From: Minisyncoccota bacterium
GTDB taxonomy: Bacteria; Patescibacteriota; Minisyncoccia; Phycocordibacterales; Phycocordibacteraceae
Length of the DNA stretch: 64,000 nucleotides
Assembly (NCBI GenBank): GCA_041664265.1
Contig: JBAYLD010000001.1
Span: forward strand, 134,358 to 198,357
Direction of reading: 5' to 3'
Part shown: in pieces, positions 1-64,000 of the stretch
Layout of the letters: every line of letters starts with the position of its first letter
Numbering within the stretch: position 1 is the first letter of the stretch
Translations under genes and position numbers: made by a program
The notes under the pieces: generated by a model
What the model was told of the DNA's origin: nothing
Databases searched by the model: none
Seen by the model: the letters and a program-made list of their open reading frames with translations, nothing else

Positions 1-7585: not shown

Positions 7586-8889
7586 TGTTGCAAAAGTGCG
7601 TTCAAAGAGCGCCCGGCAGAAGCGAGCGCCGCAGCGAGTGTCGAACGGCCGCTTATCACTCCTCCAATCATACTCGAGAAAACCACATCCGTGTCAGCAG
7701 GCAGTGGGGACAGCCATCCTTTTGCATAGAGGGCCTCGGCATAGGCAACCGCGGCCACTGGATCATCGGGCGCAACAGCGAGCCCATTTAACACGGTTGG
7801 CGCGAGCCCTGTCTCTGCGGCCGCAACAGCCTGCTCCTCTAGATTCGTGAGAAGCGCGGCGGCCTGATACGCTCCCGAAGCGTTTTTAGCGCCATTTGGG
7901 ATCATGAACGCATACACCAAGCCATACACACTCTTCGTCTCGGCAGTCGCCGGCTGCGGCAGAGGCGCGACACCGAAGGTGAGGTTCGGATTCGCCGCCG
8001 CGAAGAAACGTGCCTCAGAAGCATACCCGATATAGAGCGCGAGATCGCCTGCAAGAAATGCCTGTTGGGAGTCCGGCAAGGAGGCATTCCAGGTGTACGA
8101 GACTTTCGACGGATCGGCAAACTGCGTATAGAAGCCGAGCACCGCCTGTCCAACCGGCGCGCCGGCGCCGCCCGAAAGCTTCTCGCCTAAATCAGCAACG
8201 AGATCACCGCTGAATGAATATGAGGAGATTGGCGCGCCCGTTTGGAGGAAGAGTGTGGAGAGTATACCCCGCGCGTTGTGCACATTATCATAGGTGCCCA
8301 GTGCGATGAGTCCGCGCGTGATCTGCCGCGCAGGAGTGAGAACCGCAGTGCCCGGCACCAGGCCGGTCAACGCCTCCCAGGTCGCAGGCGGCCTCGCGAT
8401 GCCGTTTGAAGCGAGAAGGGAGCGATTTGAGAAGAGTACCAGCGGGTCGACAAGGAACGGTATGCCGTAGTAGCCGTCTGGAGCCGCGAAGAGCTCCCCC
8501 TCCCCAATGAAGGTGTTCGTAAAGGCGGCTGCGGAGAGGGTGCTGGACGGTATCGGCATAATGAACTTCGCGATTGCATGAAGCTCTTCCTGCGAAGCGA
8601 GCACGAGATCGGGTGCGGCTCCCGTCGCTATCGCCGCGGCGAGATCGTTCTGAAGCGTCGCAGAATCCTTTTGCACATACGATACGCTCTTAAGCGCCGT
8701 TGCGGACTTTGCGATTTCAACGAGAGCAGACTGCACACCCTCCTTCGGCAAGGTACCCCAGATAACGACCGCCCCGACCGCGTCTTCTTTGCTGCCATCA
8801 CTTGTGTATGTTGCGAAGACGAAGAGACCGATGAGCGCGGCGAGGCCGAACACGCCGAGTAAAACACCTTGGAAGAGAGAGATTTTCAT
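7582..8889 (-). CDS. ABC-transporter family-1 extracellular solute-binding protein (orphan)
   Basis: 435 aa. N-terminal TM anchor. VVIWGTLP, TGAAPDLVLASQEEL and YGIPFLVDPLVLFSNRSLL...PPATWEAL are typical of SBP_bac_1. No permease or ATPase nearby. Confidence 0.6.
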   Translation of the reverse strand: MKISLFQGVLLGVFGLAALIGLFVFATYTSDGSKEDAVGAVVIWGTLPKEGVQSALVEIAKSATALKSVSYVQKDSATLQNDLAAAIATGAAPDLVLASQEELHAIAKFIMPIPSSTLSAAAFTNTFIGEGELFAAPDGYYGIPFLVDPLVLFSNRSLLASNGIARPPATWEALTGLVPGTAVLTPARQITRGLIALGTYDNVHNARGILSTLFLQTGAPISSYSFSGDLVADLGEKLSGGAGAPVGQAVLGFYTQFADPSKVSYTWNASLPDSQQAFLAGDLALYIGYASEARFFAAANPNLTFGVAPLPQPATAETKSVYGLVYAFMIPNGAKNASGAYQAAALLTNLEEQAVAAAETGLAPTVLNGLAVAPDDPVAAVAYAEALYAKGWLSPLPADTDVVFSSMIGGVISGRSTLAAALASAGRSLNALLQQ

Positions 8890-8892
8890 AGA

Positions 8893-9432
8893 TTAAGGGG
8901 CAGTAAATAATATTCCATAATGATGCGGCCCCGCGCGGAATGATTTCACCTTATGGAAACCATTATTGATAAAAAGTTCCTCAGCCTCGTGCTCGGTCAC
9001 GATGTGCTCGGGTGAGGGGCCCATGCCGCCATAGCTGCCAGCCCAATCGATAAGCATGAGTTTGCCGCCCGGCTTCAGCACGCGCCGCACTTCCTCGAGG
9101 AGCCCGGGGCGATGCTCGATCTGGAAGAGCGTGTTCGCGAGTATGACGGCGTCGAGCGTCGCGTCACGCAGGTGCGTACCGCCTGACTTCTCGATATTGC
9201 CCCACACCGCGTCGATGACGCCGTGGTGCGCCGCGTGCATAGTGAGCTTCAAGTGCTTCAGCACATCCTCCTGCACATCAATCGCATACACCTTCCCACC
9301 GTTGCCTTCGACAATCGCGGCGGCCGCACGCGCATAGTGGCCGCTCCCGGTGCCGAAATCAGCAACCCTCATTCCCTCGCGGAGTCCGAGCTGAAGGACA
9401 GCATCTCTGGGAGAACTAAACTGCGCATTCAT
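8893..9432 (-). CDS. Class I SAM-dependent methyltransferase
   Basis: Start set at the internal Met (MNAQFSS...). The upstream part of the ORF-track frame (to 9729) is not protein-like. Motif I VADFGTGSGHY, motif LKPGGKLMLID. Confidence 0.65.
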   Translation of the reverse strand: MNAQFSSPRDAVLQLGLREGMRVADFGTGSGHYARAAAAIVEGNGGKVYAIDVQEDVLKHLKLTMHAAHHGVIDAVWGNIEKSGGTHLRDATLDAVILANTLFQIEHRPGLLEEVRRVLKPGGKLMLIDWAGSYGGMGPSPEHIVTEHEAEELFINNGFHKVKSFRAGPHHYGILFTAP

Positions 9433-9496
9433 GCATATAAAATACCACGTACGGCCCGCCGCGGACCGCACAATCAACATTCTCTTAAAGCAAACC

Positions 9497-10264
9497 TGTG
9501 GACACCGGGTGTCTACAAAAGATTTGCGAGTTAGTATGAGGAAATGGGGTACCGAGAAAACATGACGAACTCTTGTGTGCATGCATACAACCGTGGAGTA
9601 AAGAAAATGCCTATCTTCCGAGAAAAGAACGACCTGTTGCGCCTTTTTAATAGCCTGTACTACTTCAATACCACACAAACGATGCCAGAGAACTGGATCC
9701 GCGATGTTATTAGAGAAGGTGGAATGCAAAAATTAGTGTGGCCATCTATATGGGAACCACGCGAACCGCTAGTTTCAATTCTAGCATGCACTATAATGCC
9801 AAACCATTTCCATTTACTACTTAAAGAGAAAATCGCGGGCGGTATAAGTAAATTTATGCACCGCGTCAGTATGGGATATTCAAAATTCATCAACGAGAAA
9901 TATACCGAGAGTGGTAGTCTCTTCCAAGGCGCTTACAAGGCAAGGTGTATCGATGACGATGCAGATTTAAAAAATCTTGTTGCATATATCATGATAAAGA
10001 ATTCCTTCGAAACATACCCGGGAGGATTGGAGAAAGCGTACAAAGAATTTGACCAGGCTTACGACTACGCGCTTGACTACCCGTTAACCAGTCTTGCCGA
10101 ATACACAGGGAAAAGAAAGCCGGCACTATTAGATCACAATCTCCTACGAGAGTTATTTGAAGAACCAAAATCATTCAAGGAATTCGCTCGCGATTGTATG
10201 CAAAATCGCTTCGAGCAAATGAATGATTATAGTTTCGAGAAAGTGTAGACACCGGGTGTCTACA
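9497..10264 (+). mobile_element. IS200/IS605-family (RAYT-like) element 1, bounded by palindromic hairpins
   Basis: Left hairpin tgtggacaccgggtgtctaca (9497-9517) and right perfect palindrome tgtagacaccgggtgtctaca (10244-10264) flank a Y1 HuH transposase gene. Confidence 0.6.
9544..10248 (+). CDS. Y1 HuH transposase, IS200-like / REP-associated tyrosine transposase-like
   Basis: 234 aa. HuH motif MPNHFHLLL. Downstream Tyr region SGSLFQGAYKARCIDDDADLKNLVAYIMIKN resembles the RAYT WQRRYxxHxIRDE region. Confidence 0.65.
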   Translation: MGYRENMTNSCVHAYNRGVKKMPIFREKNDLLRLFNSLYYFNTTQTMPENWIRDVIREGGMQKLVWPSIWEPREPLVSILACTIMPNHFHLLLKEKIAGGISKFMHRVSMGYSKFINEKYTESGSLFQGAYKARCIDDDADLKNLVAYIMIKNSFETYPGGLEKAYKEFDQAYDYALDYPLTSLAEYTGKRKPALLDHNLLRELFEEPKSFKEFARDCMQNRFEQMNDYSFEKV

Positions 10265-10465
10265 CCTCACAAATATCCTTATCTTATACCGACCGGATGT
10301 GGATAAGAATATTGAGGGAAATAAAAAAGCCGCGAGAGACGGGAGTAATTGCCTTATCGCTTTCCTCCACTAACAACGTCCTCGCGGCTACTTCAGTGTC
10401 CACCAGGAGACTTACTCCCGGCAAAGAGCCGGGTCCGGCCGAACCCGAACTCTATTTACAAAATA

Positions 10466-12952
10466 TCACAGCGCGACCATCGAGGCGATAGAGTCGCCCT
10501 CGCGCATTTTCATGATACGGACACCCTGGGTCGCACGCGAGAGGAGCGAGATCTCGGCAACGGAAGTGCGGATCACCTGCCCTTTCTTAGAGACAACGAC
10601 GAGCTCTTCTTCAGCAAGATCGCCGACGCAGACACGCGCGCCGATGATCTCGCCTGTCTTCGGCGTCACCTCGGCCGTCTTGATGCCCGAGCCGCCGCGA
10701 CCCTGAACCTTGTATTCAGAAATCTTGGTGCGCTTGCCGTATCCCTTGCTCATAATGACCAAGAGAGAAGCGTCACGGGCCGCTGCAGAAACAACCTCCG
10801 CCGAGACCACCCGATCGCCCTTCCGGACAGCCATGCCGCGCACACCGCCAGCCGTACGGCCCATCTCGCGAACGTCTTCTGTATCAAATCGAATCGACTG
10901 CCCCTTTGCGGTAACGATAGAGACCGTGTCGCCCTCGGCCGCATGATGCGCTGAGACAAGCTTGTCGCCCTTTTTCAAATTAATCGCGATAATGCCCGAG
11001 CGGCGCACGTCGGAGAACGACTTCGCTGCGACCCGCTTCACCACCCCCTGCTCGGTCACAAAGACGACCGACGACGCATCGAGCGCCGCACCCTTGGGCA
11101 CCGGCAGTATCGAGGTAACCTTTTCATCGCCCGCGAGCGCGAGGAAGTTCATAATGCTCTTGCCCTTGGTTGCGCGCTTGCCCTCCGGGATCTCGTACAT
11201 TTTGAGCTGGTACGCCTTGCCGAAGTCGGTGAAGAAGAGTAGGTCGCTGTGCGCATTCGTCACCAAGAAGTGCGTTACGATGTCTTCTTCTTTGGTCGCG
11301 ATGTCCACCACGCCGACGCCGCCGCGCTTCTGCCGTCTGTATTCGTTCGGATTCGTTCGCTTCACATAGCCGCCCTGGGTGAGGAGCAGCATCGACTCTT
11401 CGTCTGGTACGAGATCCTCCGCAGAGATGTTCTGCACGCCGCCCTTCACGATTCTCGTGCGACGATCATCGCCATATTTCTCCGCGAGCCCTTCAAGCTC
11501 ACTCTTCACCACGGCGAGGATCTTTTTGGGCGATGAGAGAATCTCCTTCAGCTTCTTGATCAGCGCTTGCACTTCGGTGAGCTCGTCTTCGAGCTTCTTG
11601 CGTTCCAGCCCGGCGAGCTTGGAGAGGCGCATTTCGAGAATCGCTGCCGCTTGCAGCACCGAAAAGCCAAATTTCTTCTGGAGCGCGAGACTCGCCGAAG
11701 GCACATCGGCCGCTTTCTTAATTATCGCGATAACCTCGTCGATATGATCGAGCGCTTTACAGAGACCGAGGAGTATATGTTCGCGCGCTTCAGCCTGCCG
11801 CAAATCAAATTCGGTGCGACGCTTCACCACTTCTTGGCGATGGTGTACGAAATGCTCCAGCATTCCCGAGAGCGAGAGCATTTCTGGTACGCCATCAACC
11901 AACGCGAGCATGTTGTAGTGGAACGTGCTCTCGAGCTCGGTGTGCTTGTATAAAGCGTTCAAAACCGCCTGCGGATGCGCGGTGCCCTTAAGCTCAACCA
12001 CGACGCGGATATCGGTCGTAGATTCATCACGCAAGTCGCGGATACCCTCAAGCTTTTTCTCCTGCACCAGCTCGGCGATGCGTGCGATGAGCTCGCTCTT
12101 GTTTACGCGGTATGGGATGGAGGTGATGATGATGTGCGTATCCTTCTTCCCGTCATCCACAATCTCTGCCTCGCCGCGCACCACCACTGGTCCCTTGCCG
12201 CTGCCATAGACATGCTTGATATCTGTTTGATTAAACGCGACACCGCCCAAGGGGAAATCGGGACCCTTCACAAACTGGAGGAGGTCATCGGTCGTTGCGC
12301 CCGGATTGTCTATAGAATGGATAGCAGCAGCGACGACTTCACGAAGGTTGTGCGGCGGAATGTTGGTCGCCATCCCCACCGCGATGCCGAGCGTGCCGTT
12401 CAAGAGCAAATTCGGCAGTGCAGAAGGGAGCACACTCGGCTCGTCTCGCGTCGCGTCATAATTCGGGTTCCACGCGACGGTCTCCTTCTCGAGATCGGTA
12501 AGGAGCGCCTCGCCGATGCGCGACATCTTTGCTTCGGTATAACGCATCGCCGCTGGCGAGTCGCCGTCGATAGAGCCGAAGTTGCCCTGCCCTAACACAA
12601 GCGGGTAGCGATAGGAGAATTCCTGCGCCATCTTCGCCATAGAGTCATACACCGCAACATCACCGTGCGGATGATATTTGCCGAGCACATCGCCGACCAC
12701 GAGCGCCGATTTGCGGAACTTCGAGCTAGGACCGAGACCGAGGCCCTGCATCGCGTAGAGGATGCGGCGGTGTACCGGCTTCAACCCGTCGCGCACGTCT
12801 GGCAAAGCGCGGCTCGTGATGACCGACATCGCGTAGTCGAGATACGAGGTGCGCATCTCGGCCACGATCGGCTGATCAATGACATTCGCGGCGACTGATT
12901 GCCCCAAAGGGGCAACCGCGTTTCTATCCTTGTCATCTTTACTGCGCGCCAT
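10466..12952 (-). CDS. gyrA: DNA gyrase subunit A
   Basis: 828 aa. [33 protein letters not shown] and other GyrA N-terminal signatures. Long-hairpin terminator downstream at about 10320-10390. Confidence 0.95.
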
Positions 12953-12985
12953 ACAAGATATTTAAAAATTTAAGTATTCAAACAT

Positions 12986-13330
12986 TTAAAAAGGTATCGT
13001 TGTCTGCTCGGATTGCCTCCCTGAAGAGGTCGCGGGCGAGGTATCGACGATCTCGATGTGTGCGGGAGAATCAATATCAGAAAGGGCAGATGCGGCGCCG
13101 GCAAGCCCGGCAACATCGGCACTGGGACGGTCAACGTCGGCAGCGGGACGACCAGTACTGTCAGCAAAATTACTCCCCTGAATCGCGAATGCATCCGTAG
13201 AGAGCGAACCCGCGAGCCAGACGAATGCGACGAGCGCCGTGCCAAGTCCGGCAGTGGCAAACACGATCTGTTTGCGGACATGGTGCGGCTTCCCTTTTGC
13301 ATATTCAATATGTTCAAAAATGGTTTTCAT
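12986..13330 (-). CDS. Hypothetical small membrane protein
   Basis: 114 aa, one TM (IVFATAGLGTALVAFVWLAGSL). Preferred over the overlapping 12970..13317 frame. Confidence 0.3.
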   Translation of the reverse strand: MKTIFEHIEYAKGKPHHVRKQIVFATAGLGTALVAFVWLAGSLSTDAFAIQGSNFADSTGRPAADVDRPSADVAGLAGAASALSDIDSPAHIEIVDTSPATSSGRQSEQTTIPF

Positions 13331-13335
13331 GAGAA

Positions 13336-13977
13336 CTAGGGCGTTATCACCAGTATACTCCCGTCGCGACCGATGAGGTCTTTCTTCTTCAATGTGAGCT
13401 TATCAACGGTGTCGCTCCCGTTCCCCGCCTCCTTAAGGAAGGTCTCGAGCGCTTTCGCCTGCCCGATCCCGTCCCAATGCATCGGGATGATGATCTTCGG
13501 CTCGAGTGAGACGGCGAGCTCGTGCGCGGCGGCGGGCGAGAGCACACCCTCGCCTCCGATCGGAGCGAAGAGCACATCTATCTCGCCGATATTTTCGCGC
13601 GCTTCCTTTGAGAGCTCAGTGTCGGCGAGCGCGCCCAAGTGTACGAGCGTCATGTCTTCAAGTTCGACGCTGTAAATAGTGTTCACCGCCTCGTCTTGAC
13701 CCTTCGCGAGACCAAACTTGCTCTTGGAGAGGAATCCCTGGATAGTGACCCCCTGCCGCTCATATTCGCCGGGGCCGGTAATTGCAAAGGGCTTTTTGTC
13801 GCCATAGGTCACTTCTTCAATGCCATTCATGTCTGGGTGGTCGCGCGAGACGAGCGCAATGTCGGCGCCGAAGCGCACCGGCGACAATGACGCGCCCTTG
13901 GCTATCGGATCAAAGACAAGAGTCAAGTCACCGAAGGTGACTTTGAAGCACTGCCCGCCGTGATGGGTTATGACCAT
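13336..13977 (-). CDS. MBL-fold metallo-hydrolase (UPF0173-like)
   Basis: 213 aa. MVITHHGGQCF... and ...IIPMHWD are typical of beta-lactamase-fold hydrolases. Confidence 0.55.
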   Translation of the reverse strand: MVITHHGGQCFKVTFGDLTLVFDPIAKGASLSPVRFGADIALVSRDHPDMNGIEEVTYGDKKPFAITGPGEYERQGVTIQGFLSKSKFGLAKGQDEAVNTIYSVELEDMTLVHLGALADTELSKEARENIGEIDVLFAPIGGEGVLSPAAAHELAVSLEPKIIIPMHWDGIGQAKALETFLKEAGNGSDTVDKLTLKKKDLIGRDGSILVITP

Positions 13978-14044
13978 ATAGTGCCTCTATTTTAGCATAA
14001 ATCACCCTTATCCACAACGGGTTTTTAGGAGCCGTTGCGAAGAA

Positions 14045-14073
14045 AAGTGACTCTTGGTATATTTTAAGTGAAC
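14045..14073 (+). promoter_or_regulatory. Sigma70-like promoter candidate
   Basis: TTGCGA, 17-nt spacer, TATATT. Confidence 0.35.
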
Positions 14074-14135
14074 CACTGATCTTTCTATCGGCCAAGTGTT
14101 TGTTCCCTACCAATCCTTTAACCAGCACCCGCTTC

Positions 14136-14172
14136 TCTCCGGAGAGCGGGTGGCTTTTTATTTAATAAACCC
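14136..14172 (+). terminator. Rho-independent terminator closing a candidate ~90-nt transcript
   Basis: cacccgcttctctccggagagcgggtgg followed by cttttta. Confidence 0.4.
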
Positions 14173-14276
14173 CGTGCTATAGTCCACTCGTTGCGTGCAG
14201 AGAACTAGATTCTGGCTAACCCTTAGCGCCTCACGGCGCGAGCACCAGTTTCGAAAATCCGCACTGCTTTATATAT

Positions 14277-15401
14277 ATGTCTGAAGAGAAGTCTGGAGTG
14301 AAGGTCGCTCCGTTGCCGACCATACATCTTGAGAAGGGCCATCCGATGGAGGCTCTGATTGACGCTATCCCCACACCGCCATCAGCGAGCGATCTCGTCG
14401 AGGGCACTATCATCGCCATCAGCCGCGGACGCGTCTATGTCGACCTGCCGCCCTTTGGTACCGGCATCATCTATGGCCGCGAATATTTGAACGCCGCCGA
14501 CGTGTTGCGCAAGGCGAACCCAGGCGACACTATCAGCGCGAAGGTCATCGACCCGGCCGGCCGCGATGGCTATATCGAGCTCTCGCTCAAGGAGGCGCGT
14601 CAGGCAGCTATCTGGGGCGAAGCCGAGACCGCAATCCTCTCGCAGACGCCGTACTCGCTCGTGGTTGAAGAAGCGAACAAGGGCGGTCTCATTCTCTCTT
14701 GGCAGGGCATCCAAGGGTTCCTCCCCGCTTCGCAACTCTCCAAAGATCATTATCCGCGCGTGCCGGAAGGCGATAAGGAAAAGATCCTCGGCGAACTCAT
14801 GAATCTCGTCGGGCATCCGCTCTCGGTACGAATCATCACCGCCGACGCGAAGGAGGGCAAGCTGATCTTCTCCGAGCGCACCGGGAACGAGGCAGAAGAG
14901 AAGGCGTCACTCATCGACAAATACCAAGTCGGCGACACAGCAACAGGAGAAGTGACGGGAGTCGTCGACTTCGGCGTCTTTGTGAAGCTCGAGCAAGGAT
15001 TGGAGGGTCTCGCACACATCAGCGAGCTCGATTGGGGCCTCGTCGAAGATCCGCATGCGCTCTTTAATGTCGGTGATGCGGTGAAGGTCAAGATTATCGA
15101 GATTAAAGAGGGCAAGATCTCCCTCTCGATCAAGGCCTTGAAGGAGAATCCGTGGCACACCGCCGCCGATCGCTACAAGAAGGGCATGGAGGTGCCGGGC
15201 GTCATCATCAAGTACAACAAGCATGGCGCGCTCGCCTCGATCGAGGAGGGCGTGGCGGGCCTCGTGCATGTGAGCGAATTCGAATCGCCCGCGGCGCTCC
15301 GCGAGACCTTGGAACTCGGCAAGACATACCCCTTCACCATCGCCCTCTTTGAACCAAAGGAGCAGCGCATGACGTTGACGTATACCGGTAAGAAGAAGTA
15401 A
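14277..15401 (+). CDS. rpsA: 30S ribosomal protein S1
   Basis: 374 aa. Repeated S1-domain signatures (GTIIAISRGRVYVDL, GEVTGVVDFGVFVKL, ...). Confidence 0.75.
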   Translation: MSEEKSGVKVAPLPTIHLEKGHPMEALIDAIPTPPSASDLVEGTIIAISRGRVYVDLPPFGTGIIYGREYLNAADVLRKANPGDTISAKVIDPAGRDGYIELSLKEARQAAIWGEAETAILSQTPYSLVVEEANKGGLILSWQGIQGFLPASQLSKDHYPRVPEGDKEKILGELMNLVGHPLSVRIITADAKEGKLIFSERTGNEAEEKASLIDKYQVGDTATGEVTGVVDFGVFVKLEQGLEGLAHISELDWGLVEDPHALFNVGDAVKVKIIEIKEGKISLSIKALKENPWHTAADRYKKGMEVPGVIIKYNKHGALASIEEGVAGLVHVSEFESPAALRETLELGKTYPFTIALFEPKEQRMTLTYTGKKK

Positions 15402-15410
15402 AAAGACATT

Positions 15411-15447
15411 AAAAAAAACGCCCCCGTGAAAACGGGGGCGTTTTTTT
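15411..15447. terminator. Bidirectional rho-independent terminator (rpsA / pth convergent)
   Basis: aaaaaaaa cgcccccg tgaaaa cgggggcg ttttttt. Confidence 0.7.
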
Positions 15448-15448
15448 G

Positions 15449-16051
15449 TTATCGCGTGTTAGTGAACTGGGTCGCGGATTCAATACCTTCAGTCGCGAAG
15501 AGGCGCGCGGACTCGGCGACTTTTTTGAGGACTTTTTTGAGAGCTGCTTCTTCGCTCGGCTTCCACTTCCCGATTACATGCTTGATGACTTTTTCTTCCT
15601 TGTCCGCCGTAGCCTTGGCGAAGGCGGGACCGCTCTTTTTGGGAGAAATCCCGATTCTGATGCGTGCAAATTCTTTTGTCTTTATCGCACGCATAATGCT
15701 CTCGACGCCCTTGTGCCCGCCGCTCCCGCGGCCGAACACCATTTTTATCGTACCGAGCGGCAGATCGAGATCGTCGTGAACGACGAGTAGGCTCTTCGCC
15801 GCTTTGGGCGACTTTATGAACGCACTCACAGCCTTCCCCGAGAGATTCATCATCGTCTCGGGCAACACAAGGACCGCGCTCTCAGTGCCGATGGCGCCTT
15901 TCGTCACGAGCGCATTACTCGTTTTGTTAAAAACAAAGTCATCAAAGCCCTCCTGCTTTGCAAGAAGCTCCACCACGCTTCGCCCGGCGTTGTGCCGCGT
16001 CTTTTCATACTCCTTACCCGGGTTCCCGAGCCCTGCGATGACGAGTGTCAT
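15449..16051 (-). CDS. pth: Peptidyl-tRNA hydrolase
   Basis: 200 aa. VIAGLGNPGKEYEKTRHNAGR signature. Confidence 0.85.
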   Translation of the reverse strand: MTLVIAGLGNPGKEYEKTRHNAGRSVVELLAKQEGFDDFVFNKTSNALVTKGAIGTESAVLVLPETMMNLSGKAVSAFIKSPKAAKSLLVVHDDLDLPLGTIKMVFGRGSGGHKGVESIMRAIKTKEFARIRIGISPKKSGPAFAKATADKEEKVIKHVIGKWKPSEEAALKKVLKKVAESARLFATEGIESATQFTNTR

Positions 16052-16137
16052 GCACGTATGGTAGCAGAAAATTTACCCAACACTACATTTTTAGTGCTTG
16101 GGGTTGCACTCCACGAACACACGAGTACAATGCGTGT

Positions 16138-16725
16138 ATGCAAGATTCTTGGAAAGGTCTTCTGAAGGATCTTTTCACGCTCGCACTCCTTATCGTGGTC
16201 GTGGTGATCCCGATCCGCGTTTTTGTTATTTCCCCCTTTGTCGTTGACGGCGAATCGATGCATCCCACCTTCAAGAATCTTGATTACCTGATCATCGACG
16301 AATTTCTCTACAACTTCAAAGCGCCCGAACGCGGCGACGTGATCGTCTTCCGCTACCCCAGCGATCCTTCCCTCTTCTATATCAAGCGCATTATCGGCCT
16401 TCCTGGCGAGACGGTCTCGATCAACCGCGGCGTTGTCACTATCATCAAAAGCGACGGGAGCGAGCTCGCGCTTACCGAGCCATATATCGTAAACGAGGAT
16501 GCGACCTATACCAAAAATGTCTCGCTTGATTCTGAAGAATATTTTGTCATGGGCGATAATCGTCCCAACAGCTCCGACTCGCGCGTCTGGGGCTCCTTAC
16601 CCAAGGACAACATCATCGGCCGCGTCGACCTCCGACTCCTCCCGATTTCAAAAAGCGGCTTCTTCCCCGGCGCAGTGACATACGCACCTCTCACGCCAAG
16701 TTCAACCCTACCCGTGTCACCATGA
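16138..16725 (+). CDS. lepB: Signal peptidase I
   Basis: Start moved to the internal ATG (MQDSW); the ORF track starts at 16045 and overlaps pth. SPase I boxes: DGESMHPTF, GDVIVFRYP, YIKRIIGLPGETV, FVMGDNRPNSSDSRVWG. Confidence 0.8.
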   Translation: MQDSWKGLLKDLFTLALLIVVVVIPIRVFVISPFVVDGESMHPTFKNLDYLIIDEFLYNFKAPERGDVIVFRYPSDPSLFYIKRIIGLPGETVSINRGVVTIIKSDGSELALTEPYIVNEDATYTKNVSLDSEEYFVMGDNRPNSSDSRVWGSLPKDNIIGRVDLRLLPISKSGFFPGAVTYAPLTPSSTLPVSP

Positions 16726-16738
16726 CCCATTCAATTAC

Positions 16739-17914
16739 ATGCAGGGTCATAGCGAGCCTTATCGAACTATGATGCGCGAGGTCATTCCCGGAGAAGAACT
16801 CTTGAACAAATCGCACGCCATCGGCCAGTACTATGGTTTTGTCCCGCTCGCAACGCTCACCGGGCGAACACGCAGCATTGCGCGAGTGAAAACAAGCAAC
16901 CCCAGTGCCCCCGTCGACCTCGGAGAGGATCCTATCGCCAACACGGTAGCGAGCTTTTTAAAACAATGTCAGAACATAAACTGTGTACCTTCTCCGCGAC
17001 AACCGACCTTCATCTGGCACACGAACATCGCTCCAGGCCGCCCTGTGCATAAGAAAATGACGGTGCAGTTCCATGCGCTCGGCACAGATCGTGCAATCGC
17101 CGATGCGGTCGTTATCCGTGCACTCCTCGCACTCTCGCGCGACCTCTTCCGTACCGAGACTACCGTCCGTATTAATTCGATGGGCGACAAAGAGACCCGG
17201 GCGCGCTACGCGCGTGAACTTGGCGTCTTCTTTAAAAAACGTGCAAACACGCTCCCTGAAGAATGCCTCGAATGCGCCCGGCGCGATGTGCTTGAAGCAG
17301 CCGAGCTTGCGCTCGCGCGCGGCTGGGTGGATGACGTCCCTTCTCCGACCGACCATCTCTCGGACGCGAGCCGTAAGCGCTTCGAGGATTTGCTTGAATA
17401 TCTCGAGATGACCGAGACGCCCTATGAGCTCGCACGCACCCTGATCAGCCGCGGCAGCGCTTGGAGCGACATATGCTTCGAGATTATGGCGGGTGATCGG
17501 CGCGTCGCGTGGGGTTCGCGCTACACCGACCTCACGCGCCACTTCTTCCCCACTGCGCCCTTTAGCGCGACTGGTGCCGTACTCCAAGTAGCTGGCGAGG
17601 GCGCGATCGTCGAAAAAATACCATCGGTACGAGTGCGGTTCTCGTTCGTCCATATTGGTGATGAGGCGAAGAGGATATCTATTCGCCTGGCCGAGGACTT
17701 CAAGAAAGCGCGCATCCCCCTTACCCAAGACATCGGCGTCGAATCGTTGGCCGAGCAACTCCATCTCGCCGAACGGCGCGAGAGCCCCTACCTCCTCATC
17801 ATGGGCCGCAAAGAGGCACTCGAGGGCTCGGCGATCCTCCGCAACCGCCAAACGCAAGAAGAGACTATCCTCCCCCTCGCCGGCCTCATCGACCGCCTGA
17901 AGGCGTTTGCTTAA
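16739..17914 (+). CDS. Histidyl-tRNA synthetase-like class II aaRS paralog with degenerate catalytic motifs
   Basis: 391 aa. QFHALGTD (compare HisRS QFHQIGxE), WGSRYTDL (compare GGRYD), and a C-terminal HGTP anticodon-binding-like domain (PYLLIMGRKEALEGSAILRNRQTQEE). Motif 1 and motif 2 residues are poorly conserved. Confidence 0.45.
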   Translation: MQGHSEPYRTMMREVIPGEELLNKSHAIGQYYGFVPLATLTGRTRSIARVKTSNPSAPVDLGEDPIANTVASFLKQCQNINCVPSPRQPTFIWHTNIAPGRPVHKKMTVQFHALGTDRAIADAVVIRALLALSRDLFRTETTVRINSMGDKETRARYARELGVFFKKRANTLPEECLECARRDVLEAAELALARGWVDDVPSPTDHLSDASRKRFEDLLEYLEMTETPYELARTLISRGSAWSDICFEIMAGDRRVAWGSRYTDLTRHFFPTAPFSATGAVLQVAGEGAIVEKIPSVRVRFSFVHIGDEAKRISIRLAEDFKKARIPLTQDIGVESLAEQLHLAERRESPYLLIMGRKEALEGSAILRNRQTQEETILPLAGLIDRLKAFA

Positions 17915-18040
17915 CAGAACTGCGAGTCTGACTCGCAGTTCTCGTGACTTGGACATCCGATGTCCAATTTGGTACCCTACTCTCCGGACGCTATTTGCTA
18001 CAGAACTGCAGTTAAACCTAAAAGAAAGAGGAGGTGCATC

Positions 18041-18733
18041 ATGGCACGGAAGCTAGTCACGCAGTACGAGTTTGACATGTTGGGGGCGGCACTTAAACAG
18101 GAGGGGTGGCAAGTTGAATCCCAATATTCGGGAGACGATCCTGAGCCGATAATGCTCAACATTGTCGACTTTCGGCTCGTCCCCTTCGACACAGGGAGAG
18201 TGACCCTCTCTTTGACTCTCCAAGAGGAAGGAGACGGTTTTAAGGAGAAAATCGAAATGGAAGTCAAGAGGGTCTTTGCCGAGGGGAAACTCGGCATCAT
18301 CACTTGTGAAATGCGTCGATTCAGTATCGCGGTTCGAAATCTGCCAAAGCAGTATCGTCCGAACGCGCGTGCAGGATTCGGATATTGGCGCGTACTTGAA
18401 TCGAGAGACTTCGGCATTCGTTTCACACGGAGCAAGGCCGCTGCGCCGGGGTGGCCCCTATACAAGCACCTCCAGCACCACCAACATCCGACGTACGGAT
18501 TTGAGGAACATCAACGCCAGTATGGAAACGGTGAGAACCTGCTTCGAACCCCAGATCTAGCACAACCACGAGCACTGCAGGTCGGCGACAGGCTCGCGAC
18601 GGGAGAACAAGTACTTTCTCCTCCGAGGAGGGGGTACAACAGCTCCGTCCTGATTCATATCGGAGACAAAGAACATAGCTGTTGGATCAGCGTTGCACCT
18701 CGGCTTCCGATTGCCCTGACTCCCCGATTATAA
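18041..18733 (+). CDS. Hypothetical protein
   Basis: Start set at MARKLV after a strong SD aagaaagaGGAGGtg. No recognisable domain. Confidence 0.4.
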   Translation: MARKLVTQYEFDMLGAALKQEGWQVESQYSGDDPEPIMLNIVDFRLVPFDTGRVTLSLTLQEEGDGFKEKIEMEVKRVFAEGKLGIITCEMRRFSIAVRNLPKQYRPNARAGFGYWRVLESRDFGIRFTRSKAAAPGWPLYKHLQHHQHPTYGFEEHQRQYGNGENLLRTPDLAQPRALQVGDRLATGEQVLSPPRRGYNSSVLIHIGDKEHSCWISVAPRLPIALTPRL

Positions 18734-18735
18734 TC

Positions 18736-18782
18736 AAGCCCACGAAAAGCCCATATGCTTTTCGTGGGCTTTTCGTTTTTAA
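18736..18782 (+). terminator. Rho-independent terminator
   Basis: aagcccacgaaaagc ccat atgcttttcgtgggctt followed by ttcgttttt. Confidence 0.6.
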
Positions 18783-18807
18783 CATGGTGTGATAGAGTCT
18801 GATAATC

Positions 18808-19071
18808 ATGGCTGTAGCAGGAACACGAGTCGCCGTAGAGCGCGGGAAGAACGAGAGTTCAACCGCGCTTATTCGCCGCTTCACCCGCCGCGCGCAGGGC
18901 TTGGGTCTTGTGCGCGAGATGCGTGACCGCCGTTATTTCAAGCGAACAAAGTCGAAGAACGTCGGCTTGAAGCGTGCACTCATCAACAAGACCCGCCGCG
19001 AGAACTACAACGAGCTGGTGAAGCTCGGCAAAATAGACCCTGCGGCCAAGAAGGTGCGCGGCAAGCGCTAA
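18808..19071 (+). CDS. rpsU: 30S ribosomal protein S21-like
   Basis: 87 aa, very basic. ALIRRFTRRAQGLGLVREMRDRRYFKRTKSK parallels S21 [27 protein letters not shown]. Confidence 0.5.
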   Translation: MAVAGTRVAVERGKNESSTALIRRFTRRAQGLGLVREMRDRRYFKRTKSKNVGLKRALINKTRRENYNELVKLGKIDPAAKKVRGKR

Positions 19072-19078
19072 ACAAACA

Positions 19079-19558
19079 ATGGGCGTAAACATTAGAGACC
19101 TCACCCGCCAACATCTGAAAGTTTGGGCGGGTTTGCCATTTACAGAAGTGGCTGAAGAGGTATTGCCTGATTGGGACGTCTCGCTTGTCTTTGTAGGAGC
19201 CAAGCGGGCACAAGAATTAAATGAGAGGTTGCGCGGCAAAGACTACATTCCAAACGTCCTTTCTTACGCCCTTGGCGAGAAGTCGGGTGAGATTTTTATT
19301 TGCCCGAGCGAAGCCGCTAAACAAGCCCCCGAATTCCACCTAGCGCCTAGCGCTTATTGCCTGCTTTTGTTTATCCACGGATTGCTGCATATAAAAGGAT
19401 GGGCGCATAGTGCTACGATGGAGGCATGCGAACAAAAGCTCTTGGCACAATTTGCCAAGAGTGGCGCGCACACTTATCCTCATGCCACGACGCATAGCAA
19501 CCGGAATCGACATCGGCACGTACCAGATCAAGATGGTCGTCGTCGAGGAGCTCATTGA
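19079..19558 (+). CDS. ybeY: rRNA maturation endoribonuclease YbeY
   Basis: 159 aa. LLLFIHGLLHIKGWAHS...MEACE resembles the YbeY zinc-binding motif region. The 3' end overlaps the ftsA start. Confidence 0.65.
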   Translation: MGVNIRDLTRQHLKVWAGLPFTEVAEEVLPDWDVSLVFVGAKRAQELNERLRGKDYIPNVLSYALGEKSGEIFICPSEAAKQAPEFHLAPSAYCLLLFIHGLLHIKGWAHSATMEACEQKLLAQFAKSGAHTYPHATTHSNRNRHRHVPDQDGRRRGAH

Positions 19559-20642
19559 TAAACGCACCGGTGCGCGGCAATTGCGTATTCTCGGTACAGG
19601 ACTCGCCGAGTCAAAAGGTCTCCGACACGGCTATATCGTCGATAAAGAAGAGGTCTCCACGTGTATCCTCAAGGCGAAGCAGCAGGCCGAAGCGTCGGCG
19701 AAGGTGCCAATACGCGCTGGATTTCTCGCCATTGGCGGTATCTCGCTCGACGAAGCGCGCGCGACCGGTTCTGCGATCATTTCGCGCGCCGATCAGGAGA
19801 TAACCCTTCTCGACATCGAGAAGGCCGGGAAGGTGGCACGCGAGGCTGCGGCGCCCGGCTTCCTCAACCGACACGTCCTGCACAGTATCCCGCTCGAATA
19901 CCGCGTCGACGGCGCGAAGGTGCTTGGCGATCCGCTCGGTATGAAGGGTATCCGGCTCGAGGCCGATTATCTATTCGTCACATGCCTCGCCCAGCATGAG
20001 GAAGCGCTCTCAAAAGCGGTCGAGGATGCGGATATCGAGATCATCGACCAGATGGCCTCCCCGCTCGCGGGCTCGTATGTGCTTCTCGAGGGCGACCAGA
20101 AGATGAAGGGATGCATCCTCGCGAATATCGGCGCGGAGACAGTCTCCATCGTCGTGTACGACGAGGGCATCCCGGTGTCGGTCAAAGTGTTCCCCATGGG
20201 CTCGGGCCACATCACCGACGACATCGCACTCGGATTCCGCATCTCGCTCGAAGAGGCCGAGCGCGTGAAGCTCGGAAGGCTCTCGGGGCAGATGTACCCA
20301 AGAAAAAAAGTCGATGATCTTATCGGCAACCGGCTCACCGCCCTGTTCTCGCTCGTCGACAAGCATTTGAAGTCGCTCGGCCGCCGCGGCCCCTTGCCCG
20401 CCGGTATCATCATCTCGGGCGGCGGCGCCGGTATCAGCTCGGTGAGCGAAGCTGCAAAGGGATCGCTCAAGCTCCCTGCGCGCCTCGCGGAGCTTCGCCT
20501 CTCCGCCGATACAAAAATCCGCGACGCAACCTGGTCAGTCGCCTACGGTCTCGCGCTCTGGGGCCTCACCGGCGACACGAATGCGCCGAAAAAAAGCCTC
20601 AAGGCGTCAATAGGAAAGTTTTTCCGCCAGTTCCTTCCCTGA
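19482..20642 (+). CDS. ftsA: Cell division protein FtsA
   Basis: Start set at MPRRIATGIDIGT (actin-fold phosphate-1 motif GIDIGTYQIKMVVVE). Immediately upstream of ftsZ. Confidence 0.85.
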   Translation: MPRRIATGIDIGTYQIKMVVVEELIDKRTGARQLRILGTGLAESKGLRHGYIVDKEEVSTCILKAKQQAEASAKVPIRAGFLAIGGISLDEARATGSAIISRADQEITLLDIEKAGKVAREAAAPGFLNRHVLHSIPLEYRVDGAKVLGDPLGMKGIRLEADYLFVTCLAQHEEALSKAVEDADIEIIDQMASPLAGSYVLLEGDQKMKGCILANIGAETVSIVVYDEGIPVSVKVFPMGSGHITDDIALGFRISLEEAERVKLGRLSGQMYPRKKVDDLIGNRLTALFSLVDKHLKSLGRRGPLPAGIIISGGGAGISSVSEAAKGSLKLPARLAELRLSADTKIRDATWSVAYGLALWGLTGDTNAPKKSLKASIGKFFRQFLP

Positions 20643-20703
20643 ACGACAAAACAACGAGTCGCATCTTACTATTGTCAATATTTGCATACCGCGCGCTTCT
20701 GCT

Positions 20704-22005
20704 ATGATGGCCAGAAGCATTATTTTTATATCTATGTCAAAACGCATTGAACCGGAGATTGAGACATTCGCGAGGATTCGCGTGGTCGGGGTGGGCGGTT
20801 CGGGTAAAAATGCAGTGAATCACATGATCGATTCAAAGGTGCGCGGCGTTGAATTCATCGCGGTCAACTCCGATGCACAAGATCTCCACCGCTCGCTCGC
20901 CAAGCGAAAAATCCATATCGGGAAGAACCTCACGCGCGGCCTCGGCACAGGCATGAATCCCGAGCTCGGCAAGCGCGCCGCTGAAGAAACGCGCCAAGAG
21001 ATCCAGGAAGCGCTCTCGGGGAGCGACATGGTCTTTATCACCTGCGGCATGGGCGGCGGCACTGGTACCGGCTCCGCGCCAACCATCGCAAAGATAGCGA
21101 AGGAAGTCGGTGCGCTCGTCATCGCGGTGGTGACCAAGCCGTTTTCATTCGAAGGCGCGCAGCGCAAAGACATCGCCGAACGCGGTCTCGCCGAACTCAA
21201 GAAAGAAGTGGATGCGTTCATCGTGATCCCGAACGACAAGCTGCTCGCGATTGTCGATAAAAACACGTCGGCGAAAAATGCCTTCGCGCTCTGCGATGAG
21301 ATCTTGCGCCAGGCGGTCGAGGGCGTCTCCGACATCATCACGACACCCGGCGATATCAACACCGACTTCAACGACATCAAAGCGATCATGGAGGGCGCCG
21401 GCCCCGCTTTAATGGGCATCGGCATCGCCGAGGGCGACGAGCGCGCTCAAGAAGCGGCTCGCCAGGCGGTCAATTCTCCCCTTCTTGACGTCTCTATCAG
21501 CGGCGCCAAGGGCGTCCTTTTCGTGGTCGCCGGCTCCGACGACCTCGGCATCATGGAGGTACAGGAGGCCGCCAAGGTCATCAGCGAATCCGTCGATAAG
21601 AGCTCGAAGGTCATCTTCGGCATCATGCGCGACGAGAAGCTCAAGAAGGGACAGATCCGCATTATCGTCATCGCGACCGGCTTCCCTGAAGGCGCTTCTC
21701 ATGCCTCTTCGCCCGCGCTCGAGCGTTCGCTCTTCTCGATGCCAGCCGAACGGCATGAAGAAGAACGCGGTCGCATTTATCATGAGATCTTGAAGCGCTC
21801 CGAAAATACAGAAGACGAAAAATCGGCAAAGGGAAATGCAGGAAATACGAAGGACGAGCCCGTTTTGGATGAAACAATCATGGACATGAAAAACGAACCT
21901 CTTGTCACCGCCCAGCCCCACAAGCGTGAAGTCGCACCGATCGTCCCTGAAGACGATGAAGCGTGGGGCGCGATCCCAGCATTTTTGCGCCGCCATAAGA
22001 AATAA
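20704..22005 (+). CDS. ftsZ: Cell division protein FtsZ
   Basis: 433 aa. Tubulin signature GGGTGTG, VVGVGGSGKNAVNHM, VVTKPFSFEG. The start may be the internal Met at 20734. Confidence 0.9.
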   Translation: MMARSIIFISMSKRIEPEIETFARIRVVGVGGSGKNAVNHMIDSKVRGVEFIAVNSDAQDLHRSLAKRKIHIGKNLTRGLGTGMNPELGKRAAEETRQEIQEALSGSDMVFITCGMGGGTGTGSAPTIAKIAKEVGALVIAVVTKPFSFEGAQRKDIAERGLAELKKEVDAFIVIPNDKLLAIVDKNTSAKNAFALCDEILRQAVEGVSDIITTPGDINTDFNDIKAIMEGAGPALMGIGIAEGDERAQEAARQAVNSPLLDVSISGAKGVLFVVAGSDDLGIMEVQEAAKVISESVDKSSKVIFGIMRDEKLKKGQIRIIVIATGFPEGASHASSPALERSLFSMPAERHEEERGRIYHEILKRSENTEDEKSAKGNAGNTKDEPVLDETIMDMKNEPLVTAQPHKREVAPIVPEDDEAWGAIPAFLRRHKK

Positions 22006-22035
22006 AACCCCAAAGCTGGTTTTATTTCTTTCTCC

Positions 22036-22086
22036 CAGCACTCGCTCAGAAGAATGAAATAAGAATTTCATTCTTCGTTCGCTCGC
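22036..22086. repeat. ~51-nt palindromic intergenic element, copy A (in the trxB 5' leader)
   Basis: ccagcactcgctcag AAGAATGAAAT aag AATTTCATTCTT cgttcgctcg. About 85 percent identical to the reverse complement of copy B at 44894-44944. Confidence 0.5.
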
Positions 22087-22116
22087 TTGGTAGTAAGAAG
22101 TGATAGAATATAAAGA

Positions 22117-23052
22117 ATGAACGATTTGATAATCATCGGCGGGGGGCCGGCGGGAGTGGCGGCGGGTATATATGCCGCGCGGAAACAATTAAAAACTCTT
22201 TTAATAACTGAAGAGGTCGGTGGGCAGTCGGTTGTTTCAGACGGTATCGAGAACTGGATCGGTACACCGAGGGTGAGCGGCGCTGACCTCGCGAAGTCGC
22301 TCCGCGCGCATCTTGATGCCGTCAAAGGTGATTTTGTAACGCTCGCGCTCGGCGAGCGCGTCACCTCGCTTGAATCCCGCAGCGGTTTTACCGCCACAAC
22401 AGCATCGGGCAAAGCGTTCTCGGCAAAGGCCATACTGATCGCCTCGGGCGCCGGGCGCCGCAAACTGGATATTCCCGGAGCGGAGAAGTTTGAGAACAAG
22501 GGCGTGACCTACTGCGCCTCCTGCGACGGACTCCTCTTCGCGGGCCAAGATGTCGCAGTCGTCGGCGGCGGCAACGCGGGATTCGAGACCGCACTCCAGC
22601 TCCTCGCCTACGCAAAGTCGGTCACACTCATCCACCGCTATCCGGACTTCAAAGCCGACCCGATCACCGTCGAGAAGGCGCTCGCGCATCCGAACATGCG
22701 CGCGATCAAGAATGCCGAGCCAGTTGAAGTGGTGGGCGAGCAGTTTGTAACCGGTTTGAAATATAAAAACAAAGATTCCCTGGTCGGGCAGGATGGCGAG
22801 ATAAAAGAAATCGCCGTCTCCGGCATCTTCGTCGAAGCGGGCGTTATCCCGAACACGCAGTTCGCTGAAGGGCTTGTCGAGCTTGATACGGTGAAGCGTG
22901 TGAAGGCTGATCCGCGCAATCAGCGCACCACTATCGACGGCATATGGGCCGCAGGAGACTGTACTGATGAGTTGTACCACCAGAACAACATCGCCGCCGG
23001 CGACGGAGTGAAGGCACTCGAAGACATCTACCTCTGGATCAAGAAGCAGTAG
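22117..23052 (+). CDS. trxB: Thioredoxin-disulfide reductase
   Basis: 311 aa. FAD motif IIGGGPAGVAAGIYAAR, redox-active CASCDG, NAD(P) motif AVVGGGNAGFE. Confidence 0.85.
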   Translation: MNDLIIIGGGPAGVAAGIYAARKQLKTLLITEEVGGQSVVSDGIENWIGTPRVSGADLAKSLRAHLDAVKGDFVTLALGERVTSLESRSGFTATTASGKAFSAKAILIASGAGRRKLDIPGAEKFENKGVTYCASCDGLLFAGQDVAVVGGGNAGFETALQLLAYAKSVTLIHRYPDFKADPITVEKALAHPNMRAIKNAEPVEVVGEQFVTGLKYKNKDSLVGQDGEIKEIAVSGIFVEAGVIPNTQFAEGLVELDTVKRVKADPRNQRTTIDGIWAAGDCTDELYHQNNIAAGDGVKALEDIYLWIKKQ

Positions 23053-23061
23053 TTGGCTTTT

Positions 23062-23277
23062 TTATAAATCGATAAATTCTTCCGGCGAGTAACCAGTCTC
23101 CCGTAAAATCTGCCTCAGGAGCCCGGGACCGATGATGTCGTGCAGAGGCACACTCGTTGGCGGGCGGTTCTTATGCTCAAACCACACATGACTTCCCCGC
23201 TGGCGCACAAAACAATATCCGCCACGCTCAAGTTTTTTGATAACGTCCTTCCCCGAGAGCCGCGGGAGACGGGGCAT
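23062..23277 (-). CDS. hicA: HicA-family mRNA interferase toxin
   Basis: 71 aa. LSGKDVIKKLERGGYCFVRQRGSHVWFEH fits the HicA/YcfA pattern. Confidence 0.65.
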   Translation of the reverse strand: MPRLPRLSGKDVIKKLERGGYCFVRQRGSHVWFEHKNRPPTSVPLHDIIGPGLLRQILRETGYSPEEFIDL

Positions 23278-23278
23278 A

Positions 23279-23506
23279 TTAGGCCGCGATCAGATGGACA
23301 CTCACTTGAGTATCGTGATGCGATTCTTTTTCATCTTCGCTTTCAAGGCAAAGCTCTGTCGCCTCTTGTACATTTGCGAGTGCTTCCTCAATGGTTTTCC
23401 CTTGGCTATAACAACCCATAAGCGAGGGGTTAACTGCAACAAAGAAACCATCCTCGTCTCTCTCGACGACAATTGGGAACCAACGCTGATGGTCAAGCTG
23501 TTTCAT
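23279..23506 (-). CDS. hicB: HicB-family antitoxin (UPF0150-like)
   Basis: 75 aa. PIVVERDEDGFFVAVNPSLMGCYSQGKTIEEALANVQEATELCLE. Confidence 0.6.
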   Translation of the reverse strand: MKQLDHQRWFPIVVERDEDGFFVAVNPSLMGCYSQGKTIEEALANVQEATELCLESEDEKESHHDTQVSVHLIAA

Positions 23507-23637
23507 TGGTCTTTAGTATAGAGAAATTCTCACCGCGCCACAATCTTGACAAGGCATATAAGGTATGCTATCCTGCCTACAGAAGTTCTTCGATAGTAAT
23601 TCGCTCCTTAAGGAGCCCAGCGGAAGGAGGGTTGAAG

Positions 23638-24183
23638 ATGGGGATAGTGAAGTGGGTGCCAAATGCCTTGTCGGCATTTCGCGTTTTGGCCGCGATTCTC
23701 GTACTGTATTTTTCGGTTACGGGAGCGTGGGTGGCGGTGTTTGCTTTAATCATCTGCGGGTATCTGTCGGATCTTCTCGACGGGCCCATAGCCAGGCGAT
23801 TCAATGCCGAGTCGCCGCACGGAAAAGCTATCGACCTCACGGCTGATGTCGTGTTCGACGAGGCGATAGTCGGCGGGCTGGTAATGACGAATCAAGTCGG
23901 CGGATGGTTAGCGATACTTGCTGCCGCTGCGATCGTCATCATCAGATTGCCGGGATTCTTCAGTCAACGATGGATCTATTGGTTCGGAACGATCATGTTA
24001 CCAATCTGGAGCGTGTGTATGCTCTGGCTGGTCGGCATCTGCATTCGCGAGGCCTTCGGCTTCCGAGGATTGCAGATTGCATTGATCACGGCTATCCCGA
24101 CCGCTCTCATCGTCGCTTTCTTGAAAAGAGAGCGCATAACCCAGGACGTCAAAACGTTCTTAACAGCGTTTTTCTCGAAGTAA
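23638..24183 (+). CDS. CDP-alcohol phosphatidyltransferase (PgsA-like)
   Basis: Start set at MGIVKW after the SD ggaAGGAGGgttgaag; the ORF track starts at 23473 and overlaps hicB. Motif DLLDGPIARRFNAESPHGKAIDLTAD. Confidence 0.7.
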   Translation: MGIVKWVPNALSAFRVLAAILVLYFSVTGAWVAVFALIICGYLSDLLDGPIARRFNAESPHGKAIDLTADVVFDEAIVGGLVMTNQVGGWLAILAAAAIVIIRLPGFFSQRWIYWFGTIMLPIWSVCMLWLVGICIREAFGFRGLQIALITAIPTALIVAFLKRERITQDVKTFLTAFFSK

Positions 24184-24200
24184 CTGAAAGGAGGTTCGTT

Positions 24201-24422
24201 ATGGCAACGAGGATATTCGCAGGAATAATGGGCGCAGGACTCATGCTTATGGTTTTTGGCGGCCTGAGTGAAAATTGGGTACGAAGCCGAGAATCGGGGG
24301 GAGGGGTCATCAAGGCAATGCGCAAACACCCGTGGAGAACACTTGACGTCGCAGCGCGTTGCATAGTGGCCCTCGCTCTCGGATCTTCACTGATGCTATA
24401 TGCGATACTCGGGCATTTGTAA
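24201..24422 (+). CDS. Hypothetical small membrane protein
   Basis: 73 aa. SD gaAAGGAGGttcgtt then ATG. Two hydrophobic helices. Confidence 0.4.
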   Translation: MATRIFAGIMGAGLMLMVFGGLSENWVRSRESGGGVIKAMRKHPWRTLDVAARCIVALALGSSLMLYAILGHL

Positions 24423-24440
24423 TTCAAAGGCTGTAACGCC

Positions 24441-24479
24441 CAAAAACCCCGCGAGGAAACTCGCGGGGCTGTTGTTTTT
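24441..24479. terminator. Bidirectional rho-independent terminator
   Basis: caaaaa ccccgcgag gaaa ctcgcgggg ctgttgttttta. Confidence 0.65.
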
Positions 24480-25107
24480 ATACATTCGATTTTTGTTTCG
24501 CCTTTCGTTTTTTGATGATGAGATACGCAATGAGCAGTACGATAAGCGCTACGAGCACGACAGGGCCGAATTCGCTCATGAAGGCGAGGATAGGGCGATA
24601 ATTACTCCCAAAGAAGTAGCCTATGATTATGAAGATCCCGATGCCGGTAAAAACACCCGGGGTATTATAGAAGAAGAACTGCCGGTACGGCACGCCATAG
24701 ACGCCCGCTAAAAAGGGTGTAATCCACGAGAAGGGGCCGGCGAGGCGTGCAAAAAAGAGGCTCTTCGACCCGAATCGCTCAAAAAAAGCCTGCCCTTTCT
24801 GGTAGTTGGTATGGCTGAAGAAGCGCGCTTCTTTCCTGAACAGCCTCATCCCAAAATGCTTGCCGATGAAATAGCTTGAGTGGTCGCCCAGTATGCCCCC
24901 TGTGAAAAGAGCAAGAGCGACCAGCCAGATGTTGAGTATCCCCGCCCCCGCGAGGACGGCGCCCGGCAAAAAGAACATTTCTCCATAGATAAAGAAGCCG
25001 ATGCCGATGAGCGTCTCGAAGTACGAACCAAAAAAGAGCACCCCATATGCGAGGATCTGGTGTGCCTCGAGAAATGCGGTAACGGTTGCAATGGTAATTA
25101 TTGGCAT
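24478..25107 (-). CDS. DedA-family (SNARE-associated/TVP38) membrane protein
   Basis: 209 aa, multi-TM. GAVLAGAGILNIWLVALALFTGGILGDHSSYFIGKHFG is typical of DedA. Confidence 0.65.
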   Translation of the reverse strand: MPIITIATVTAFLEAHQILAYGVLFFGSYFETLIGIGFFIYGEMFFLPGAVLAGAGILNIWLVALALFTGGILGDHSSYFIGKHFGMRLFRKEARFFSHTNYQKGQAFFERFGSKSLFFARLAGPFSWITPFLAGVYGVPYRQFFFYNTPGVFTGIGIFIIIGYFFGSNYRPILAFMSEFGPVVLVALIVLLIAYLIIKKRKAKQKSNV

Positions 25108-26216
25108 AGGTATGTCGCGGATCTGCGAAGTAATTCAACAAAACCCGCGTACACCTCCTCGACGGTTATTTGGTCTATAAAGCCATTCTTCTTGGCGAAG
25201 AACATTTGATAGAGCCCGCGCCCGCGCGACTTATCAATAATCACATCTTTACTGCTCCACGGCAGGTAGAAGTGCGGCCCGGGCCCCAAGATCGTGAGGC
25301 TACGCGTATCTGCCAGGTGCGCCATGTTGGCCGGGCCGCTATCGACACCGATGAAATAGTCGCTCTCCCTCAAGGCCAGCAGGAGCTGCGGCAGATTTAT
25401 TTTGCCGATAAGAGAATAGACGGGAAATCCCAGTTTTGATGCAATGAGATTGTAGTCACCAGCATCCTCTTCCCCGCCAACAAAGATGAAGCGGAAATCG
25501 TCGAGCGACTGCAGTTTGTTCAGAAGCGCGGTCCACTTCTCGATATCCCATTTTTTCATTATCCAGCTCGCACCGGTGTGAATAATTACTTTCTTTTGCG
25601 CTGTCTGAAATGCCTCAAGGTGTTGGACGTCGGCGAGTTCGCTTTCTGTAAAATGCAGCGGTTCACCATAGGAGGATTTTTGTAACTTTCCGCCCAGCAT
25701 TTCAAAATTGAGCTCTATCCATTGCTTGGGAGGCTTCCGGTTGAGCAAACTGCCCCAGAGATGCAGTGCATATCCGCTGTACTCACGAAGGCCGGTGCGT
25801 ATGTTATTCGCGGCTATGGTACGTATGAGACGGAAGGCGTCCTTGCTGATCCTCATGACGAATACCGTGTCATACGCGTCAAAAACTTGTTCCGTATGCT
25901 CTGCTTCTTCACTACTCCGCCTATAGAGCGACTTGGCGACATACACCCGCCGCACGCCGCATATCTTCTCGGCCAACGGCTTCAAAGGCGGCGATACCAT
26001 CAGATCGACGGCGCCGCCTTCGTGGCGCTGTATATACTCCCGCATCGCTGGTATCGAAGCGGCGAACTCCCCGATGAGGCAGGTGTTCACGATTAGTACG
26101 CTGCCCGTTTTTTTGGCGCGGCTTTTTGTGAAAAAGCTGCTCACCACAAGCGCACAAAAGAGGGGGATTTCCTGGTAGAGATTGAGATAATCCCAGTTTG
26201 CTTTTCTTCCGTTCAT
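25098..26216 (-). CDS. Glycosyltransferase family 9 (heptosyltransferase-like)
   Basis: 372 aa. IIHTGASWIMKKWDIEKW, FIFVGGEED, IGVDSGPANMAHLA. Confidence 0.6.
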   Translation of the reverse strand: MNGRKANWDYLNLYQEIPLFCALVVSSFFTKSRAKKTGSVLIVNTCLIGEFAASIPAMREYIQRHEGGAVDLMVSPPLKPLAEKICGVRRVYVAKSLYRRSSEEAEHTEQVFDAYDTVFVMRISKDAFRLIRTIAANNIRTGLREYSGYALHLWGSLLNRKPPKQWIELNFEMLGGKLQKSSYGEPLHFTESELADVQHLEAFQTAQKKVIIHTGASWIMKKWDIEKWTALLNKLQSLDDFRFIFVGGEEDAGDYNLIASKLGFPVYSLIGKINLPQLLLALRESDYFIGVDSGPANMAHLADTRSLTILGPGPHFYLPWSSKDVIIDKSRGRGLYQMFFAKKNGFIDQITVEEVYAGFVELLRRSATYLCQ

Positions 26217-26256
26217 CGTCGTGGCGCGGGGGCGCAGATGAGGCTATACTAGCACA

Positions 26257-26955
26257 ATGCACCGACGATTTTTCTCTATTGTCGTCCCTGTCTATAACGA
26301 AGAGCGCATTATCGAGAAGGCCTTGGAGTATCTACTCTCTATAGAGTATCCGAAGGATCGCTACGAGATTATCGTCGTTGAGAATGGCTCGACCGACGCG
26401 ACGTTCGCATTAGCAAAGAAGCATGAGTCCAGAAATTGCCACGTGTGCCAATCAGAGAAGGGCGTCTCAAAGGCGCGCAACTTCGGTGCCACCCAATGCT
26501 CCCCGGATATGGAGTGGTGCATCTTCCTCGATGCTGATACTTTTTTGAAAAAAAACATCCTGAATGAAATAAGCGCGTATCTCGATGCCCATCCGGACGT
26601 CGCCTTCGGGACAACCACCGTATGGCTCGACGACGAAACATTCGCGGGCAGGTTCTGGTCACGCTACCTCAATAGCACCGACCGGCTGGTGAAGATCATG
26701 CACCGCGCGCATATCGTCCGACGCGACTTGATTGATAAGGTTAGCTATGACGAGGAGCTCGTCTCGGGCGAAGATATGAAGTACTCCCGGGCGCTCGCGA
26801 AATACGGGAAGTATTTCTTTATGCCCACCGACCAGGTCATCACCTCGGCGCGGCGCTTCAAGCAGAAGGGTTATCTCAAGATGTTCTTCATCAATATGCA
26901 GTCCGGGCTGCCGAAGCACCTGCTTAAGCGCTGCGGCTGGGAGGCTATTCGCTGA
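26257..26955 (+). CDS. Glycosyltransferase family 2
   Basis: 232 aa. FSIVVPVYNEERII...IIVVENGSTD...FLDADTF. Confidence 0.7.
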   Translation: MHRRFFSIVVPVYNEERIIEKALEYLLSIEYPKDRYEIIVVENGSTDATFALAKKHESRNCHVCQSEKGVSKARNFGATQCSPDMEWCIFLDADTFLKKNILNEISAYLDAHPDVAFGTTTVWLDDETFAGRFWSRYLNSTDRLVKIMHRAHIVRRDLIDKVSYDEELVSGEDMKYSRALAKYGKYFFMPTDQVITSARRFKQKGYLKMFFINMQSGLPKHLLKRCGWEAIR

Positions 26956-26958
26956 ATT

Positions 26959-29238
26959 TTATCTCCCTCCGCGTTGCAACACTTGTAGCGCCTGCCGGGC
27001 GCCACCATGGCGTGGGTTTACCGCGAGTGCCTTCTCCCACTCTTGCCGCGCGGCCGCAGAATCGCCCATCTGATACCGCAACAGGCCAAAATTGTAGTAG
27101 ACATCATCATAAAAAGGATTGATCAGGATTTCTTGCCGATATTCTTCTTCAGCTTCCGCCCATTCACCACGCGCCGCGTAGATCAAGCCGAGATTATTGT
27201 GCGCCATCGTCTCTTTGGGATTCAGCGCGAGCGCTCGCCGGCTGTACTCCTCAGCAAGCGAATAGTTCTGATCAAGATACTGCATCGCACCAAGATTCTT
27301 CTGCGCGAGCGGCGAGTGCGGAGAATGCGAAGCGGCGTTTTGCCAAAATACCAGCCGGTTAGCAAAAACATCTTGGTGTACGAAAGTGATGCCAAGATAG
27401 AGGAATACTATCGGGAGTGCCAGTAAGGACCGTTCGTAATGCATTGCATTAAAATACCAGCCCACGCGGCTTTCTGCGATAAAGATAAGCAGTCCAATGA
27501 TCGGCACGTAGAGGCGATGTTCGATAAAGTCCGCCGTGCCGGATATGTCGGGCCTCACGAACGAGGGCCAGAGGAAGAGGAGAAACCAGGCGAGACCAAA
27601 CAACATCATGCAATACGTATGTCGGGAGGTTTGTCTTTTGCGCACCTGCCAGAATACCACTGCAGTCATGAGCGCGATGGCGAGATACCCCCAAAGAAAC
27701 GTCGTGTCCTGCAATATCGGCAGGACGGAGAGATTGAAAGGGAAAAACACCTTCCCCAGAAGCGGCAATGTACCGGGGACGTTTTTTATAAATCCAAAAA
27801 CGATATCGCGCAGCGGCATCGCAAGCGCCTCGCCCATTATAAGGAGGCGGAGCGGGAAATAGAGCGCGAGCGAGAGCCCCCACCCCGCGCTAAGCTGCAA
27901 CAACGTCGACTTATTCATCGCACCGCGAATGAAAAGGTACCCGACGCAGAGGAACGGCAGAACGATCGCGGTCTCCTTCGTGAAAAGGGCCAGAGTAAAG
28001 AAGAATACAGACCATCGAAGCGCTTTTTGCTTCCCTTCTGCGTTCGTGCCTATAAAATCCAATAGGTAGATGAACGACGCTAAAACAAAAACCGCAAGCA
28101 AAGAATCGTTCCTTCCTGGTATCCAGGCCACTGCTTGAGTCAAAGCCGGATGCACGACGAACACAAGTCCTGCAAAAAGCGAGATGCGTTTTGAATATGT
28201 CAGCTTCGCAAAGAGTGCGTATACCAGGCACGCGGCAACGAGATGAATACCGACGTTCACGAGGTGGTAGAACAGCGGCATCGCCCCGTCGACAATCGCC
28301 TCGGGGATGAAGGAGATCGTGAGGAGTGGGCGGTAATAGAGCGTCGTGTCTTGCGCCGCGGCGAACACGCCATCGGCAAACGCACCGAAGAGGTACCAAA
28401 AGTCCTCGAGTGCAGCGAGGTTATCCAAGATGAGCACGTGATCATCCAGATAGGTGAAGCCGAAGAAAAATGATTTTGCATATAGCAGTACCCCCACGCC
28501 ACAAATGACTGCGTAGGCCGCATAGGTGCGTGCTGCGAGCCAGTGGCGCAAAGCGACACCCAGGGTTTGTAGGCCGTACTTGATGCTACGAGAGAAGTTA
28601 ATGCTGGAGGCCTCGGGGAAATAGCGCACCGGGACAGGAATCTCCCCAATGCGGTACTTCTCCTCAACTGCCTGGAACAACACTTGGGTATCGAATACAA
28701 AATCATCAGAGTTGCTTGAAAAATCAATCTGCGCCAGCACCTCGCGCGTATAGGCGCGCATGCCGGTGTGCCATTCTGAAAGGTCATATCCGCTGGCGAG
28801 ATTCTCTATGAACGTCAGGAATCGATTTGCGTAATATTTATATGCTGGCATACCTCCCGCGAGCGTCTCTCCCCTGCTCCTTATCCTTGAGCCAAGAACG
28901 ATGTCAAAATAGCCATCTCGGATCAAACCGACAAAATGAGGTATGAGCTTCGGGTCATATTGGTAGTCGGGATGAAGCATGACGACAATATCGGCACCGT
29001 GCGCAAGCGCTGCCTCGTAGCAGGTCTTCTGATTGGCGCCGTAGCCCCTATTCTTGTCGTGGGTGATGACCGTGAGAGCGAGCGATTCTGCCACGCGTAT
29101 CGTCTCGTCGTGGGAGCCGTCATCGACGAGGATGATTTCATCAACGAATTCTTTTGGTATATCTGCGACCGTCTTCTCGAGTGTCTTTGCCGCGTTGTAC
29201 GCGGGAAGCACGACAATGACCTTCGGTTTTTCATCCAT
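26959..29238 (-). CDS. GT2 glycosyltransferase fused to a polytopic membrane domain and C-terminal TPR repeats
   Basis: Start set at [10 protein letters not shown]; the ORF-track N-terminus up to 29361 overlaps tRNA-Ser. N-terminal GT2 domain ([15 protein letters not shown]...[11 protein letters not shown]), more than 10 TM helices, then TPR-like repeats ([32 protein letters not shown]). Confidence 0.6.
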
Positions 29239-29244
29239 AGACTG

Positions 29245-29331
29245 CGGAGGCGGGAGGATTCGAACCCCCGATGCCCTTTCGGACATACTAGTTTTCGAAA
29301 CTAGCGCGATCGACCACTCTGCCACGCCTCC
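29245..29331 (-). tRNA. tRNA-Ser (anticodon CGA)
   Basis: Reverse complement GGAGGCGTGGCAGAGTGGTCGATCGCGCTAGTTTCGAAAACTAG...GGGGGTTCGAATCCTCCCGCCTCCG. Long variable arm, anticodon loop TTCGAAA. Confidence 0.85.
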
Positions 29332-29381
29332 GGTACTGGCCATCCTAGCATTTCGAGGCAAAAATGATAAGGTTTATGCGA

Positions 29382-29453
29382 GGCCCTATCGTCTAACGGT
29401 TAGGACGCCGGCTTTTCAAGCCGATAACCGGGGTTCGATTCCCCGTAGGGCTA
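29382..29453 (+). tRNA. tRNA-Glu (anticodon TTC)
   Basis: GGCCCTATCGTCTAACGGTTAGGACGCCGGCTTTTCAAGCCGATAACCGGGGTTCGATTCCCCGTAGGGCTA. D-arm and loop closely match bacterial tRNA-Glu. Confidence 0.8.
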
Positions 29454-29483
29454 CAAATTGAAATTGTGGTATAGTCTACTTAC

Positions 29484-29557
29484 GCGCGCTTAGCTCAGTT
29501 GGTTAGAGCGTCTCATTGACGTTGAGAAGGTCGGGGATTCGAATTCCTCAGCGCGCA
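29484..29557 (+). tRNA. tRNA-Val (anticodon GAC)
   Basis: GCGCGCTTAGCTCAGTTGGTTAGAGCGTCTCATTGACGTTGAGAAGGTCGGGGATTCGAATTCCTCAGCGCGCA. Confidence 0.88.
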
Positions 29558-29558
29558 C

Positions 29559-30395
29559 ATGAAATCAAAAAAATACAACCCTCGCGCCAAGCGGCGTCCT
29601 AGCCGGGCAAGTGCGCCTCGGCATGACAAATCTTTTGCAGGAGGAAAAGAGAAGGTCTACATCTATGGCAAGCACGCGCTCATGGAGGCCCTGCGTAATG
29701 CGCCGAAGGTGATTCGAAAGGTATTCCTCGCACCCGACTTAAAAGATGCCGAGCTGCGCGCCCTCTTAACAAAAAACGCCATCCCTACTGCTGAACTTGC
29801 TTCAGGCAAGGGCAAAGAGCTCGTGGGCAAAGACACAGTGCACCAGGGCGTCATCGCGGTCATGAACCCTGCTGCCCTACTTATGTCGTTCGATGATTTT
29901 TTGGCTGACCCTTCGCTTTGCTCAGGGTCCGCTAAAACTGCAGTAGCAGTTTTAGCGGAGATGCAGGATCCGCACAATGTCGGTGCGGTCATCCGCTCGG
30001 CCGCCGCCTTCGGCCTCTCGGCCGTCCTCATCCCCGAGCACCATCAGGCGGGCATCACGGGCGCCGTCGTGAAGAGCTCCGCCGGCATGGCCTTCCGTAT
30101 CCCGCTCGTCTCGATCGGCAACGTGAACAATGCGCTCAAGGCTCTGAAAGATAAGGGCTTCTGGATCTACGGCCTCGCAATGGATGGTAAAACGGCTCTC
30201 GGCGCAGAGGCGTTCGATGCACCGACCGCATTCGTCATCGGCAACGAGGGCGCCGGGATCCGCGAGAAGACGCTCATCGCTTGCGACGTCACGCTCGCGA
30301 TCCCCATGCACGCGCGCACCGAATCGCTCAACGCTGCTGCCTCGGCAGCCATCGTCTTCTACGAGTGGTCGAGCAAGCACCCAGAGGCGTTATGA
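29559..30395 (+). CDS. rlmB: TrmH/SpoU-family rRNA 2'-O-methyltransferase (RlmB-like)
   Basis: 278 aa. DPHNVGAVIRSAAAFG, FVIGNEGAGI, LAIPMHARTESLNAAASAAIVFYE. Confidence 0.7.
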   Translation: MKSKKYNPRAKRRPSRASAPRHDKSFAGGKEKVYIYGKHALMEALRNAPKVIRKVFLAPDLKDAELRALLTKNAIPTAELASGKGKELVGKDTVHQGVIAVMNPAALLMSFDDFLADPSLCSGSAKTAVAVLAEMQDPHNVGAVIRSAAAFGLSAVLIPEHHQAGITGAVVKSSAGMAFRIPLVSIGNVNNALKALKDKGFWIYGLAMDGKTALGAEAFDAPTAFVIGNEGAGIREKTLIACDVTLAIPMHARTESLNAAASAAIVFYEWSSKHPEAL

Positions 30396-31255
30396 GTGAA
30401 AAGGAGATTGTAGTGCTCTACCATGGCGGCTGCCCCGACGGCTTCAGCGGCGCCTATGCCGCGTGGAAGAAATTCGGCGATACAGCAGAATATATCCCAT
30501 TAAAACTACATGCCCGGCCGGTCCCTGAAGGACTCGCGGGCAGGCGGTTATTTTTCATTGATTTCACCTATCCGCAGGACATCATGGACGAGATCGTGAG
30601 GACCGCCGCATCGGTCACCGTTCTCGACCATCATCGAGGCATACAAGAAGTGGTTGAACGCATGCCCGAACATGTCTTTGACGAGAAGCGGTCCGGTGCG
30701 ACCATCGCGTGGAGCTACTTCCATCCGGACACTCCTGTTCCCGTTCTGCTGAGATACGTCGAGGATGGCGATCGGTACGTCTTCCAGCTCCCGGATTCTC
30801 GCGCAGTGCTCGCCTATGCCTATACACAAAAATTTACGTTTGAAGCATGGGACCAGTTGGTACAAGAGTTTGAAGATGAAAAGACGCGTGCGACATTGCT
30901 GGAGAAAGGAAAAGTGTATGCAGAGCATTTTGCCATTCTGGTCGGGCAGATCGCCAACAAAGCAAAGCTTGTGTCGTTTGAAGGCTTCACGTGCCCCCTC
31001 GTCTCTGCTGCGGACATGTTCACTTCTGATGTGGGGAATCGGCTCGCACAAGAGCGCCCGCCGCTCGGCATCGTGGTCAACTTCCGCGAGGATGTCCTCC
31101 ATGTGTCGCTCCGGAGCACTCCCGACCTGGATGTCTCGATCATCGCGCAGAAGTATGGCGGCAATGGCCACCCGCAAGCCGCCGCATTCAATGTCGCCTG
31201 GGGTTGCCCGCTCCCTTGGACCGTTTTAGAGGAACATGAGAATCCTTGCCGTTGA
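30392..31255 (+). CDS. DHH-family phosphoesterase (NrnA-like)
   Basis: Start at MSEKEIVVLYHGGCPDGF, ATGA overlap with rlmB. DHH motif VLDHHRG. Confidence 0.55.
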   Translation: MSEKEIVVLYHGGCPDGFSGAYAAWKKFGDTAEYIPLKLHARPVPEGLAGRRLFFIDFTYPQDIMDEIVRTAASVTVLDHHRGIQEVVERMPEHVFDEKRSGATIAWSYFHPDTPVPVLLRYVEDGDRYVFQLPDSRAVLAYAYTQKFTFEAWDQLVQEFEDEKTRATLLEKGKVYAEHFAILVGQIANKAKLVSFEGFTCPLVSAADMFTSDVGNRLAQERPPLGIVVNFREDVLHVSLRSTPDLDVSIIAQKYGGNGHPQAAAFNVAWGCPLPWTVLEEHENPCR

Positions 31256-32534
31256 AACCTCTTGTGACGAGACTGCCATCGCGATTCTTGAATGCAGTGG
31301 CGACCCCTCGGCAGGACTCGGGACAAGTGAAAACGCGACCTGTACCGTGCTCGGGAACGCGCTCCTCTCGCAGATAGACCTGCACAAGCAGTATGGCGGC
31401 GTCTTCCCCGCGCTCGCCAAACGTGAGCATGCGAAGAATCTCGTGCCGATCCTCGAAGCGGCACTTGAGGAGGCGGAGTGTGTTCGGAAAGGAAAACAGA
31501 TGATATCTGATGGGCTGTTGGCCGAAGTTGAGGCTATGTTGGCGCGTGAGCCCGGCCTTACCGAAGCCTTTTTCGCTTTTGTCTCTGAATGCGAACCGCC
31601 AGCGATCGACGCGATTGCGGTTACCGCGGGTCCCGGACTTGAGCCCGCGCTCTGGGTCGGCATCAACTTCGCGAAGGCGCTCGCTCTCGTATGGCAGAAG
31701 CCGCTCGTCGCAGTGAATCATATGGAGGGACATATTCTCGCTGCCATCGCGCAAAGAACACAAGGAGACACCTCGCCTTCGCGAGGAGTCACCTTGCGCA
31801 AATCCGAAACAGAAAAATTAGAAATTAAAAATGTACAATTTCCAATACTCGCACTGCTGATATCCGGCGGACATACCCAACTTGTGCTGATGAAAAAATG
31901 GCTTGAGTATGAGCTCGTCGGCGAGACGCGCGACGATGCCGTCGGCGAGGCCTTCGATAAGGTCGCGCGCATGCTCGCGCTCCCCTATCCGGGCGGGCCA
32001 GAGATCTCGCGCCTCGCTGAAGAAGTCAGACAGGAATGTCAGGACATCGGAAGTCCCACATCAGATGTGGGACTTCCGATGTCCCACACATGGGCGAAAC
32101 TGCCGCGGCCGATGATTAACGAAAATAGCTGCGACTTCTCATTTGCAGGATTGAAAACCGCGGTGTTGAACCTTTTGAAAAAGGTCCCCGATATCCGCGA
32201 CGAAGACAAGAAGCATATCGCCCACGAGTTCGAAAACGCCGTCACTGACGTATTGTGGAAGAAGACTGCGCGTGCGCTCAAAGAGACGGGAGCCAAGACG
32301 CTCGTCATCGGCGGCGGCGTCTCGGCGAATACTCATATCAAACGCACCTTCCGAGAAAACATCGCTCAAGAATTCGGGAATATCGATCTTCGCATACCGA
32401 AGGCGAGCCTCTCGACCGACAACGCCATCATGATCGGGCTCGCCGGCTACTATCGCGCCTTACGCGAAGAAGTTGTCCAACCTTCCGACGAACTCAAAGC
32501 AAACGGTAATCTCTCTCTCGCAAAAAAGCCCTGA
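31236..32534 (+). CDS. tsaD: tRNA N6-adenosine threonylcarbamoyltransferase TsaD (Kae1/Gcp), carrying in-frame insertions
   Basis: 432 aa. MRILAVETSCDETAIAIL, HMEGHILAA, VIGGGVSANTHIKR. It is about 90 aa longer than typical TsaD. The insertions coincide with palindromic repeats at 31763-31794 and 32042-32084. Confidence 0.85.
   Translation: MRILAVETSCDETAIAILECSGDPSAGLGTSENATCTVLGNALLSQIDLHKQYGGVFPALAKREHAKNLVPILEAALEEAECVRKGKQMISDGLLAEVEAMLAREPGLTEAFFAFVSECEPPAIDAIAVTAGPGLEPALWVGINFAKALALVWQKPLVAVNHMEGHILAAIAQRTQGDTSPSRGVTLRKSETEKLEIKNVQFPILALLISGGHTQLVLMKKWLEYELVGETRDDAVGEAFDKVARMLALPYPGGPEISRLAEEVRQECQDIGSPTSDVGLPMSHTWAKLPRPMINENSCDFSFAGLKTAVLNLLKKVPDIRDEDKKHIAHEFENAVTDVLWKKTARALKETGAKTLVIGGGVSANTHIKRTFRENIAQEFGNIDLRIPKASLSTDNAIMIGLAGYYRALREEVVQPSDELKANGNLSLAKKP
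32042..32084. repeat. 43-nt perfect palindrome inside the tsaD coding sequence
   Basis: ggacatcggaagtcccacatc a gatgtgggacttccgatgtcc. Both strands encode DIGSPTSDVGLPMS. Confidence 0.8.
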
Positions 32535-32551
32535 TCTGCTATATTTTCAAC

Positions 32552-34624
32552 ATGGATGAGAAGTTTTTAAAGCCCTACGATGCCGCTGCGACCGAGCCGC
32601 GGATATATGAAGAATGGGAGCAAAGCGGCTTTTTCAACCCGGACAACTTGCCCACCGAACTCCTTTTGCAGACCGAAGGTAAAGCCTACACCATCGTCAT
32701 GCCGCCGCCAAACTCGAACGGTGATCTTCATGCCGGTCACGCGCTATTCATAACGATCGAAGATATCCTTACTCGCTTCAAACGCATGCAGGGCTACCGA
32801 GCACTGTGGATACCGGGTGCTGATCACGCTGGATTCGAGACCCAAGTTGTCTACGAAAAAAAGCTCGAAAAAGAAGGCCGCTCGCGTTTCAGTATGGACC
32901 CAGGGGAGCTCTACAAGGAGATCCTTGCTTTCACCCTTGAGAATAAGAAAAAAATGGAGAAACAGGTCCGTGCTCTCGGCGCATCTTGCGACTGGTCGCG
33001 CGAGAAATTCACACTCGATCCGGACGTTGTCGAGAACGTGCAGAAAACGTTCGTGAAGATGTTTGACGATGGCCTCATCTATCGCGGTCAGCGTACAGTG
33101 AATTGGTGCCCGAAACATCAGACATCTCTTTCAGATGTGGAAACAGATTCTGTCGAAGAAAACACGCCGTTCTATACGTTTAAATACGGGCCTTTCAATA
33201 TCGGCACTGTGCGTCCGGAAACAAAATTCGGTGACAAATATGTCGTTATGCACCCAAATGACGCGCGCTATAAGAGCTGGAAGCATGGACAGACGCTCGA
33301 AGTTGAATGGATCAATGGCCCCATTACAGCAACGGTCATTAAGGATAGCGCTGTCGACATGGAATTCGGCACCGGCGTAATGACTATTACGCCATGGCAC
33401 TCGCAGGTGGACTTTGAGATCGCACAACGGCACGGGCTTGAGATGGAACAGATTATTGACTGGCGCGGCAGGCTCCTCCCTATCGCCGGAGAATTCGCCG
33501 GCATGAAAATAGCCGAGGCGCGTGCAAAGGTTGTCGAAAGACTCGCTGCAAAAGGCCTCTTAATCTCAACGGATGAAAAGTATCAGAACGTCGTAAAGCG
33601 TTGCTATAAATGCGCGACAATGATAGAGCCTCAGGTTAAAGACCAATGGTTCGTGAAGATGGCGTCCTTAGGAAATATGGCCATAACTGCAGTCAACAAG
33701 GGCGCGGTGAGATTCATCCCGAATAATTATGAAAAGATATTCCGTTATTGGATGGAAAACACGCTCGACTGGAACATCAGCCGCCAGATAGTCTGGGGCA
33801 TTCCGATTCCTGCGTGGGAAAAAAACGGGGAGTGGAAAGCCAGTCTCGAGTCCCCAGGTGACGGTTGGACAAAAGACGTGGATACGTTCGATACGTGGTT
33901 TTCTTCTGGCCAATGGCCGTTACTCACGACCGGGTACCCGGACGGAAAAGATTTTAGTACCTACTATCCAACCGACGTGATGGAAACCGGTCATGATCTC
34001 ATTTTCAAATGGGTACCGCGTATGGTCATCTTCGGACTTTATCTCTCAGATCAACCGCCCTTCCATACGGTATATCTTCACGGCCTGGTAAACGATGCGA
34101 ATGGCAAGAAAATGAGCAAGTCGAAAGGTAACGTCGTCTCACCGCTCTCTCTCACCGAGAAGTACGGCACGGATGCGCTCCGCATGGCGCTCATTGTCGG
34201 TAATACGGCAGGGACAGATCTAGCGCTTCGTGAGGATAAAGTGAAGGGCTACAAGCACTTCGCGAATAAGCTCTGGAACATTGCACGATTTGTGCTTTCG
34301 CAGGAACGCACAGGAGAGATCAAGAGGGATCTAAAATCTGAATTCGATGCGCTTGCAGTCGAAATTTCTGAAGATATTGAAGAATTTCGTATCTACATGG
34401 CTGCAGAGAAGCTTTATCACTATCTTTGGCATCGTTTTGCAGATGAAATCATCGAAGAAAGCAAAGGCAAGGTCGAATACAGCGCGACGCTTTACTACAT
34501 CTTAGAGAATTCGCTCAAGCTCCTCCACCCCTTCATGCCCTTCGTCACCGAAGAGATTTATCAGTCGCTACCCACAAAAGACTCTCAATTCCTCATGATC
34601 GCGCGCTGGCCAGTGGTAGAATAG
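32552..34624 (+). CDS. valS: Valyl-tRNA synthetase (short form lacking the C-terminal coiled-coil)
   Basis: 690 aa. HIGH-type PPPNSNGDLHAGHA and KMSKSKGNVV. The editing-domain region is present. Confidence 0.88.
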   Translation: MDEKFLKPYDAAATEPRIYEEWEQSGFFNPDNLPTELLLQTEGKAYTIVMPPPNSNGDLHAGHALFITIEDILTRFKRMQGYRALWIPGADHAGFETQVVYEKKLEKEGRSRFSMDPGELYKEILAFTLENKKKMEKQVRALGASCDWSREKFTLDPDVVENVQKTFVKMFDDGLIYRGQRTVNWCPKHQTSLSDVETDSVEENTPFYTFKYGPFNIGTVRPETKFGDKYVVMHPNDARYKSWKHGQTLEVEWINGPITATVIKDSAVDMEFGTGVMTITPWHSQVDFEIAQRHGLEMEQIIDWRGRLLPIAGEFAGMKIAEARAKVVERLAAKGLLISTDEKYQNVVKRCYKCATMIEPQVKDQWFVKMASLGNMAITAVNKGAVRFIPNNYEKIFRYWMENTLDWNISRQIVWGIPIPAWEKNGEWKASLESPGDGWTKDVDTFDTWFSSGQWPLLTTGYPDGKDFSTYYPTDVMETGHDLIFKWVPRMVIFGLYLSDQPPFHTVYLHGLVNDANGKKMSKSKGNVVSPLSLTEKYGTDALRMALIVGNTAGTDLALREDKVKGYKHFANKLWNIARFVLSQERTGEIKRDLKSEFDALAVEISEDIEEFRIYMAAEKLYHYLWHRFADEIIEESKGKVEYSATLYYILENSLKLLHPFMPFVTEEIYQSLPTKDSQFLMIARWPVVE

Positions 34625-34628
34625 ACGG

Positions 34629-35324
34629 GTGACCCTCCCCATTCTCGGCTATGCGTTTCTCGGCGGCCTCCTGCCCTCGTTCGTCTGGCTCTACTTTCTC
34701 CTCAAGGAGGATGCGCGCCATCCAGAGCCGAAGTCGCTCATCGCGCTCACCTTCATAGCTGGCATGCTGGCAGTGCCGCTCGCACTCCCGCTCGAACAAT
34801 ATGCAAAGACCCATCTTACCGGGGATTTTTCCGTCTTTACCACATGGGCGCTCATCGAAGAAACATTAAAATACGCCATGGCAGCTGCCTTCATCCTCTG
34901 GCGCAAGGCGGTCGACGAGGCACCCGATTATGTCATCTACCTGATCACCGTCGCGCTCGGCTTCGCTGCCGCAGAGAACATACTCTTCCTCATCACTCCG
35001 CTCATGGACGGAAATATCGCCCATAGCATATTCACAGGCGACGTGCGTTTCCTCGGTTCATCGCTCCTGCACGTGGTCGCATCCGCCGCGATCGGCTTCT
35101 CGATCGCCTTTTCCATGAAAAGCCGTCCGGCTGTTCGCGTAGCGGCAACAGGACTGGGACTTATCCTCGCCGTCGTGTTGCACACTGCCTTTAACATGCT
35201 TATTATTAGCCAAGGTACTTCGACCACGCTTGCCGCATTCTTTCTTGTCTGGATGATTGCCGTCGTCTTCTTCGCAGCGTTTGAAGTACTGAAATATTTC
35301 CAGTATCGTACCCTATCTTATTAA
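34629..35324 (+). CDS. PrsW-family intramembrane protease-like protein
   Basis: 231 aa, multi-TM. EExxK (ALIEETLKY), FxxxEN (FAAAENILF) and HxxxxxxxG-like (LLHVVASAAIGF) motifs. Confidence 0.5.
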   Translation: MTLPILGYAFLGGLLPSFVWLYFLLKEDARHPEPKSLIALTFIAGMLAVPLALPLEQYAKTHLTGDFSVFTTWALIEETLKYAMAAAFILWRKAVDEAPDYVIYLITVALGFAAAENILFLITPLMDGNIAHSIFTGDVRFLGSSLLHVVASAAIGFSIAFSMKSRPAVRVAATGLGLILAVVLHTAFNMLIISQGTSTTLAAFFLVWMIAVVFFAAFEVLKYFQYRTLSY

Positions 35325-35336
35325 CACTTTTGAACT

Positions 35337-35834
35337 ATGGCCCTGAAGCATTCATTTTTCGAACGCCTTTCTGGCAGCCCCTCGGTTGGCGACACGTTTG
35401 ATTCGTTCGATGAGGATCTACCGACCACGACCATACCCGCGCACAAAGAGTCGCGTGCCCATGCGGCCCGCCCGGCGCCGCTCGATGACGATGCTCTAGG
35501 GAGCGAAGGCCAGCTCCCAGTCGATGTGCACCAGACCGAGAGCGATATCATCATCCGCGCTTTCGTTGCGGGAGTACGTCCCGATGAGCTCAACATTTCG
35601 ATAAGCCGCGACATGGTAGAGATCGCTGGTTCGCGCATGGAGCGCGAACAGACCTCTGGCCCCGACTATTTCACCCGGGAGCTCTTCTGGGGTTCGTTCT
35701 CGCGGGCGATCATGCTCCCTCAAGAGATCGATGTCGAGGCCTCCTCGGCGAGCGCCAAGGACGGTCTCCTCACTATCATTCTCCCCAAACTCGATAAGGC
35801 GAAGCAGACGAAGCTGAAGGTGAAGTCGGGCTAG
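35337..35834 (+). CDS. Hsp20/alpha-crystallin family small heat-shock protein
   Basis: 165 aa. QLPVDVHQTESDIIIRAFVAGV...FSRAIMLPQEIDVE...DGLLTIILPK. Confidence 0.8.
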   Translation: MALKHSFFERLSGSPSVGDTFDSFDEDLPTTTIPAHKESRAHAARPAPLDDDALGSEGQLPVDVHQTESDIIIRAFVAGVRPDELNISISRDMVEIAGSRMEREQTSGPDYFTRELFWGSFSRAIMLPQEIDVEASSASAKDGLLTIILPKLDKAKQTKLKVKSG

Positions 35835-36907
35835 GGCAACACAATCACTTTTTGCGGCGGTTCGACCGCCACGATCTCAACTATAAACGGCAAGCGCGCG
35901 ATGCGGCGGCCATCGACCGTCTCCACGACAACACGCCACTTCCCCGACTGGCGTATCGGTACGGTAGAATAGCCGCGATACCCGCCATCGCGGCCGCCCA
36001 CGATCTGATACGCGATCACCGATTTTGTTACCCACTCTTTCTCTACCGAGTCATACCACTGCCAGCGGTGCACGATGGTCGTGGTTAATTTTGTCGGCGC
36101 AAAGACAGAACTGTAGGCGAATAATGATCCTCCCGGCACGACATGCCGCGTCGGCGTAAAGCCGAGATACCTGACCCGCCAAGGATCCGGCTCGCTCCGG
36201 GCCATATAGGCGCCCGGCACCCGCGACACCGAATGATACACGCCAGCCGGTCCTGATGAGAGCGGCAGCGGCGGGAGTATATTAGTGAAGTAGGACGCGG
36301 TAAAGACGATAAAGACGCCGAGGGCGCCCGCACGGATGCGCCAGACATCGGCAAGGAAGCGTTCTCGCCCAAGCACACGCAGGAGCGCGGTAAAGAGAGC
36401 AAACACACCTATCGCCATGAGGCCGCTTAAAAGAAAGGTCCCTGTCCCGAGTGTCTTGGTATATATCGGCACTGCGAAAATGGCATACGAATAGAGTGCG
36501 AAGAAGAAGAGCACGCTCGTGAAGACGATCTGCTCATGAGATCGGTAGAAGTATTCGTTCCCGAGAAATACAAGCAAAAGGATAAGAAGGAACGGCCATG
36601 ACACGCTCACATCTGCCGATCTGCCATAGAAAACGACAAAGCCGCTCCAGAAACCCCCGAAGGTGAATTGCGTTATAAGCGGGACGATAGAACGCCACCG
36701 TGAACTTGCCTTCTCGTGAGATTCCATCCAGTGATGCAGCGGGATGGTGATGAAGCAAATGGCTGTATACGCCGCAAAGACTATTTGCGTCTGCCAGAGA
36801 TCAATGCGCTCAAAGAACACGGTATCCGCAATGAATCCCGCAACTACCGCAAAGGCAGAAAGGTGTTTTTCATACTTTTGCACCCACCCAGAGATCTTCT
36901 GCTGCAT
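35831..36907 (-). CDS. Hypothetical polytopic membrane protein with a C-terminal soluble domain
   Basis: Start set at MQQKISG; the ORF-track N-terminus overlaps tRNA-Phe. About 8 TM helices. Confidence 0.4.
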   Translation of the reverse strand: MQQKISGWVQKYEKHLSAFAVVAGFIADTVFFERIDLWQTQIVFAAYTAICFITIPLHHWMESHEKASSRWRSIVPLITQFTFGGFWSGFVVFYGRSADVSVSWPFLLILLLVFLGNEYFYRSHEQIVFTSVLFFFALYSYAIFAVPIYTKTLGTGTFLLSGLMAIGVFALFTALLRVLGRERFLADVWRIRAGALGVFIVFTASYFTNILPPLPLSSGPAGVYHSVSRVPGAYMARSEPDPWRVRYLGFTPTRHVVPGGSLFAYSSVFAPTKLTTTIVHRWQWYDSVEKEWVTKSVIAYQIVGGRDGGYRGYSTVPIRQSGKWRVVVETVDGRRIARLPFIVEIVAVEPPQKVIVLP

Positions 36908-36912
36908 AGCGG

Positions 36913-36985
36913 TGCTTGGACCCGGGCTCGAACCGGGGACCCCTTCCTCTTCAGGGAAGTGCTCTACCAACTGAGCTATCCAAGC
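36913..36985 (-). tRNA. tRNA-Phe (anticodon GAA)
   Basis: Reverse complement GCTTGGATAGCTCAGTTGGTAGAGCACTTCCCTGAAGAGGAAGGGGTCCCCGGTTCGAGCCCGGGTCCAAGCA. Confidence 0.88.
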
Positions 36986-37081
36986 GAGTGAGCGAACAAT
37001 AGGAAACATACCATGTTTTCTATTTTGAGCGAACGAGCTTGAGAAAAGCGTGCGAGCAACGCTTATCCAAGCATTGAGAGC

Positions 37082-37384
37082 CTATTGCTCTTCTGTATAG
37101 GAGTCTATCAGCTTTTGTATATCAGTGGAAGTTGGGAGGCCGAGGAAGCCGGAAGTGGTTGTGGTAGACACGCCAGAAAGCTCCGAGATCTTATCGATAG
37201 TCGGCGCTAAGTATTCTTTATACAGATAGAGCGGCAGAGCGAGCACGACAACCCAGATGATAATCGTGCTGAGGAAACTCAACCATTGGCTCCGGCGGAC
37301 CGCGCGCAACATGCGATGATTATCCTTCGCGAGCGCGTGTGTCTCTTCAAGCAGATCTCGCAATTCTGGGTCCATAGAAGGCAT
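37082..37384 (-). CDS. Hypothetical small membrane protein
   Basis: 100 aa, one TM. Last gene of the two-component-system operon. Confidence 0.35.
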   Translation of the reverse strand: MPSMDPELRDLLEETHALAKDNHRMLRAVRRSQWLSFLSTIIIWVVVLALPLYLYKEYLAPTIDKISELSGVSTTTTSGFLGLPTSTDIQKLIDSYTEEQ

Positions 37385-37776
37385 TAGTCTATGTGGAGGA
37401 GAGCCTTCACTTTGCTGCTAATTTCATCAGGGTTGAAATACGCTTTGACGAGATAGTCATTGGCGCCCAGGGTGCGCGCCTTCGCGACATCTTCATCTTG
37501 CCCCAGATTCGTCAGCATAATGACCGGGACCTTTGCCACACGCTCGTTCGTATGAGCACGGATCTTCTCCAACACTCCAAATCCATCAATATTGGGCAGA
37601 ATGATGTCTAGGAGGACAATGTCCGGCATCTCCTCTTCGACTTTTTTTAACGCCTCTTCCCCATCAAGCGCTACGACAACGTTGAAACCCTCTTTCGTGA
37701 GCTTCATTGAACAGATTTCCCGCAGCATCTGCTCATCTTCGACTAACAACACTTTCTTGTTCCCTGTATCCGGCAT
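37384..37776 (-). CDS. Response regulator receiver domain protein (CheY-like, stand-alone)
   Basis: 130 aa. KKVLLVEDEQMLREI...DIVLLDIILPNIDGFGVLEKIR...VIMLTNLGQDEDV...GANDYLVK. Confidence 0.8.
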   Translation of the reverse strand: MPDTGNKKVLLVEDEQMLREICSMKLTKEGFNVVVALDGEEALKKVEEEMPDIVLLDIILPNIDGFGVLEKIRAHTNERVAKVPVIMLTNLGQDEDVAKARTLGANDYLVKAYFNPDEISSKVKALLHID

Positions 37777-37797
37777 ACGGTATGTCTGATATACCGA

Positions 37798-38625
37798 TTA
37801 CCCTTGCTGCAACGGTTGTGGCGTGGCCGCCACGACAGGCTCGTCCTGCCCAAACAAAGTGATACCCGAGGCGAGCGTCAAGAAGCCTAACAAGGTGAGG
37901 ATATCCGCCACTAAGAATTGCACCGATGTCTGTGCGACATCATGAAGCGGGCCGCCGGCGGTGGTGATAATAAAACCGACACTTATCACAATTGAACGAA
38001 TAAGAGCCATCCGGTTATGGCGCGACTTAATAGCATTCCAGATGAACATGACTACGGCGACACCCCAGCTCAAAAGTACGATGATCGGGATAAGTTTGCC
38101 GACCAAGGGATCGGCATTAAAGAAGGTGATCCCGGTCGCGCTCTCATAGACAGGGTGATTTGGCTTGATGATATTTATATAGGTGATACCGAGGCCGAAA
38201 AGGCTTATGAGAGACGCAGCATAATATTTAACCTTTTTCCCCGGGAACGAGAGCTCCAGAGGGACCATAAGTGAGAAGGCCAAACTGAGGTAGAGGAACA
38301 CGTGACCAACGATGTACCCCCAATTCATTACTATGGGAAACAGCGCTGCATCGATGTAGAGGATGACATGCGACAACCCCATAATGAGCTGGAAGATGCC
38401 GACCGTCACGAAGAAATACATGAAGTAAGCTTTTGCAGGGCTGGTGGCCTGCTTCGTGGCCAGATCACGCCACAGCTTACCGCCGATCAATATCAAGATG
38501 ATGCTGTCAATCGTGTGGACGAAGCCCGTCAGCGGAAAAACGACAACCTTCTGGAGCGGCAAGGCGAGGAGATAAAAGAGCGAGACGGCCAAAAACGTCA
38601 AGATATAGGTGGTTATTTGTTTCAT
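37798..38625 (-). CDS. Hypothetical polytopic membrane protein
   Basis: 275 aa, about 8 TM helices. Sits between the histidine kinase and response regulator genes. Confidence 0.4.
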   Translation of the reverse strand: MKQITTYILTFLAVSLFYLLALPLQKVVVFPLTGFVHTIDSIILILIGGKLWRDLATKQATSPAKAYFMYFFVTVGIFQLIMGLSHVILYIDAALFPIVMNWGYIVGHVFLYLSLAFSLMVPLELSFPGKKVKYYAASLISLFGLGITYINIIKPNHPVYESATGITFFNADPLVGKLIPIIVLLSWGVAVVMFIWNAIKSRHNRMALIRSIVISVGFIITTAGGPLHDVAQTSVQFLVADILTLLGFLTLASGITLFGQDEPVVAATPQPLQQG

Positions 38626-38698
38626 AGGGTGCTTATATTATACACGTCCGCAGGCGGGGGGAGGCAGTAAGGGTGTGTACAGAGCAGCTACACAGCTA

Positions 38699-39922
38699 TC
38701 AGAGCGTTTGGAAAAAATCTTCAAACGTAAGCTCTTTTGTCGGGAGCATTCCTTCTTCTATCGGGATGGTGAAGTGGAAGGTGGAACCGACGTTCTCTTC
38801 GGATTCCACGCTAATTTCTCCGCCGTGGTTCAGAATGATATTTTTAGTGATGAACAAGCCGAGGCCTGAACCTTCGGTCTGCTGTTTAACCGCGTTCTCA
38901 CCCCGAAAGAACTTCGTAAAGATGCGGTCCATGTTGGCCTTCGGTATGCCGATCCCCTGGTCAGAGATACGCACCTCCAGGAAATGCTCTTTGTGCCGCG
39001 CAACGCTGATGGTAATATGGCCACCCCGCTTTGAATATTTAATGGCGTTGCCTAAGAGATTATCCATCGCCAATTTAATTTTTTCTTTATCGAGCTTGAC
39101 CTTTGGTATGTCGGGCTCTGGATTGAAGAGGACCTCTATAGTATGCTCCTTTGCCAACAGGGAATTAGTCGCGATTGAGTCGGCGATTATTTCTGTGATG
39201 TTGCTCTGCGTAAAGGTGTATCCGAACTTCCCTTCTTCAACTTTAGCCGCGTTTAACAGATCGCCGACGAGCAGGATGATGCGATCATTCGATTCGCTCC
39301 CTCTCTGGAGCATATCTTGCTGCTCTTTCGTCACGATACCCAAATCCCCTTTTTTAACCGTATCAATCGCCCATTTGATGGCGGTGAGCGGCGTCCGCAA
39401 CTGATGCGCGGCAATCGAGATGAATTCGCTTTTCAAGTGGGATATCATTTCAAATCTCTTGCGGTTTTCTTCGAACTCTTGCCGGGTGGTGTCTAGAGAA
39501 TCGCTTAACTGGGCAATCTCTTTTAAAGAATTGTCTGTTGCCGCTATTTTTGTGGTCAAGTCGCCCTTCCCCAGCCGATCGACGCTGGCGATGATCTCGT
39601 TAAATGGATCAAAAAATGACCTCGTGATACGGCGAAACGCGAACGTATAAAAAAGAAATGTGGCCACGAGCGAGAGGATAACGTCGACACCAACCTTCTG
39701 GATGAAAACCATTTGAGCACCACTATCGTATGTATCTTGATACAAAACGTATGCCAACCCGAAAATAGACGCGATATTAATTAATACCAACGGGAGGATG
39801 GTAACCAACGGAAATATATATTTGAGAGAGACCTTCTCGTCAGGCGGCATACGCACATCATACCAGTAAAAAAATCGAGCGACCGCTGGTTGTTTACCAT
39901 TGGCTGCCCGTGTCCTGCTCAC
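38699..39922 (-). CDS. Sensor histidine kinase
   Basis: 407 aa. Two TM helices, HAMP-like region, HisKA (ISIAAHQLRTPLTAIKWAIDTV), HATPase_c (LLGNAIKYSKRGGHITISV, DQGIGIP, GSGLGLFITKNIILNHGGEISVESE). Confidence 0.8.
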   Translation of the reverse strand: MSRTRAANGKQPAVARFFYWYDVRMPPDEKVSLKYIFPLVTILPLVLINIASIFGLAYVLYQDTYDSGAQMVFIQKVGVDVILSLVATFLFYTFAFRRITRSFFDPFNEIIASVDRLGKGDLTTKIAATDNSLKEIAQLSDSLDTTRQEFEENRKRFEMISHLKSEFISIAAHQLRTPLTAIKWAIDTVKKGDLGIVTKEQQDMLQRGSESNDRIILLVGDLLNAAKVEEGKFGYTFTQSNITEIIADSIATNSLLAKEHTIEVLFNPEPDIPKVKLDKEKIKLAMDNLLGNAIKYSKRGGHITISVARHKEHFLEVRISDQGIGIPKANMDRIFTKFFRGENAVKQQTEGSGLGLFITKNIILNHGGEISVESEENVGSTFHFTIPIEEGMLPTKELTFEDFFQTL

Positions 39923-40260
39923 TGAATCGAGAATTTGTACACCACACGGGGGCTAAAGATCGCCTTCTCATACCCGCCGGCCTTCGCATGTGCAACTCTT
40001 TTACTCCATGCCCTTTTCGCCTCTGCGATTGCAGAGTCTTCGGTAGTGGCGTCCAAAGGAACTTCCAGTTCACTTCCACCACAAGAGACAAAAAGTCCCG
40101 ACAAGTACCTCTGCGTGTACACCAAGTACCACCTTCCCTTCGACGAGCTCGCTGCTTCTCCGGCACTCGTAATCTGCCCCGTTAAACAAGAAGCACAGGG
40201 ATATCTTCCTGCCTCGCTCTCAATTATCCCAGTATCTTTACAATTCGGGCACATTTCCAC
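39919..40260 (-). CDS. Hypothetical zinc-ribbon (CxxC...CxxC) protein
   Basis: 113 aa. MEMCPNCKDTG...PCASC. Good SD (GGGAGGTGgaa) before the ATG. Confidence 0.4.
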   Translation of the reverse strand: MEMCPNCKDTGIIESEAGRYPCASCLTGQITSAGEAASSSKGRWYLVYTQRYLSGLFVSCGGSELEVPLDATTEDSAIAEAKRAWSKRVAHAKAGGYEKAIFSPRVVYKFSIQ

Positions 40261-40321
40261 CTCCCTCTGCTGAATTTTTTGAAGCTTCCGTCTGCGATAG
40301 TACCATTTTTATATAAGAAGC

Positions 40322-40396
40322 CAAATACGTTTGGTGCCCCCTCCAGGAGTCGAACCTGAATCAGCTCGTTAGGAGTGAGCCGTTCTATCCATTGAA
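40322..40396 (-). tRNA. tRNA-Arg (anticodon CCT), CCA encoded
   Basis: Reverse complement GCCCTCTTAGTTCAATGGATAGAACGGCTCACTCCTAACGAGCTGATTCAGGTTCGACTCCTGGAGGGGGCACCA. The anticodon stem has one mismatch. Confidence 0.7.
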
Positions 40397-40432
40397 CTAA
40401 GAGGGCTATCGGAAGGTCAGACCTTCCAAAAA

Positions 40433-40675
40433 CTACGCGGCGATGCCGAGAGAAGAGGCGAGCCTCTCTCGATCAAAGCCGATGATCATGTCAGAACCGA
40501 CGAATATGACCGGCACGCCCATCTGGCCGGACTTCTGTATCATCTCTTGGCGCTTCTCGAGATCGTGCGCCACATCATATTCAGTATACGCAACGCCCTT
40601 CTCCTTCAAGAATTCTTTTGCGATCTGGCAGAAGTGGCAGGTCGGGGTGCTGTAGATGATGACGTTTTTGTCCAT
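40433..40675 (-). CDS. Glutaredoxin/NrdH-like redoxin
   Basis: 80 aa. YSTPTCHFCQIAKEFL, GVPVIFVG. Confidence 0.75.
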   Translation of the reverse strand: MDKNVIIYSTPTCHFCQIAKEFLKEKGVAYTEYDVAHDLEKRQEMIQKSGQMGVPVIFVGSDMIIGFDRERLASSLGIAA

Positions 40676-40703
40676 ATTGTTTCGTTAGTATGATGAGTAT
40701 AGC

Positions 40704-40725
40704 ACTTTGTGCGGAATGGGAGAAC
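40704..40725. repeat. Partial direct repeat of the tRNA-Gly 3' end (att-like scar)
   Basis: ctttgtgcggaatgggagaa repeats the 3' 16 nt of tRNA-Gly plus flank (40871-40890) 166 bp away. Confidence 0.55.
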
Positions 40726-40875
40726 CGGCGATTACACCTTTCGGTCACGCATAATTTCTTGCTAGAAATTTGCGCGACCCCGCCTCAGCGCCGTCGCGCT
40801 TCCGGCCTTCGATTCTCCACGCAGGATGCCCCGCATCCTGCTCATCCCGCCCAAAATCTCGCAAGCTCGCTTTTG

Positions 40876-40946
40876 TGCGGAATGGGAGAATCGAACTCCC
40901 GCCTACTGCTTGGGAAGCAGTCGTCCTACCACTAAACCAATTCCGC
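40876..40946 (-). tRNA. tRNA-Gly (anticodon CCC)
   Basis: Reverse complement GCGGAATTGGTTTAGTGGTAGGACGACTGCTTCCCAAGCAGTAGGCGGGAGTTCGATTCTCCCATTCCGCA. Confidence 0.85.
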
Positions 40947-41011
40947 TTGTTTTTGAATGTACCTTGTCTCACGCTATAGCGTAAATTAAGGTACATGAGA
41001 TTCGCAACACA

Positions 41012-41374
41012 TCAAAACCAGCTCAGTACCTTCTGCCACCACGACGGCGCCGCAGTCGAGGTTGCCGTGGCGGGTGGTACCACTACGATAACCTCTTCTC
41101 CCGGGCGCGCAACCCCGAAGGTGGTCCGGATGGACGCGTCCTGGCCGCGCTCCGTGGCGAGCATCGCGAGATTGTCTTCGAGGACCACCTTGCGTTCCTC
41201 AAGAGCCTGATACCGGCGTTTCGCATTGTTCGCCTCTCTAACCGCCACCTGTGCCTTCCCCGCGAGTCCCCAGATGAGCAAGAGGAGCCAAAAGATGACC
41301 AGCAGGAGAAACCCGATCACAATGCCTTGCCGCAGTTGTTTCGCGCGCATGGGTGTCAGTATAACGCAAAACAA
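41012..41374 (-). CDS. FtsB/DivIC-like septum formation initiator (TM plus coiled-coil)
   Basis: 120 aa. One TM (IVIGFLLLVIFWLLLLIWGLAG) followed by a heptad-like region. Confidence 0.35.
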   Translation of the reverse strand: MFCVILTPMRAKQLRQGIVIGFLLLVIFWLLLLIWGLAGKAQVAVREANNAKRRYQALEERKVVLEDNLAMLATERGQDASIRTTFGVARPGEEVIVVVPPATATSTAAPSWWQKVLSWF

Positions 41375-41391
41375 GGTTCACTCTTGTTTTG

Positions 41392-43182
41392 CTAGCGGTC
41401 ACTATTTCTTACCATCTTCATGAATACCTCTTCGGGAATGTTCACTTTCCCCCGCCCGTGCTCAAGCAACTTCTTCTTGCCGCGCTTCTGCTTATCCAAG
41501 AGCTTGTTCTTGCGCGTCACATCGCCGCCGTAGAGATAGCCCGTCACATCCTTGCGCATCGCAGAGAGCGACCGCGAGGCGATAATGCGGCCTCCGGCCC
41601 GCGCCTGGATTTTAGTAACGAAAAGCTGTTTCGGCAAATTACCATGGAGCTTCTCTACCATCTTCTCCGCCTCTTCCTGTAAGCGCCGACGCGCGACCAC
41701 ACGCGCGAACGCCGGAACCGGCTCATCGGCGACGAGGATATCAAGCCGCACCACATCCGCTAGCCGCTCATTCATAATTTCATATGAAAGCGAGGCATAG
41801 CCCGAAGAAATGCTCTTCAATGTGTCAAAGAAGCCGCGCATAAGCTCGCGAAGTGGCATCTCCACTGACATCTCAATGCGGCCGTCCTGATACGTCTCGG
41901 TAGCAAGCGTGTGCGCCTCATGCTCGTGGAGCAGCTGGATAAGCGCACTGACCGAATCAGCGGGTGTAATGATGATGACCTTCGCCCACGGCTCTTCGAT
42001 TTTTACAATCTCGCCATGCTCGGGGAATTTTGCAGGCGTATAGATGACCTCACGCGCACCGTTCGTGGTTGTAACGACATATGAAATGGTCGGAATAGTA
42101 ACAACAAGAGATAGCTTGAATTCGCGCTTCAAGCGCTCGGTGACGATCTCAAGATGGAGAAGTCCCAAAAAACCGCAGCGAAATCCCCTTCCCAATACGC
42201 CCGACGATTCTTCTTCAAAGGAGAGCGAGGAGTCAGAGAGCCGCAATCGCTCAAGCGATTGCCGCAAGAGCGGCAGATCATCCTGGCTCTCCGGGTACAC
42301 TGAGGCCCAGACGACCGGGCGTGGGCGCTCATAGCCCGCGAGCGCTGCAAGCGATCCTCCTACTTTCCCAATAGTATCGCCGACGCCGACAATGCCCGGT
42401 TCTTTGATACCCGTCACAATATAGCCAATTTCGCCCGCAGAGAGAGAGTCCGCCGGTGTCTCCTCCGGAGTGAAGATGCCGACCTCAAGCGCAGTAAAAT
42501 TTTTCCCGGCAGCATGGAAGGTGAGCGGTTGCCCTTTTTTGAACGTACCATCAAAAACACGCAGATACACCGCAACGCCGCGGTGCGTTGAATACGAAAA
42601 ATCAAAGATAAGCCCGCGCGCTTCATCTGCGGTCGCACCTTTCGGCGGAGGGACTTTACGCACGATCTCCTCAAGCAGCTCATCAACGCCCACACCGGTC
42701 TTTCCCGACACTCCAAGCACTTCATCGGGAGAGAGGGAGAGGAGTTGTGCGAGCTCAGTGCGCACCTCGTCGACGCGCGCCGCCGGAGAATCAATTTTTG
42801 AAATAACCGGTATAATCGTGCACCCCTGCGCCCTGGCCGCCGCGAGCGTCGTGAGCGTCTGTGCCTGCACGCCTTGTGTCGAGTCAACGAGGAGCAACAC
42901 CCCCTCAACCGCTTTTAGTGCGCGAGAGACTTCATAGGAGAAGTCGATGTGTCCGGGCGTGTCTATCAGATTTAAAATATAATCGCCATACACCATTCGA
43001 ACGGGCTGCATTTTTATCGTGATGCCACGCTCGCGTTCGAGATCCATGCGGTCAAGCACTTGGTCGCGCATCTTGCGCTCGGGGATGGCCCCGGTTCGCT
43101 CGAGCATGCGGTCGGCAAGGGTAGACTTGCCGTGGTCGACATGGGCAATGATAGAAAAATTACGAAGATGTTCGAGGTTCAC
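41392..43182 (-). CDS. lepA: Elongation factor 4
   Basis: 596 aa. NFSIIAHVDHGKSTLADR, DTPGHIDF, and LepA C-terminal domain. Confidence 0.95.
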   Translation of the reverse strand: MNLEHLRNFSIIAHVDHGKSTLADRMLERTGAIPERKMRDQVLDRMDLERERGITIKMQPVRMVYGDYILNLIDTPGHIDFSYEVSRALKAVEGVLLLVDSTQGVQAQTLTTLAAARAQGCTIIPVISKIDSPAARVDEVRTELAQLLSLSPDEVLGVSGKTGVGVDELLEEIVRKVPPPKGATADEARGLIFDFSYSTHRGVAVYLRVFDGTFKKGQPLTFHAAGKNFTALEVGIFTPEETPADSLSAGEIGYIVTGIKEPGIVGVGDTIGKVGGSLAALAGYERPRPVVWASVYPESQDDLPLLRQSLERLRLSDSSLSFEEESSGVLGRGFRCGFLGLLHLEIVTERLKREFKLSLVVTIPTISYVVTTTNGAREVIYTPAKFPEHGEIVKIEEPWAKVIIITPADSVSALIQLLHEHEAHTLATETYQDGRIEMSVEMPLRELMRGFFDTLKSISSGYASLSYEIMNERLADVVRLDILVADEPVPAFARVVARRRLQEEAEKMVEKLHGNLPKQLFVTKIQARAGGRIIASRSLSAMRKDVTGYLYGGDVTRKNKLLDKQKRGKKKLLEHGRGKVNIPEEVFMKMVRNSDR

Positions 43183-44861
43183 GGTTGTATCAGTTCTTCG
43201 GCAGAAGGAGTAAGTATCTCGGAACGTCCACTGCGGAGATGGAGGAGCTTGCTCAGGGCGTCCAGCATCATGCGAAATTCTACATTCCCGATAAGGTAAA
43301 GCGCGAGTGCTGCGGCGGCAAGGCCGACTGTCCCGGCAAAAAATCCCTGTGCAAAGACGGAGACCAGGGTCGTGAGGGGCGCGATGCCGCCCTCAAACGC
43401 GAGCGTGACGTACGCGGCGGCTCCGCCCACAAGTGCGGCAACGCATCCGTCAAAGAACGGTCGCGCGAGCATACGTGCGAGACCCTGAGAAACGCCCCGA
43501 AGCGACAACAAAGAGAGTATGGCGAGAAATACTTGGCCGAGCGTCGCTGCGAGCGCCAGGAGCAGTATTGTCGACCCTTGCACGTCACTCACGCGCAAGA
43601 GAGCCGCGAGCGAGGCAGGCAACCTCTCGATCGGCATCGAGAGGAACGTTACCGCAAGAGACACAGTGAGAAGCGCAGCTGCAAATTGATATAGAAACGG
43701 CCGCCATGACTGGCGTACCGCATAGAGCGCGCGCGAGAAGAGGAGCACGAGCCCTTGCGCGACGAGCCCGACGGCAAGGATCGCCAAAAGAGCGGCGGTG
43801 AGGCGTGTCGCATCCCAATCGAAGGCGCCCGTGCCGAGAATCACGCGCACGATATGCGCCCGCAAAATCGCAATAAGCCCGAGAGACACGATCGACCAGA
43901 GGATAATGTGCCGAGCGCTCGCCGAGAGGATGTGGGTGAATTCAGCACGCCGCTCCAAAGCTGATGCCTCGGAGAGTGCCGGGAACGCCGCGATAGCATA
44001 CGAGGAGCCAATGAGCGCGAGCGGTACTGCCTCGAGATTGCTAGCGAAGGTGAAGACAGAGACCGAACCCGTGCCGATCCTCGAGGCGAAAGCGGTTAGT
44101 ATGAGCGCCGTAATCGAGCCCATGCCGAGTGCGAGAGAGCGCGGCACAGAATCCCGTATGACCGGCATCATGAGGGCATAGCTGGGGAGGCGGAAGGAGG
44201 GGATGACCTTGGCATCTGTAATGACCGGAATATTGACGGCTAAGTAAGCAACTGCGCCGATGACAACGCCGATGCCGATACCCGGCAAGCCCCACTGCGG
44301 ATAGAACACGACCGCGCCCAGGATAATGCCGAGGTTATAGAGGACCGGCGAAAATGCGAAGAGCATAAAGCGCCGATGCACCTGTGTCACGCTCCCTAGG
44401 ACACCTGAAAGCCCCAGGAGGATGGGCTGCACGAGTAGAATGCGCGCCAGCAACACGAATTCAGCATGCTGCGGAGAAGCAACGAAGTTCGGATACAGAA
44501 ATGCGAGGAATTGCGGCATGAAGAATGCGAGCACAATACAGAGCAGGCTGCCCAAGCCGAAGAGGAACGTCGCCGATTCAGAGAGGAGCCGGCGCGTCGC
44601 TTCCCTATCCATCCCCGTTATGCGCGGGATGATGACGTATGCGCTCACGAGCGAGGAGACGAGCGCAAAAACGAGATCCGGCACGCGAAACGCCGCGTAG
44701 TAGAGATCGAGCACCTCTCCCGCGCCAAATGAGTGTGCAAACGCTCGGTCGCGAAGAAGCGCGAGAACCTGTGACGCAAGCGTCAGGCCGGCGAGCAAAT
44801 ACGCGGCCTGATGCAGGCCGCGTATTGGTGCCGCGATGCGTTTAAGAATCTGCCGAACCAT
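43179..44861 (-). CDS. murJ: Lipid II flippase MurJ (MviN family)
   Basis: 560 aa, 14-TM pattern. N-terminal LLRDRAFAHSFGAGEVLDLYYAAFRVPD is typical of MurJ. Confidence 0.8.
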   Translation of the reverse strand: MVRQILKRIAAPIRGLHQAAYLLAGLTLASQVLALLRDRAFAHSFGAGEVLDLYYAAFRVPDLVFALVSSLVSAYVIIPRITGMDREATRRLLSESATFLFGLGSLLCIVLAFFMPQFLAFLYPNFVASPQHAEFVLLARILLVQPILLGLSGVLGSVTQVHRRFMLFAFSPVLYNLGIILGAVVFYPQWGLPGIGIGVVIGAVAYLAVNIPVITDAKVIPSFRLPSYALMMPVIRDSVPRSLALGMGSITALILTAFASRIGTGSVSVFTFASNLEAVPLALIGSSYAIAAFPALSEASALERRAEFTHILSASARHIILWSIVSLGLIAILRAHIVRVILGTGAFDWDATRLTAALLAILAVGLVAQGLVLLFSRALYAVRQSWRPFLYQFAAALLTVSLAVTFLSMPIERLPASLAALLRVSDVQGSTILLLALAATLGQVFLAILSLLSLRGVSQGLARMLARPFFDGCVAALVGGAAAYVTLAFEGGIAPLTTLVSVFAQGFFAGTVGLAAAALALYLIGNVEFRMMLDALSKLLHLRSGRSEILTPSAEELIQP

Positions 44862-44893
44862 CTTTCTATTTTACTCTAATTTCCACTGCTCGG

Positions 44894-44944
44894 CGAGTGA
44901 ACAAAGAATGAAATTCCTATGTCATTCTTTTGAACAAGCACTGG
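44894..44944. repeat. ~51-nt palindromic intergenic element, copy B (in the murJ 5' leader)
   Basis: cgagtgaacaAAGAATGAAATtcctatgTCATTCTTttgaacaagcactgg. Inverted relative to copy A. Confidence 0.5.
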
Positions 44945-44963
44945 CAGAAAGCCAGCTTCTGGC

Positions 44964-47333
44964 TTATTGGTTCACTGGCGCCGCAGGCGCCGAGAGGAGA
45001 TTCGCGGGGAAGGGATCCCTGCCTGCCGCAAGCGCAGTCAGCTGTGTGGCGACCGCTTGGGCGTTCTCGCTCGACATGTCTGCGATTGCTTGCATCTCTG
45101 CGAGCGCGTCTCGCATGTTGCCTTGTTTCGCGTACACCGCGGAGAGGAAGTAGCGTGCGTTCGCGAATTGCGGATTCGCGGCGACCGCTGCGCCGAGTGC
45201 GGCGGCAGCATTCTGGAGATCGTTCCGTGCCGCAGAGAGGATACCGACCTGGAAGAGGATGTCCGGATTGTTTGGCGCGAAGTAGGCGGCGGCAAGAGCG
45301 GCAGCGAGCGCACCTTCGACGTTACCCTCTTGCACCTCAAGCTGCGAGAGGAGGAAGATAGCAGCGGTGTAGTCCTGTTTGAGCGCGATGGCGGACTTTA
45401 AATTATCCATAGCCGCTTTGTTGTCCTTATTCGCGATATCGAGCTGCGCGATGATATACGGAATTTGAGGATTGGTGGGATTCAGCTCTTTTGCCTTGCC
45501 GTAGGCGGTCTTCGCACTATCGTACGCGCCGGTAACGCCGAGCGGTACCGCTTGCGCATAGAGGTTCCCGAGTGCAAGCCAGCCTTGATAATCGGAGGGA
45601 GCGAGGTTGGTCGAGGTCAGGGCGGCATTAATGCCCGTTGAAAGCGAATCTTGGAACGCCTTTTGCGCCGCCGCGGCAGGCATCGTCGATGAGGAAACTA
45701 TCTGTCCGAGGCGCGCTCGAGAGATGCCCGCCCGCATCTGGTAGGCAGCCGCTGAAGGCGCAAAAGAGATTGAACTCTGTGCCGACTGTTCGGCCGTATC
45801 GAGATCTCCGATGGAGAACGCCGTACCCGCCTCCGCGAGCGCCGCCGTAGCGATGCCACGCCCAACGAGCGCATATGCGGTAACAACCGATGCGAGCAGA
45901 AGGAGCGTGAGAGAAAACACGATAACGAAACCGAGCCGAGGGCTCCGTGAGAATATGATGCCCCATTGCTTCCCCTGTGCGGCAAAGCGCATCGTCGACA
46001 CGAACAGACCCGTGAAGACGAAGGCGAGAACGAGCGGGACGGCGCCAGGCAGGCTGAAGATCGCGATACTGAAGAGATACAGCGCCGAGACGAATGAGAG
46101 TATCGCAACATATCGGACAAAAGGATCCTGTGGCGCGCGCAGGATCATCATGCGCAAGCCGAACACGACAAACGCGGCAAGAAACACGATCCATGCGAGA
46201 ACTCCAACAATGCCGGTTGTCACGAACGAAGTCGGGACGAAACCGATACCCGAGGTGAAGTCTACGTTCCAAAACACGCTTGAGTTAAGCGACACATCGC
46301 GATGTTTCAGCCATTCGATTCCGAAGGTGCCGGGACCCGTGCCGAAGACCGGTGCGGATGAATACGCATTACGCGCAACCGAGAGCGTCGACTGCCACGA
46401 GGGGCTGACTGAGAGTACGTTTACGTTGAGCGCATTTGCCAAGGCTCCGCCGAGTGTCCCCCCGATGACAAAGAAGAGCGAGATAGCAAGAACAACGAGC
46501 GGCAAGACGAGGGAGTGATTCGCCTCGCCAGATTCAAGCGGTGTCTCATCGATGCTGTTTATGTCGTCAAAATCAGCATCAGCATTTTTCGATCCGCGTT
46601 GCATAACCGCCTCAACAAAGAGGCCGAGGGAGACGAGTGCCAACAGTATCCAGACGAGCCCGATATTGGCAACAGCGAGCAAGACAAGCGCTCCGACACC
46701 ACAAAGGACGAGAGCCCGGTGTGCACGCTGCGGGAGATCGAGGAACCGGAGCGTAATGAGAACACCAGCGACACCAAGCCCGAGCACGAAGGCAAGGTCT
46801 TGGAACGAACCGAGGAGAGAGAACTCCGGTGAGATGTTCGGCGAAAATTGCCCAACGATAACAATAAGCGCTTGCAGGGCAGTAACCACGCCGAATATCC
46901 ATGCACCAGCATGCAGAAATGAACGGTACTGGTCAGGACGGCGCATAACAAGAGCGGCCAAAGTACCGAGAAATGCCGCGATAAGCATGAAGCCCAGTGT
47001 GTCCGGCTCGAGCGCGAGGCCCCAGAGGGCGCTCGAGAACGACACACCCGAGAATGTCGACGAGAGCAGATACGCAACCGCCGGCAACCAGAAGGCCCCT
47101 ACGAGCAAGAATGGCGGGAGAATAATATTGCCCCGCGAGAGGCGCGCGAGGATGTACAGCGCGAGTGTGATGAGCGCACCTGCAGCGAGCAAGAAGACCT
47201 TGGTCGTTGCAATCGAGATAGCTGAAGATGGGATAAAGGCGAACACGGCGAACACGAGTGTCGCGATAAGCGCCCACATGCTTATAACCTCGAGTGAACG
47301 ACGCGGCACGATTGATGATTGTTGTGGAAACAT
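44964..47333 (-). CDS. O-antigen-ligase-like polytopic membrane protein with C-terminal TPR repeats
   Basis: 789 aa. More than 12 TM helices with a Wzy_C-like loop region. The C-terminal ~280 aa form TPR repeats (DYQGWLALGNLYAQA..., ALAAAYFAPNNPDILFQVGIL...). Confidence 0.5.
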   Translation of the reverse strand: MFPQQSSIVPRRSLEVISMWALIATLVFAVFAFIPSSAISIATTKVFLLAAGALITLALYILARLSRGNIILPPFLLVGAFWLPAVAYLLSSTFSGVSFSSALWGLALEPDTLGFMLIAAFLGTLAALVMRRPDQYRSFLHAGAWIFGVVTALQALIVIVGQFSPNISPEFSLLGSFQDLAFVLGLGVAGVLITLRFLDLPQRAHRALVLCGVGALVLLAVANIGLVWILLALVSLGLFVEAVMQRGSKNADADFDDINSIDETPLESGEANHSLVLPLVVLAISLFFVIGGTLGGALANALNVNVLSVSPSWQSTLSVARNAYSSAPVFGTGPGTFGIEWLKHRDVSLNSSVFWNVDFTSGIGFVPTSFVTTGIVGVLAWIVFLAAFVVFGLRMMILRAPQDPFVRYVAILSFVSALYLFSIAIFSLPGAVPLVLAFVFTGLFVSTMRFAAQGKQWGIIFSRSPRLGFVIVFSLTLLLLASVVTAYALVGRGIATAALAEAGTAFSIGDLDTAEQSAQSSISFAPSAAAYQMRAGISRARLGQIVSSSTMPAAAAQKAFQDSLSTGINAALTSTNLAPSDYQGWLALGNLYAQAVPLGVTGAYDSAKTAYGKAKELNPTNPQIPYIIAQLDIANKDNKAAMDNLKSAIALKQDYTAAIFLLSQLEVQEGNVEGALAAALAAAYFAPNNPDILFQVGILSAARNDLQNAAAALGAAVAANPQFANARYFLSAVYAKQGNMRDALAEMQAIADMSSENAQAVATQLTALAAGRDPFPANLLSAPAAPVNQ

Positions 47334-47420
47334 AAAAATAAGTGCTGGTGATGCTATTCAGTGATAATACTGTCTAGTATACCGCCTCACCCAGTCGCTC
47401 AAGCCTCTATCCCCACATTT

Positions 47421-48231
47421 CCGTAAGGTGTCCGTAAGGTGTCACCTTACGGAATCAATAAAACGCTAGAAACCGTAAGGTGTCACCTTACGGAACATGC
47501 TACTATTACCGAATATGACAAAGAGAGACGTCCCGTTTGCTGTCGGGGAGTGGTACCACTGTTATAATCGTGGCATTGAGAAGCGTATCGTATTTGAAGA
47601 TATTCGAGATTATCACCGCTTCCTTGAGCTCCTTTATTTGGCGAATGATGAGTTTCCTCTCCGGCGTGACGATATCGGCCTATATAAATTTGAAGAGATA
47701 TTAAAGGTTCCTCGCGGCAAGAAATTAGTCGCTATTGGAGCATTCTGCTTGATGCCAAACCACTTCCACTTAGTTTTGAAAGAGGTTGTGGATGGAGGCA
47801 TTACCGCATTTATGCGGAAAATCGGGACGGCATATGCTCTGTATTTTAATGCACGGCACGGACGGACGGGAAACCTGTTCCTCAAGCCGTTTCGATCCCG
47901 CCATGTATCTACCGATCGCTACTTTCAGCACCTTATCAATTATGTGCACTGTAACCCAGCGGCGCTCTCTGAACCCGAGTGGAAAACCAGCCATGTTGTG
48001 GACCCTCAGTTCTTGGGAGAACAAATCGCCGCATACCCGTATTCAAGTCTTGGTACCCATGCGGGCGCACACACGCCGACCAGCGCTATCCTAGACGCGG
48101 AGGTGTTCTCTCTAGCGCGTACGGTTCAAATACAAAAGATGCTACAGGAAGCGCGACAGTATTATGCTGATTCCGACCTTTCCCTTCCGTAAGGTGTCAC
48201 CTTACATCTGCTGTAAGGTGACACCTTACGG
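47421..48231 (+). mobile_element. IS200/IS605-family (RAYT-like) element 2, with hairpin doublets at both ends
   Basis: Perfect palindrome ccgtaaggtgtcaccttacgg at 47432-47452 and 47473-47493 (left). Related hairpins at 48187-48205 and 48213-48231 (right). These differ from the element 1 hairpins. Confidence 0.65.
47497..48192 (+). CDS. Y1 HuH transposase, IS200-like / RAYT-like (paralog of 9544..10248)
   Basis: 231 aa. YHCYNRG, HuH MPNHFHLVL, Tyr region GNLFLKPFRSRHVSTDRYFQHLINYVHCNP. Confidence 0.65.
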   Translation: MLLLPNMTKRDVPFAVGEWYHCYNRGIEKRIVFEDIRDYHRFLELLYLANDEFPLRRDDIGLYKFEEILKVPRGKKLVAIGAFCLMPNHFHLVLKEVVDGGITAFMRKIGTAYALYFNARHGRTGNLFLKPFRSRHVSTDRYFQHLINYVHCNPAALSEPEWKTSHVVDPQFLGEQIAAYPYSSLGTHAGAHTPTSAILDAEVFSLARTVQIQKMLQEARQYYADSDLSLP

Positions 48232-48248
48232 AATGTGGTATAATAAGC

Positions 48249-48592
48249 GCGGACCGGGCTAAGCGATCGCTGGCGGCGTAACGCGCCGACTAGAGGAAAG
48301 TCCGAACATGCGCTCGCTGCAAGGTGAGCAAGAAAGGTAGCGGGTAACGCCCGTCGTCCGTGAGGATAGAGGTGACCACAGTGACGCCAAAACCGAGAGG
48401 TGAAGGGTTCCCTTCGGGGAATAATCTCGCCGCAAGACGAGGGTGCAACGAACAAATCCTTACCCGCATGCAAGGCCGTGTCCCGAGTCCGCCAACTGGT
48501 GGACGAGGGAAGTGCCGCTTGATCCTGAGAGCAATCGAAGGGCTAGATAAATGATCGCTCACGACAGAATTCGGCTTATCGGCCCGGTCCAC
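48249..48592 (+). ncRNA. rnpB: RNase P RNA, bacterial type A
   Basis: P1 pairing: 5' GGACCGGGC with 3' GCCCGGTCC. Conserved GAGGAAAGTCCGAACA (P4 5' strand), GGTAACGCCCG, and 3' region GGCTAGATAAATGATCGCTCACGACAGAATTCGGCTTATCGG, which closely matches E. coli M1 RNA GCCUAGAUGAAUGACUGUCCACGACAGAACCCGGCUUAUCGG. Confidence 0.85.
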
Positions 48593-48597
48593 ATACA

Positions 48598-48632
48598 TGC
48601 AAAAACCCGCGCTCCTGCGCGGGTTTTTGCTC
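48598..48632. terminator. Bidirectional terminator between rnpB and the DGR RT gene
   Basis: gcaaaaa cccgcgc tcct gcgcggg tttttgc. Confidence 0.65.
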
Positions 48633-48633
48633 C

Positions 48634-49623
48634 CTACTTACTGACCGGAATTAATTTTGAAAGTTTATGCGCATTACCATGCCTCAACATACCGCGATAC
48701 GATGAGACGTTTCCCTCGCTCGGGTTCCCACTCACCGCTTTCAGCATCCGCCGCTTCGTGCTCGTGCGCAAAACGCGATGATCGGAGAAATGCACCCAGC
48801 CGAGGAAATCAACGCCCGAGGCGAATGTTTTGATGAAAACCTTGTCCGGATGGAGATCAAGCTTTAGCCGATCACGCAAGAATGCTCCTATAGGCTGGAG
48901 GACGTTACACAGATATGATCGGTCACGCGAAAGAATAACAAAATCATCGGAATAGCGGATATAATGGCGTGCTTTTAATTTGTGCTTCACGAACTGATCA
49001 AACTCATTCATATAGATATTCACGAGAAGTTGGCTCGTAAGATTCCCAAGCGGCAAACCCTTACCAAGACCGGTTGAATGAAAACTCTCAATTATGTTTT
49101 GCAGCAAGGCTATAATTCGTTCATCAGGAATATGCCTCCGTAAGATTTCGAGCAATATTTGCTGATCAATGGATGCAAAAAACTTTCTGATGTCACACTT
49201 AAGCACCCATGCGGTCCTCGCGTGGTTTTTACTCTCCTGACATGCATATCGCCTGAAGGCATTCATTGCGCGATGAGTCCCCTTCTCTAGCCGACAAGAG
49301 TATGAGTCGGTGATAAACGTGCTGTTGAAAACCGGATACAAAATTCTGTAGATAGCATGGTGCACCAACCGGTCGCGTACGCTCGCTTTATGTATGTCGC
49401 GCGGTTTTGGATCGCTGATCTTGAAATGGGTATACGAGCCATGTCGGTATGCACCTGAGACAAGATCCGAATGGAGTGTAAAAATATTCCGTACGAGATC
49501 GTATTCGAACGCCTGCACGTCTTTCTTTTTCTGCTTGCCGTGTAAGAACTCTTTCCATGCGTCGAGCAGGTTGTTGGTAGAAATGATATTGTCGTAGGAA
49601 TGGGAGTCACCGATTCTACTCAT
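48634..49623 (-). CDS. Diversity-generating retroelement reverse transcriptase
   Basis: The ORF runs to 49749; the likely start is MSRIGDSH at 49623. RT motifs LKCDIRKFFASID and YIRYSDDFVIL. The DGR-diagnostic motif GLPLGNLTSQLLVNIYMNEFDQFVKH ([ILV]GxxxSQ) is close to Bordetella bRT. No maturase or endonuclease domain. Confidence 0.85.
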   Translation of the reverse strand: MSRIGDSHSYDNIISTNNLLDAWKEFLHGKQKKKDVQAFEYDLVRNIFTLHSDLVSGAYRHGSYTHFKISDPKPRDIHKASVRDRLVHHAIYRILYPVFNSTFITDSYSCRLEKGTHRAMNAFRRYACQESKNHARTAWVLKCDIRKFFASIDQQILLEILRRHIPDERIIALLQNIIESFHSTGLGKGLPLGNLTSQLLVNIYMNEFDQFVKHKLKARHYIRYSDDFVILSRDRSYLCNVLQPIGAFLRDRLKLDLHPDKVFIKTFASGVDFLGWVHFSDHRVLRTSTKRRMLKAVSGNPSEGNVSSYRGMLRHGNAHKLSKLIPVSK

Positions 49624-50031
49624 ACCCTTGAACGTACCCCCCCCCGGACGATTCCGCAAGAAAAACTCGTGGCGGTCGTGTTGAAACTGAAAGAGACATA
49701 CCTTGCGTGGCAGATGGCGCTCCCACATGTCGCAAAAGCTCGACGGCAAACAATAGCCGCGCGCATTGACGGGGCACTTCTCGACACACTTGAATACGCA
49801 TTTCGAGCCGAATATCTCTCGGGACTGCTGAAAATTAAAGCAATCGAGGTATCAATCGAGAGACTCGATGTAGCCAAATTCTTTTTGCTGGTCGGATGGG
49901 AAAGCGATGCCATTACGAACGATCAGCATCTCCGTATAACGGGGCTTCTCATTGAGGCGAGCAAAATGCTCGTTGGTTGGAAGGCATATCTTGAAAAGAA
50001 AACTCCCGCGGATGAGGGCGGGAGAAAGTAA
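49600..50031 (+). CDS. Avd-like (accessory variability determinant, 23S rRNA IVS four-helix-bundle family) protein
   Basis: 143 aa from the ATG; an alternative GTG start at 49669 gives 120 aa. Basic helical protein. LKETYLAWQMALPHVAKARR and C-terminal ITGLLIEASKMLVGWKAYL resemble Avd motifs. It is divergent from the RT gene and antisense to the TR-RT spacer. Confidence 0.5.
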   Translation: MGVTDSTHTLERTPPRTIPQEKLVAVVLKLKETYLAWQMALPHVAKARRQTIAARIDGALLDTLEYAFRAEYLSGLLKIKAIEVSIERLDVAKFFLLVGWESDAITNDQHLRITGLLIEASKMLVGWKAYLEKKTPADEGGRK

Positions 50032-50037
50032 GACCTG

Positions 50038-50145
50038 TTTCGGACGAGAAGGCGATTGTCGGCGTTCCAGCGATTGCCGTTGTCGAGGCTGTTGACGTTC
50101 GCGTTCCAACCGCGCCCATCGCGGTTGACGTTGCCAACCGAGACG
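50038..50145 (-). repeat. DGR template repeat (TR)
   Basis: 108-nt match to the VR. In minus-strand sense it carries AAC/AAT codons (G N V N R D G R G W N A N V N S L D N G N R W N A D N R L L V R) at every variable position. Confidence 0.85.
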
Positions 50146-50354
50146 CTTCGTACTGCACACCATCCATGACACCTACGACGGCCACTGTCTTTCGAATACT
50201 CTCCAGACTGAATCTTGTTTGGGACATTACAGCCCGCCAGTGTGCGGCACCAACTTGTATTTCTTTTTTCGGGTGTTTCTTACCCGGAACCTCGCCACCT
50301 CAAGTCAAGCGTACTGCTTAGCCGGAAATGCCAGCGTGTTCGGATAAAAGTATA

Positions 50355-50382
50355 CCCCACACTTGAGTGATCGAGTGTGGGG
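50355..50382. repeat. GC-rich hairpin downstream of the VR (DGR homing-associated hairpin candidate)
   Basis: ccccacac ttgagtgatcga gtgtgggg. Located about 55-80 nt 3' of the VR end on the coding (minus) strand. Confidence 0.5.
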
Positions 50383-50415
50383 TACTACTGAAATTCAGAA
50401 TACAGAGACCAAGTG

Positions 50416-51120
50416 TCAGAGTTTCTGAGTGTCCAAGTTGCGGACGAGAAGGCGATAGTCGGCGCTCCAGCGATAGCCGCGGCCGAGGCTGCGGACGCCC
50501 GCGCCCCAACCGCGCCCATCGCGGCTGACGTAGCCGACCGAGACGGGATTCTTTGGATTTCCGGTCTCAATGAAGAAGAAATTCCCATACCCGTCGGTAC
50601 GCATCCCGGTCTCCTCACTTTTCTCGGTCTTCTCGACCATTTCTTCTGCCTCCGCAAGAGTCATGGTGTGACCTTGCTTGATGAGGTACTCACCGATAGT
50701 CGCGACATCCGTGTTTGTGTCGATACCGATGATACCGAGAACGGCAACGGCGGCCTCAATGAATGTCCACTCTCGCGAGGGAGCCAGGGTTGTAATGGTG
50801 CAGGCATCGGCGTTCGGCTGATCGGCAGGGAGCCAATTGTCGAAGTCGCTGTCGCGATACGTCCACCGCGAACCTGTGAAGCATTTCTTCGTTTTCTTTT
50901 CCTTAATCGCGGCGAGGCTAGTCGTTGCGCTTACGGAGAATAACGGATCGTGTTTCGCCGGCGGTACAGGCACGCTTTCCTTTTTCACAAACGGCTCTTC
51001 ACGACGAAGAAAGCGTTTTGCCTCCTCCTCGCTAATCGAACCGTTGTGAAGCTTTGTGACGAAATCCAGTGTGATACCGAAACGATCGCTCGCTTGGGTT
51101 CCCGAGCATGTTTCTAACAT
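50416..51120 (-). CDS. DGR target (variable) protein with a C-type-lectin/FGE-like C-terminal VR
   Basis: 234 aa. C-terminus ...GYVSRDGRGWGAGVRSLGRGYRWSADYRLLVRN is encoded by the VR and follows the RGGxW...R...N..R..GFR-like pattern of CLec-fold DGR targets. No signal peptide detected. Confidence 0.7.
   Translation of the reverse strand: MLETCSGTQASDRFGITLDFVTKLHNGSISEEEAKRFLRREEPFVKKESVPVPPAKHDPLFSVSATTSLAAIKEKKTKKCFTGSRWTYRDSDFDNWLPADQPNADACTITTLAPSREWTFIEAAVAVLGIIGIDTNTDVATIGEYLIKQGHTMTLAEAEEMVEKTEKSEETGMRTDGYGNFFFIETGNPKNPVSVGYVSRDGRGWGAGVRSLGRGYRWSADYRLLVRNLDTQKL
50438..50545 (-). repeat. DGR variable repeat (VR) at the 3' end of the target gene
   Basis: 17 TR/VR mismatches: 16 (15 in-repeat plus one at the 3' junction) are at TR adenines (minus strand) and 1 is a synonymous non-A change (gtt/gtc). 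The invariant 3' block cgccttctcgtccg is IMH-like. Confidence 0.85.
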
Positions 51121-51275
51121 AGTCAGTCTCCTTTCTTTGATTGAGGTTGCCCGTGCCGGTTAGCACGCGCGAAGCCCTATATCTGCAACAGAATCAAAGT
51201 GCTTCTGGTCGTATTATACGCATACTCTTAACGATTCGTCAAGGGGTACACAGGAAGCGCTTCTCGCAAGGCGCA

Positions 51276-53654
51276 CTATACAATCTCGCAGGTGCCGCCG
51301 GCGCAGGCGAGTTCTCGCTTCATATCCGATTCATCCTGCCGCTCATACGCAATAAGCTTAGAATAATCCACCCTCGGGAATCGGGTCATGCGCGCTTCAT
51401 ATTCTTCTTTCGTAATTGCCTCATAGGGCGCGAGGCGATACACGTGGTTGGCGCGCGGGAGGAACGAGAGCCCGCCGATAATCTCCCAATTCTTTTGTAT
51501 CCAATCAACGACACCGATCCATTCATCTTCGCTCACCGAGATGGTCGCCGAAGGGTTGTGTTCGGTGAAGTTCACTTTCACCCTCTTCCAGTACTCGAGC
51601 TGTTCGAGCGCCGAGAGGTCATCCTTGAATCGCGCCTCTTTAGAATGGTCGGGCGCCTTGACCGGGAACTCGAACACGAAGGTATTCGCCTCCTCCATCG
51701 ACTGCCCCACTTCTGGATAGTAGGGTACACCCTGATCGCGCATCAGCTTAAAGAGCGAGTCAGTCGCACTAATGCGGACGCGACGAATGTAGTAGGGCGC
51801 GTGACGCGGATGGATGCCCGAGGCGCAGTTGAAGGTCTGCGAGACCGTACCCGAGGGTTTGACCGCCGTCACCGAAAGCGAGCGCTCGATACTGAAGCGT
51901 TTTGCGTAGGTCACATTCGTCTTCACTGCCATATCGCGCACCTTGCGCATCACCTCTGGTTGTCGGGCGGCCGGCGAGTCCCACTGCCCAGTGATCGAGA
52001 CGCCGAGGAGACGCTCTGCACGGCAATGGTCAGTCCACTCTTTCGAAATGTAGCCAAATTTTGTGAGGGTCGACTGATAGGTGCCGAGGATCGCCGCGAG
52101 GCGCGCCTTGCGAAGGAGCGAGGCCTCCGTGTCCGGCGCACGCGCGATGATTTCCGAAAGATTACAAAATTGCTTCGATTGCAAGATAATCTCGGCGCAT
52201 GGGTTGGCGCCGATCGAGCCGCGAACAACACCGTCCTCGCCGATAAAGCCAACCTTCTTGAAGTGCTCGACGCGACGCTTCGGCATCGTGACCGCGAGCG
52301 AACCGCGGTTGAAGATGCCCCGCTCCCCGGAACCGCTCTTCATAAGCGCGACCCATTCGTCCATCAGCTCGGCATTGGTCGGCTGCATCTCGTAGACGGC
52401 AGAATTGTTCGCCACCGAGCGGTGCGGATCGGTCATATAGAATTGGCCCTTCTTGGCGTCGCGCATCTCGATATCATCAAGGTCAGAGAGCGAGATCATC
52501 GCGGTACGGCGGACGCCACCGGCGACCACGCATTCACCTATCTTACAGATGATGTCATGCGCATCAATAGTGCGGAGGCGGCGACCCTGGCGTGCGAGGA
52601 CGCGCTCCCGTGCAAAAGCGAGTAACGAACGCAGCGGCTCAGGGCCGCTCGCCTTCCCCCCCATCGTCTTCAAGCGCGCACCCGCAGGGCGCACCTTAGC
52701 GAAGTCGAAATTGACGTCCTTCCCGGCATACCAGGTCTGGAGGCCAAAGGTGAGCGCATCGCACCATCCCTCCTTCGAATCGGCGACGACGTGGGTCGGC
52801 AACTTCTGCCCTTTTTGCTTCATAATCTGCGGGAGCTGTTCGATGTTCTGACTCTCAACTGCGAAGCCGACGCCGCAACCCTGCATCGAGAGATACATGA
52901 TCTCGGCGAAGTCCTCGAGCTTCACGGGCGCGGTGAAGGTGCAGTTATAGGCACAGGTGTTGCAGCGGCGCGCCGCCTCGCCCGAAAATTGCATAAGGCG
53001 CATCGAAGGCATCACCTCCTGCTTCAAGATACCCATGCGCACCTCGGCATACTCTTTTTCAGTCAATTTGTTGCCGAGATTTTCGCGCATGAAGCTCACG
53101 TAGCGATCGACCGTCTCTACCCAGGTCTCGCGCCGACCCTCTTCGGGGATCCATTTTGCATACGTGCGCAGATAAACGAACTCACCAAGCGCATTGCCTG
53201 CAAAATACTTTTTGCTCTCTGCGGCAAGCTCGCGCACCCGCTCGGGAATCTCGACATGCGCTGCGCGTAGCTGTGCGCGCTTGTCGCGATAGAGGATGTA
53301 CGCCTTTGCCGTTTTCACATAATCATTGAGGATGAGATACTTCTCGACCGAGTCTTGCATGCCCTCGACCGTCGGGAGGAAGCCCTTATACTTCTTCGCG
53401 AATCGCCCAAGCTCGCCAGCCACCTGATGCGCTACAAGCACTGCATCATCTTGGCTGCCCTCTTCTGCTGCGGCCATCGCCTTCCAGATGGCGGCGGCAA
53501 TCTTATCAAAATCAAACGATACCAGCCGCCCATCTCGCTTCTCGACTTGCGGGATCATCTCACGATACCGTTGCGTCTCTTTTGAGATCGGCGCCTCCGC
53601 TGCGCGCGCGACCTTCGGGTGAACAGCAACGGAAACAGGGGCGGTTTTTGGCAT
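51276..53654 (-). CDS. nrdJ: Class II (adenosylcobalamin-dependent) ribonucleotide reductase with N-terminal ATP-cone
   Basis: 792 aa. ATP-cone (VEKRDGRLVSFDFDKIAAAIWKA), FCNLSEI, GGVRRTAMISLSDLDD, finger-loop region. Confidence 0.85.
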   Translation of the reverse strand: MPKTAPVSVAVHPKVARAAEAPISKETQRYREMIPQVEKRDGRLVSFDFDKIAAAIWKAMAAAEEGSQDDAVLVAHQVAGELGRFAKKYKGFLPTVEGMQDSVEKYLILNDYVKTAKAYILYRDKRAQLRAAHVEIPERVRELAAESKKYFAGNALGEFVYLRTYAKWIPEEGRRETWVETVDRYVSFMRENLGNKLTEKEYAEVRMGILKQEVMPSMRLMQFSGEAARRCNTCAYNCTFTAPVKLEDFAEIMYLSMQGCGVGFAVESQNIEQLPQIMKQKGQKLPTHVVADSKEGWCDALTFGLQTWYAGKDVNFDFAKVRPAGARLKTMGGKASGPEPLRSLLAFARERVLARQGRRLRTIDAHDIICKIGECVVAGGVRRTAMISLSDLDDIEMRDAKKGQFYMTDPHRSVANNSAVYEMQPTNAELMDEWVALMKSGSGERGIFNRGSLAVTMPKRRVEHFKKVGFIGEDGVVRGSIGANPCAEIILQSKQFCNLSEIIARAPDTEASLLRKARLAAILGTYQSTLTKFGYISKEWTDHCRAERLLGVSITGQWDSPAARQPEVMRKVRDMAVKTNVTYAKRFSIERSLSVTAVKPSGTVSQTFNCASGIHPRHAPYYIRRVRISATDSLFKLMRDQGVPYYPEVGQSMEEANTFVFEFPVKAPDHSKEARFKDDLSALEQLEYWKRVKVNFTEHNPSATISVSEDEWIGVVDWIQKNWEIIGGLSFLPRANHVYRLAPYEAITKEEYEARMTRFPRVDYSKLIAYERQDESDMKRELACAGGTCEIV

Positions 53655-53743
53655 GAACGGCAGACAGTTAAGCTAATAGCATGGCACACTCTCCATTAGC
53701 ATTAGTGTACTCCTGCGTTTGTAAAAATGCGCTGTGGACAGTG

Positions 53744-54226
53744 CTACTCTGAAACGCGCTTGAAATTTTTCAACACGAGCGGTGTGCCCTGCTCAATGTT
53801 CTGCGAGCGCGCAAATCCCGCAGCAGTCTCAAGGACATATCGCGCCGGCGCCGATGGGTAAAAGACATTTGGATAGGTGGACGTCGCGACGTCTTCCTTA
53901 ACGGACACGACGTTCCCGTCAGAATCAAGCCAGAAGATGTCGATCGGCACGAGCATATCCTTCATCCATATGCCGTAATAGTCATCTTCTATAAAGACGA
54001 ACAGCATCCCATAGTTGCTTGGGAGGCTTTCTCGGCCCCCCAGACCCTTCTCTCGTGCGGTTGTCGTTGTTGCATACTCAAGCTTCAAGGACACCCCGCC
54101 AAACTCTGCGGTTGGCCTCTCTGACGCCGCCGGCTCCGCCGGCGGCGTTGATGTCCTATAGACAAAAAATATCGCCCCGCTCACCGCAACAGCTATGAGA
54201 AACACTCCATACAAATACCGCATCAT
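53744..54226 (-). CDS. DUF192-family (COG1430) protein, N-terminal TM anchor
   Basis: 160 aa. LKLEYATTTTAREKGLGGRESLPSNYGMLFVF...LVPIDIFWLDSDGNVV is typical of DUF192. Confidence 0.55.
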   Translation of the reverse strand: MMRYLYGVFLIAVAVSGAIFFVYRTSTPPAEPAASERPTAEFGGVSLKLEYATTTTAREKGLGGRESLPSNYGMLFVFIEDDYYGIWMKDMLVPIDIFWLDSDGNVVSVKEDVATSTYPNVFYPSAPARYVLETAAGFARSQNIEQGTPLVLKNFKRVSE

Positions 54227-54249
54227 ACCCTCGATGTATCACGACAACA

Positions 54250-55482
54250 TTAGTCCTTGATCCGGCCGCGGAGTTTTTCTGCGGTGAGAATTCGCTCGAT
54301 GGCGAGAATGTAGGCAGATTGGCGGAGTGTAATCGCCCCCACCCGTTCCTCATAGAGATGGCAGACACGGTCCCACGTATCCCACATCTTCTTTACAAGC
54401 AACTTGCGGAGGTATTCTTCTTCAAGAATCTGCCCCGTTCGGTTCTGTGCCCATTCAAAGTAGCTCACGATGACCCCGCCTGAGTTCGCCACAATATCAG
54501 GAATGACCATTATCTCGTTCTTCGCTAAGATACCATCAGCCTCATAGGTAATCGGACCATTCGCGAGCTCGATGATATGGCTCGCTTTAATCTTTGCCGC
54601 ATTATCTTTGGTGATCTGATTCTCGAGTGCCGCGAGGACTAGGATGTCGGTCGGTAACTCCAACAGTTCGGCATTGGTGATCTTCTTACCGGAGGTATAT
54701 TCGCCGACCTGCTGACAGTTCTTTTTTAGCGCGATGAGCGCTGGGATATCTAGCCCAGCTTCGTCATAAATCCCGCCCTTACTATCAGAAACAGCGACGA
54801 TCTTGAAACCGTCTTCGTATAGCTTCTGGGTCATGAAGAGTCCGGCATTGCCGAACCCTTGGACAACTACTCGTAAATTCTCGCGGCCCGTTAAAAAAGT
54901 GTCGACCATCTTCTTCGCGATCAGATACCCGCCTTGAGCGGTCGCATCGCCACGCATCGCGATACCGCCGAGCTCGACCGGCTTCCCTGTGATCATCCCC
55001 GGCTCATGATGTTCAACCCGCTTCTCGAATTCATCGAGCATCCAAGACATAATCTGACCGTCGGTGTAGACATCGGGGGCCGGAATATCCTTGTCCTGCC
55101 CGAGGTAGCGGCAAAATGCATCAACATATTTTCGGCTCACCTCTTCAAGTTCCGCCCTATCAGCCGCCTTTGGGTCGAAGGCGACACCGCCCTTGGCGCC
55201 GCCATATGGGATGCCCGCCAACGAATTCTTCAACGCCATCCAGAAGGCAAGCGACTTCACTTCGTCTTCATTCACGTCTGGATGGAAGCGGATACCGCCC
55301 TTGCCGGGGCCAAGCGCCCGGTTATAAATAATCCGCCACGCGGGATACCGCTTCCCTTTGACGCTTAATTCAGAATAGTTAACCTGCACCGGGTCAAGGA
55401 GCACCGCCATGTCGGCGTCGCTAATATGCTCTATCCCCTGCACATCCTTCAAACGCTTCAGGTTATCTTCAGAAATGCTCAT
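54250..55482 (-). CDS. gdhA: Glutamate dehydrogenase (Glu/Leu/Phe/Val dehydrogenase family)
   Basis: 410 aa. KGGIRFHPDVNEDEVKSLAFWMALKNSLAGIPYGGAKGG catalytic signature, and C-terminal NAD(P)-binding GFGNAG. Confidence 0.85.
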   Translation of the reverse strand: MSISEDNLKRLKDVQGIEHISDADMAVLLDPVQVNYSELSVKGKRYPAWRIIYNRALGPGKGGIRFHPDVNEDEVKSLAFWMALKNSLAGIPYGGAKGGVAFDPKAADRAELEEVSRKYVDAFCRYLGQDKDIPAPDVYTDGQIMSWMLDEFEKRVEHHEPGMITGKPVELGGIAMRGDATAQGGYLIAKKMVDTFLTGRENLRVVVQGFGNAGLFMTQKLYEDGFKIVAVSDSKGGIYDEAGLDIPALIALKKNCQQVGEYTSGKKITNAELLELPTDILVLAALENQITKDNAAKIKASHIIELANGPITYEADGILAKNEIMVIPDIVANSGGVIVSYFEWAQNRTGQILEEEYLRKLLVKKMWDTWDRVCHLYEERVGAITLRQSAYILAIERILTAEKLRGRIKD

Positions 55483-55580
55483 GTTCTGTGTCTGTTATTA
55501 CGCGTGTAACACGCCCCATCTTTCAAAGTATATACCAAAATAGAGAAAGGCGCGGATGGTGGCATCCGCGCCTTTTGGGA

Positions 55581-56009
55581 TCATATCCCGATTCTCGGGG
55601 CGTTCATGTATTCTTTTTCCCTCCTTCGCCTTTCGGTATACGAGGGCTTCACGAGAGCCACCGGGGAACCCAAGTAACAGATCACCCGTCCTTTCTTCCT
55701 GCACCCATCAGTGGAGCAGGCTCCATATCTTGCCCCTCGACATCCGTTCCTTTTCCGGGATCCGAGTACAGTCACCTCTGTGCGACAGACTTCACATCGA
55801 ATCTCGGAACTTTCTACTTCTTGATAAGACACCTCCTTCCCTTTTTCAGAACACTCCTTATTTGTGCAGCTAGCGTACACGGCCTTTCTCAACTTTTCTG
55901 TTTTCTCGCGAGCCCCGTGTACGTCAACCTTGTGCCCGCAGACCCTACAATGCTCAACGAGCTCTTTCATACACTGTTCCAAAAACCCTTTCTTCGCTTT
56001 GGTACTCAC
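55581..56009 (-). CDS. Hypothetical Cys-rich (zinc-ribbon-like) protein, GTG start
   Basis: 142 aa with several CxxC pairs (CRVCGHK, CEVCRTE, ...). Weak RBS. Could be non-coding. Confidence 0.25.
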   Translation of the reverse strand: MSTKAKKGFLEQCMKELVEHCRVCGHKVDVHGAREKTEKLRKAVYASCTNKECSEKGKEVSYQEVESSEIRCEVCRTEVTVLGSRKRNGCRGARYGACSTDGCRKKGRVICYLGSPVALVKPSYTERRRREKEYMNAPRIGI

Positions 56010-56064
56010 CCCCTTTCAAAGACCAGCTCTTTGTACTCTGGTTCTGCCGAGACTATACCATGGG

Positions 56065-56151
56065 CGGAGGCGGAGAGATTCGAACTCTCGAGACCCTTTC
56101 GAGCCTGCCGCCTTTCCAAGGCGGTGGAATAAACCGCTATCCGACGCCTCC
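56065..56151 (-). tRNA. tRNA-Ser (anticodon GGA)
   Basis: Reverse complement GGAGGCGTCGGATAGCGGTTTATTCCACCGCCTTGGAAAGGCGGCAGGCTCGAAAGGGTCTCGAGAGTTCGAATCTCTCCGCCTCCG. Long variable arm. Confidence 0.85.
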
Positions 56152-56181
56152 GTTCGTTCTGTTATAGCAGAAAAAACAAGA

Positions 56182-57093
56182 TTATGCCTGCGGGGCGAGG
56201 AGTGCTTTGATGCGATCGGGGATGGGCGGGTGGGTCGAAAACAATTTTCCCATCCAACCAGAACTACCCTTCCCGCCAGAGGCGGATGCGCCAAAAGGAT
56301 CGCCGATGAAGAGGTGCGCGGTCGCGAGGTTCGCCGAGCGCATCGGCGCGGTGTAGCTGCCTAATTTTTCTAGTGCTGAGGCGAGCCCTTCGGGGTAGCG
56401 GGTGAGCAACGCGCTTGAAGCATCAGCGAGGAACTCTCTCCGGCGCGAAATCGCGAGTTGGATCAGCTTCGCGGCTAAAGGAGCAAGAATGATTCCGACG
56501 ATCGCCAGAACCACAAAGAGCGCGTTCCCCTTCCCGCTGTCATCGCGCCGGCCCCCGCCCCAAAACGACATGCGCAGAAATATATCCGCGACGAGCGCGA
56601 TGAATCCAGCAAGTACGACGGCAACCGTCATAAGCAGAATATCGTTGTTCTTGATGTGCGAGAGCTCGTGGGCGATGACACCCTCAAGCTCGCTCCGACT
56701 CATCATCGCGAGCAGGCCGGTCGTCGCGGCTACGACCGCGTGTGCCTCGTCGCGACCAGTCGCGAAGGCGTTGGGCGCCGGATCGTCAACCACGTACAGC
56801 TTCGGCATCGGCAACCCCGCGGTCATGGCGAGATTCTCGGTGACCGTATAGAAGTCGAAGAACTCCTGCCGTGACGCTGGTCGTGCGTGATTCAGCGAGA
56901 GCACGAGCCTGTCGCTCGACCAATAGGCGTAGAAGTTAGTCGCGATAGCGATGGCTGCTGCTATAACTATGATAGCTGGGTCGCCGTAGTACCACGAGAT
57001 CGCATAGCCGACCGCCATAACGACGACCACGAACCCGAGCACCAGCGCCCATGTCCGGCGGATATTACTTGCACGCTGTTGATAGAGATCCAT
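56182..57093 (-). CDS. htpX: Protease HtpX (M48 family)
   Basis: 303 aa. HExxH as HELSHIKNND, four TM helices. Confidence 0.8.
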   Translation of the reverse strand: MDLYQQRASNIRRTWALVLGFVVVVMAVGYAISWYYGDPAIIVIAAAIAIATNFYAYWSSDRLVLSLNHARPASRQEFFDFYTVTENLAMTAGLPMPKLYVVDDPAPNAFATGRDEAHAVVAATTGLLAMMSRSELEGVIAHELSHIKNNDILLMTVAVVLAGFIALVADIFLRMSFWGGGRRDDSGKGNALFVVLAIVGIILAPLAAKLIQLAISRRREFLADASSALLTRYPEGLASALEKLGSYTAPMRSANLATAHLFIGDPFGASASGGKGSSGWMGKLFSTHPPIPDRIKALLAPQA

Positions 57094-57137
57094 ATAGTTG
57101 TGTCAAACACTCGGTGTTTGACAGATTCAGTATCGAA

Positions 57138-57716
57138 CTAGAATTGCACTTTGACCGGTTCGTTAGCTGCTTTATCTGACTCTGCAAGCTCGAAGAGATC
57201 CATCAGAGAGAAGCCGAATAGAGAGGCGATGATGTTGCCCGGGAATGACTGGATCGTGGTGTTGAGCGCCATCACGGTCGTGTTATAGAAGCGACGCGCG
57301 GCCTGGATCTTGTCTTCGGTATCGCCGAGCTCTTGCTGGAGCTGGAGGAAGTTCTGATTCGCTTTCAAATCCGGATACGCTTCTGAGACGGCAAAGAGCG
57401 TTTTTAAGGCGCCCGAGAGCTGATTCTCGGCCTGTACCTTGTCGGCAGTGCTGCCCGGCATCGAACTCGATGCCCCCATCGCAGCCGCACGCGCCTTGGT
57501 CACATTCTCAAACGCGCTTGATTCGTGTGCGGCATAACCCTTGACGGTCTCAACAAGATTCGGGATAAGGTCATAGCGGCGCTTCAACTGCACGGCGATA
57601 TCAGCCCATGCCTCCTTCGCGCGGTTGGTAAGCAACACGAGACGGTTAAAGGCGAACACGACCCAAAGCACGATTATGGCAACAAGAGCGAGAAGCACAA
57701 TGGTGGTGGTAGACAT
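57138..57716 (-). CDS. lemA: LemA-family protein
   Basis: Start set at MSTTTIVLL. AWADIAVQLKRRYDLIPNLVETVKGYAAHE is typical of LemA. Classic htpX-lemA pairing. Confidence 0.75.
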   Translation of the reverse strand: MSTTTIVLLALVAIIVLWVVFAFNRLVLLTNRAKEAWADIAVQLKRRYDLIPNLVETVKGYAAHESSAFENVTKARAAAMGASSSMPGSTADKVQAENQLSGALKTLFAVSEAYPDLKANQNFLQLQQELGDTEDKIQAARRFYNTTVMALNTTIQSFPGNIIASLFGFSLMDLFELAESDKAANEPVKVQF

Positions 57717-57738
57717 ATCTAGAAGTATACTACAAAAA

Positions 57739-59925
57739 ATGAACATGGAAGACACTCTCGAGAAGCACTTCACGCGGCTTAAGCCGGAGCAGAAGCGGGC
57801 GCTGCATAAGCTAAAAGTTCGCACGATACGCGACCTGCTCTATCACTTCCCCGCTCGCTATGAATCAGCCGGCCAGACAGTGACTATTGCCGGTATTTCA
57901 GCGGGTGCCGAGGTGACGCTTTACGGCACCATCAGGAAGCCCGATGTGCGGAAGACGTGGAAGAGCCGCCGCCCGATCGCCGAGGCGTGGCTCGAGGACG
58001 CTTCGGGCAAGATCAAGATGATGTGGTTCTCTCAGCCCTACATCGCCAAGACGCTCCATGACGGTATGGTGGTGAAGGTGAGCGGGAAGGTAGCGGGAGA
58101 AGGCACCAAGATCTATTTGGCAAATCCAGCGATTGATAAGTCACCTATCGCGCCTGATGCGGCAATTGACTCGCTCTTCACGAGCCGAGGAGACACCTCG
58201 CAGCGAGGAGTCACCTCAGCTCTGTATCCGATTTATCCCGAGAGCCAAGGTGTCTCCTCGCTCTGGTTCTTGCACGCGGTGAAGAAAATATTTGAGACGG
58301 GAGTGCACGAAGGCATTGAGGACCCAATCCCGCCTGAGATCCTTGCACGCTACAATTTGCCATCGCTCTCTGCCGCACTCGTGTTTATACACGCACCGAA
58401 GAAGCTTTCTGATGCCGCGGCGGCGCGCAAGCGCTTCGCCTTTGAAGAAATCTTCGCGCTTCAAATACGAATGCAACAAAATCGGCAATGTCGCAGTGAG
58501 GAGAGAGCCCTGGCAGTAAACGTGGACATAGCGGCGAGACGCCGCGTCAACGACTTCATCGCCTCGTTCCCCTTCCCCGCCACGGCCGCACAGACGCAGG
58601 CGATCGAAGCAATCGTCGCCGACTTCGAGAAATCAAACCCCATGTTGCGACTCCTCGAGGGCGACGTGGGCAGCGGTAAAACTGCCGTCGCCGCCGCGAC
58701 CGCTTATTTGGTGGCGACATCACTACCTCGCGGGCGGATCGCCGGCACACTCCAAGTCGCGTATCTCTGCCCCACCGAGATCCTCGCCAAACAGCACTTC
58801 TCTACCTTCGTCTCATATTTTAAAGACCACCCCATCCCAATCGGCCTTATCACCGGGAGCGAATGCCGCAAGTTCCCTTCTCGCGTGCGGTATGAAGAAT
58901 CCGCCAAGCTCTCGAAGGCGGCGTTTAAGAAGATGGTGGCGAATGGCGAGATCCCGATCGTCATCGGCACGCACGCGCTCATCGAGAAGTCGCTCGCCTT
59001 TAAATATTTTGCCTATGCGATCGTCGACGAACAGCATCGCTTCGGCACGGCGCACCGACAGAAGCTCGTTATGAAAGGTGATGTGGCCCCTCATTTACTC
59101 TCTATGACCGCGACGCCGATCCCGCGCACGCTCGCGCTCGCGCTCTATGGCGACCTTGATCTCACACTCCTCGACGAGATGCCGGTGGGTAGGAAAAAGG
59201 TCATTACCGAGGTACTGGGCTCAAAAGAGCGCGAACGCGCCTACGAGCGCGTTCGCGCCGAACTCGCCCTCGGCCACCAGGCGTATGTGATCTGCCCCCG
59301 AATAGACGAGCCTGACCCGGCCAAAGAGCTCGCGCTCCAAACCAAATCGGTAAAGGCCGAAGCGGCACGGCTCCAAAAAGAGGTCTTCCCTGAAGCAGTT
59401 ATAGACATCCTACACAGCAAGATGACGCCAAAAGAGAAGGAGGACGTGATGAAAGAATTTGAGAATGGAAAAATAAATATCCTCGTTGCAACGTCTGTAG
59501 TAGAAGTGGGTGTGAACGTCGCGAACGCGACCGTGATCCTTATTGAGGGCGCCGAACGATTCGGGCTCGCCCAGCTGCATCAGCTCCGCGGGCGAGTGAT
59601 CCGCTCGATCCATCAGTCCTACTGCTTCGCCCTGCCCGAGTCGAGCGGCGAGACCACGCGCGAGCGAATGAAAGCGTTTATGCAGGCGAAAAACGGCTTC
59701 GAGCTCGCCGAATATGACCTCGCGCTCCGTGGTGCGGGCGAGCTCGCGGGCGGCAAGCAGTGGGGTGTCTCTGACATCGCGATGGAGGCGTTAAAGAATA
59801 TTAAATTGGTCGAAGCCGCTCGCACCGAGGCGGCGACCCTCGTCGCCGCCGATCCCGACCTTAAAAACCACCCCGCCCTCTCCGCTCGCGCCGCCACGGC
59901 GGATAAAGAGATGCATTTAGAGTAA
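57739..59925 (+). CDS. recG: ATP-dependent DNA helicase RecG, carrying an in-frame palindromic-repeat insertion
   Basis: Start set at MNMEDTL. Walker A GDVGSGKTAV, DEQHRFG, wedge/OB N-terminal domain. The 79-nt inverted-repeat element at 58185-58263 encodes SRGDTSQRGVTSALYPIYPESQGVSS. Confidence 0.85.
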   Translation: MNMEDTLEKHFTRLKPEQKRALHKLKVRTIRDLLYHFPARYESAGQTVTIAGISAGAEVTLYGTIRKPDVRKTWKSRRPIAEAWLEDASGKIKMMWFSQPYIAKTLHDGMVVKVSGKVAGEGTKIYLANPAIDKSPIAPDAAIDSLFTSRGDTSQRGVTSALYPIYPESQGVSSLWFLHAVKKIFETGVHEGIEDPIPPEILARYNLPSLSAALVFIHAPKKLSDAAAARKRFAFEEIFALQIRMQQNRQCRSEERALAVNVDIAARRRVNDFIASFPFPATAAQTQAIEAIVADFEKSNPMLRLLEGDVGSGKTAVAAATAYLVATSLPRGRIAGTLQVAYLCPTEILAKQHFSTFVSYFKDHPIPIGLITGSECRKFPSRVRYEESAKLSKAAFKKMVANGEIPIVIGTHALIEKSLAFKYFAYAIVDEQHRFGTAHRQKLVMKGDVAPHLLSMTATPIPRTLALALYGDLDLTLLDEMPVGRKKVITEVLGSKERERAYERVRAELALGHQAYVICPRIDEPDPAKELALQTKSVKAEAARLQKEVFPEAVIDILHSKMTPKEKEDVMKEFENGKINILVATSVVEVGVNVANATVILIEGAERFGLAQLHQLRGRVIRSIHQSYCFALPESSGETTRERMKAFMQAKNGFELAEYDLALRGAGELAGGKQWGVSDIAMEALKNIKLVEAARTEAATLVAADPDLKNHPALSARAATADKEMHLE
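58185..58263. repeat. Intragenic palindromic repeat in recG (GGAGACACCTCGC family)
   Basis: ccgaggagacacctcgcagcgaggagtcacctc...ccaaggtgtctcctcgctc. 12-14 bp terminal inverted repeats. The core is shared with tsaD 31763-31794 (aggagacacctcgccttcgcgaggagtcacct). Confidence 0.6.
59869..59918 (+). repeat. 50-bp perfect direct repeat, copy 1 (3' end of recG)
   Basis: caccccgccctctccgctcgcgccgccacggcggataaagagatgcattt. Identical copy at 60464-60513. Confidence 0.9.
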
Positions 59926-59949
59926 TGGTGTAGAATTAAAGAAAGTCTT

Positions 59950-60411
59950 ATGAAAAACTATCCGAAAATAAATATAGGCATTGGTGGCGTTATCCTTCGC
60001 GGCAAGTCAAAAATCCTTCTGACTAAACGGAAAACTGACCCGTCGGTTTGGACAATTCCAAGCGGCTATATGGAGAAAGATGAAAATATATTTGAAACAA
60101 TCATAAGAGAGGCGAAGGAGGAAACAAATATTGTCATAAAACCACGAGGTGTTGTTGGAGTACGGCAGCGAATTACCGAAAAAGAAGGAAATAACTTTTG
60201 GATACTTACAATCGCTGATTACAAATCTGGGAAAGTCACGCCGGACAATTCTGAAATTTTAGAAACGCAATTCATACCATTATCAAAGGCTTTACAAGAA
60301 AAAATAACACCTGTGACCAAATACATACTAAAAATGCTATTAAAAAATAAACTGCAGATTCTTCTGCCGCAAAAAAGTCTTGATCAGAAACAGTATAGGC
60401 TTTTTTCTTAG
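59950..60411 (+). CDS. Nudix hydrolase (on an AT-rich inserted cassette)
   Basis: 153 aa. Nudix box GYMEKDENIFETIIREAKEETNI. Local base composition is clearly more AT-rich than the surroundings. Confidence 0.75.
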   Translation: MKNYPKINIGIGGVILRGKSKILLTKRKTDPSVWTIPSGYMEKDENIFETIIREAKEETNIVIKPRGVVGVRQRITEKEGNNFWILTIADYKSGKVTPDNSEILETQFIPLSKALQEKITPVTKYILKMLLKNKLQILLPQKSLDQKQYRLFS

Positions 60412-60463
60412 AGTTAAGCTCTCATAAATATGAAAAGCAGAAGCAGGAGAAGTTTACCACATT

Positions 60464-60513
60464 CACCCCGCCCTCTCCGCTCGCGCCGCCACGGCGGATA
60501 AAGAGATGCATTT
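60464..60513 (+). repeat. 50-bp perfect direct repeat, copy 2 (recreates a recG-like 3' end, ...EMHLE stop)
   Basis: Identical to 59869-59918, followed by ggaataa. Confidence 0.9.
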
Positions 60514-60545
60514 GGAATAAATATGGACTTACGATGTCCATAACT

Positions 60546-60620
60546 TGGTACGCCCAGAGGGACTCGAACCCCCAACCAATCGCGTATAAGGCGACTGCTC
60601 TACCATTGAGCTATGGGCGT
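60546..60620 (-). tRNA. tRNA-Ile (anticodon TAT), CCA encoded
   Basis: Reverse complement ACGCCCATAGCTCAATGGTAGAGCAGTCGCCTTATACGCGATTGGTTGGGGGTTCGAGTCCCTCTGGGCGTACCA. Anticodon loop CTTATAC. A1-U72 acceptor pair. Confidence 0.75.
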
Positions 60621-60633
60621 GTGCAGCACGTGC

Positions 60634-62559
60634 TTATACTACCGCAATTTGGTCTTCTTCGCGCTTTTTGGGGATGATGCCGTGGGCGATGAGGATCTTC
60701 TCGAAGCCAGCGCGCTCGACGGTCTCCTTCTCGATGAGCTCTTTGGCGATGGCGTCGAGCGCGTCGCGATGCTCACTGATAACCTTCTTCGCGCGCGCCT
60801 TCGCCTCCTCAATAATGCGCGCAACCTCTGAATCGATCTCGGCAGCGACATGGTCAGAGTACGGCTCGTTCCCGAGTTGACGATCGCCAAACGCGATCGG
60901 CCCCAACTTCTCGCTCATGCCATAGCGGATCACCATATCGCGCGCGATCGCTGTGATGACCATAAGATCATTAGAAGGACCGGTCGTGACATCGTTGAAG
61001 AGCATCTCCTCCGCGACATAGCCACCCAAGGTCGCCGCAATATCATCAAGAAACTGCTTCTTTGAGAACAATTTTTTGTCTTCAAAGGGGAGTTTGAGCG
61101 TATAGCCAGCCGCGCGCCCGCGGCTGATGATGGAGATCTTGTGCACCGGATCGGCATGCTCGAGTATCGAGGAGACAAGCGCGTGGCCGGCTTCATGATA
61201 CGCCGTGAGCTCCTTCTCCTTCTTTGAGAGCAAGTGGCTCTTGCGTTCGGGCCCGAGCATCACCTTCTCGATGGAGCGGATCAGGTCATATTGGGTTATT
61301 TCTGTCCGACTCTCGCGCGCAGCGAGAATCGCACCCTCGTTCATGAGGCTGTAGAGCTCGGCGCCTGAGAAGCCGGGCGTTCGCTCGGCGACAACAGCGA
61401 GGCTCACATCAGGACCCAAGGGCTTCTTGCGCGCGTGGATCTGCAATATTTCTTCGCGATCGCGCCGGTCGGGTAAGTCGATAGTCACGCGCCGGTCGAA
61501 GCGCCCCGGCCGCAAGAGCGCGGAGTCAAGCACATCGGGCCGGTTCGTCGCCGCCATGACCACAACCTTTTCGTGGGGTTCAAAGCCGTCCATCTCGACA
61601 AGAATCTGGTTGAGCGTCTGTTCGCGCTCGTCGTTGCCGCCGCCCATCCCCGAGCCGCGCACGCGACCAACCGCATCGATCTCATCGATAAAGATGATCG
61701 CGGGCGCGGCCTTCTTCGCCATTTGGAAGAGGTCGCGCACGCGCGAAGCACCGACCCCGACGAACATCTCGACGAACTCGGAGCCCGAAATAGAAAAAAA
61801 CGGCACTCCAGCCTCGCCCGCGACCGCGCGCGCGAGGAGGGTCTTCCCTGTCCCAGGCGCGCCCATGAGAATGATGCCCTTGGGGATACGCGCGCCGATA
61901 TCGAGAAACTTCTTTGGGTTCTTGAGGAAGTCGACGATCTCAAGCAACTCCTCCTTTGCTTCGCGCGCACCCGCAACATCGGCAAAGGTCACGCGCTGCG
62001 TCACGTCGGCCGGATCGATAACGCGCGCCTTCGACTGCCCGAAGGTGAATGCCTGCATACCCGCGCCCCGTACCTGCCGTGAGAGGAACCAGAAGAGAAA
62101 TGCGACGAACAAGAGCATCAAGACGGTCGGGCCGAGCGTCACGAGCCAGAATTCAAGCCCCGATTGGCCCTGGATCGTGATAGCGACTTTGGCGAGTTCT
62201 GTGGGCGTCACGCCATACGTCGCCAGGGTTTCGGGGAGACCGGCGGAGGGATCCTTGCGCGAGGACTTTACCGATCCATCGACATACGTGAGGTTAAGAG
62301 AATCACCGCTCACGGTAATCGAGCTCACCTTCCCCAAGACGACATCGGCAGCGACAGCCGAGAGCGGGATCTCGTCCGTCGGCTGGACGAAGCTCGCCAC
62401 CAGCGAGTATGCGCTCATCAAGAAAAGGAATATGAGGATCGTCGTTGTGAGATTGCCAAAGAAGGATGGGCCGCCAATAATGCGGCGCCAGCCGCGGCGC
62501 CCCTTCGGGGGCATCGCGGTTTTTCTGATCTTCGGTTTTTTTGCTGGTGCTGGTGCCAT
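60634..62559 (-). CDS. ftsH: ATP-dependent zinc metalloprotease FtsH
   Basis: Walker [22 protein letters not shown] region, HEAGHAL zinc motif. Start moved to MAPAPAKK (62559) because the ORF-track N-terminus (to 62646) overlaps the tmRNA 3' end. Confidence 0.9.
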
Positions 62560-62584
62560 ACAGAGCACTATACCTTGTTTTTTG

Positions 62585-62981
62585 TGGAGGTGTCGAGAGT
62601 CGAACTCGAGTCCGAATCCATCAATGAAAGCGAGTCTACGACGCATAGTCAGCGTTAATTTTAGGGCAGGATGCGAAGAACGCAGACGAAACCATTCCTG
62701 CCCGATCCCTTATTTAGACGCGCCGGGCGGGAGGCCGGGCATCGATCCTACAGAATATTCCGCCCCTGCCTCCGGCTGTAAGAACCCGAGAGGAGAGACG
62801 TCGCTAGGCGAGCGGTTAGGCTGCGTAGGCGAACGCGAAGTCACGCGCACCGAAGTACGGAGACTTCACGCTTGCAAGAGTGTTCTTGGCAAGTTTGGTT
62901 GCTTGTTGGATGTAAGTGTCATACAAGCTTGCACTGCGTCGCACGTCTTTCAAAGTACAGACCGTCAAAGCCGGTCACCCC
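62585..62981 (-). ncRNA. ssrA: tmRNA (transfer-messenger RNA)
   Basis: Minus-strand 5' GGGGGTGACCGGCTTTGACGG (E. coli GGGGCUGAUUCUGGAUUCGACGG). 3' GGATTCGGACTCGAGTTCGACTCTCGACACCTCCA tRNA-like T-arm and acceptor. Candidate tag ORF ...GCG CGT GAC TTC GCG TTC GCC TAC GCA GCC TAA ([10 protein letters not shown]). Directly downstream of smpB. Confidence 0.8.
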
Positions 62982-63031
62982 CTGTCAATTGATACGCACG
63001 AATGCCTACAAACTGACAGTGATTGATCGAA

Positions 63032-63475
63032 TCATCGGGTTTTCAAAACGCGTTCTGCTTCGCGCGCCGCATCACGCTTCTTCAGGTCTTCGCGCTTATC
63101 CGCTTTGCCCTTGCCGCGGACGATCGCGATGCGCGCCTTCACAAACCTGCCTGCAGTATACACTTCAAGTGGGATAATTGTCAAGCCCTTCTTCGCCTCG
63201 GCATCGGCGAGGAGTGCGATTTCTTTTTTGTTGAGCAGGAGGCGCCGCGCCCGCTCGGGGTCATATCCTTTCTGTATATTCGCCGCCTGATAGGGCGGGA
63301 TGGTCATGCCGACGATAAACGCCTCGCCGCCGCGCACCACCACACGCGCGCCATCGAGCGAGCCGAGCTTGTTGCGGAGTGCCTTTACTTCTTGCCCAGA
63401 CAGCTCGATCCCCGCCGCAAAACTCTCAAGCGGCGCGAATTTAAGGGTGGCTTTTTTGTATTCAATCAGGACCAT
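63032..63475 (-). CDS. smpB: SsrA-binding protein
   Basis: 147 aa. IELSGQEVKALRNK, GMTIPPY, LLLNKKEI, and a C-terminal basic tail. Confidence 0.9.
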   Translation of the reverse strand: MVLIEYKKATLKFAPLESFAAGIELSGQEVKALRNKLGSLDGARVVVRGGEAFIVGMTIPPYQAANIQKGYDPERARRLLLNKKEIALLADAEAKKGLTIIPLEVYTAGRFVKARIAIVRGKGKADKREDLKKRDAAREAERVLKTR

Positions 63476-63597
63476 ATTTGACAGTATACTCTACGTTGCA
63501 TTTCATTGACATTCTTGTTATTCTCCGTCCGGATAGTCAGCCCAGTGGGGGCTACAAATAACGCACATTTCGTTAGACGGAAGGGGGTGAAAAACCG

Positions 63598-63927
63598 ATG
63601 GATAGTAAAATCAGAATAATTTCCATGCCGCCGGGACAAGCTCCGGAAGAAGTGCGACGGGAGTGGATAGGAGCAGTAATGCCGCTCTTATCCAAACAAA
63701 ATACTCTGGGCTTTGAAAGCGGCGTTTTGGGAGGAGAGCCGGACATCCGAAACATAGGCGGGTATCGGGTTGACCCTGACGAGGCGATTTGTGCTCTCGT
63801 AGAGAAAAACACCAAAGCTTCCAACGCCGCGGCTCAGTGGTGGATCCACTGGCGTGAAAATACGCCATGGGGACAGTGTTGCAACGCTCTTGTCTTCAAC
63901 AAAGAAGTTTGCGAGGTCATTCCTTGA
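63598..63927 (+). CDS. Hypothetical protein
   Basis: 109 aa. SD gaaGGGGGTGaaaaaccg before the ATG. No recognisable domain. Confidence 0.35.
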   Translation: MDSKIRIISMPPGQAPEEVRREWIGAVMPLLSKQNTLGFESGVLGGEPDIRNIGGYRVDPDEAICALVEKNTKASNAAAQWWIHWRENTPWGQCCNALVFNKEVCEVIP

Positions 63928-64000
63928 ACATTGGACGGAGCCGGCACCCTACGGGGATGCCGGCTTCTTCTCTTTTTATCTACGGGATTTGGCGCGGTCG

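Follow-up and report, generated by a model that had tools for sequence, protein, structure and literature searches.

A probable REPtron/TIRtron-like unit in a Patescibacteria chromosome: a single-copy RAYT-like Y1 gene and its two flanking palindromes

RAYT/REP systems, reported mostly from Proteobacteria, Cyanobacteria and Bacteroidetes, are the classic example of a transposase that was domesticated together with its own non-autonomous repeats. REPtrons are defined as RAYT/TnpAREP genes with cognate REP flanks (Nunvar 2010, PMC2817692; Ton-Hoang 2012, PMC3333891; Quentin 2018, PMC6006769, class 2; Corneloup 2021, PMC8266576), and TIRtrons, or TIRYT, constitute subclass 2.1 of the TnpAY1 enzymes (Di Nocera 2013, PMC3733652; Quentin 2018, PMC6006769). 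Both types of unit, as well as perfect-palindrome REPs that are processed by their own TnpAREP, have been described (PMC6006769, PMC3733652, PMC8266576). CPR was not found as a host phylum of such systems in the literature searched and read.

The window, which is the whole stretch of 64 kb of DNA that was analysed, carries a Y1 HUH (RAYT/TIRYT-like) gene at 9544..10248 on the plus strand, flanked by gyrA and, on its other side, by genes for a methyltransferase, a solute-binding protein (SBP) and a pilin. An earlier reading made from the sequence only had placed the gene between the methyltransferase-SBP-pilin genes and the hairpin and T-run terminator of gyrA, and this position was confirmed. 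We consider it fairly probable that this locus of a Patescibacteria (Paceibacteria/Kaiserbacteria-type) chromosome represents a REPtron/TIRtron-like unit, made up of a single-copy gene for a putative RAYT-like Y1 HUH nuclease/ligase and two cognate 21-nt palindromes that enclose it tightly. The unit behaves like a lasting yet dispensable part of the chromosome, of the domesticated-transposase kind, and not like a hopping insertion sequence.

The identity of the 234-aa protein was examined through sequence profiles, conserved residues and the predicted fold. The PF01797 search found the Pfam Y1_Tnp domain with a score of 37.7 bits (cutoff 23), with profile positions 41–119 covered; the same profile gave 24.7 for the paralog described below and 28.9 for an ortholog (locus L121). 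The best NCBIfam match was REP_Tyr_transpos (E 4e-9), yet its 36.5 bits lie far under the cutoff of 80, unlike what is expected of a REPtron enzyme. The motif NHFHLLL occupies residues 87–93, the HUH motif is H88-F-H90, and the candidate catalytic tyrosine is Y148 in YIMIKNS. Residues H13, R17, G18, H88, H90, Y148 and N153 were invariant across 20 diverse homologs. The HuH-to-Y spacing of 60 aa is inside the range of 58–67 reported for TnpAY1 (PMC6006769). The Y motif, which is YIMIKNS here and Y-MVKNP in the relatives of the protein, is one residue longer than the Y---NP of class 2 and differs in this respect from the REPtrons.

The AlphaFold2 model had a pLDDT of 90.3 and carries Y148 on the helix 139–155. 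A Foldseek comparison of the model against the PDB returned as top match 4er8_A (E 6.4e-5), the complex of the E. coli RAYT with a REP hairpin, followed by 2a6m, 2xm3 and 2f4f; these next fold matches are TnpA structures of IS608, ISDra2 and IS200. A Y1 HUH fold nearest to E. coli RAYT is a feature shared with the REPtrons, and the superfamily and fold are also those of IS200/IS605 (IS200, IS608, ISDra2). The PDB sequence profile search gave no RAYT and just two chance-level AriB matches (E ~0.3). Pfam, NCBIfam and the fold match support the placement of the protein in the RAYT-like branch of the Y1 HUH enzymes. The sequence-only reading had described a 234-aa ORF with a HuH motif and a RAYT-like tyrosine region, and this description is borne out by the domain score, the invariance of H88, H90 and Y148, and the top fold.

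Similarities to TIRYT proteins (~238 aa, NH[YF]H; Table 1 of PMC6006769) were also observed, namely the length of 234 aa with NHFH, FQ replacing WQ/WE, and a C-terminal extension that is helical and contains a conserved serine. The LFQG sequence is present, residues 161–229 are helical and S183 is invariant. Unlike the TIRtrons, the unit lacks the GGGGWSAS motif and Pfam detected neither a Bac_DnaA_C nor an HTH tail in the protein. Searches of the PHROGs and PADLOC collections gave zero matches, and Rfam identified no non-coding RNA over 9400–10500, even with E values up to 1. The source annotation begins the ORF at M7; the start at 9544 is supported by the conserved MGYRE N-terminus.

The 5' palindrome, TGTGGACACCGGGTGTCTACA, is located at 9497..9517 (plus strand), ends 26 nt before the ATG and contains one G.T stem mismatch, which is kept in the orthologs. 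The 3' palindrome, TGTAGACACCGGGTGTCTACA, is located at 10244..10264 (plus strand) and is perfect, with perfect arms reaching 10243–10265, and the TAG stop codon of the ORF falls within it. The near-perfect and the perfect hairpin had both been reported from the sequence at exactly these positions. The two copies are in direct orientation, with the centre CCGGG on the plus strand, and folding as ssDNA gave −7.4 kcal/mol (z −2.7) for the 5' site and −9.3 kcal/mol (z −4.2) for the 3' site. The 5' copy reads GTGG (vs GTAG), a variant that was found in all four orthologous loci, with the complementary base altered too in two of them; the imperfection is therefore not random decay. Compensated changes on opposite arms of the stem were also observed (TGTAG..CTACA vs GGTGG..CCACC).

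Hairpins that flank the gene recall several known systems. Perfect-palindrome REPs are known REPtron substrates, TIRtrons have terminal repeats around the gene that are sometimes self-complementary, with few or no other genomic copies, and IS200/IS605 elements have subterminal hairpins at both ends, with a unit size of ~0.7–0.8 kb in IS200. The flanks are short, odd-centred, perfect palindromes, unlike the long TIRs of TIRtrons. REPtrons have a 5' GT[AG]G tag beside the hairpin; GTGG/GTAG is present here as the outer stem of the palindrome, in this clade only. The bracketing is also much tighter than in REPtrons, and the 3' copy covers the stop codon.

A search for the 21-mer with up to three mismatches returned two sites in 64 kb, which are the two flanks, and 0 matches in 100 shuffles. 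No further copies of the palindrome were present in the 64-kb window, and so the REP-like dispersal that the sequence-only reading had proposed to look for, which is the defining property of REPs and reaches high copy number in REPtrons, is not shown for the source genome. A metagenome scan for the palindrome gave 63 matches, of which 6 adjoined Y1 genes; the scan is silent on dispersal in the source genome, because the collection does not contain the source sample and 63 is about the estimated chance number.

The pairing of gene and palindrome was analysed across the family. A word of at least 14 nt common to both flanks was found at 64 of 79 homologous Patescibacteria loci, compared with 6 of 342 control ORFs. 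Among the 48 strict cognate pairs, the median distance from the end of the 5' copy to the ATG is 21.5 nt, and the median start of the 3' copy is at +1 from the stop. Every gene of the family is accompanied by a palindrome of its own, whose inner core correlates with the protein clade: the core consensus is GAGGTY-N-RACCTC for the family and GACAC-N3-GTGTC for the clade of this gene. No conserved position was found across the family beyond ±12 of the palindrome centre, and no external GTAG-type guide or cleavage motif conserved across the family was visible. Locus-specific gene-palindrome pairing is thus a family-wide trait. In common with REPtrons, the gene has palindromes of its own on both sides, one low-copy gene accompanies each palindrome type, paralogs of one genome have distinct palindromes, protein and palindrome co-evolve, and inheritance is mostly vertical.

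The centres of the paired palindromes were in direct orientation in 24 cases and inverted in 24, which rules out a target-site duplication as the source of the two copies; the centre base is random. Locus-specific co-variation, together with the result for the control ORFs, rules out ordinary terminators unrelated to the gene. In addition, 15 family genes contain in-frame cognate palindromes, at two hot spots, a feature by which some Patescibacteria members resemble REPtron subclass 2.4, and 18 distant cognate copies were found in 346 kb across the family. The protein has its Y1 domain and orthologous loci retain the hairpins, for which reasons the hairpins are taken as cognate. The comparison of loci supports the proposal of the sequence-only reading that they are putative structures of the Y1 gene itself.

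The promoter region raises the question of a mainly regulatory role. A −10-like box, TAGTAT (9532..9537, plus strand), lies six bases before the ATG, which implies a leaderless mRNA, and the box is found at −12..−7 throughout the Y1 family. At its fixed 26 nt from the ATG, the 5' palindrome occupies the position of the would-be −35 box of this conserved leaderless promoter. The palindromes could accordingly be mainly regulatory dsDNA, with a promoter operator and a 3' terminator or stabiliser bound by a dimer, and with catalytic targets, if any, elsewhere. Binding by a dimer would fit the perfect two-fold symmetry of the palindromes and their random centre base, and another CPR contig has the same core, flanked by A/T runs, at gene ends in the manner of a bidirectional terminator. 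However, the 3' copy in the window is not followed by a T-run, the nearest solved relatives of the protein bind ssDNA hairpins and, as noted, Pfam detects no HTH domain. A mainly regulatory role also leaves the in-frame intragenic copies and the copies kilobases away unexplained, and we regard it as quite improbable.

Orthologous loci provide insight into the age of the unit. Four other species (loci L121, L166, L167 and L168) hold the gene at the same position between the methyltransferase gene (MT) and gyrA, which gives five genomes with the window. Divergence among the orthologs was pS 0.69–0.87 and pN 0.13–0.24, with dN/dS of ~0.05–0.13, and synonymous sites are saturated. The palindromes of the window and L168 are identical at 21 of 21 positions, and the spacer around them is unalignable. 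The palindromes were therefore conserved over a time span that saturated synonymous sites. Three equally close relatives have a gyrA-MT site that is empty or otherwise filled, so that the unit is present in five and absent from three close relatives. This demonstrates that the unit was inherited vertically at one locus and was lost or replaced in sister lineages. Given the saturated synonymous sites with kept palindromes and the three relatives without the unit, the unit is ancient and dispensable, and it resides in an intergenic hot spot.

These observations bear directly on the claim of the sequence-only reading that the locus is an IS200/IS605-family mobile element. An autonomous insertion sequence of that type would be bounded by the hairpins, one as its left and one as its right end, and would only rarely excise and reinsert, as 768 bp of ssDNA. 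Several observations fit an occasionally mobile unit, including the bracketing, which is as tight as that of an insertion sequence and brings the 3' hairpin over the stop codon, the presence and absence among close relatives, and the base composition: the GC content of the Y1 ORF is 0.417 vs 0.541, and ORF GC is below host GC at 75 of 78 family loci. The Y1 of locus L003 is closely related to that of L121 but has a different genomic context, and locus L041 has two tandem copies.

Against this stand the single copy of the gene in the 64-kb window, the mere ~30% identity of Y1 paralogs within genomes and a position that has not changed while dS became saturated. Identical Y1 proteins were found on 14 and on 24 metagenome contigs, and their neighbours were always the same. 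The signatures of IS200/IS605 (subclass 1.1) are also missing (PMC6006769): the protein has NHFH and not DH[VI]H, Y----N and not Y---Q (Y[IV]ENQ), and 234 aa and not ~150 aa, and the NCBIfam transpos_IS200 profile (NF033573) reaches 12 bits against a cutoff of 55 (E 0.18). The ends are identical palindromes with random centre orientation, unlike the strand-specific LE and RE of IS608, and they come without conserved cleavage tetranucleotides. Long-term synteny and copy number likewise differ from IS200/IS605. The indel relative to the empty site of L172 is ~960 bp, does not run from palindrome to palindrome and left no footprint. There is no tnpB, and the phage and plasmid collections contained no close Y1 homolog, only distant matches at 26–36% identity. 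The claim of an IS200/IS605-family element was therefore not upheld, and we judge an autonomous insertion sequence to be unlikely.

The spacer in which the Y1 unit resides is itself hypervariable. On the minus strand, a GC-rich hairpin followed by a T-run (9448..9472) is conserved in relatives and is the sole structure remaining in the empty gyrA-MT spacer of L172. The sequence CAATCAACA (9471..9479) forms the conserved left edge of the hot spot, and lineage-specific DNA begins directly after it in every relative examined. On the other side of the gene, a second, imperfect palindrome, ATATCCTTATC...GATAAGAATAT (10265..10318), is unrelated to the Y1 palindrome and is followed by the gyrA terminator, a long hairpin with a U-run (10323..10389, minus strand). 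Aligning the spacer globally to L121 gave no useful information; a 43-nt terminator-like stretch (10310–10351), which overlaps the 3' part of the gyrA terminator, was located by BLAST on the opposite side of the Y1 gene in L121.

Every relative has different cargo after the same left edge, which might indicate an integron-like cassette site, at which the Y1 enzyme would act as a recombinase capturing palindrome-bounded cassettes. The layout of L003, pal-[213-aa ORF]-pal-Y1-pal, is consistent with such a site, as are a 270-nt segment flanked by a second palindrome in L121 and the content of this hot spot in L170, where a PaaX_M-like gene lies between two copies of the 10265..10318 palindrome. 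The repeats that bracket this other cargo are, however, unrelated in sequence to the Y1 palindrome, which does not enclose the additional genes beside Y1 in L167 and L168 either, and cargo is found at the site even in genomes without Y1. We therefore consider a cassette-capturing role highly improbable.

A paralogous Y1 gene was identified in the same window at 47497..48192 (plus strand), which encodes 231 aa with the canonical YVHCNP motif and is 30% identical to the first protein. Two copies of its palindrome, CCGTAAGGTGTCACCTTACGG, are located upstream at 47431..47493 (plus strand), the second abutting the ATG. Downstream, a doublet in inverted orientation (48185..48233, plus strand; −25.6 kcal/mol) is REPIN-like and contains the TAA stop in its first copy; the RNase P RNA begins after it, at 48251. 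The palindromes of the two paralogs differ (GACACCGGGTGTC vs AAGGTGTCACCTT). Elsewhere in the window, tsaD holds a 43-nt in-frame palindrome at 32042–32084, a site that is hypervariable across CPR.

The Y1 enzyme probably recognises the palindromes as DNA hairpins. The protein would bind them as hairpins extruded on ssDNA, comparable to E. coli RAYT with REP, and recognition would occur through the conserved inner core of the family or clade. The enzyme is predicted to cut and rejoin DNA at the palindromes by means of Y148 and the HUH-bound metal. Copying or gene conversion by the enzyme may keep the copies around each gene identical and, in other family members, may have seeded extra copies nearby, within the own gene or a few kb off. 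Binding of the 5' copy would probably also autoregulate transcription.

More tentatively, the Patescibacteria Y1 family of ~800 clusters might run an active system that copies and homogenises palindromes, with identical palindromes at gene ends and at fixed in-frame ORF sites, and with occasional writing into neighbouring spacers and even essential genes (tsaD, 32042–32084). We regard this extension as doubtful, although possible. If true, these ultra-small genomes would have a REP-like system of mobile palindromes that reshapes their proteins and may also be behind the turnover of intergenic hot spots, gyrA-MT among them.

For the annotation of CPR genomes, such genes should not be named IS200 transposases or be counted as active insertion sequences. 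The RAYT/REP logic, in which one enzyme and one palindrome co-evolve, is widespread in CPR bacteria with ~1-Mb genomes. With a minimal unit of one gene and two palindromes, and with copies few enough for each to be tracked, the family can provide a compact comparative model for the co-evolution of enzyme and hairpin specificity, for self-regulation, and for the spread of palindromes by copying.

Element 1 is a Y1 HUH (RAYT-like) gene bracketed by two 21-nt palindromes, of which the 5' copy (TGTGGACACCGGGTGTCTACA) occupies positions 9497-9517 and the 3' copy (TGTAGACACCGGGTGTCTACA) positions 10244-10264, exactly where the sequence-only reading had placed its hairpins. The ORF between them, at 9544..10248 on the forward strand, encodes 234 aa, and the HuH motif that had been claimed for it, NHFHLLL, corresponds to residues 87-93. 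The two palindromes are in direct orientation, and the TAG stop codon lies within the 3' copy. Folded as single-stranded DNA, both sites formed stems of 9-10 bp with loops of 3 nt; the folding energy was -7.4 kcal/mol (z -2.7) for 9497-9517 and -9.3 kcal/mol (z -4.2) for 10244-10264, with similar values for the bottom strand. A 21-mer search allowing up to 3 mismatches revealed no third site in the 64-kb window and none in shuffled sequence, and a search of the window with the 13-nt core likewise gave no further copy. REP-like dispersal of this palindrome was not seen within the 64-kb window, and a scan of a metagenome collection that does not include the source sample returned 63 matches, estimated to be about the number expected by chance. 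As had been described, a methyltransferase, solute-binding protein and pilin block lies on one side of the element and gyrA on the other, the gyrA terminator being a long hairpin with a U-run on the reverse strand (~10323-10389). G+C content was 41.7% in the ORF and 54.1% in the window as a whole. Adjoining the Y1 3' hairpin (10265-10318) is a single copy of the imperfect palindrome ATATCCTTATC-N17-GATAAGAATAT; in the closest relative (locus L170, 6490-7430), a PaaX_M-like gene in the corresponding gyrA-methyltransferase position lies between two copies of it. The palindrome may serve as an operator for the PaaX_M-like regulator, or may mark where another cassette ends.

The assignment to the Y1 transposases was borne out by the Pfam profile PF01797 (Y1_Tnp), which matched at 37.7 bits against a cutoff of 23, with the alignment confined to profile positions 41-119. 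The same partial match has been described for RAYT-like class 2 proteins (Quentin et al., PMC6006769). REP_Tyr_transpos ranked first in NCBIfam (E 4e-9), yet its 36.5 bits fell short of the cutoff of 80; the IS200 model was far lower (E 0.18). Residues H13, R17, G18, D30, H88, H90, Y148, N153 and S183 were invariant among 20 diverse aligned homologs. The AlphaFold model obtained from this alignment had a pLDDT of 90.3 and positioned Y148 on helix 139-155; its best match among solved structures was 4er8_A, the E. coli REP-associated tyrosine transposase with a bound REP hairpin, followed by the IS608, ISDra2 and IS200 transposases. A sequence profile search of the PDB recovered no RAYT, IS608, ISDra2 or IS200 transposase, which therefore indicates that the Y1 family is remote. 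The closest likeness was to subclass 2.1 'TIRYT' (PMC6006769, Table 1), with NHFH, FQ, a length of ~238 aa and a conserved Ser in an extended C-terminus. Compared with the class-2 form Y---NP, the Y motif is one residue longer, reading YIMIKNS in element 1 and Y-MVKNP in its relatives. No matches were found in PHROGs or PADLOC.

A tblastn search of the window identified a paralog, 30% identical to the element 1 protein, at 47497..48192 on the forward strand (231 aa), within a unit spanning 47431-48233. Its Y motif, YVHCNP, has the canonical class-2 form. The paralog's 21-nt palindrome, CCGTAAGGTGTCACCTTACGG, is unlike that of element 1; two copies lie upstream, the second touching the ATG, and an inverted, REPIN-like doublet lies downstream, with the TAA stop inside its first copy. 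The window therefore contains two paralogs of the same architecture, each with its own palindrome. RNase P RNA (48251-48594) lies directly after this unit; convergent on it, just past the second Y1 element, is a reverse-transcriptase ORF of 371 aa (48634-49749, reverse strand; Pfam RVT_1, 80.9 bits).

Many homologs of ~231 aa were found in Patescibacteria MAGs, and 786 clusters were retrieved at E <= 1e-30 when 1.84 billion cluster representatives were searched with a profile. From GTDB species representatives, 80 loci of the family were sampled. The upstream and downstream flanks had a word of 14 nt or longer in common for 64 of 79 family genes. Of 342 control ORFs, 6 showed such a word, and one of these six is a family gene itself. 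A strict search for odd-centred palindromes yielded 48 cognate pairs, in which the 5' copy ended a median of 21.5 nt from the ATG and the 3' copy started a median of +1 nt from the stop, overlapping it in 22 of the 48. The palindrome differed at every locus, with an inner 13-nt consensus of GAGGTY-N-RACCTC and A at -5 in 90%. The core motif followed the protein clade: GACAC-N3-GTGTC in the element 1 clade, AAGG[CT]G-T-C[GA]CCTT in the paralog clade and AAGGAC-N-GTCCTT in another. The outer stem was locus-variable, and no position beyond ±12 of the palindrome centre was conserved across the family. An inner core that is conserved while the outer stem varies freely, with compensating changes, is what would be expected of a hairpin recognised near its loop. 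Of the 48 pairs, 24 had the centre base in direct and 24 in inverted orientation, which excludes target-site duplication as the origin of the two copies. The same even division speaks against the copies being strand-specific left and right ends.

Additional cognate copies were present beside the Y1 gene in other family members, with 18 more distant copies in 346 kb of flanking DNA. At 15 loci (L011, L030, L032, L034, L035, L038, L041, L045, L048, L049, L064, L066, L069 and L072 among them), a cognate palindrome lay in frame within the Y1 gene itself, with hot spots at codons ~55-80 and/or ~156-164, and its sequence covaried across species with that of the flanking copies; neither Y1 gene of the window has an internal copy. 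RAYT genes with REP insertions are known from subclass 2.4 (PMC6006769). All copies within a locus are identical, outer stem and internal copies included. Pairing alone is insufficient to account for this, which points to copying or conversion among the palindrome copies, plausibly by the Y1 enzyme.

The window contains additional perfect palindromes of this general kind with an odd centre, 7 in all against 0-1 in shuffles. Two adjacent orphan palindromes at 17916-17942 (AGAACTGCGAGTCTGACTCGCAGTTCT) and 17949-17967 (TTGGACATCCGATGTCCAA) lie immediately past the stop of a HisRS-like ORF (16739..17914), with no Y1 gene in their neighbourhood; the latter resembles one bracketing a 270-nt segment in the orthologous locus L121. 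A perfect 43-nt palindrome (32042-32084) is situated in frame within tsaD (31236..32534; peptide DIGSPTSDVGLPMS), and its outer arms, GGACATC/GATGTCC, match the orphan at 17949. Among 60 CPR TsaD homologs this site, between LAEE.R and LPRPM, was hypervariable both in sequence and in length, and a few homologs lacked it. Palindromes were also observed in other contigs. CCCTGTGGACACCGGGTGTCCACAGGG, flanked by A and T runs, is present in the low-GC CPR-like contig L139 as two copies at a distance of 1330 bp (6405-6437 and 7735-7767; also in L162), both where genes end, one following greA and the other a NUDIX and HAD pair; the 15-kb L139 locus has no Y1 gene, and the sequence has the look of a bidirectional terminator that is reused. 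Another palindrome, TGAATCGTAGACACCSGGTGTCTACGATTCA, of 31 nt, is dispersed in several copies per contig in contigs of ~63% G+C, many labelled human gut. Perfect copies were located in L105, L107, L108, L110, L115, L116, L122, L123, L133, L135-L137, L140, L142, L143, L145, L148, L160 and L163, with variants in L127, L129, L149, L156 and L157; it is a GTAG-tagged REP-like family whose core is common to the window palindrome. Elsewhere in the window, a 57-nt direct repeat (59869-59925 and 60464-60520, 96% identical) brackets a NUDIX-domain ORF (59950..60411) and is adjoined by a tRNA gene on the reverse strand (60549-60620).

The closest homologs of element 1 were all in a methyltransferase-Y1-gyrA arrangement, with amino acid identities of 76% (L166), 73% (L167), 71% (L168/L169) and 69% (L121). 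Synonymous sites were saturated among orthologs (pS 0.69-0.87) and pN was 0.13-0.24, with dN/dS ~0.05-0.13 where computable, which marks the gene as old and subject to purifying selection. The surrounding spacer DNA was unalignable among orthologs, but the palindromes were conserved nonetheless: the window and L168 agree at 21/21 positions in each copy, all four orthologous loci keep GTGG in the 5' copy, which always ends 26 nt from the ATG, and a stem variant in L121 (GGGTGGACACC...GGTGTCCACCC) is compensated on the opposite arm. Identical Y1 proteins on 24 and 14 metagenome contigs always had unchanged neighbours, and phage and plasmid collections held no close homolog, only distant matches of 26-36% identity. 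Across the family, G+C of the Y1 ORF was below that of the DNA around it in 75 of 78 loci, with a mean difference of -7 points, and tracked host G+C (r = 0.85), a pattern that long residence with relaxed composition fits better than recent import.

Three equally close relatives lack the Y1 gene. The gyrA-methyltransferase spacer is bare in L172/L173 (88 bp, without palindrome), holds a 100-aa ORF in place of Y1 in L174, which comes from the sample that also gave the window, and carries a PaaX_M-like gene with a 64-aa ORF in L170/L171, the closest by gyrA (93-94%). In all of them the lineage-specific DNA begins right after CAATCAACA (window 9471-9479), which a conserved terminator-like hairpin (9448-9472) adjoins. 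Where Y1 is present, it stands alone after CAATCAACA or is accompanied by a GNAT gene, a 92-aa ORF or, following it, a PNPOx-like ORF, and the spacer is a hot spot. In the gyrA tree, Y1-positive genomes were basal and interleaved with negatives, and the Y1 distances agreed with the tree. The simplest history is an ancestral Y1 followed by at least three losses or replacements, the alternative being its repeated gain at this spacer. Some movement is hinted at by a 43-nt terminator segment found to one side of the Y1 gene in the window and to the other side in L121, and by L003, in which a Y1 gene close to the L121 one has a different context (palindrome, 213-aa ORF, palindrome, Y1, palindrome).

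Most family members (L003-L082) have a TATAAT-like box at -12..-7 from the ATG, often TG-preceded (an extended -10, TGnTATAAT-like); the window counterpart is TAGTAT (9532-9537). From this position, a leaderless mRNA is predicted. The box position also favours a start at 9544, with its conserved MGYRE N-terminus, over the annotated M7. The 5' palindrome falls at the -35 element position, which suggests that its occupancy may control transcription. A simple consensus promoter scan detected no promoter in the region of the 5' palindrome and -10 box.

The designation as an IS200/IS605 element holds for the superfamily and the hairpins, but its sense of an active insertion sequence is not supported. 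Full-text literature searches found no relevant paper on RAYT/REPIN or IS200/palindromes in CPR, Patescibacteria, Parcubacteria or Saccharibacteria, and the Quentin classification (PMC6006769) does not mention CPR/Patescibacteria phyla. There is precedent elsewhere for each feature, namely flanking cognate palindromes, self-complementary TIRs, internal REP copies and low dispersal, and perfect-palindrome REPs are processed in vitro by their own TnpAREP (PMC8266576). Element 1 fits the REPtron/TIRtron concept (PMC2817692, PMC3733652, PMC6006769) of a low-copy, vertically inherited Y1 enzyme with its own flanking palindromes and enzyme-palindrome co-evolution, and its family possibly constitutes a new TnpAY1 subclass.

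Follow-up and report, generated by a model that had tools for sequence, protein, structure and literature searches.

The window, that is the whole 64-kb stretch of DNA that was analysed, carries a tsaD gene on the plus strand (31236..32534, stop included; 432 aa), assigned from its match to Pfam TsaD (E 3e-78), from matches to TsaD structures in the PDB and from an AlphaFold2 model that superimposes on TsaD structures with a target-normalised TM-score of 0.88. The palindrome that a first, sequence-only reading had placed inside this gene is borne out as a perfect 43-nt inverted repeat (32042..32084, no strand assigned), consisting of the 21-nt arms GGACATCGGAAGTCCCACATC (32042-32062) and GATGTGGGACTTCCGATGTCC (32064-32084), which are 100% complementary, around a central A at 32063, and spanning residues 270-283 (DIGSPTSDVGLPMS). 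Eight hairpins with a score of at least 14 were detected in the window, against none in 374 kb of shuffled sequence, and no third copy of the 21-nt arm was found in the window at up to three mismatches (0.01 expected), the only matches being the two arms themselves. An 83-nt piece containing the palindrome has a folding energy of -45.2 kcal/mol as RNA (z -7.4) and of -29.3 as DNA (z -8.3). Searches of Rfam returned nothing relevant at the site, either for the whole window at gathering score or for 31900-32250 at E up to 1, the hairpin giving sub-threshold matches to miRNA-hairpin families and RsmY at 19-29 bits where 57-136 were needed. The peptide had also been described as encoded on both strands, and it does indeed form the end of an ORF on the minus strand (32039..32308); this follows from the symmetry of the palindrome together with the position of its centre base at a third codon position and carries no extra information.

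At the protein level the element coincides with a segment that is absent from solved TsaD structures of other clades. In alignments with solved TsaDs, RLAEEVR is separated from LPRPM by 18 residues more than in E. coli TsaD (4wq5_A), close to the insertion of about 17 aa estimated beforehand, and in the comparison with Aquifex TsaD (8iey_A) residues 266-287 stand for chain residues 191-193. The peptide across the element reads ...QECQDIGSPTSDVGLPMSHTWAK..., and continuity of the open reading frame implies that the element is translated within TsaD. The AlphaFold2 model has a mean pLDDT of 88.7 for the whole protein, falling below 50 at residues 273-279, with residues 270-283 modelled as low-confidence coil lacking secondary structure. 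The element is thereby predicted to add 14 residues as a disordered loop that follows helix 253-269 and precedes the conserved LPRPM strand region, in line with the earlier suggestion of an in-frame loop tolerated in an essential protein, and most likely the loop does nothing for the TsaD enzyme.

Alignment of 62 family members resolves each arm of the palindrome into one short hairpin unit of roughly 25 nt with the consensus ATGT-n-GGACnT-nnn-AnGTCC-n-ACAT, conservation across the family reaching about +26 from the centre (GTCC-n-ACAT). The left REP unit (32036..32062, plus strand) reads ATGTCA-GGACAT-CGG-AAGTCC-CACATC, with a degenerate outer stem, and the right unit, an inverted copy (32064..32090, plus strand), reads GATGTG-GGACTT-CCG-ATGTCC-CACACA. 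The perfect 21-bp stem of the doublet pairs better than a single unit, each of which contains an A·A mismatch. Four unit matches were found in the 64-kb window, where 0.1 would be expected; local copy number is low, at one doublet and two singlets. The first solo unit, TTGGACATC-C-GATGTCCAA (17949..17967, no strand), lies in an intergenic spacer and resembles the sequence TTAGGACATC-G-GATGTCCTAA that flanks a RAYT-like gene on contig L150. The second, ATGGACTT-ACG-ATGTCCAT (60523..60541, no strand), is 1 nt off the right-arm core of the tsaD element and is separated by 8 nt from the 3′ terminus of a minus-strand tRNA gene (60549-60620). These two solo units uphold the proposal of a small repeat family with GGACATC/GATGTCC ends, and the double hairpin at 17917-17967 cited in its favour is in part a member, the second hairpin (17949-17967) belonging to the family and the first (17916-17944), which lies 5′ of it, being an unrelated terminator-like stem.

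The same unit is found beside transposase genes. It flanks RAYT-like Y1 genes on related contigs (L094, L126, L150, L165, L113 and others), and homologues of the window's own Y1_Tnp ORF directly adjoin hairpins on L113, L132, L140, L149, L160, L165 and L176. On L094 the transposase has ATGTGGGACATCGGAAGTCCTACATG on both sides, a sequence containing the exact 15-nt core of the window's left unit, GGACATCGGAAGTCC, with a doublet again present in transketolase, while on L126 the transposase has ATGTAGGACGT-CGT-ACGTCCTACAT on both sides and an inverted doublet of that unit lies in a transketolase ORF of the same contig; the flanking REPs are in direct orientation in both cases. Within the 64-kb window no RAYT gene is flanked by the tsaD-type REP, its two RAYT-like genes carrying other REPs. 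The hairpin-adjoining proteins all pass the Pfam Y1_Tnp cutoff (24.7-37.8 bits against 23), with the RAYT-like proteins being about 220-230 aa in length, showing visible HUH-like (HYHLL / HFHLV) and Y-x-H-x-NP motifs and having as their sole NCBIfam match REP_Tyr_transpos, at 34-40 bits against a cutoff of 80. Given this sub-cutoff RAYT score, the presence of several paralogues per contig and the direct orientation of the REPs, these proteins may resemble IS200-like transposons more closely than they do the classical RAYTs, which are single-copy. Since each arm of the tsaD element is the unit that flanks Y1 (RAYT-like) transposase genes, we interpret the palindrome, with a probability of about 0.8, as an inverted REP doublet or REPIN, in which two inverted units of ~25 nt stand head to head inside a coding sequence and are translated with it.

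A metagenome scan with the 21-nt centre pattern GTCCNACRTCNGATGTNGGAC matched at least 116 stretches and placed the element in a dispersed family. Among the matches listed, 52 of 53 full doublets fall within ORFs of 150 aa or more and the same proportion (52/53) are read in the single frame x-D-x-x-x-P-T-S-D-V-G-x-x-x-S. That P-T-S-D-V-G frame is used by all nine doublets with three open frames and by all 28 with two, never contains a stop and yields a peptide rich in Gly, Ser, Pro, Thr and Asp. The hosts, many of them housekeeping genes of related Patescibacteria and again among the matches listed, fall into at least 16 protein clusters including TsaD, transketolase, GluRS, TGT and UvrB, with ten hosts confirmed by Pfam (SAM methyltransferase, transketolase_N, GluRS, DNA pol III delta', TGT, PheRS beta, a ZIP transporter, Mur ligase, TatD and UvrB) and with replication and repair represented by UvrB, DnaE, pol III delta' and RecJ. 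The window itself lacks all of the methyltransferase, transketolase, GluRS, holB, dnaE, tgt, murC, tatD, uvrB, recJ and argS host genes. The DIGSPTSDVGLPMS subfamily, as the identical 43-mer, occurs in at least six different genes in other genomes, and its in-frame position there agrees with the mobile palindromic element proposed by the sequence-only reading. Many units in the family alignment contain GTAG (ATGTAGGAC) or CGTC (GGACGTC). Two copies on L177 at separate host sites share the same centre mismatch, and five REP-bearing sites within 12.8 kb of L094 all belong to one subfamily; together these sequence patterns suggest copying within a genome. The centre-pattern scan of viral contigs gave no match and hence no sign of phage carriage. 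No conserved target motif or tetranucleotide was found in the flanks beyond the element, many of the aligned sites being orthologous and so not independent.

At the tsaD site itself, the same element is present in an intact ORF in the independent assemblies L001, L197, L198 and L199. Had the segment been an ancestral protein feature, as was entertained at the outset, the peptide might have been kept without the palindrome; L001, L197 and L199 keep both the peptide and the DNA palindrome. Almost all close TsaD relatives show a palindrome, or what is left of one, at this position, and of the extra segments of the host TsaD clade at least three of four are palindromic DNA in some lineage. No pair of empty and filled sites was found among the TsaD relatives. 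Different genomes have different subfamilies at orthologous sites of tsaD, of the methyltransferase, of transketolase and of other genes, for which simple one-off transposition is insufficient. Built after masking of the loops, a neighbour-joining tree of 111 TsaD relatives shows the loop types intermixed and is star-like, so that it does not separate repeated insertion from replacement.

The persistence of palindromes at this site bears on an alternative that we consider unlikely, in which the hairpin is not a passenger and is instead a functional structure that selection keeps at the level of the mRNA or of a DNA cruciform, for example one at which RNase III cuts or the transcript is otherwise processed, ribosomes pause or a protein binds. 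Relatives hold long palindromes of differing sequence at the same tsaD site, with compensatory changes such as the C>T / G>A pair by which the L001 palindrome differs from that of the window; third-position identity between the window and L001 is 79% in the element against 40% in the rest of tsaD; and the fold is highly stable. Against this, the sequence is not specific to tsaD, being present in many unrelated genes and flanking transposases, and many tsaD relatives have a 29-aa linker without a hairpin. Moreover, the mismatches in 45 distinct doublets comprise 8 G·U against 30 A·C, with no sense-strand G·U excess, and no Rfam family reaches threshold at the site.

Birth of the palindrome in place by replication template switching (inverted duplication or quasi-palindrome correction), with no mobile element involved, appears very improbable. 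It would suit those relatives in which the palindrome overlaps conserved residues or brings no net gain in length, such as L014 (53 nt for +10 aa), L012, L017 and L037, and DNA-level flipping at the tsaD site is indicated by L022 and L023, whose arms are identical and whose loops are reverse-complementary (TTC vs GAA). However, the window's arms are not drawn from neighbouring tsaD sequence, the identical 43-mer recurs in the other genes noted above and the half-unit flanks the L094 transposase gene, although template switching could contribute to the perfection of the arms. Least credible of all is an assembly artefact, conceivable in that metagenome assemblies can contain spurious inverted joins, or an ancestral segment with accidental palindromy, given that the exact protein is on record at NCBI, JGI and ENA on two contigs, that the four independent assemblies hold the element at the same site, that the chance expectation is negligible and that TsaDs of other clades do not have the segment.

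For the REPIN, the properties of related transposases suggest a route of dispersal. Y1 transposases of the IS200/IS605 and RAYT type act on single-stranded DNA hairpins, cutting and rejoining beside them. By analogy, a cognate RAYT would recognise the REP hairpin on single-stranded DNA and cut and rejoin beside it, moving or copying the doublet in trans; in compact genomes most insertions would then hit genes, and survivors would be expected only where the frame was kept and the loop was permissive. More tentatively, and with the balance of probability somewhat against it, these elements may form a REPIN lineage that has specialised in life inside the genes of ultra-compact Patescibacteria genomes, its sequence moulded to keep one frame always open and encoding a harmless flexible loop, with its Y1 transposase re-targeting or replacing copies at the same permissive sites. 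Such a gene-dwelling lineage would account for the differing, internally perfect subfamilies at orthologous sites of TsaD, transketolase, GluRS, TGT, pol III delta' and other hosts and, if real, would make these elements a systematic source of lineage-specific insertions in the housekeeping proteins of Patescibacteria.

The REPIN assignment would extend REP/REPIN-transposase systems to the candidate phyla radiation, where they would appear to have left intergenic DNA for the coding frames of essential genes, and it would trace some of the extra loops in conserved proteins of this group, which have lacked an explanation, to a concrete origin in the DNA, with the caution for annotators and structure predictors that such loops would be passengers. 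That different subfamilies repeatedly fill the same sites, down to the codon, provides a route to the target choice of Y1 transposases and to the question of in-place replacement, and perfect hairpins in essential mRNAs offer a natural test of the amount of secondary structure that translation can tolerate in these bacteria. A search for reports of in-frame palindromic elements or of REP/RAYT systems in the candidate phyla radiation or Patescibacteria returned none.

Among known systems, translational-bypass elements such as the T4 gene 60 gap and the yeast mitochondrial 'byps' are also short hairpin-forming inserts in essential coding sequences; in these the frame need not hold and stops are frequent, whereas in the tsaD-type element the reading frame is strictly preserved and no stop occurs in the frame used, which speaks against bypass and for plain translation. 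IS200/IS605 elements and their miniature derivatives are similar in having a Y1_Tnp protein between same-strand hairpins, as on L094 and L126, and in the presence of several paralogues per genome. The miniature derivatives have distinct left and right subterminal hairpins and insert 3′ of a fixed tetra- or pentanucleotide. Unlike IS200/IS605, the left and right hairpins here are the same sequence, and the ~220-230 aa proteins have the RAYT model as their best curated match.

RPE-1 of Rickettsia is a family of imperfect palindromes of about 100-150 bp whose copies resemble one another in sequence and for which no transposase is known. The tsaD-type element likewise is a palindromic repeat in frame in coding genes and differs from RPE-1 in being 43-55 nt long, perfect, composed of two REP units, linked to Y1 and located in Patescibacteria. 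The likeness to Rickettsia palindromic elements drawn by the sequence-only reading therefore holds for the in-frame palindromic insertion and not for the kind of element, the closest being the RAYT-linked REP doublet. Rickettsia palindromic elements have been described as in-frame repeats in coding genes that are likely still functional (PMC3733652).

Closer parallels are offered by the survey of GTAG- and CGTC-tagged REPs of Di Nocera et al. 2013, in which REP singlets and dimers were found within known genes in Opitutus terrae and Rickettsia conorii (RPE-4, RPE-6), with the intragenic dimers or grouped repeats encoding 20-30 aa, many of them in replication and repair genes including uvrB, and with loops or linkers put forward as neutral REP sites (PMC3733652). 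The tsaD-type family shares with these the UvrB and other replication/repair hosts and the many units with GTAG or CGTC. Most REPs of that survey lay between genes, and its CGTC repeats were without an associated transposase (PMC3733652), whereas the Patescibacteria doublets are essentially all intragenic, their unit is transposase-associated, its GTAG sits in the stem rather than forming an unpaired tag and sites at orthologous positions are occupied again in other genomes by different subfamilies.

REPINs as a concept, and the RAYT-REPIN systems, have been set out in PMC3116915, bioRxiv 10.1101/2022.05.22.493013 and PMC8049555. As in the REP/REPIN-RAYT systems of Pseudomonas, E. coli and others, the unit is a short imperfect hairpin, two inverted units make a long hairpin, the unit stands beside a Y1/HUH transposase gene (on the related contigs) and non-autonomous copies are dispersed. 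In contrast to classical REPs, which are extragenic and often number hundreds, the tsaD-type doublets lie nearly always in ORFs, in one frame and at low local copy number, and in contrast to RAYT systems the transposases fall short of the NCBIfam RAYT cutoff, several paralogues are present per contig and the flanking units on L094 and L126 are in direct orientation. Intragenic REP dimers are already known from Opitutus and Rickettsia, and the new features are a host in the Patescibacteria, a location almost wholly within genes, the use of one reading frame and the recurrent occupancy of orthologous sites by different subfamilies.

The tsaD palindrome at 32042-32084 is, judged by its sequence, an inverted doublet of short REP hairpin units (a REPIN) from a family associated with a RAYT-like (REP-associated tyrosine) transposase, since its unit flanks RAYT-like genes on related contigs. 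It reads GGACATCGGAAGTCCCACATC-A-GATGTGGGACTTCCGATGTCC, with 21-nt arms fully complementary around one base, and ranks second-longest among the inverted repeats of the window, in which eight hairpins of score at least 14 were found compared with none in 374 kb of shuffled sequence. The predicted folding energy of an 83-nt piece carrying it is -45.2 kcal/mol (z -7.4) for RNA and -29.3 kcal/mol (z -8.3) for DNA. The host ORF (31236..32534, 432 aa) matches Pfam TsaD (E 3e-78), the exact protein being recorded as a metagenome-assembled TsaD at NCBI, JGI and ENA, and in its frame the palindrome reads as DIGSPTSDVGLPMS, residues 270-283. The sequence-only reading had held that both strands encode the same peptide, and this was borne out, the minus-strand peptide being identical because of the symmetry with the centre base falling at a third codon position.

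Comparison with solved structures revealed that this segment of TsaD exceeds the E. coli protein (4wq5_A) by 18 residues, with residues 266-287 standing in place of residues 191-193 of the Aquifex protein (8iey_A). In an AlphaFold2 model built from 111 relatives (mean pLDDT 88.7, pTM 0.89, target-normalised TM-score 0.88 against TsaD crystal structures) residues 270-283 have no secondary structure, with pLDDT below 50 at 273-279. Confidence is low in two more stretches of the model, residues 28-31 and 179-189, and these too are insertions specific to the clade.

The source organism is a Patescibacteria bacterium, its closest species representatives being Paceibacterota and Kaiserbacteria genome bins (46-69% identity). 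Among 120 protein relatives the TsaD stretch from PYPGGPEISRLAE..R to LPRPM is hypervariable, and in many of the 70 loci readable as DNA this site is occupied by a long palindrome, perfect or nearly so, whose sequence differs between loci. The palindrome of locus L001 (22-bp arms) departs from the window sequence only at its centre base and at one compensated pair (C>T / G>A), at L004 and L005 the arms (20 and 21 bp) are of GGACGTCGTACGTCC type, while at L014, L018, L021, L027 and L042 (26, 25, 19, 28 and 25 bp) the sequence is unrelated to that of the window. The basal 29-residue linker of TsaD relatives is mostly without a hairpin. L197 and L199, which at about 75% identity are the closest relatives, have the window's element at identical codons, with one uncompensated C>A replacing Pro with His. 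The linkers of L022 and L023 have identical 10-bp arms (ACTTGGCGGT / ACCGCCAAGT) around 3-nt loops, TTC and GAA, that are reverse complements, the hairpin tip being apparently inverted, which shows DNA-level flipping at the tsaD site. Another clade-specific TsaD insertion holds a palindrome with perfect 16-bp arms, CGCGCGCCAAAATTTC-T-GAAATTTTGGCGCGCG, encoding RAKISEILAR (L003 10260-10292, L006 2431-2463, L008 10165-10197 and L022 10020-10052) with compensated differences among species, of which a right-arm remnant alone survives in the window, near 31540. Separate long perfect in-frame palindromes of families unrelated to the window's occur within single tsaD genes, three in L042 (1172-1987) and two in L064 (5335-5609).

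Scanning of public metagenome contigs with the 21-nt centre GTCCNACRTCNGATGTNGGAC matched at least 116 stretches, and the matches listed, when extended, gave 122 sites, 53 of them full doublets. Alignment of 62 members gave the architecture (A/G)ATGT-n-GGAC-n7-GTCC-n-ACATC-n-GATGT-n-GGAC-n7'-GTCC-n-ACAT, with arms of up to 27 bp and a total length of up to 55 nt. Within either arm GGACnT-nnn-AnGTCC makes a small hairpin of its own, bordered by ATGT/ACAT tails. What sets the subfamilies apart is chiefly the 7-mer (ATCGGAA, ATCGGAT, GTCGTAC, GTACGAC, ATATCAT, CTCGGAG and TTCGTAA among others), and in this alignment 7-mer changes are mirrored in the opposite arm in every case. The window unit has an A·A mismatch (GGACAT-CGG-AAGTCC), such that its long hairpin is perfect and its small ones are not.

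Among the matches listed, 52 of the 53 doublets lie inside ORFs of 150 aa or more, with the last in a 147-aa ORF, and 52 of 53 share the frame x-D-x-x-x-P-T-S-D-V-G-x-x-x-S. No doublet listed has a stop codon in this frame, and it is used by each of the nine doublets that are open in three frames and each of the 28 open in two; stops alone do not account for the frame bias. The doublet host ORFs in this set form at least 16 clusters, ten of which were named by Pfam (SAM-dependent methyltransferase, transketolase N-terminal domain, GluRS, DNA polymerase III delta', tRNA-guanine transglycosylase (TGT), PheRS beta, ZIP transporter, Mur ligase, TatD and UvrB), with DnaE, RecJ and ArgRS further assigned by eye. 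Because many sites are orthologous, independent events number nearer 16 than 53. The window's subfamily, GGACATCGGAAGTCC[C/T]ACATC-n-GATGT[G/A]GGACTTCCGATGTCC, is present in six or more distinct genes (contigs L082, L084, L086, L094, L144 and L152). The TGT ORF of L152 has two doublets in frame, one of subfamily WDIGSPTSDVGLPMS and one of subfamily MGFVNPTSDVGFTKP, with a third subfamily at the second site in L193, and a 1523-aa DnaE-like ORF on L147 combines an in-frame doublet with what appears by eye to be an intein-sized insertion (FNKCLTADTRI ... LIVHNSH).

The unit pattern GGACnTnnnAnGTCC has four matches in the window compared with 0.1 expected, two being the tsaD arms. The match at 17951 lies within the intergenic TTGGACATC-C-GATGTCCAA (17949-17967), and that at 60525 within ATGGACTT-ACG-ATGTCCAT (60523-60541), which is separated by 8 nt from a tRNA gene and has a single base difference to the right-arm core in tsaD. 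The small repeat family hinted at earlier from the hairpins at 17917-17967 thus holds for the second hairpin only. Position 17960, inside the right arm of this solo unit, is the predicted start (ATG) of the following ORF (17960..18733); either this start is wrongly placed or a translation start is overlapped by the unit.

Two Y1_Tnp (IS200-like) ORFs occur in the window, at 47497..48192 and 9544..10248 (29% identical), both with the REP-associated tyrosine transposase model as sole NCBIfam match, below cutoff. The former is flanked by the unit CCGTAAGGTG-T-CACCTTACGG (47431-47494 and 48185-48233) and the latter by GT[G/A]GACACC-G-GGTGTCTAC (9498-9516 and 10243-10265), both differing from the tsaD type. 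Upstream of the former are two and a half unit copies (47420-47494) and downstream an inverted doublet with 22-bp arms (48185-48233), stopping 18 nt short of the RNase P RNA gene (48251-48594); the L018 tsaD-site palindrome has a near-identical unit, GTAAGGTC-A-GACCTTAC. The flanks of the latter, in full GTGGACACC-G-GGTGTCTAC and GTGTAGACACC-G-GGTGTCTACAC, start GTAG like classical REPs. One compensated base from this REP are the arms GGAGACACC / GGTGTCTCC of an in-frame motif, GGAGACACCTCGC-(CTTC or A)-GCGAGGAGTCACCT, common to tsaD 31764-31795 (the insertion at residues 179-189) and a recG-like ORF (57625..59925; motif at 58187-58262), where it is closed by inverted AAGGTGTCTCCTCGC about 45 nt away.

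Homologues of the window Y1_Tnp proteins directly adjoin hairpins retrieved by the centre scan. On seven contigs (L113, L132, L140, L149, L160, L165 and L176) the hairpin flanking the transposase gene, TGTCC[A/G]ACATC-n-GATGT[T/C]GGACA, is the one at the centre of the in-frame element. On L126 the gene has ATGTAGGACGT-CGT-ACGTCCTACAT on either side, and an inverted doublet of this exact unit lies in frame in a transketolase ORF 4 kb away. On L094 it has ATGTGGGACATCGGAAGTCCTACATG on either side, which includes the window's exact 15-nt core with the mismatch, and the contig also holds a transketolase doublet and more singlets. A REP singlet, GGACATCGGAAGTCC, lies in frame within this L094 transposase ORF (3752-3766), the unit also flanking the ORF on both sides.

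What is directly observed is the family itself, how it is built, its position in frame within genes and its link to transposases. By analogy with the established behaviour of Y1/HUH transposases of the IS200/IS605 and RAYT type, the cognate transposase would bind the REP hairpin on single-stranded DNA and then cut beside it, moving or copying doublets in trans. Selection would retain frame-preserving insertions in permissive loops only, the frame left giving a Gly/Ser/Pro/Thr/Asp-rich peptide. Within-genome copying is supported by L177, where two copies in different host sites have one common centre mismatch, and by L094, with one subfamily at all five REP-bearing sites. Orthologous sites carry different, internally perfect subfamilies in different genomes (tsaD, transketolase, GluRS, pol III delta', TGT and others), as does the methyltransferase site (L006, L010, L014, L019 and the metagenome set). 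Slow divergence could produce this pattern only through many paired changes, and independent insertion only with strong targeting; candidates that fit better are re-insertion at a target regenerated by precise excision, in-place replacement by the genome's dominant subfamily, and arm-to-arm correction.

When the window is compared with L001, identity is 93% over the element (79% at third positions) and 69% (40%) over the remaining tsaD, and this high synonymous conservation keeps alive the proposal of a functional RNA or DNA hairpin. Its probability is low, with the same sequence occurring in unrelated genes and beside transposases, mismatches having no sense-strand G·U excess (8 G·U, 30 A·C) and comparison with Rfam matching no family. 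Origin in place by template switching suits some other palindromes at the tsaD site (L014, L012, L017 and L037) but does not fit that of the window. Independent assemblies exclude an assembly artefact, and the strict frame of the doublets makes translational bypass unlikely.

REPINs and RAYTs are well described (PMC3116915, PMC8049555 and bioRxiv 10.1101/2022.05.22.493013). Di Nocera et al. (2013; PMC3733652) report REP singlets and dimers in known genes of Opitutus terrae, and likewise RPE-4 and RPE-6 in Rickettsia conorii, with intragenic dimers or grouped repeats encoding 20-30 aa, many of them in genes for replication and repair. Literature searches found no report of such elements in Patescibacteria or the candidate phyla radiation. 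The transposases here are divergent and multi-copy, with flanking units in direct orientation on some contigs, features that lean towards IS200-like behaviour. The elements differ from known intragenic REPs in their host phylum, Patescibacteria, in doublets almost entirely confined to coding sequence, in the use of a single reading frame and in their recurrence at orthologous sites.

Follow-up and report, generated by a model that had tools for sequence, protein, structure and literature searches.

REP-like hairpins inside tsaD and recG of a Patescibacteria genome and beside a RAYT-like transposase gene

Two housekeeping genes, tsaD and recG, within a 64,000-nucleotide stretch of a Minisyncoccota genome (hereafter the window) carry short in-frame sequences that resemble each other. 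The locus raises the question of what these sequences are and how they came to lie in two different genes. A preliminary description, made from the letters of the sequence, regarded them as small, palindromic and mobile, members of one family whose insertion into coding regions leaves the frame intact. Here we report an analysis of both copies, of related copies elsewhere and of a transposase gene in the same window.

The tsaD gene (31236–32534, + strand; TIGR03723, E = 7e-102 by Pfam/NCBIfam search) contains a 36-nt palindromic dimer on the + strand at 31761–31796, which was read from the sequence and is also matched by a covariance model, R1 (49.5 bits, E = 1.7e-12, span 31757–31800). This core, CAAGGAGACACCTCGCCTTCGCGAGGAGTCACCTTG, is translated in frame to QGDTSPSRGVTL and consists of a first unit (CAAGGAGACACCTCG), a CCTTCG spacer and a second unit (CGAGGAGTCACCTTG). 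The element folds as a hairpin with dG −14.0 and z −6.6. In a structure model of TsaD with an overall pLDDT of 86.6, the element-encoded stretch (residues ~176–190) is an unstructured loop with pLDDT < 50; the 12 residues encoded by the element are thus predicted by this model to form a disordered surface loop. The insert in tsaD ends in an AT-rich tail (31821–31843), a sequence found nowhere else in the window.

The longest recG open reading frame spans 57625–59925 on the + strand (NCBIfam RecG, E = 8e-211); the annotated 726-aa protein begins further downstream, and the product matches P0121 at 100%. Here the palindromic dimer comprises 33 nt (58186–58218, + strand, read from the sequence and matched by R1 with 60.4 bits, E = 7.9e-16). 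Its core, CGAGGAGACACCTCGCAGCGAGGAGTCACCTCA, is built as CGAGGAGACACCTCG-CAG-CGAGGAGTCACCTCA and encodes RGDTSQRGVTS, a peptide similar to that in TsaD. An outer stem, GAGC/GCTC, lengthens the hairpin to 58182–58222; the fold has dG −9.9 and, for the + strand, z −3.7, compared with z −5.0 for the − strand. The element occupies a hypervariable loop following the DSLF motif and is lacking from the recG orthologs of L009 (86% identical) and L157. Many close orthologs lack the extra sequence found at the tsaD site and at the recG site. Both repeats lie at the positions given in the preliminary description, whose observation is confirmed.

The preliminary description had further assigned the recG copy to a 79-nt structure closed by an inverted copy at 58248–58263. 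That inverted copy does exist, and an 81-nt stretch that includes it folds with z −5.8. We nevertheless rejected this third arm as part of the element, because it consists of native codons: it encodes ESQGVSSLW, which is kept in 120 of 120 RecG orthologs, element-free ones included, and the recG genes of relatives already use the codons CAG GGC GTC TCC TCG at this site. Under the family model R1 the arm scores 7.9 bits (E ~7), which is not significant.

In the genes of the window the element is a hairpin of 33–36 nt made of two 15-nt units of the form YRAGG-AGWCA-CCTYG, and its stems in tsaD and recG contain two symmetric A·A mismatches. Copying of unit 1, whether direct or inverted, does not yield unit 2: the unit centers differ (A versus T), and both flanking asymmetric positions remain A. 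Five of the six reading frames of the element are free of stop codons. The 11-nt unit AGGNGWCNCCT is found 10 times in the window, against 0.40 expected and a maximum of 2 in 60 simulations; the 13-mers, counted with up to two mismatches, are present in 7 and 8 copies where 1.8 and 1.7 would be expected, numbers that none of 100 shuffles reached. A single unit at 1340–1350 was considered as a family member and rejected as a chance occurrence, there being no R1 match in the window search up to E = 10. Rfam searches at the tsaD and recG sites gave nothing past threshold and only sub-threshold matches to generic-hairpin miRNA models. The window contains another in-frame hairpin, in a SpoU-like gene (29928–29959), in which one arm may be inserted and the other a native motif.

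Model R1 was trained solely on sequences from other genomes, and this training set was gathered with a pattern derived from the tsaD and recG copies. The R1 matches at tsaD and recG are partly circular for this reason, and only those at the flanks of the transposase gene are independent. Significant R1 sites in the window number four: tsaD, recG and both transposase flanks.

The transposase gene, present in one copy in the window, lies at 47497–48192 on the + strand and codes for a RAYT-like HUH/Y1 protein of 231 aa (Pfam Y1_Tnp, 24.7 bits; cutoff 23). Its HUH motif reads LMPNHFHLVL and its tyrosine motif NYVHCNP; the motifs are conserved in 7 homologs, and across 8 homologs LMPNHFHL and Y(I/V)HxNP show little or no variation. 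The sole NCBIfam match is NF047646, REP_Tyr_transpos (E = 2e-8), with 34.2 bits and thus below the cutoff of 80. A PDB search with the single transposase sequence gave no match, and a search with a transposase profile returned E. coli TnpA_REP (4ER8) as the best, weak match (E = 0.083). RAYTs are characterized by an NP(L/V)(R/K)xG motif near the tyrosine and a conserved N-terminal threonine (PMC2817692). The former is absent here, with NYVHCNPAALSE in the window protein and NPLDYL, NPAELY or NPAKLL in homologs, so that only NP is kept; an invariant N-terminal threonine was not found among the homologs compared.

Immediately upstream, at 47431–47494, two perfect 21-nt palindromes of sequence CCGTAAGGTGTCACCTTACGG (47432–47452 and 47473–47493) adjoin the transposase gene. 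R1 matches this site with 30.3 bits (E = 1.1e-6), although it falls outside the pattern of the training set. At the other end, an inverted, REPIN-like doublet, TTCCGTAAGGTGTCACCTTACA-tctgc-TGTAAGGTGACACCTTACGGAA (48185–48233), covers the stop codon of the transposase gene, and RNase P RNA follows 18 nt beyond its end. The arms of this doublet are 22 nt long and 100% complementary (dG −25.3, z −13.6), and R1 matches it with 35.4 bits (E = 3.3e-8). RAYT homologs were also found in 8 loci that had been retrieved solely for carrying the element. In one of these, L066, dimers at 1126–1157 and 1703–1734 directly border the open reading frame of the homolog; for the other six homologs, no direct flanking by this unit was seen. 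The window and L066 both show the classical RAYT arrangement, with family members on either side of an HUH/Y1 gene. The transposase-flanking units start with GTAAGG and are symmetric at both ends, whereas intragenic units start with CAAGG or CGAGG and lack the TTCCGTA...TACGGAA outer flank seen in transposase-adjacent copies. This association with a RAYT-like HUH transposase, and the REP/REPIN-like character of the elements, go beyond what the preliminary description had proposed.

The family is not limited to the two genes. A scan of 596 Gb of species-representative genomes yielded 77 matching stretches, ~67 of them in Patescibacteria MAGs, against a chance expectation of ~15 by our own estimate, and a metagenome scan yielded 70 matches. 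Combined, the two scans give 120 unique dimer sites in Patescibacteria, to which the window adds the two clusters at the transposase gene. These census counts exclude the genome of the window itself, which lies outside both scanned collections, as judged from the lack of a match with the CGCCTTCGCG spacer from its sample. By a strict pattern, the MAG richest in copies has at least 14 dimer loci, and identical 37-mers recur at many loci, several of them within one MAG. Copies are found in both orientations, in several reading frames and also between genes. We conclude that this is a dispersed DNA-level repeat family essentially confined to Patescibacteria.

Deep within open reading frames of at least 750 nt lie 44 of the 120 unique sites (37%). 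By length class, 30 of 77 33-mers are intragenic and 1 of 21 37-mers. A length that is a multiple of three is overall no significant predictor of an intragenic site (34/85 versus 10/35; Fisher p = 0.30), but this test rests on dimer length, as true insertion boundaries are not readable, and only the contrast between 33-mers and 37-mers is clear. The Pfam-assigned intragenic hosts include UvrA/B/C/D, RecG, TopA, HolB and a glycosylase, which together account for about half of the distinct sites within genes. Further hosts are GAPDH, TsaD, TrmD, Dus, a Mur ligase, DHODH and a glycosyltransferase.

The conserved entity is the hairpin, not the peptide. Pair 6–40 is A–T in 47 copies and G–C in 41, with 2 exceptions; pair 18–28 is C–G in 63 and T–A in 26; the outer flank draws on all six pair types. 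Over 90 copies, 92.7% of cells are paired, and the covariation score of 0.30 exceeds that after shuffling (0.12) and was attained in 0 of 500 shuffles. The A·A/A·A mismatch state is kept in 50 of 67 copies, and hairpin z-scores across the tested elements range from −3.7 to −13.6. Comparison between genes and species likewise places the conservation at the DNA level: the tsaD 36-mer of the window is 35/36 identical to that in L004 tsaD and recurs, identical, inside recG of another species (L008), so that the shared peptide does not stem from unrelated nucleotides. Between L004 and the window the insert has 97% nucleotide identity against 67% for the whole gene, and third codon positions outside the 36-mer are only 38% identical.

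Among orthologs, carrier status is patchy: the number of Fitch changes on the gene trees equals the number of carriers, matching the expectation for random labels. In other species, palindromes of unrelated sequence occupy these loops. Other palindrome families encountered include the GGACATCSGATGTCC family and further mirror-peptide families. The only simple filled/empty contrast, a 24-nt difference, is that between the tsaD genes of L004 and L005, the latter being an "empty" ortholog that lacks the full element and already has one unit. In the closest filled/empty recG pairs (L008/L157 and L158/L159, ~85% nucleotide identity) the loop is remodeled, and comparison of these pairs revealed no clean insertion boundaries and no readable target signature.

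From these observations, the tsaD and recG sequences are probably copies of a REP/REPIN-like element, an imperfect hairpin of 33–37 nt that would be mobilized by a RAYT-like enzyme and tolerated in protein loops. The proposal of a small palindromic family that keeps the frame in coding regions is supported, neither of the two conditions set for its refutation having been borne out, and it is the distribution of the copies that points to mobility. In such a mechanism single-stranded DNA would be the substrate: the RAYT-like enzyme would recognize the mismatched hairpin there and copy or move it in trans, by analogy with what has been proposed for REPINs and IS200/IS605. Genic insertions would persist only where the total indel preserves the frame and where the extra Gly/Asp/Thr/Ser/Arg-rich residues fall in a permissive loop. 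Such a filter would account for the repeated hits in a small set of loops. In the sequences compared we observed no transposition event, within-population empty/filled polymorphism or target-site signature.

Chance resemblance, or conservation solely at the peptide level, might have been entertained as long as just two copies were known, as in the preliminary description, given that G-D-T and G-V-T are common tripeptides. The copy census and the nucleotide-level identity have already refuted it, and with the enrichment in the window, the hairpin covariation and the R1 matches its probability is negligible. Palindromes could also arise locally by template switching, fold-back synthesis or quasi-palindrome gene conversion, with no transposase involved and with the likeness between genes due to conversion or convergence. 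The native QGVSS motif of recG, 31 nt away, does resemble a unit; extension of the L005 tsaD monomer to a dimer would account for L004; one arm of the hairpin in the SpoU-like gene may have been inserted opposite a native motif; and the recG loops are remodeled rather than cleanly interrupted. Such local events cannot, however, put an identical 36-mer into tsaD and recG of different species, nor the same 33/37-mers at dozens of unrelated genic and intergenic loci. Since, moreover, unit 2 is no copy of unit 1 in either direction and the family flanks a transposase gene, we regard a local origin as very unlikely.

The hairpins might instead be host cis-elements, such as sites for a regulator or nucleoid protein or mRNA structures, selected within a repair-rich regulon to which the transposase is incidental. 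The share of DNA-handling and repair genes among the intragenic hosts, the stem covariation with its conserved mismatches and the near-identity of the sequence across species with diverged genes could all mean a host function. The sites, however, are deep in coding regions and in variable loops rather than at promoters, their presence among close orthologs is as patchy as random, and the hosts include such genes as those for GAPDH, TsaD, TrmD, Dus, Mur ligase, DHODH and a glycosyltransferase. Unrelated palindromes take the same loops in other species, a single genome carries many identical copies between its genes, and the same repair bias in unrelated REP families of other phyla argues against one specific regulator (PMC3733652). 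A host cis-element is therefore, in our judgment, very unlikely.

The preferred reading, a REP/REPIN-like element with a RAYT-like enzyme, has precedents. REP/REPIN sequences with RAYT (TnpA_REP) proteins are known from Proteobacteria (Nunvar 2010, PMC2817692; Bertels & Rainey 2011, PMC3116915; Messing 2012, PMC3479197), and their biochemistry has been described (PMC3479197, PMC2817692). A tetranucleotide head, GT(A/G)G or CGTC, is conserved at one end of REPs (PMC2817692, PMC3733652, PMC3479197). The present element shares with REP/REPIN the short imperfect palindromes, dispersed in many copies over the genomes scanned and often as inverted doublets that form one long hairpin, the conserved stem mismatches, the compensatory stem changes and the HUH/Y1 gene flanked by repeats. 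Unlike them, it has neither a GT(A/G)G nor a CGTC head, its doublet measures 33–37 nt rather than the ~100 nt of a REPIN, ~37% of its copies are intragenic whereas REP/REPIN are mostly extragenic, and its host lineage is Patescibacteria rather than Proteobacteria. The GT(A/G)G head is required by E. coli TnpA_REP. The transposase, too, departs from typical RAYTs with its 231 aa, its missing NP(L/V)(R/K)xG and its score under the NCBIfam RAYT cutoff. With IS200/IS605 members such as IS608 and ISDra2 the system has in common the HUH and tyrosine superfamily and imperfect single-stranded DNA hairpins as the type of substrate. IS200/IS605 are autonomous insertion sequences whose two ends, left and right, are distinct and whose transposase gene travels with them, whereas the present short hairpin is dispersed alone.

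Inside genes, palindromes are known from two settings. GTAG/CGTC REPs occur as singles and dimers within open reading frames of known proteins, encode short peptides and are markedly overrepresented in UvrABCD and further genes of replication and repair, the insertions being read as tolerated in loops or linkers (Di Nocera et al. 2013, PMC3733652). The element described here is similar in its intragenic copies, repair-gene bias and loop location, and differs in belonging to another, untagged sequence family and another phylum and in that copies of either orientation, as well as several palindrome families unrelated to one another, fill the same orthologous loops. Rickettsia palindromic elements (RPEs; refs 13 and 14 of PMC3733652) are palindromic repeats in frame in functional genes of a reduced genome, with several families coexisting, and the present palindromes share both traits. 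By size description rather than by sequence they also differ, at 33–43 nt and with one family flanking a Y1 transposase gene. To our knowledge, RPE-1 is ~100–150 bp long and has no associated transposase. Within CPR, the element corresponds to the intragenic palindromes known from REPs and from Rickettsia. Intragenic REPs and their repair-gene bias were thus already known from other phyla in 2013; the absence of a GTAG head, the divergent transposase and the CPR host are new, and our literature search found no report of REP/RAYT-type elements in Patescibacteria/CPR.

It is conceivable, if rather doubtful, that in Kaiserbacteria-like CPR several unrelated hairpin families are a main source of lineage-specific loop insertions in conserved proteins, and that the excess in UvrABCD, RecG and other DNA-handling genes reflects mechanistic coupling and not mere tolerance. 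Such coupling might arise if the hairpins insert into the single-stranded DNA that damage-induced genes expose, or might amount to a selfish dampening of repair. With this family, biology of the REP/RAYT type reaches into the Candidate Phyla Radiation, and some of the puzzling "extra loops" of CPR proteins gain a concrete origin at the DNA level. As the repair-gene bias of intragenic palindromes is reproduced with an unrelated element, it becomes a testable and repeatable pattern beyond one paper. Such inserts can be a source of error when CPR housekeeping proteins are aligned, placed in phylogenies or modeled structurally, and hairpins of 33–37 nt are handy strain-typing markers in metagenomes.

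The source organism is a Patescibacteria (Paceibacterota/Kaiserbacteria-like) MAG. The two repeats that the preliminary description had reported are present, one at 31761-31796 (CAAGGAGACACCTCG-CCTTCG-CGAGGAGTCACCTTG) in tsaD (ORF 31236-32534; TIGR03723, E = 7e-102) and the other at 58186-58218 (CGAGGAGACACCTCG-CAG-CGAGGAGTCACCTCA) in recG (ORF 57625-59925; NCBIfam RecG, E = 8e-211). Since every "half-site" is itself near-palindromic, we took the 15-mer YRAGG-AGWCA-CCTYG as the basic unit. The 11-nt core AGGNGWCNCCT was found 10 times in the window (0.40 expected), and the 13-mers within two mismatches 7 and 8 times (1.8 and 1.7 expected). Secondary-structure prediction for the single strands yields one long hairpin per element with two symmetric A.A mismatches (tsaD: dG -14.0, z -6.6; recG: dG -9.9, z -3.7, opposite strand z -5.0). 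The inverted copy at 58248-58263, which had been thought to close a 79-nt structure in recG, turned out to be native sequence. It codes for ESQGVSSLW, which is (near-)invariant across all 120 aligned RecG orthologs, whether or not they carry the element; most of its codons are already in use in relatives, and the covariance model of the family gives this site 7.9 bits (E about 7) and does not recognise it.

In alignments of 120 orthologs each for TsaD and RecG, both element sites coincide with hypervariable loops, which are minimal in many orthologs, contain the same peptide in a few, and different recurrent peptides in others. The shared peptide is not encoded by unrelated nucleotides, a possibility raised in the preliminary description: the window and L004 (a locus from another genome) have 35 of 36 nt of the tsaD element in common. 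Overall identity of these two tsaD genes is only 67%, falling to 38% at third positions, which makes the element their best-conserved 12-codon stretch. Presence and orientation vary among relatives. The tsaD element is inverted in the closest relative (L003), and 24 nt of it are absent from L005. The identical 36-mer from window tsaD occurs in recG of another species (L008), sibling variants occur in recG of L006 and L007, and L009, with an 86% identical RecG, is without the element. On neighbour-joining trees computed with the loop masked, carriers are scattered like random labels (TsaD: 6 carriers, 6 changes vs 5.9 expected; RecG: 8 carriers, 8 changes vs 7.8 expected), and one carrier has a neighbour that is 95% identical yet without the element. 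The family is patchily distributed, and these sequence comparisons show the tsaD/recG repeat to be a DNA element rather than a conserved peptide.

The conserved feature of this family is the hairpin. We tallied base pairs in an alignment of 90 copies, all taken from other genomes; the search pattern had imposed none of these pairings. At pair 6-40, 47 copies have A-T, 41 have G-C and 2 are exceptions; at pair 18-28, 63 have C-G and 26 have T-A; and four "flanking" positions per side are paired in 60-79% of copies, with all six pair types represented. None of 500 shuffles reached the covariation score of 0.30 (shuffled: 0.12), and slid registers scored far lower. Most copies (50 of 67) have both A.A mismatches, which are reminiscent of the stem mismatch required for binding by E. 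coli TnpA_REP (PMC3479197). When a family covariance model trained on copies from outside the window was run on the window, exactly four sites were significant (next match E = 0.3): the recG site (60 bits, E = 8e-16), the tsaD site (50 bits, E = 2e-12), a doublet after a transposase gene (35 bits, E = 3e-8) and a pair before it (30 bits, E = 1e-6). The recG and tsaD matches are partly circular because the collecting pattern derived from those copies; the two transposase-flank matches are independent of this pattern.

The remaining window copies of the core are placed non-randomly, bracketing the transposase ORF 47497-48192 with two perfect 21-nt palindromes CCGTAAGGTGTCACCTTACGG (47432-47452 and 47473-47493) on one side and an inverted doublet (48185-48233; 22-nt arms 100% complementary, dG -25.3, z -13.6) on the other. 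This ORF matches Pfam Y1_Tnp (IS200-like) above cutoff, and its sole NCBIfam match is "REP-associated tyrosine transposase" (E = 2e-8, 34 bits vs a cutoff of 80). Its HUH motif (LMPNHFHLVL) and its tyrosine motif (Y-V-H-x-N-P) are both kept in seven homologs. With a profile of the transposase proteins, the best solved relative is E. coli TnpA_REP (4ER8), a weak match (E = 0.08) with an alignment that spans both motifs. A transposase gene flanked by palindromes that are also dispersed elsewhere is the defining REP/RAYT arrangement (PMC2817692). The association extends beyond the window: 8 loci chosen solely for containing the element encode RAYT homologs (28-51% identity), and in locus L066 dimers directly adjoin both ends of the homolog gene. 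An RNase P RNA gene (48251-48594, + strand, class A, 114.5 bits) begins 18 nt past the transposase-adjacent doublet. Further along, a reverse-transcriptase ORF (48634-49749, - strand; Pfam RVT_1, E = 1e-22) adjoins a 109-nt repeat pair (50037-50145 and 50437-50545, 85% identical), the mismatches of which fall almost exclusively on T of copy A in the + strand, or A on the strand of the RT. This is the template-repeat/variable-repeat signature; ORF and repeats probably form a diversity-generating retroelement.

A degenerate dimer pattern covering all variants seen matched 77 stretches in 596 Gb of species-representative genomes (about 15 expected by chance, as an estimate), about 67 of them from Patescibacteria MAGs, with up to 14 loci in a single MAG. 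A narrower pattern matched 70 stretches in metagenomes. Once duplicates were removed, 120 unique sites in CPR DNA remained, which disposes of the notion that the two initial copies might be the only ones, and 44 of these (37%) are situated well within ORFs that measure 750 nt or more. Sites of the 33-mer class are often intragenic (30 of 77), those of the 37-mer class almost never (1 of 21). Hosts identified by Pfam include DNA repair and replication proteins (UvrA, UvrB, UvrC, UvrD, RecG, topoisomerase I (TopA), Pol III delta' (HolB) and an HhH-GPD glycosylase) as well as GAPDH, TsaD, Dus, TrmD, Mur ligase, DHODH, a GT4 glycosyltransferase, a P-type ATPase, an AMP-binding enzyme and possibly enolase. 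Relative to its host gene the element can have either orientation, even where tsaD or GAPDH orthologs carry it at the same site, and it is read in several frames. Five of its six frames are stop-free, and the commonest reading is G-D-T/S...G-V-T/S (28 of 44).

An AlphaFold model of the window TsaD (pLDDT 86.6, pTM 0.88) places the element-encoded residues (about 176-187) in a predicted unstructured loop that follows the HMEGH helix (162-171) and precedes strand 193-197. Residues 181-190 have pLDDT values below 50. This location fits a tolerated surface insertion. A second, unrelated palindrome in tsaD (32042-32084, GGACATCGGAAGTCCCACATC-A-GATGTGGGACTTCCGATGTCC; 21-nt arms 100% complementary, dG -24.8, z -9.4) encodes QDIGSPTSDVGLPMSH in another low-pLDDT loop. 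Its 15-nt unit GGACATCSGATGTCC occurs as single intergenic copies at 17951-17965 and 60525-60539 and, doubled, fills the recG loop of another Kaiserbacterium (L160, 4208-4249). Many different mirror-image peptides occupy the loops after HMEGH and ISRLAE in TsaD orthologs (P0001-P0120) and after DSLF in RecG orthologs (P0121-P0240). Recurrent examples in relatives are STKHE..NKSQTEKLEIKN, NTPxISTRLNLVI, GFVNPS..DGFTKP, RLPDLG..RPDLR and RTSDVQV..GHRMS, and SDLNASSQGRTLE appears in both TsaD loops. They resemble translated copies of additional palindrome families (a DNA-level check covered one of them), and the data suggest that several such families colonise the same permissive TsaD and RecG loops in this clade.

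Other repeats were noted in the window. A SpoU/TrmH-like methyltransferase gene contains, in frame, a perfect 14-bp hairpin (29928-29959, TCCGCTAAAACTGC-cgtg-GCAGTTTTAGCGGA, read SAKTAVAVLAE); its right arm is possibly a conserved native motif, and the hairpin could thus have arisen by local inverted duplication. The 3'-terminal 57 nt of recG, stop codon included (59869-59925), are repeated 595 nt downstream (60464-60520, 96% identical). These duplicates bracket a low-GC ORF (59950-60411) with a Nudix-box-like motif seen by eye, which looks like a cassette inserted at the recG 3' end with target duplication. The two copies of a 59-nt inverted repeat (22028-22086 and 44893-44951; 83% complementary, 22.8 kb apart) each include a small AT-rich hairpin, AAGAATGAAAT...ATTTCATTCTT; the repeat may represent a further dispersed element or a terminator common to both sites. 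The window also contains a tmRNA gene (62582-62982, - strand) and nine tRNA genes.

The reading best supported by the data is a non-autonomous, REPIN-like element on which a RAYT-like HUH enzyme acts in trans, combined with selection. This enzyme would act on the element in single-stranded DNA, and selection would then retain only insertions that preserve the frame, in permissive loops. The data show the family itself, the conservation of its hairpin, its association with the transposase, its patchy occurrence and its place in a loop; enzymatic mobilisation we infer by analogy (PMC2817692, PMC3116915, PMC3479197). Against it, we saw no transposition event and no target signature, the element lacks the GT(A/G)G head, and the enzyme lacks the RAYT-specific NP(L/V)(R/K)xG motif. 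Since two defining features of canonical REP/RAYT systems are absent, we treat this system as REP/RAYT-like rather than as a member.

Comparison of filled and empty recG pairs also speaks against mobilisation, revealing remodelled loops and no clean insertion. An origin by local template switching with gene conversion is a less likely explanation. Of about 22 distinct intragenic sites, roughly 12 fall in the repair and replication genes; by estimate only, a few per cent would be expected. A host cis-element under selection within a repair regulon is also less likely than mobilisation in trans followed by selection.

Rickettsia RPEs are the classic case of in-frame palindromic insertion. Intragenic GTAG/CGTC REPs are described from Proteobacteria, Opitutus and Rickettsia, are often dimers coding 20-30 residues, and are strikingly frequent in UvrABCD, RecBCD, PolA and DnaE2 (Di Nocera et al. 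2013, PMC3733652). The kind of phenomenon is therefore known, and the gene bias of our element, measured against an estimated expectation, echoes that of these unrelated REPs. Our literature search found no published report linking REP/RAYT with CPR, so that the lineage of this REP/RAYT-like system is new. Also new are the untagged, very compact and symmetric element, the divergent transposase, the high intragenic share, and the independent reproduction of the repair-gene bias.

Follow-up and report, generated by a model that had tools for sequence, protein, structure and literature searches.

Among the systems closest to the one described here, the REPtron, in which a RAYT (TnpAREP) protein is flanked by REP or REPIN elements, is said to have been described from E. 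coli and Pseudomonas in work associated with Nunvar in 2010, with Bertels and Rainey in 2011 and with Ton-Hoang in 2012. Y1 enzymes are known to act on imperfect hairpins that carry a guide tetranucleotide, and REP and REPIN elements are often located at the 3' ends of genes, also as inverted doublets. To our knowledge, the host function of the RAYT-type domesticated transposases is still unknown. RAYTs are single-copy, vertically inherited, housekeeping-like genes (PMC5581495). The other related system is the TIRYT or TIRtron (Di Nocera et al. 2013, PMC3733652), which corresponds roughly to subclass 2.1 of the TnpAY1 proteins (Quentin et al. 2018, PMC6006769). Its TIRs can overlap gene ends, can be self-complementary over their whole length and can make up small families of dimeric repeats (PMC3733652). 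The subclass 2.1 signature consists of NH[YF]H, L-F-Q, Y[IV]HLNP and an SS tail in about 238 aa (PMC6006769, Table 1); REP-like structures adjoining subclass 2.1 genes were not found by Quentin et al., and Patescibacteria are not named in the main text of that article (PMC6006769).

The window, that is the whole stretch of 64,000 nucleotides that was analysed, carries a Y1/HUH gene with palindromes on both sides, next to the RNase P RNA gene rnpB. The best reading of this system is a RAYT/TIRYT-like REPtron or TIRtron: with a probability of roughly 0.65, it is a domesticated RAYT/TIRYT-like Y1/HUH gene with cognate, private palindromes, vertically inherited, with low-copy seeding and probable autoregulation. 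The features of the locus, of its neighbour and of a paralogous unit are the following.

47421-47431, plus strand: left arm and centre base of the palindrome as a tandem duplicate, CCGTAAGGTGT, directly 5' of L1 and abutting it
47432-47452 (extends to 47431-47453), no strand: L1, perfect 21-nt palindrome CCGTAAGGTGtCACCTTACGG, found by motif matching
47473-47493, no strand: L2, another perfect copy of the palindrome, its centre 41 nt from that of L1
47498-47506, plus strand: extended -10-like box TGcTACTAT, 8 nt before the ATG, read from the sequence
47515-48192, plus strand: gene of the Y1/HUH (RAYT/TIRYT-like) protein, 225 aa, stop TAA inside the right palindrome
48185-48233, no strand: R doublet, two inverted units, REPIN-like, together one perfect palindrome (arms 22 nt, loop 5 nt)
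48236-48244, plus strand: extended -10 of rnpB, TGgTATAAT, a neighbour outside the element
48251-48594, plus strand: RNase P RNA gene rnpB (Rfam RF00010, 114.5 bits), conserved synteny partner
9498-9516, no strand: left palindrome of the paralogue, GTGGACACCGGGTGTCTAC (GTGGACACCgGGTGTCTAC)
9544-10248, plus strand: paralogous Y1/HUH gene, 29% identity over a 188-residue tblastn match, stop TAG inside the right palindrome
10245-10263, no strand: right palindrome of the paralogue, GTAGACACCGGGTGTCTAC (GTAGACACCgGGTGTCTAC)
Palindrome strings for counting across the source assembly, besides the half-sites: CCGTAAGGTGWCACCTTACGG and GTRGACACCSGGTGTCTAC

The sequence-only reading had placed two perfect 21-nt palindromes and a partial half-site to the left of the transposase gene, and two related hairpins to its right. 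The left-hand coordinates hold (47432-47452 and 47473-47493 for the palindrome, which can also be written as CCGTAAGGTGTCACCTTACGG, and 47421-47431 for the half-site), and the right-hand pair was confirmed, with 2 mismatches at 48187-48207 and 1 at 48211-48231, these two copies being better described together as one perfect palindrome of 49 nt, 48185-48233, at the stop codon of the Y1 gene (TAA, 48190-48192, inside the first unit). The two units are inverted, the first with T and the second with A at its centre, and compensating changes are seen in their inner arms, where ...TTACA / TGTAA... replaces ...TTACGG / CCGTAA...; folded as single-stranded DNA the doublet reaches -25.6 kcal/mol (z = -12). 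These four matches of the motif, with 0.00 expected in shuffles, are the only ones in the 64 kb, and the unit is compact, 810 bp. The GT[AG]G tag was not found at palindromes of the L1, L2 and R type, the foot of which is GTAA here and GCAA, GCGA, ACGA or GCTA in the orthologues.

An arm duplicate next to a full palindrome, as at 47421-47431, was also seen at L011 (right side), at L107:1327-1342, and at L114 and L116 (left side); this duplication affects both palindrome types in several genomes and may be a footprint either of hairpin cleavage and rejoining or of replication slippage. With a minimum arm of 9 nt and a maximum loop of 5 nt, the whole window has 26 perfect palindromes, compared with 0-5 in shuffles. 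Some of them are bidirectional terminators with A/T runs (2930-2957, 15412-15447 and 48599-48630), and several, 4755-4781 and 44798-44826 among them, have GGCCTGCA in common.

The ORF contains both motifs that had been attributed to the transposase, YHCYNRG and NHFHLVL, and Pfam, residues and fold agree in making it a Y1/HUH enzyme. Its true start is most likely the ATG at 47515 and not position 47497, since the homologues have 223 aa and begin with MTKRD. Numbered from this methionine, the HUH motif is H83-F-H85 and the tyrosine is Y143, at a HUH-to-Tyr distance of 58 residues, where 58-67 is typical (PMC6006769). The window protein passes the cutoff of Pfam PF01797 (Y1_Tnp) marginally (24.7 bits, cutoff 23), and the same model is matched by 52 of the 52 aligned family members, with a best E-value of 6e-12. 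This alignment covers diverse relatives, with members down to 24% identity; H15, H83, Y143 and S178 are invariant in it, and H85, N147 and P148 are nearly so. The HUH and Tyr residues align when the profile of the 52 members is matched to ISDra2 TnpA (E = 0.006) and to TnpAREP (E = 0.22), and a phmmer search of the PDB sequences with the single window protein gave no match. According to Foldseek, the structure closest to the AF2 (AlphaFold) model of the window protein (pLDDT 92.7) is 4er8, TnpAREP with a REP hairpin (E = 1.7e-6), followed by the TnpA proteins of IS608 and ISDra2. With this fold and these catalytic residues the window protein is a Y1/HUH enzyme.

Its position within the Y1 proteins was judged from profile scores and motifs. 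The RAYT equivalog model of NCBIfam, NF047646, scored 34.2 bits, below the cutoff of 80. A C-terminal HTH (Bac_DnaA_C, HTH_23, HTH_28) had no Pfam match at E <= 0.1 in the window protein and none at E <= 0.01 among the 52 members. The family consensus, of about 225 aa, reads CLMPNHFHLLL, GxLFQGxFKS, YIHLNP and YxYSS, and the corresponding motifs of the window protein are NHFH, LFLKP, YVHCNP and YSS. Judged by motifs and not by a tree, the subclass that the window protein resembles most appears to be 2.1 (Quentin et al. 2018).

Near-identical copies of the Y1 gene are absent from the 64-kb window, where its only relative is the paralogue. The proposal that the two elements of the window have diverged transposases and different hairpins stands: the tblastn comparison of the two proteins gave the low identity listed above, and each palindrome motif is confined to its own unit, that of the paralogue being found nowhere else in the window either. 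The paralogue's palindrome begins with GTGG or GTAG, matching the GT[AG]G tag, and its protein scores 36.5 bits with NF047646 (cutoff 80). The orthologues of the paralogue have their own palindrome variants with the apex GACAC-N3-5-GTGTC, and the order methyltransferase, Y1, gyrA is kept in three of four orthologous contexts.

At least 7,491 proteins of the protein collection make up the family to which the window protein belongs, and all members for which a source is named are from Patescibacteria. We examined 80 metagenome loci of this family (34-87% identity, 73 of them complete), and at nearly every gene a palindrome was found 10-20 nt before the start and another at or over the stop codon. 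The left and right palindromes match in 50 of the 73 complete loci, with sequences that differ between lineages, and 107 of 139 gene-proximal palindromes have an AGG-N5-CCT or AAG-N5-CTT apex above a variable lower stem. That the palindromes are cognate to the Y1 protein is supported by this co-variation of palindrome and protein lineage. The idea of co-evolving, REPtron-like pairs of transposase and REP is upheld by these lineage-specific, matching palindromes, but not in the sense of a canonical RAYT (34 bits against 80, no GT[AG]G tag). In 49 of 65 family loci the ATG is preceded, at a distance of 6-8 nt, by a TAnnnT box; the family genes therefore look leaderless, with the left palindrome over the -35/spacer region. 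One metagenome contig carries two family paralogues 6.7 kb apart (L028:10001-10654 and L028:16696-17349), each with its own matching palindrome pair (TTCTCAAGGAC... and AATCGGAAGA...), which shows that a single genome can hold several private pairs of protein and palindrome.

Closer relatives were compared in 31 loci with 64-87% protein identity. About 30 orthologues stand in the order membrane/TPR gene, L1, L2, Y1 gene, rnpB: the divergent membrane/TPR gene (789 aa, 57-74% identity) was present in all 27 loci with enough upstream sequence, and rnpB follows the Y1 gene in 29 of the 31. Because the gene order is kept in about 30 loci and the neighbour gene is comparably diverged, the window copy is, on this comparison, a fixed and vertically inherited gene and not a moving element. 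Of the earlier designation as an IS200-like element, the Y1 type and the palindromes at both ends remain, but this copy is a fixed, syntenic gene.

L1 and L2 are found at fixed offsets, the position of L1 being the same in 29 orthologous loci. L1 shows compensatory changes (15 cells altered on both sides, compared with 5.8 in shuffles, none of 500 shuffles being as high), and its outer pairs are often broken across the orthologues. The majority form of the orthologues is TTGACT-CCGTAAGGTGACACCT-TATAAT-N7-9-ATG, so that L2 is the spacer of TTGACT-N16/17-TATAAT in most of them; in the window and its nearest relatives the palindromes are full and TGcTAsTAT comes after them. The -10 hexamer of the window gene begins 7 nt after the end of L2, and the extended -10-like box 8 nt before the ATG suggests that the Y1 mRNA is apparently leaderless or nearly so. 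The consensus scan of the window for promoters and terminators flagged neither this promoter nor the palindromes; the TGcTACTAT box was missed since it has no -35, and the -10 boxes were called from sequence and conservation across the orthologues. The promoter geometry fits self-regulation. The right-hand side is more variable. Doublets were found in the window, in L001 (degenerate), and in L011, L098 and L102, in which three the units compensate; single copies were found in L004 and L005, and none in about 20 loci. Most orthologues are without right-hand palindromes and yet have L1 and L2, a pattern which a regulatory role fits at least as well as transposition.

About 29 orthologous loci have a conserved DnaA-box-like TTATCCACA immediately before L1 on its 5' side, a short way upstream of the -35 that serves the divergent membrane/TPR gene; in the window it is degenerate (TATCCCCACA, 47408-47417); an exact TTATCCACA stands at 10298-10306 on the minus strand, 35 nt past the right palindrome of the paralogue. 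A connection of this box with a DnaA-C-like domain, as in subclass 2.1, was considered and rejected, as no such domain was detected in the window protein or the 52 members and the box is restricted to the clade linked to rnpB.

As had been stated, the element adjoins rnpB, the gap between the R palindrome and rnpB being 17-19 nt. It had also been asked whether the element provides the rnpB promoter, and this can be answered in the negative. In 29 of the 30 orthologous loci for which the downstream flank was read, TGTGGTATAAT or a close variant (TATGGTATAAT, GGTGGTATAAT, GTGGTATGCT) stands directly before rnpB as its own extended -10, and the one exception, L015, has neither the -10 box nor rnpB. 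The box is present with or without R palindromes, hence the element does not supply the promoter. Just past the bidirectional terminator of rnpB (48599-48630) there is a reverse transcriptase gene (48634-49749, minus strand, Pfam RVT_1, 80.9 bits), the start of which is overlapped on the opposite strand by a 143-aa ORF with no Pfam match (49600-50031, plus strand). An RVT_1 gene lies downstream of rnpB also in L006, L094 and L098, and this region may be a retroelement, for example a diversity-generating one.

Dispersal of the palindrome was followed with the 18-mer CCGTAAGGTGWCACCTTA in 185,579 species-representative genomes (GTDB), a collection that does not include the source genome. Among the 33 loci found, six were single matches in unrelated taxa, which is within chance, and the rest were in Patescibacteria. 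Copies away from any Y1 gene occur in at least 8 Patescibacteria assemblies, with 1-8 extra sites per related genome, some of them doublets; in JBAZRE01, with an orthologue of 87% identity, three contigs carry eight extra sites, two inverted doublets among them. Several of the dispersed copies directly follow a gene, the TAA of the hairpin being its stop codon. Extra copies were found neither in the other 63 kb of the window nor in 307 kb of orthologue flanks, which puts the copy number far below that of classical REPs. Dispersal is thus low-copy and is seen in the relatives.

A perfect 27-nt palindrome of another kind, AGAACTGCGAGTCtGACTCGCAGTTCT (17916-17942), directly follows the stop of the ORF at 16739-17914 (HGTP_anticodon domain). 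The orthologous site of JBAZRE01 (L091:3524-3544) carries the CCGTAAGGTGTCACCTTACGG palindrome instead, and different palindromes at one orthologous site mean that copies are gained, lost or replaced. Neither this third palindrome nor that of the paralogue was found in any locus retrieved. Inside tsaD (31236-32534, plus strand; TIGR03723, 340.7 bits) there is a perfect 43-nt palindrome, GGACATCGGAAGTCCCACATCaGATGTGGGACTTCCGATGTCC (32042-32084), which is in frame and encodes QDIGSPTSDVGLPMS. In its 14-nt outer arms it agrees exactly with the inverted doublet after the stop of a Y1 family gene in L065, and it looks like an intragenic insertion, a REPIN-like element of another Y1 paralogue. Whole units have moved in another subfamily: the 80% nucleotide identity between L038 and L045 ends at the palindromes and the flanks are unrelated, so that the unit there must have moved in its entirety at some earlier time.

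From these observations we propose the following model. The Y1 protein would be a domesticated single-strand-DNA endonuclease/transposase which recognises its own palindrome, most likely as a DNA hairpin, in the way of TnpAREP and IS608 TnpA. The system may have originated as a compact IS200-like unit consisting of a palindrome, a -10 box, a leaderless gene and a palindrome over the stop codon, which became fixed between the membrane/TPR gene and rnpB and has since then been vertically inherited. The Y1 protein might still occasionally seed palindromes elsewhere, singly or as inverted doublets, often at gene 3' ends. As the upstream copies lie inside the core promoter of the gene, binding of the protein there probably also limits its own transcription.

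The main rival, rather unlikely, takes the palindromes for duplex operators and the Y1 protein mainly for a sequence-specific regulator, which would repress its own leaderless promoter via L1 and L2; copies abutting another promoter or a gene 3' end, like the R doublet by the rnpB -10, would influence that gene too, and the dispersed copies would be a small regulon and not transposition products. Much of the data is compatible with it. L2 is in the -35/spacer region in 29 of 29 orthologues, mostly exactly between TTGACT and TATAAT, the 41 bp between L1 and L2 correspond to about four helical turns, the two are kept where R has been lost, and a palindrome beside a -10 box is a family-wide feature. 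R2 also stands in the same register to the -10 of rnpB as L2 to the -10 of the Y1 gene, although this spacing is not conserved in L011, L098 and L102. The palindromes are perfect dyads, and their perfect and nearly strand-symmetric form counts against their being Y1 substrates. However, a pure DNA-binding role would not require conserved catalytic residues, whereas little or no variation is seen in the HUH histidines and the catalytic Tyr even among members as little as 24% identical. This conservation is left unexplained by operators alone, and so are the REPIN-like doublets, since the dispersed copies, inverted doublets included, often stand at gene 3' ends like REP and REPIN elements. Furthermore, the whole unit has changed its genomic context in other subfamilies. 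Operator function can in any case be accommodated within the domesticated-enzyme reading as an added function.

A more far-reaching interpretation, still more doubtful, concerns the family as a whole: several paralogues of domesticated Y1 enzymes per small genome, each tied to one private palindrome, of which its own leaderless promoter is made and which occurs also at a few other promoters or gene 3' ends, would constitute host-beneficial pairs, a cis-regulatory or genome-maintenance system and not selfish DNA. If it were true, it would explain why the gene is fixed by rnpB (and the paralogue by gyrA) across family-level divergence and is more conserved than its neighbour, and the expression of the RNase P RNA could even be coupled to the Y1 protein in the window genome.

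It is very improbable that the unit is an active, autonomous IS200-like insertion sequence standing next to rnpB by chance. Its compactness (810 bp), the palindromes at both ends, the Y1-type transposase and the related units in unrelated genomic contexts would suit such an element, but about 30 loci, in which the neighbours are as diverged as the gene, have the same gene order, and most orthologues lack the right end. In the window there is one copy, besides a paralogue only 29% identical, and most homologue clusters are found on a single contig each. Plasmid-borne relatives are remote (at most 32% identity), the single phage match is 36% identical across 35% of the protein, and the tyrosine motif is of class 2 (Y...NP), where IS200 has Y...Q (PMC6006769, Table 1). 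Hardly credible at all is the idea that the palindromes are ordinary terminators or mRNA-stabilising hairpins unconnected to the protein, for which the overlap of the right palindrome with the stop codon, the dispersed copies that often follow stop codons and the other terminator-like palindromes of the window might speak, but which is contradicted, as are the ubiquitous generic terminators that the sequence-only reading had named as its counter-case, by the lineage specificity of the palindromes (each protein lineage has its own on both sides), by the confinement of the motif to the locus and its absence from the rest of the window, by left copies lying upstream of the gene, and by the lack of a T-run after the palindromes, which the terminator scan did not flag.

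The domesticated Y1 family of Patescibacteria is a very compact and highly conserved version of the RAYT arrangement, in tiny genomes with few mobile elements. A private palindrome of 21 nt belongs to each gene, set in a simple leaderless promoter and with a handful of extra genomic copies, and with this compact layout binding, cleavage and autoregulation are easy to test by reporter fusions and oligonucleotides of small length. Since many metagenome-assembled genomes are available, the gain and loss of copies can be traced through them. It should also be kept in mind for annotation that "transposase" calls of this family in Patescibacteria should not be taken for active insertion sequences.

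Literature searches for RAYT in Patescibacteria or IS200 in the Candidate Phyla Radiation returned only unrelated papers, and a description of a Patescibacteria Y1 family with private palindromes was not found. The kind of system is already known, as RAYT with REP and as TIRYT with TIR, the latter with self-complementary repeats in dimers. The IS200/IS605 transposases (TnpA of IS608, ISDra2 and IS200) are the more distant comparison. The catalytic core and the fold are common to both, and so are the compact unit with hairpins at its two ends and, in some subfamilies, the change of context of the whole unit. Unlike them, the window protein has the tyrosine motif YVHCNP (Y...NP) and not Y...Q (PMC6006769, Table 1) and a length of 225 aa instead of about 150, the same perfect palindrome is present at both ends in place of distinct imperfect left-end and right-end hairpins, and the gene is syntenic across genomes and not multi-copy.

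The likeness to the REPtron is closer: a Y1/HUH protein with the class-2 Y...NP motif, whose top structural match is 4er8, is encoded by a single-copy, vertically inherited, housekeeping-like gene with cognate flanking palindromes, including an inverted doublet that compensates between its units like REPINs, and each paralogue in one genome has its own palindrome type. The differences are that the window protein reaches 34 bits where the NCBIfam RAYT model requires 80, that W94 and Q95 of TnpAREP are F and L in it (F-Q in the family consensus), that the window palindrome is perfect, short and without the GT[AG]G tag, that there are about 1-10 copies per genome and not hundreds, and that the left copies are part of the gene's own promoter.

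With TIRYT and subclass 2.1 the Patescibacteria family shares, by comparison of motifs only, the signature and a length of about 230 aa, and further a few diverged copies per genome; as in the TIRtron, the flanking repeats can overlap gene ends, can be entirely self-complementary and can make up small repeat families in dimer arrangement. It differs from subclass 2.1 in that no C-terminal HTH (Bac_DnaA_C, HTH_23, HTH_28) was detected in the family and in that nearly every family gene has REP-like palindromes, and the window system differs from the TIRtron in having no GGGGWSAS motif. Four features are new relative to all of these systems: the phylum, together with how large the family is; the regular occurrence of perfect palindromes with subclass-2.1-like proteins; a layout that is leaderless and embedded in the promoter; and the long-term linkage to rnpB.
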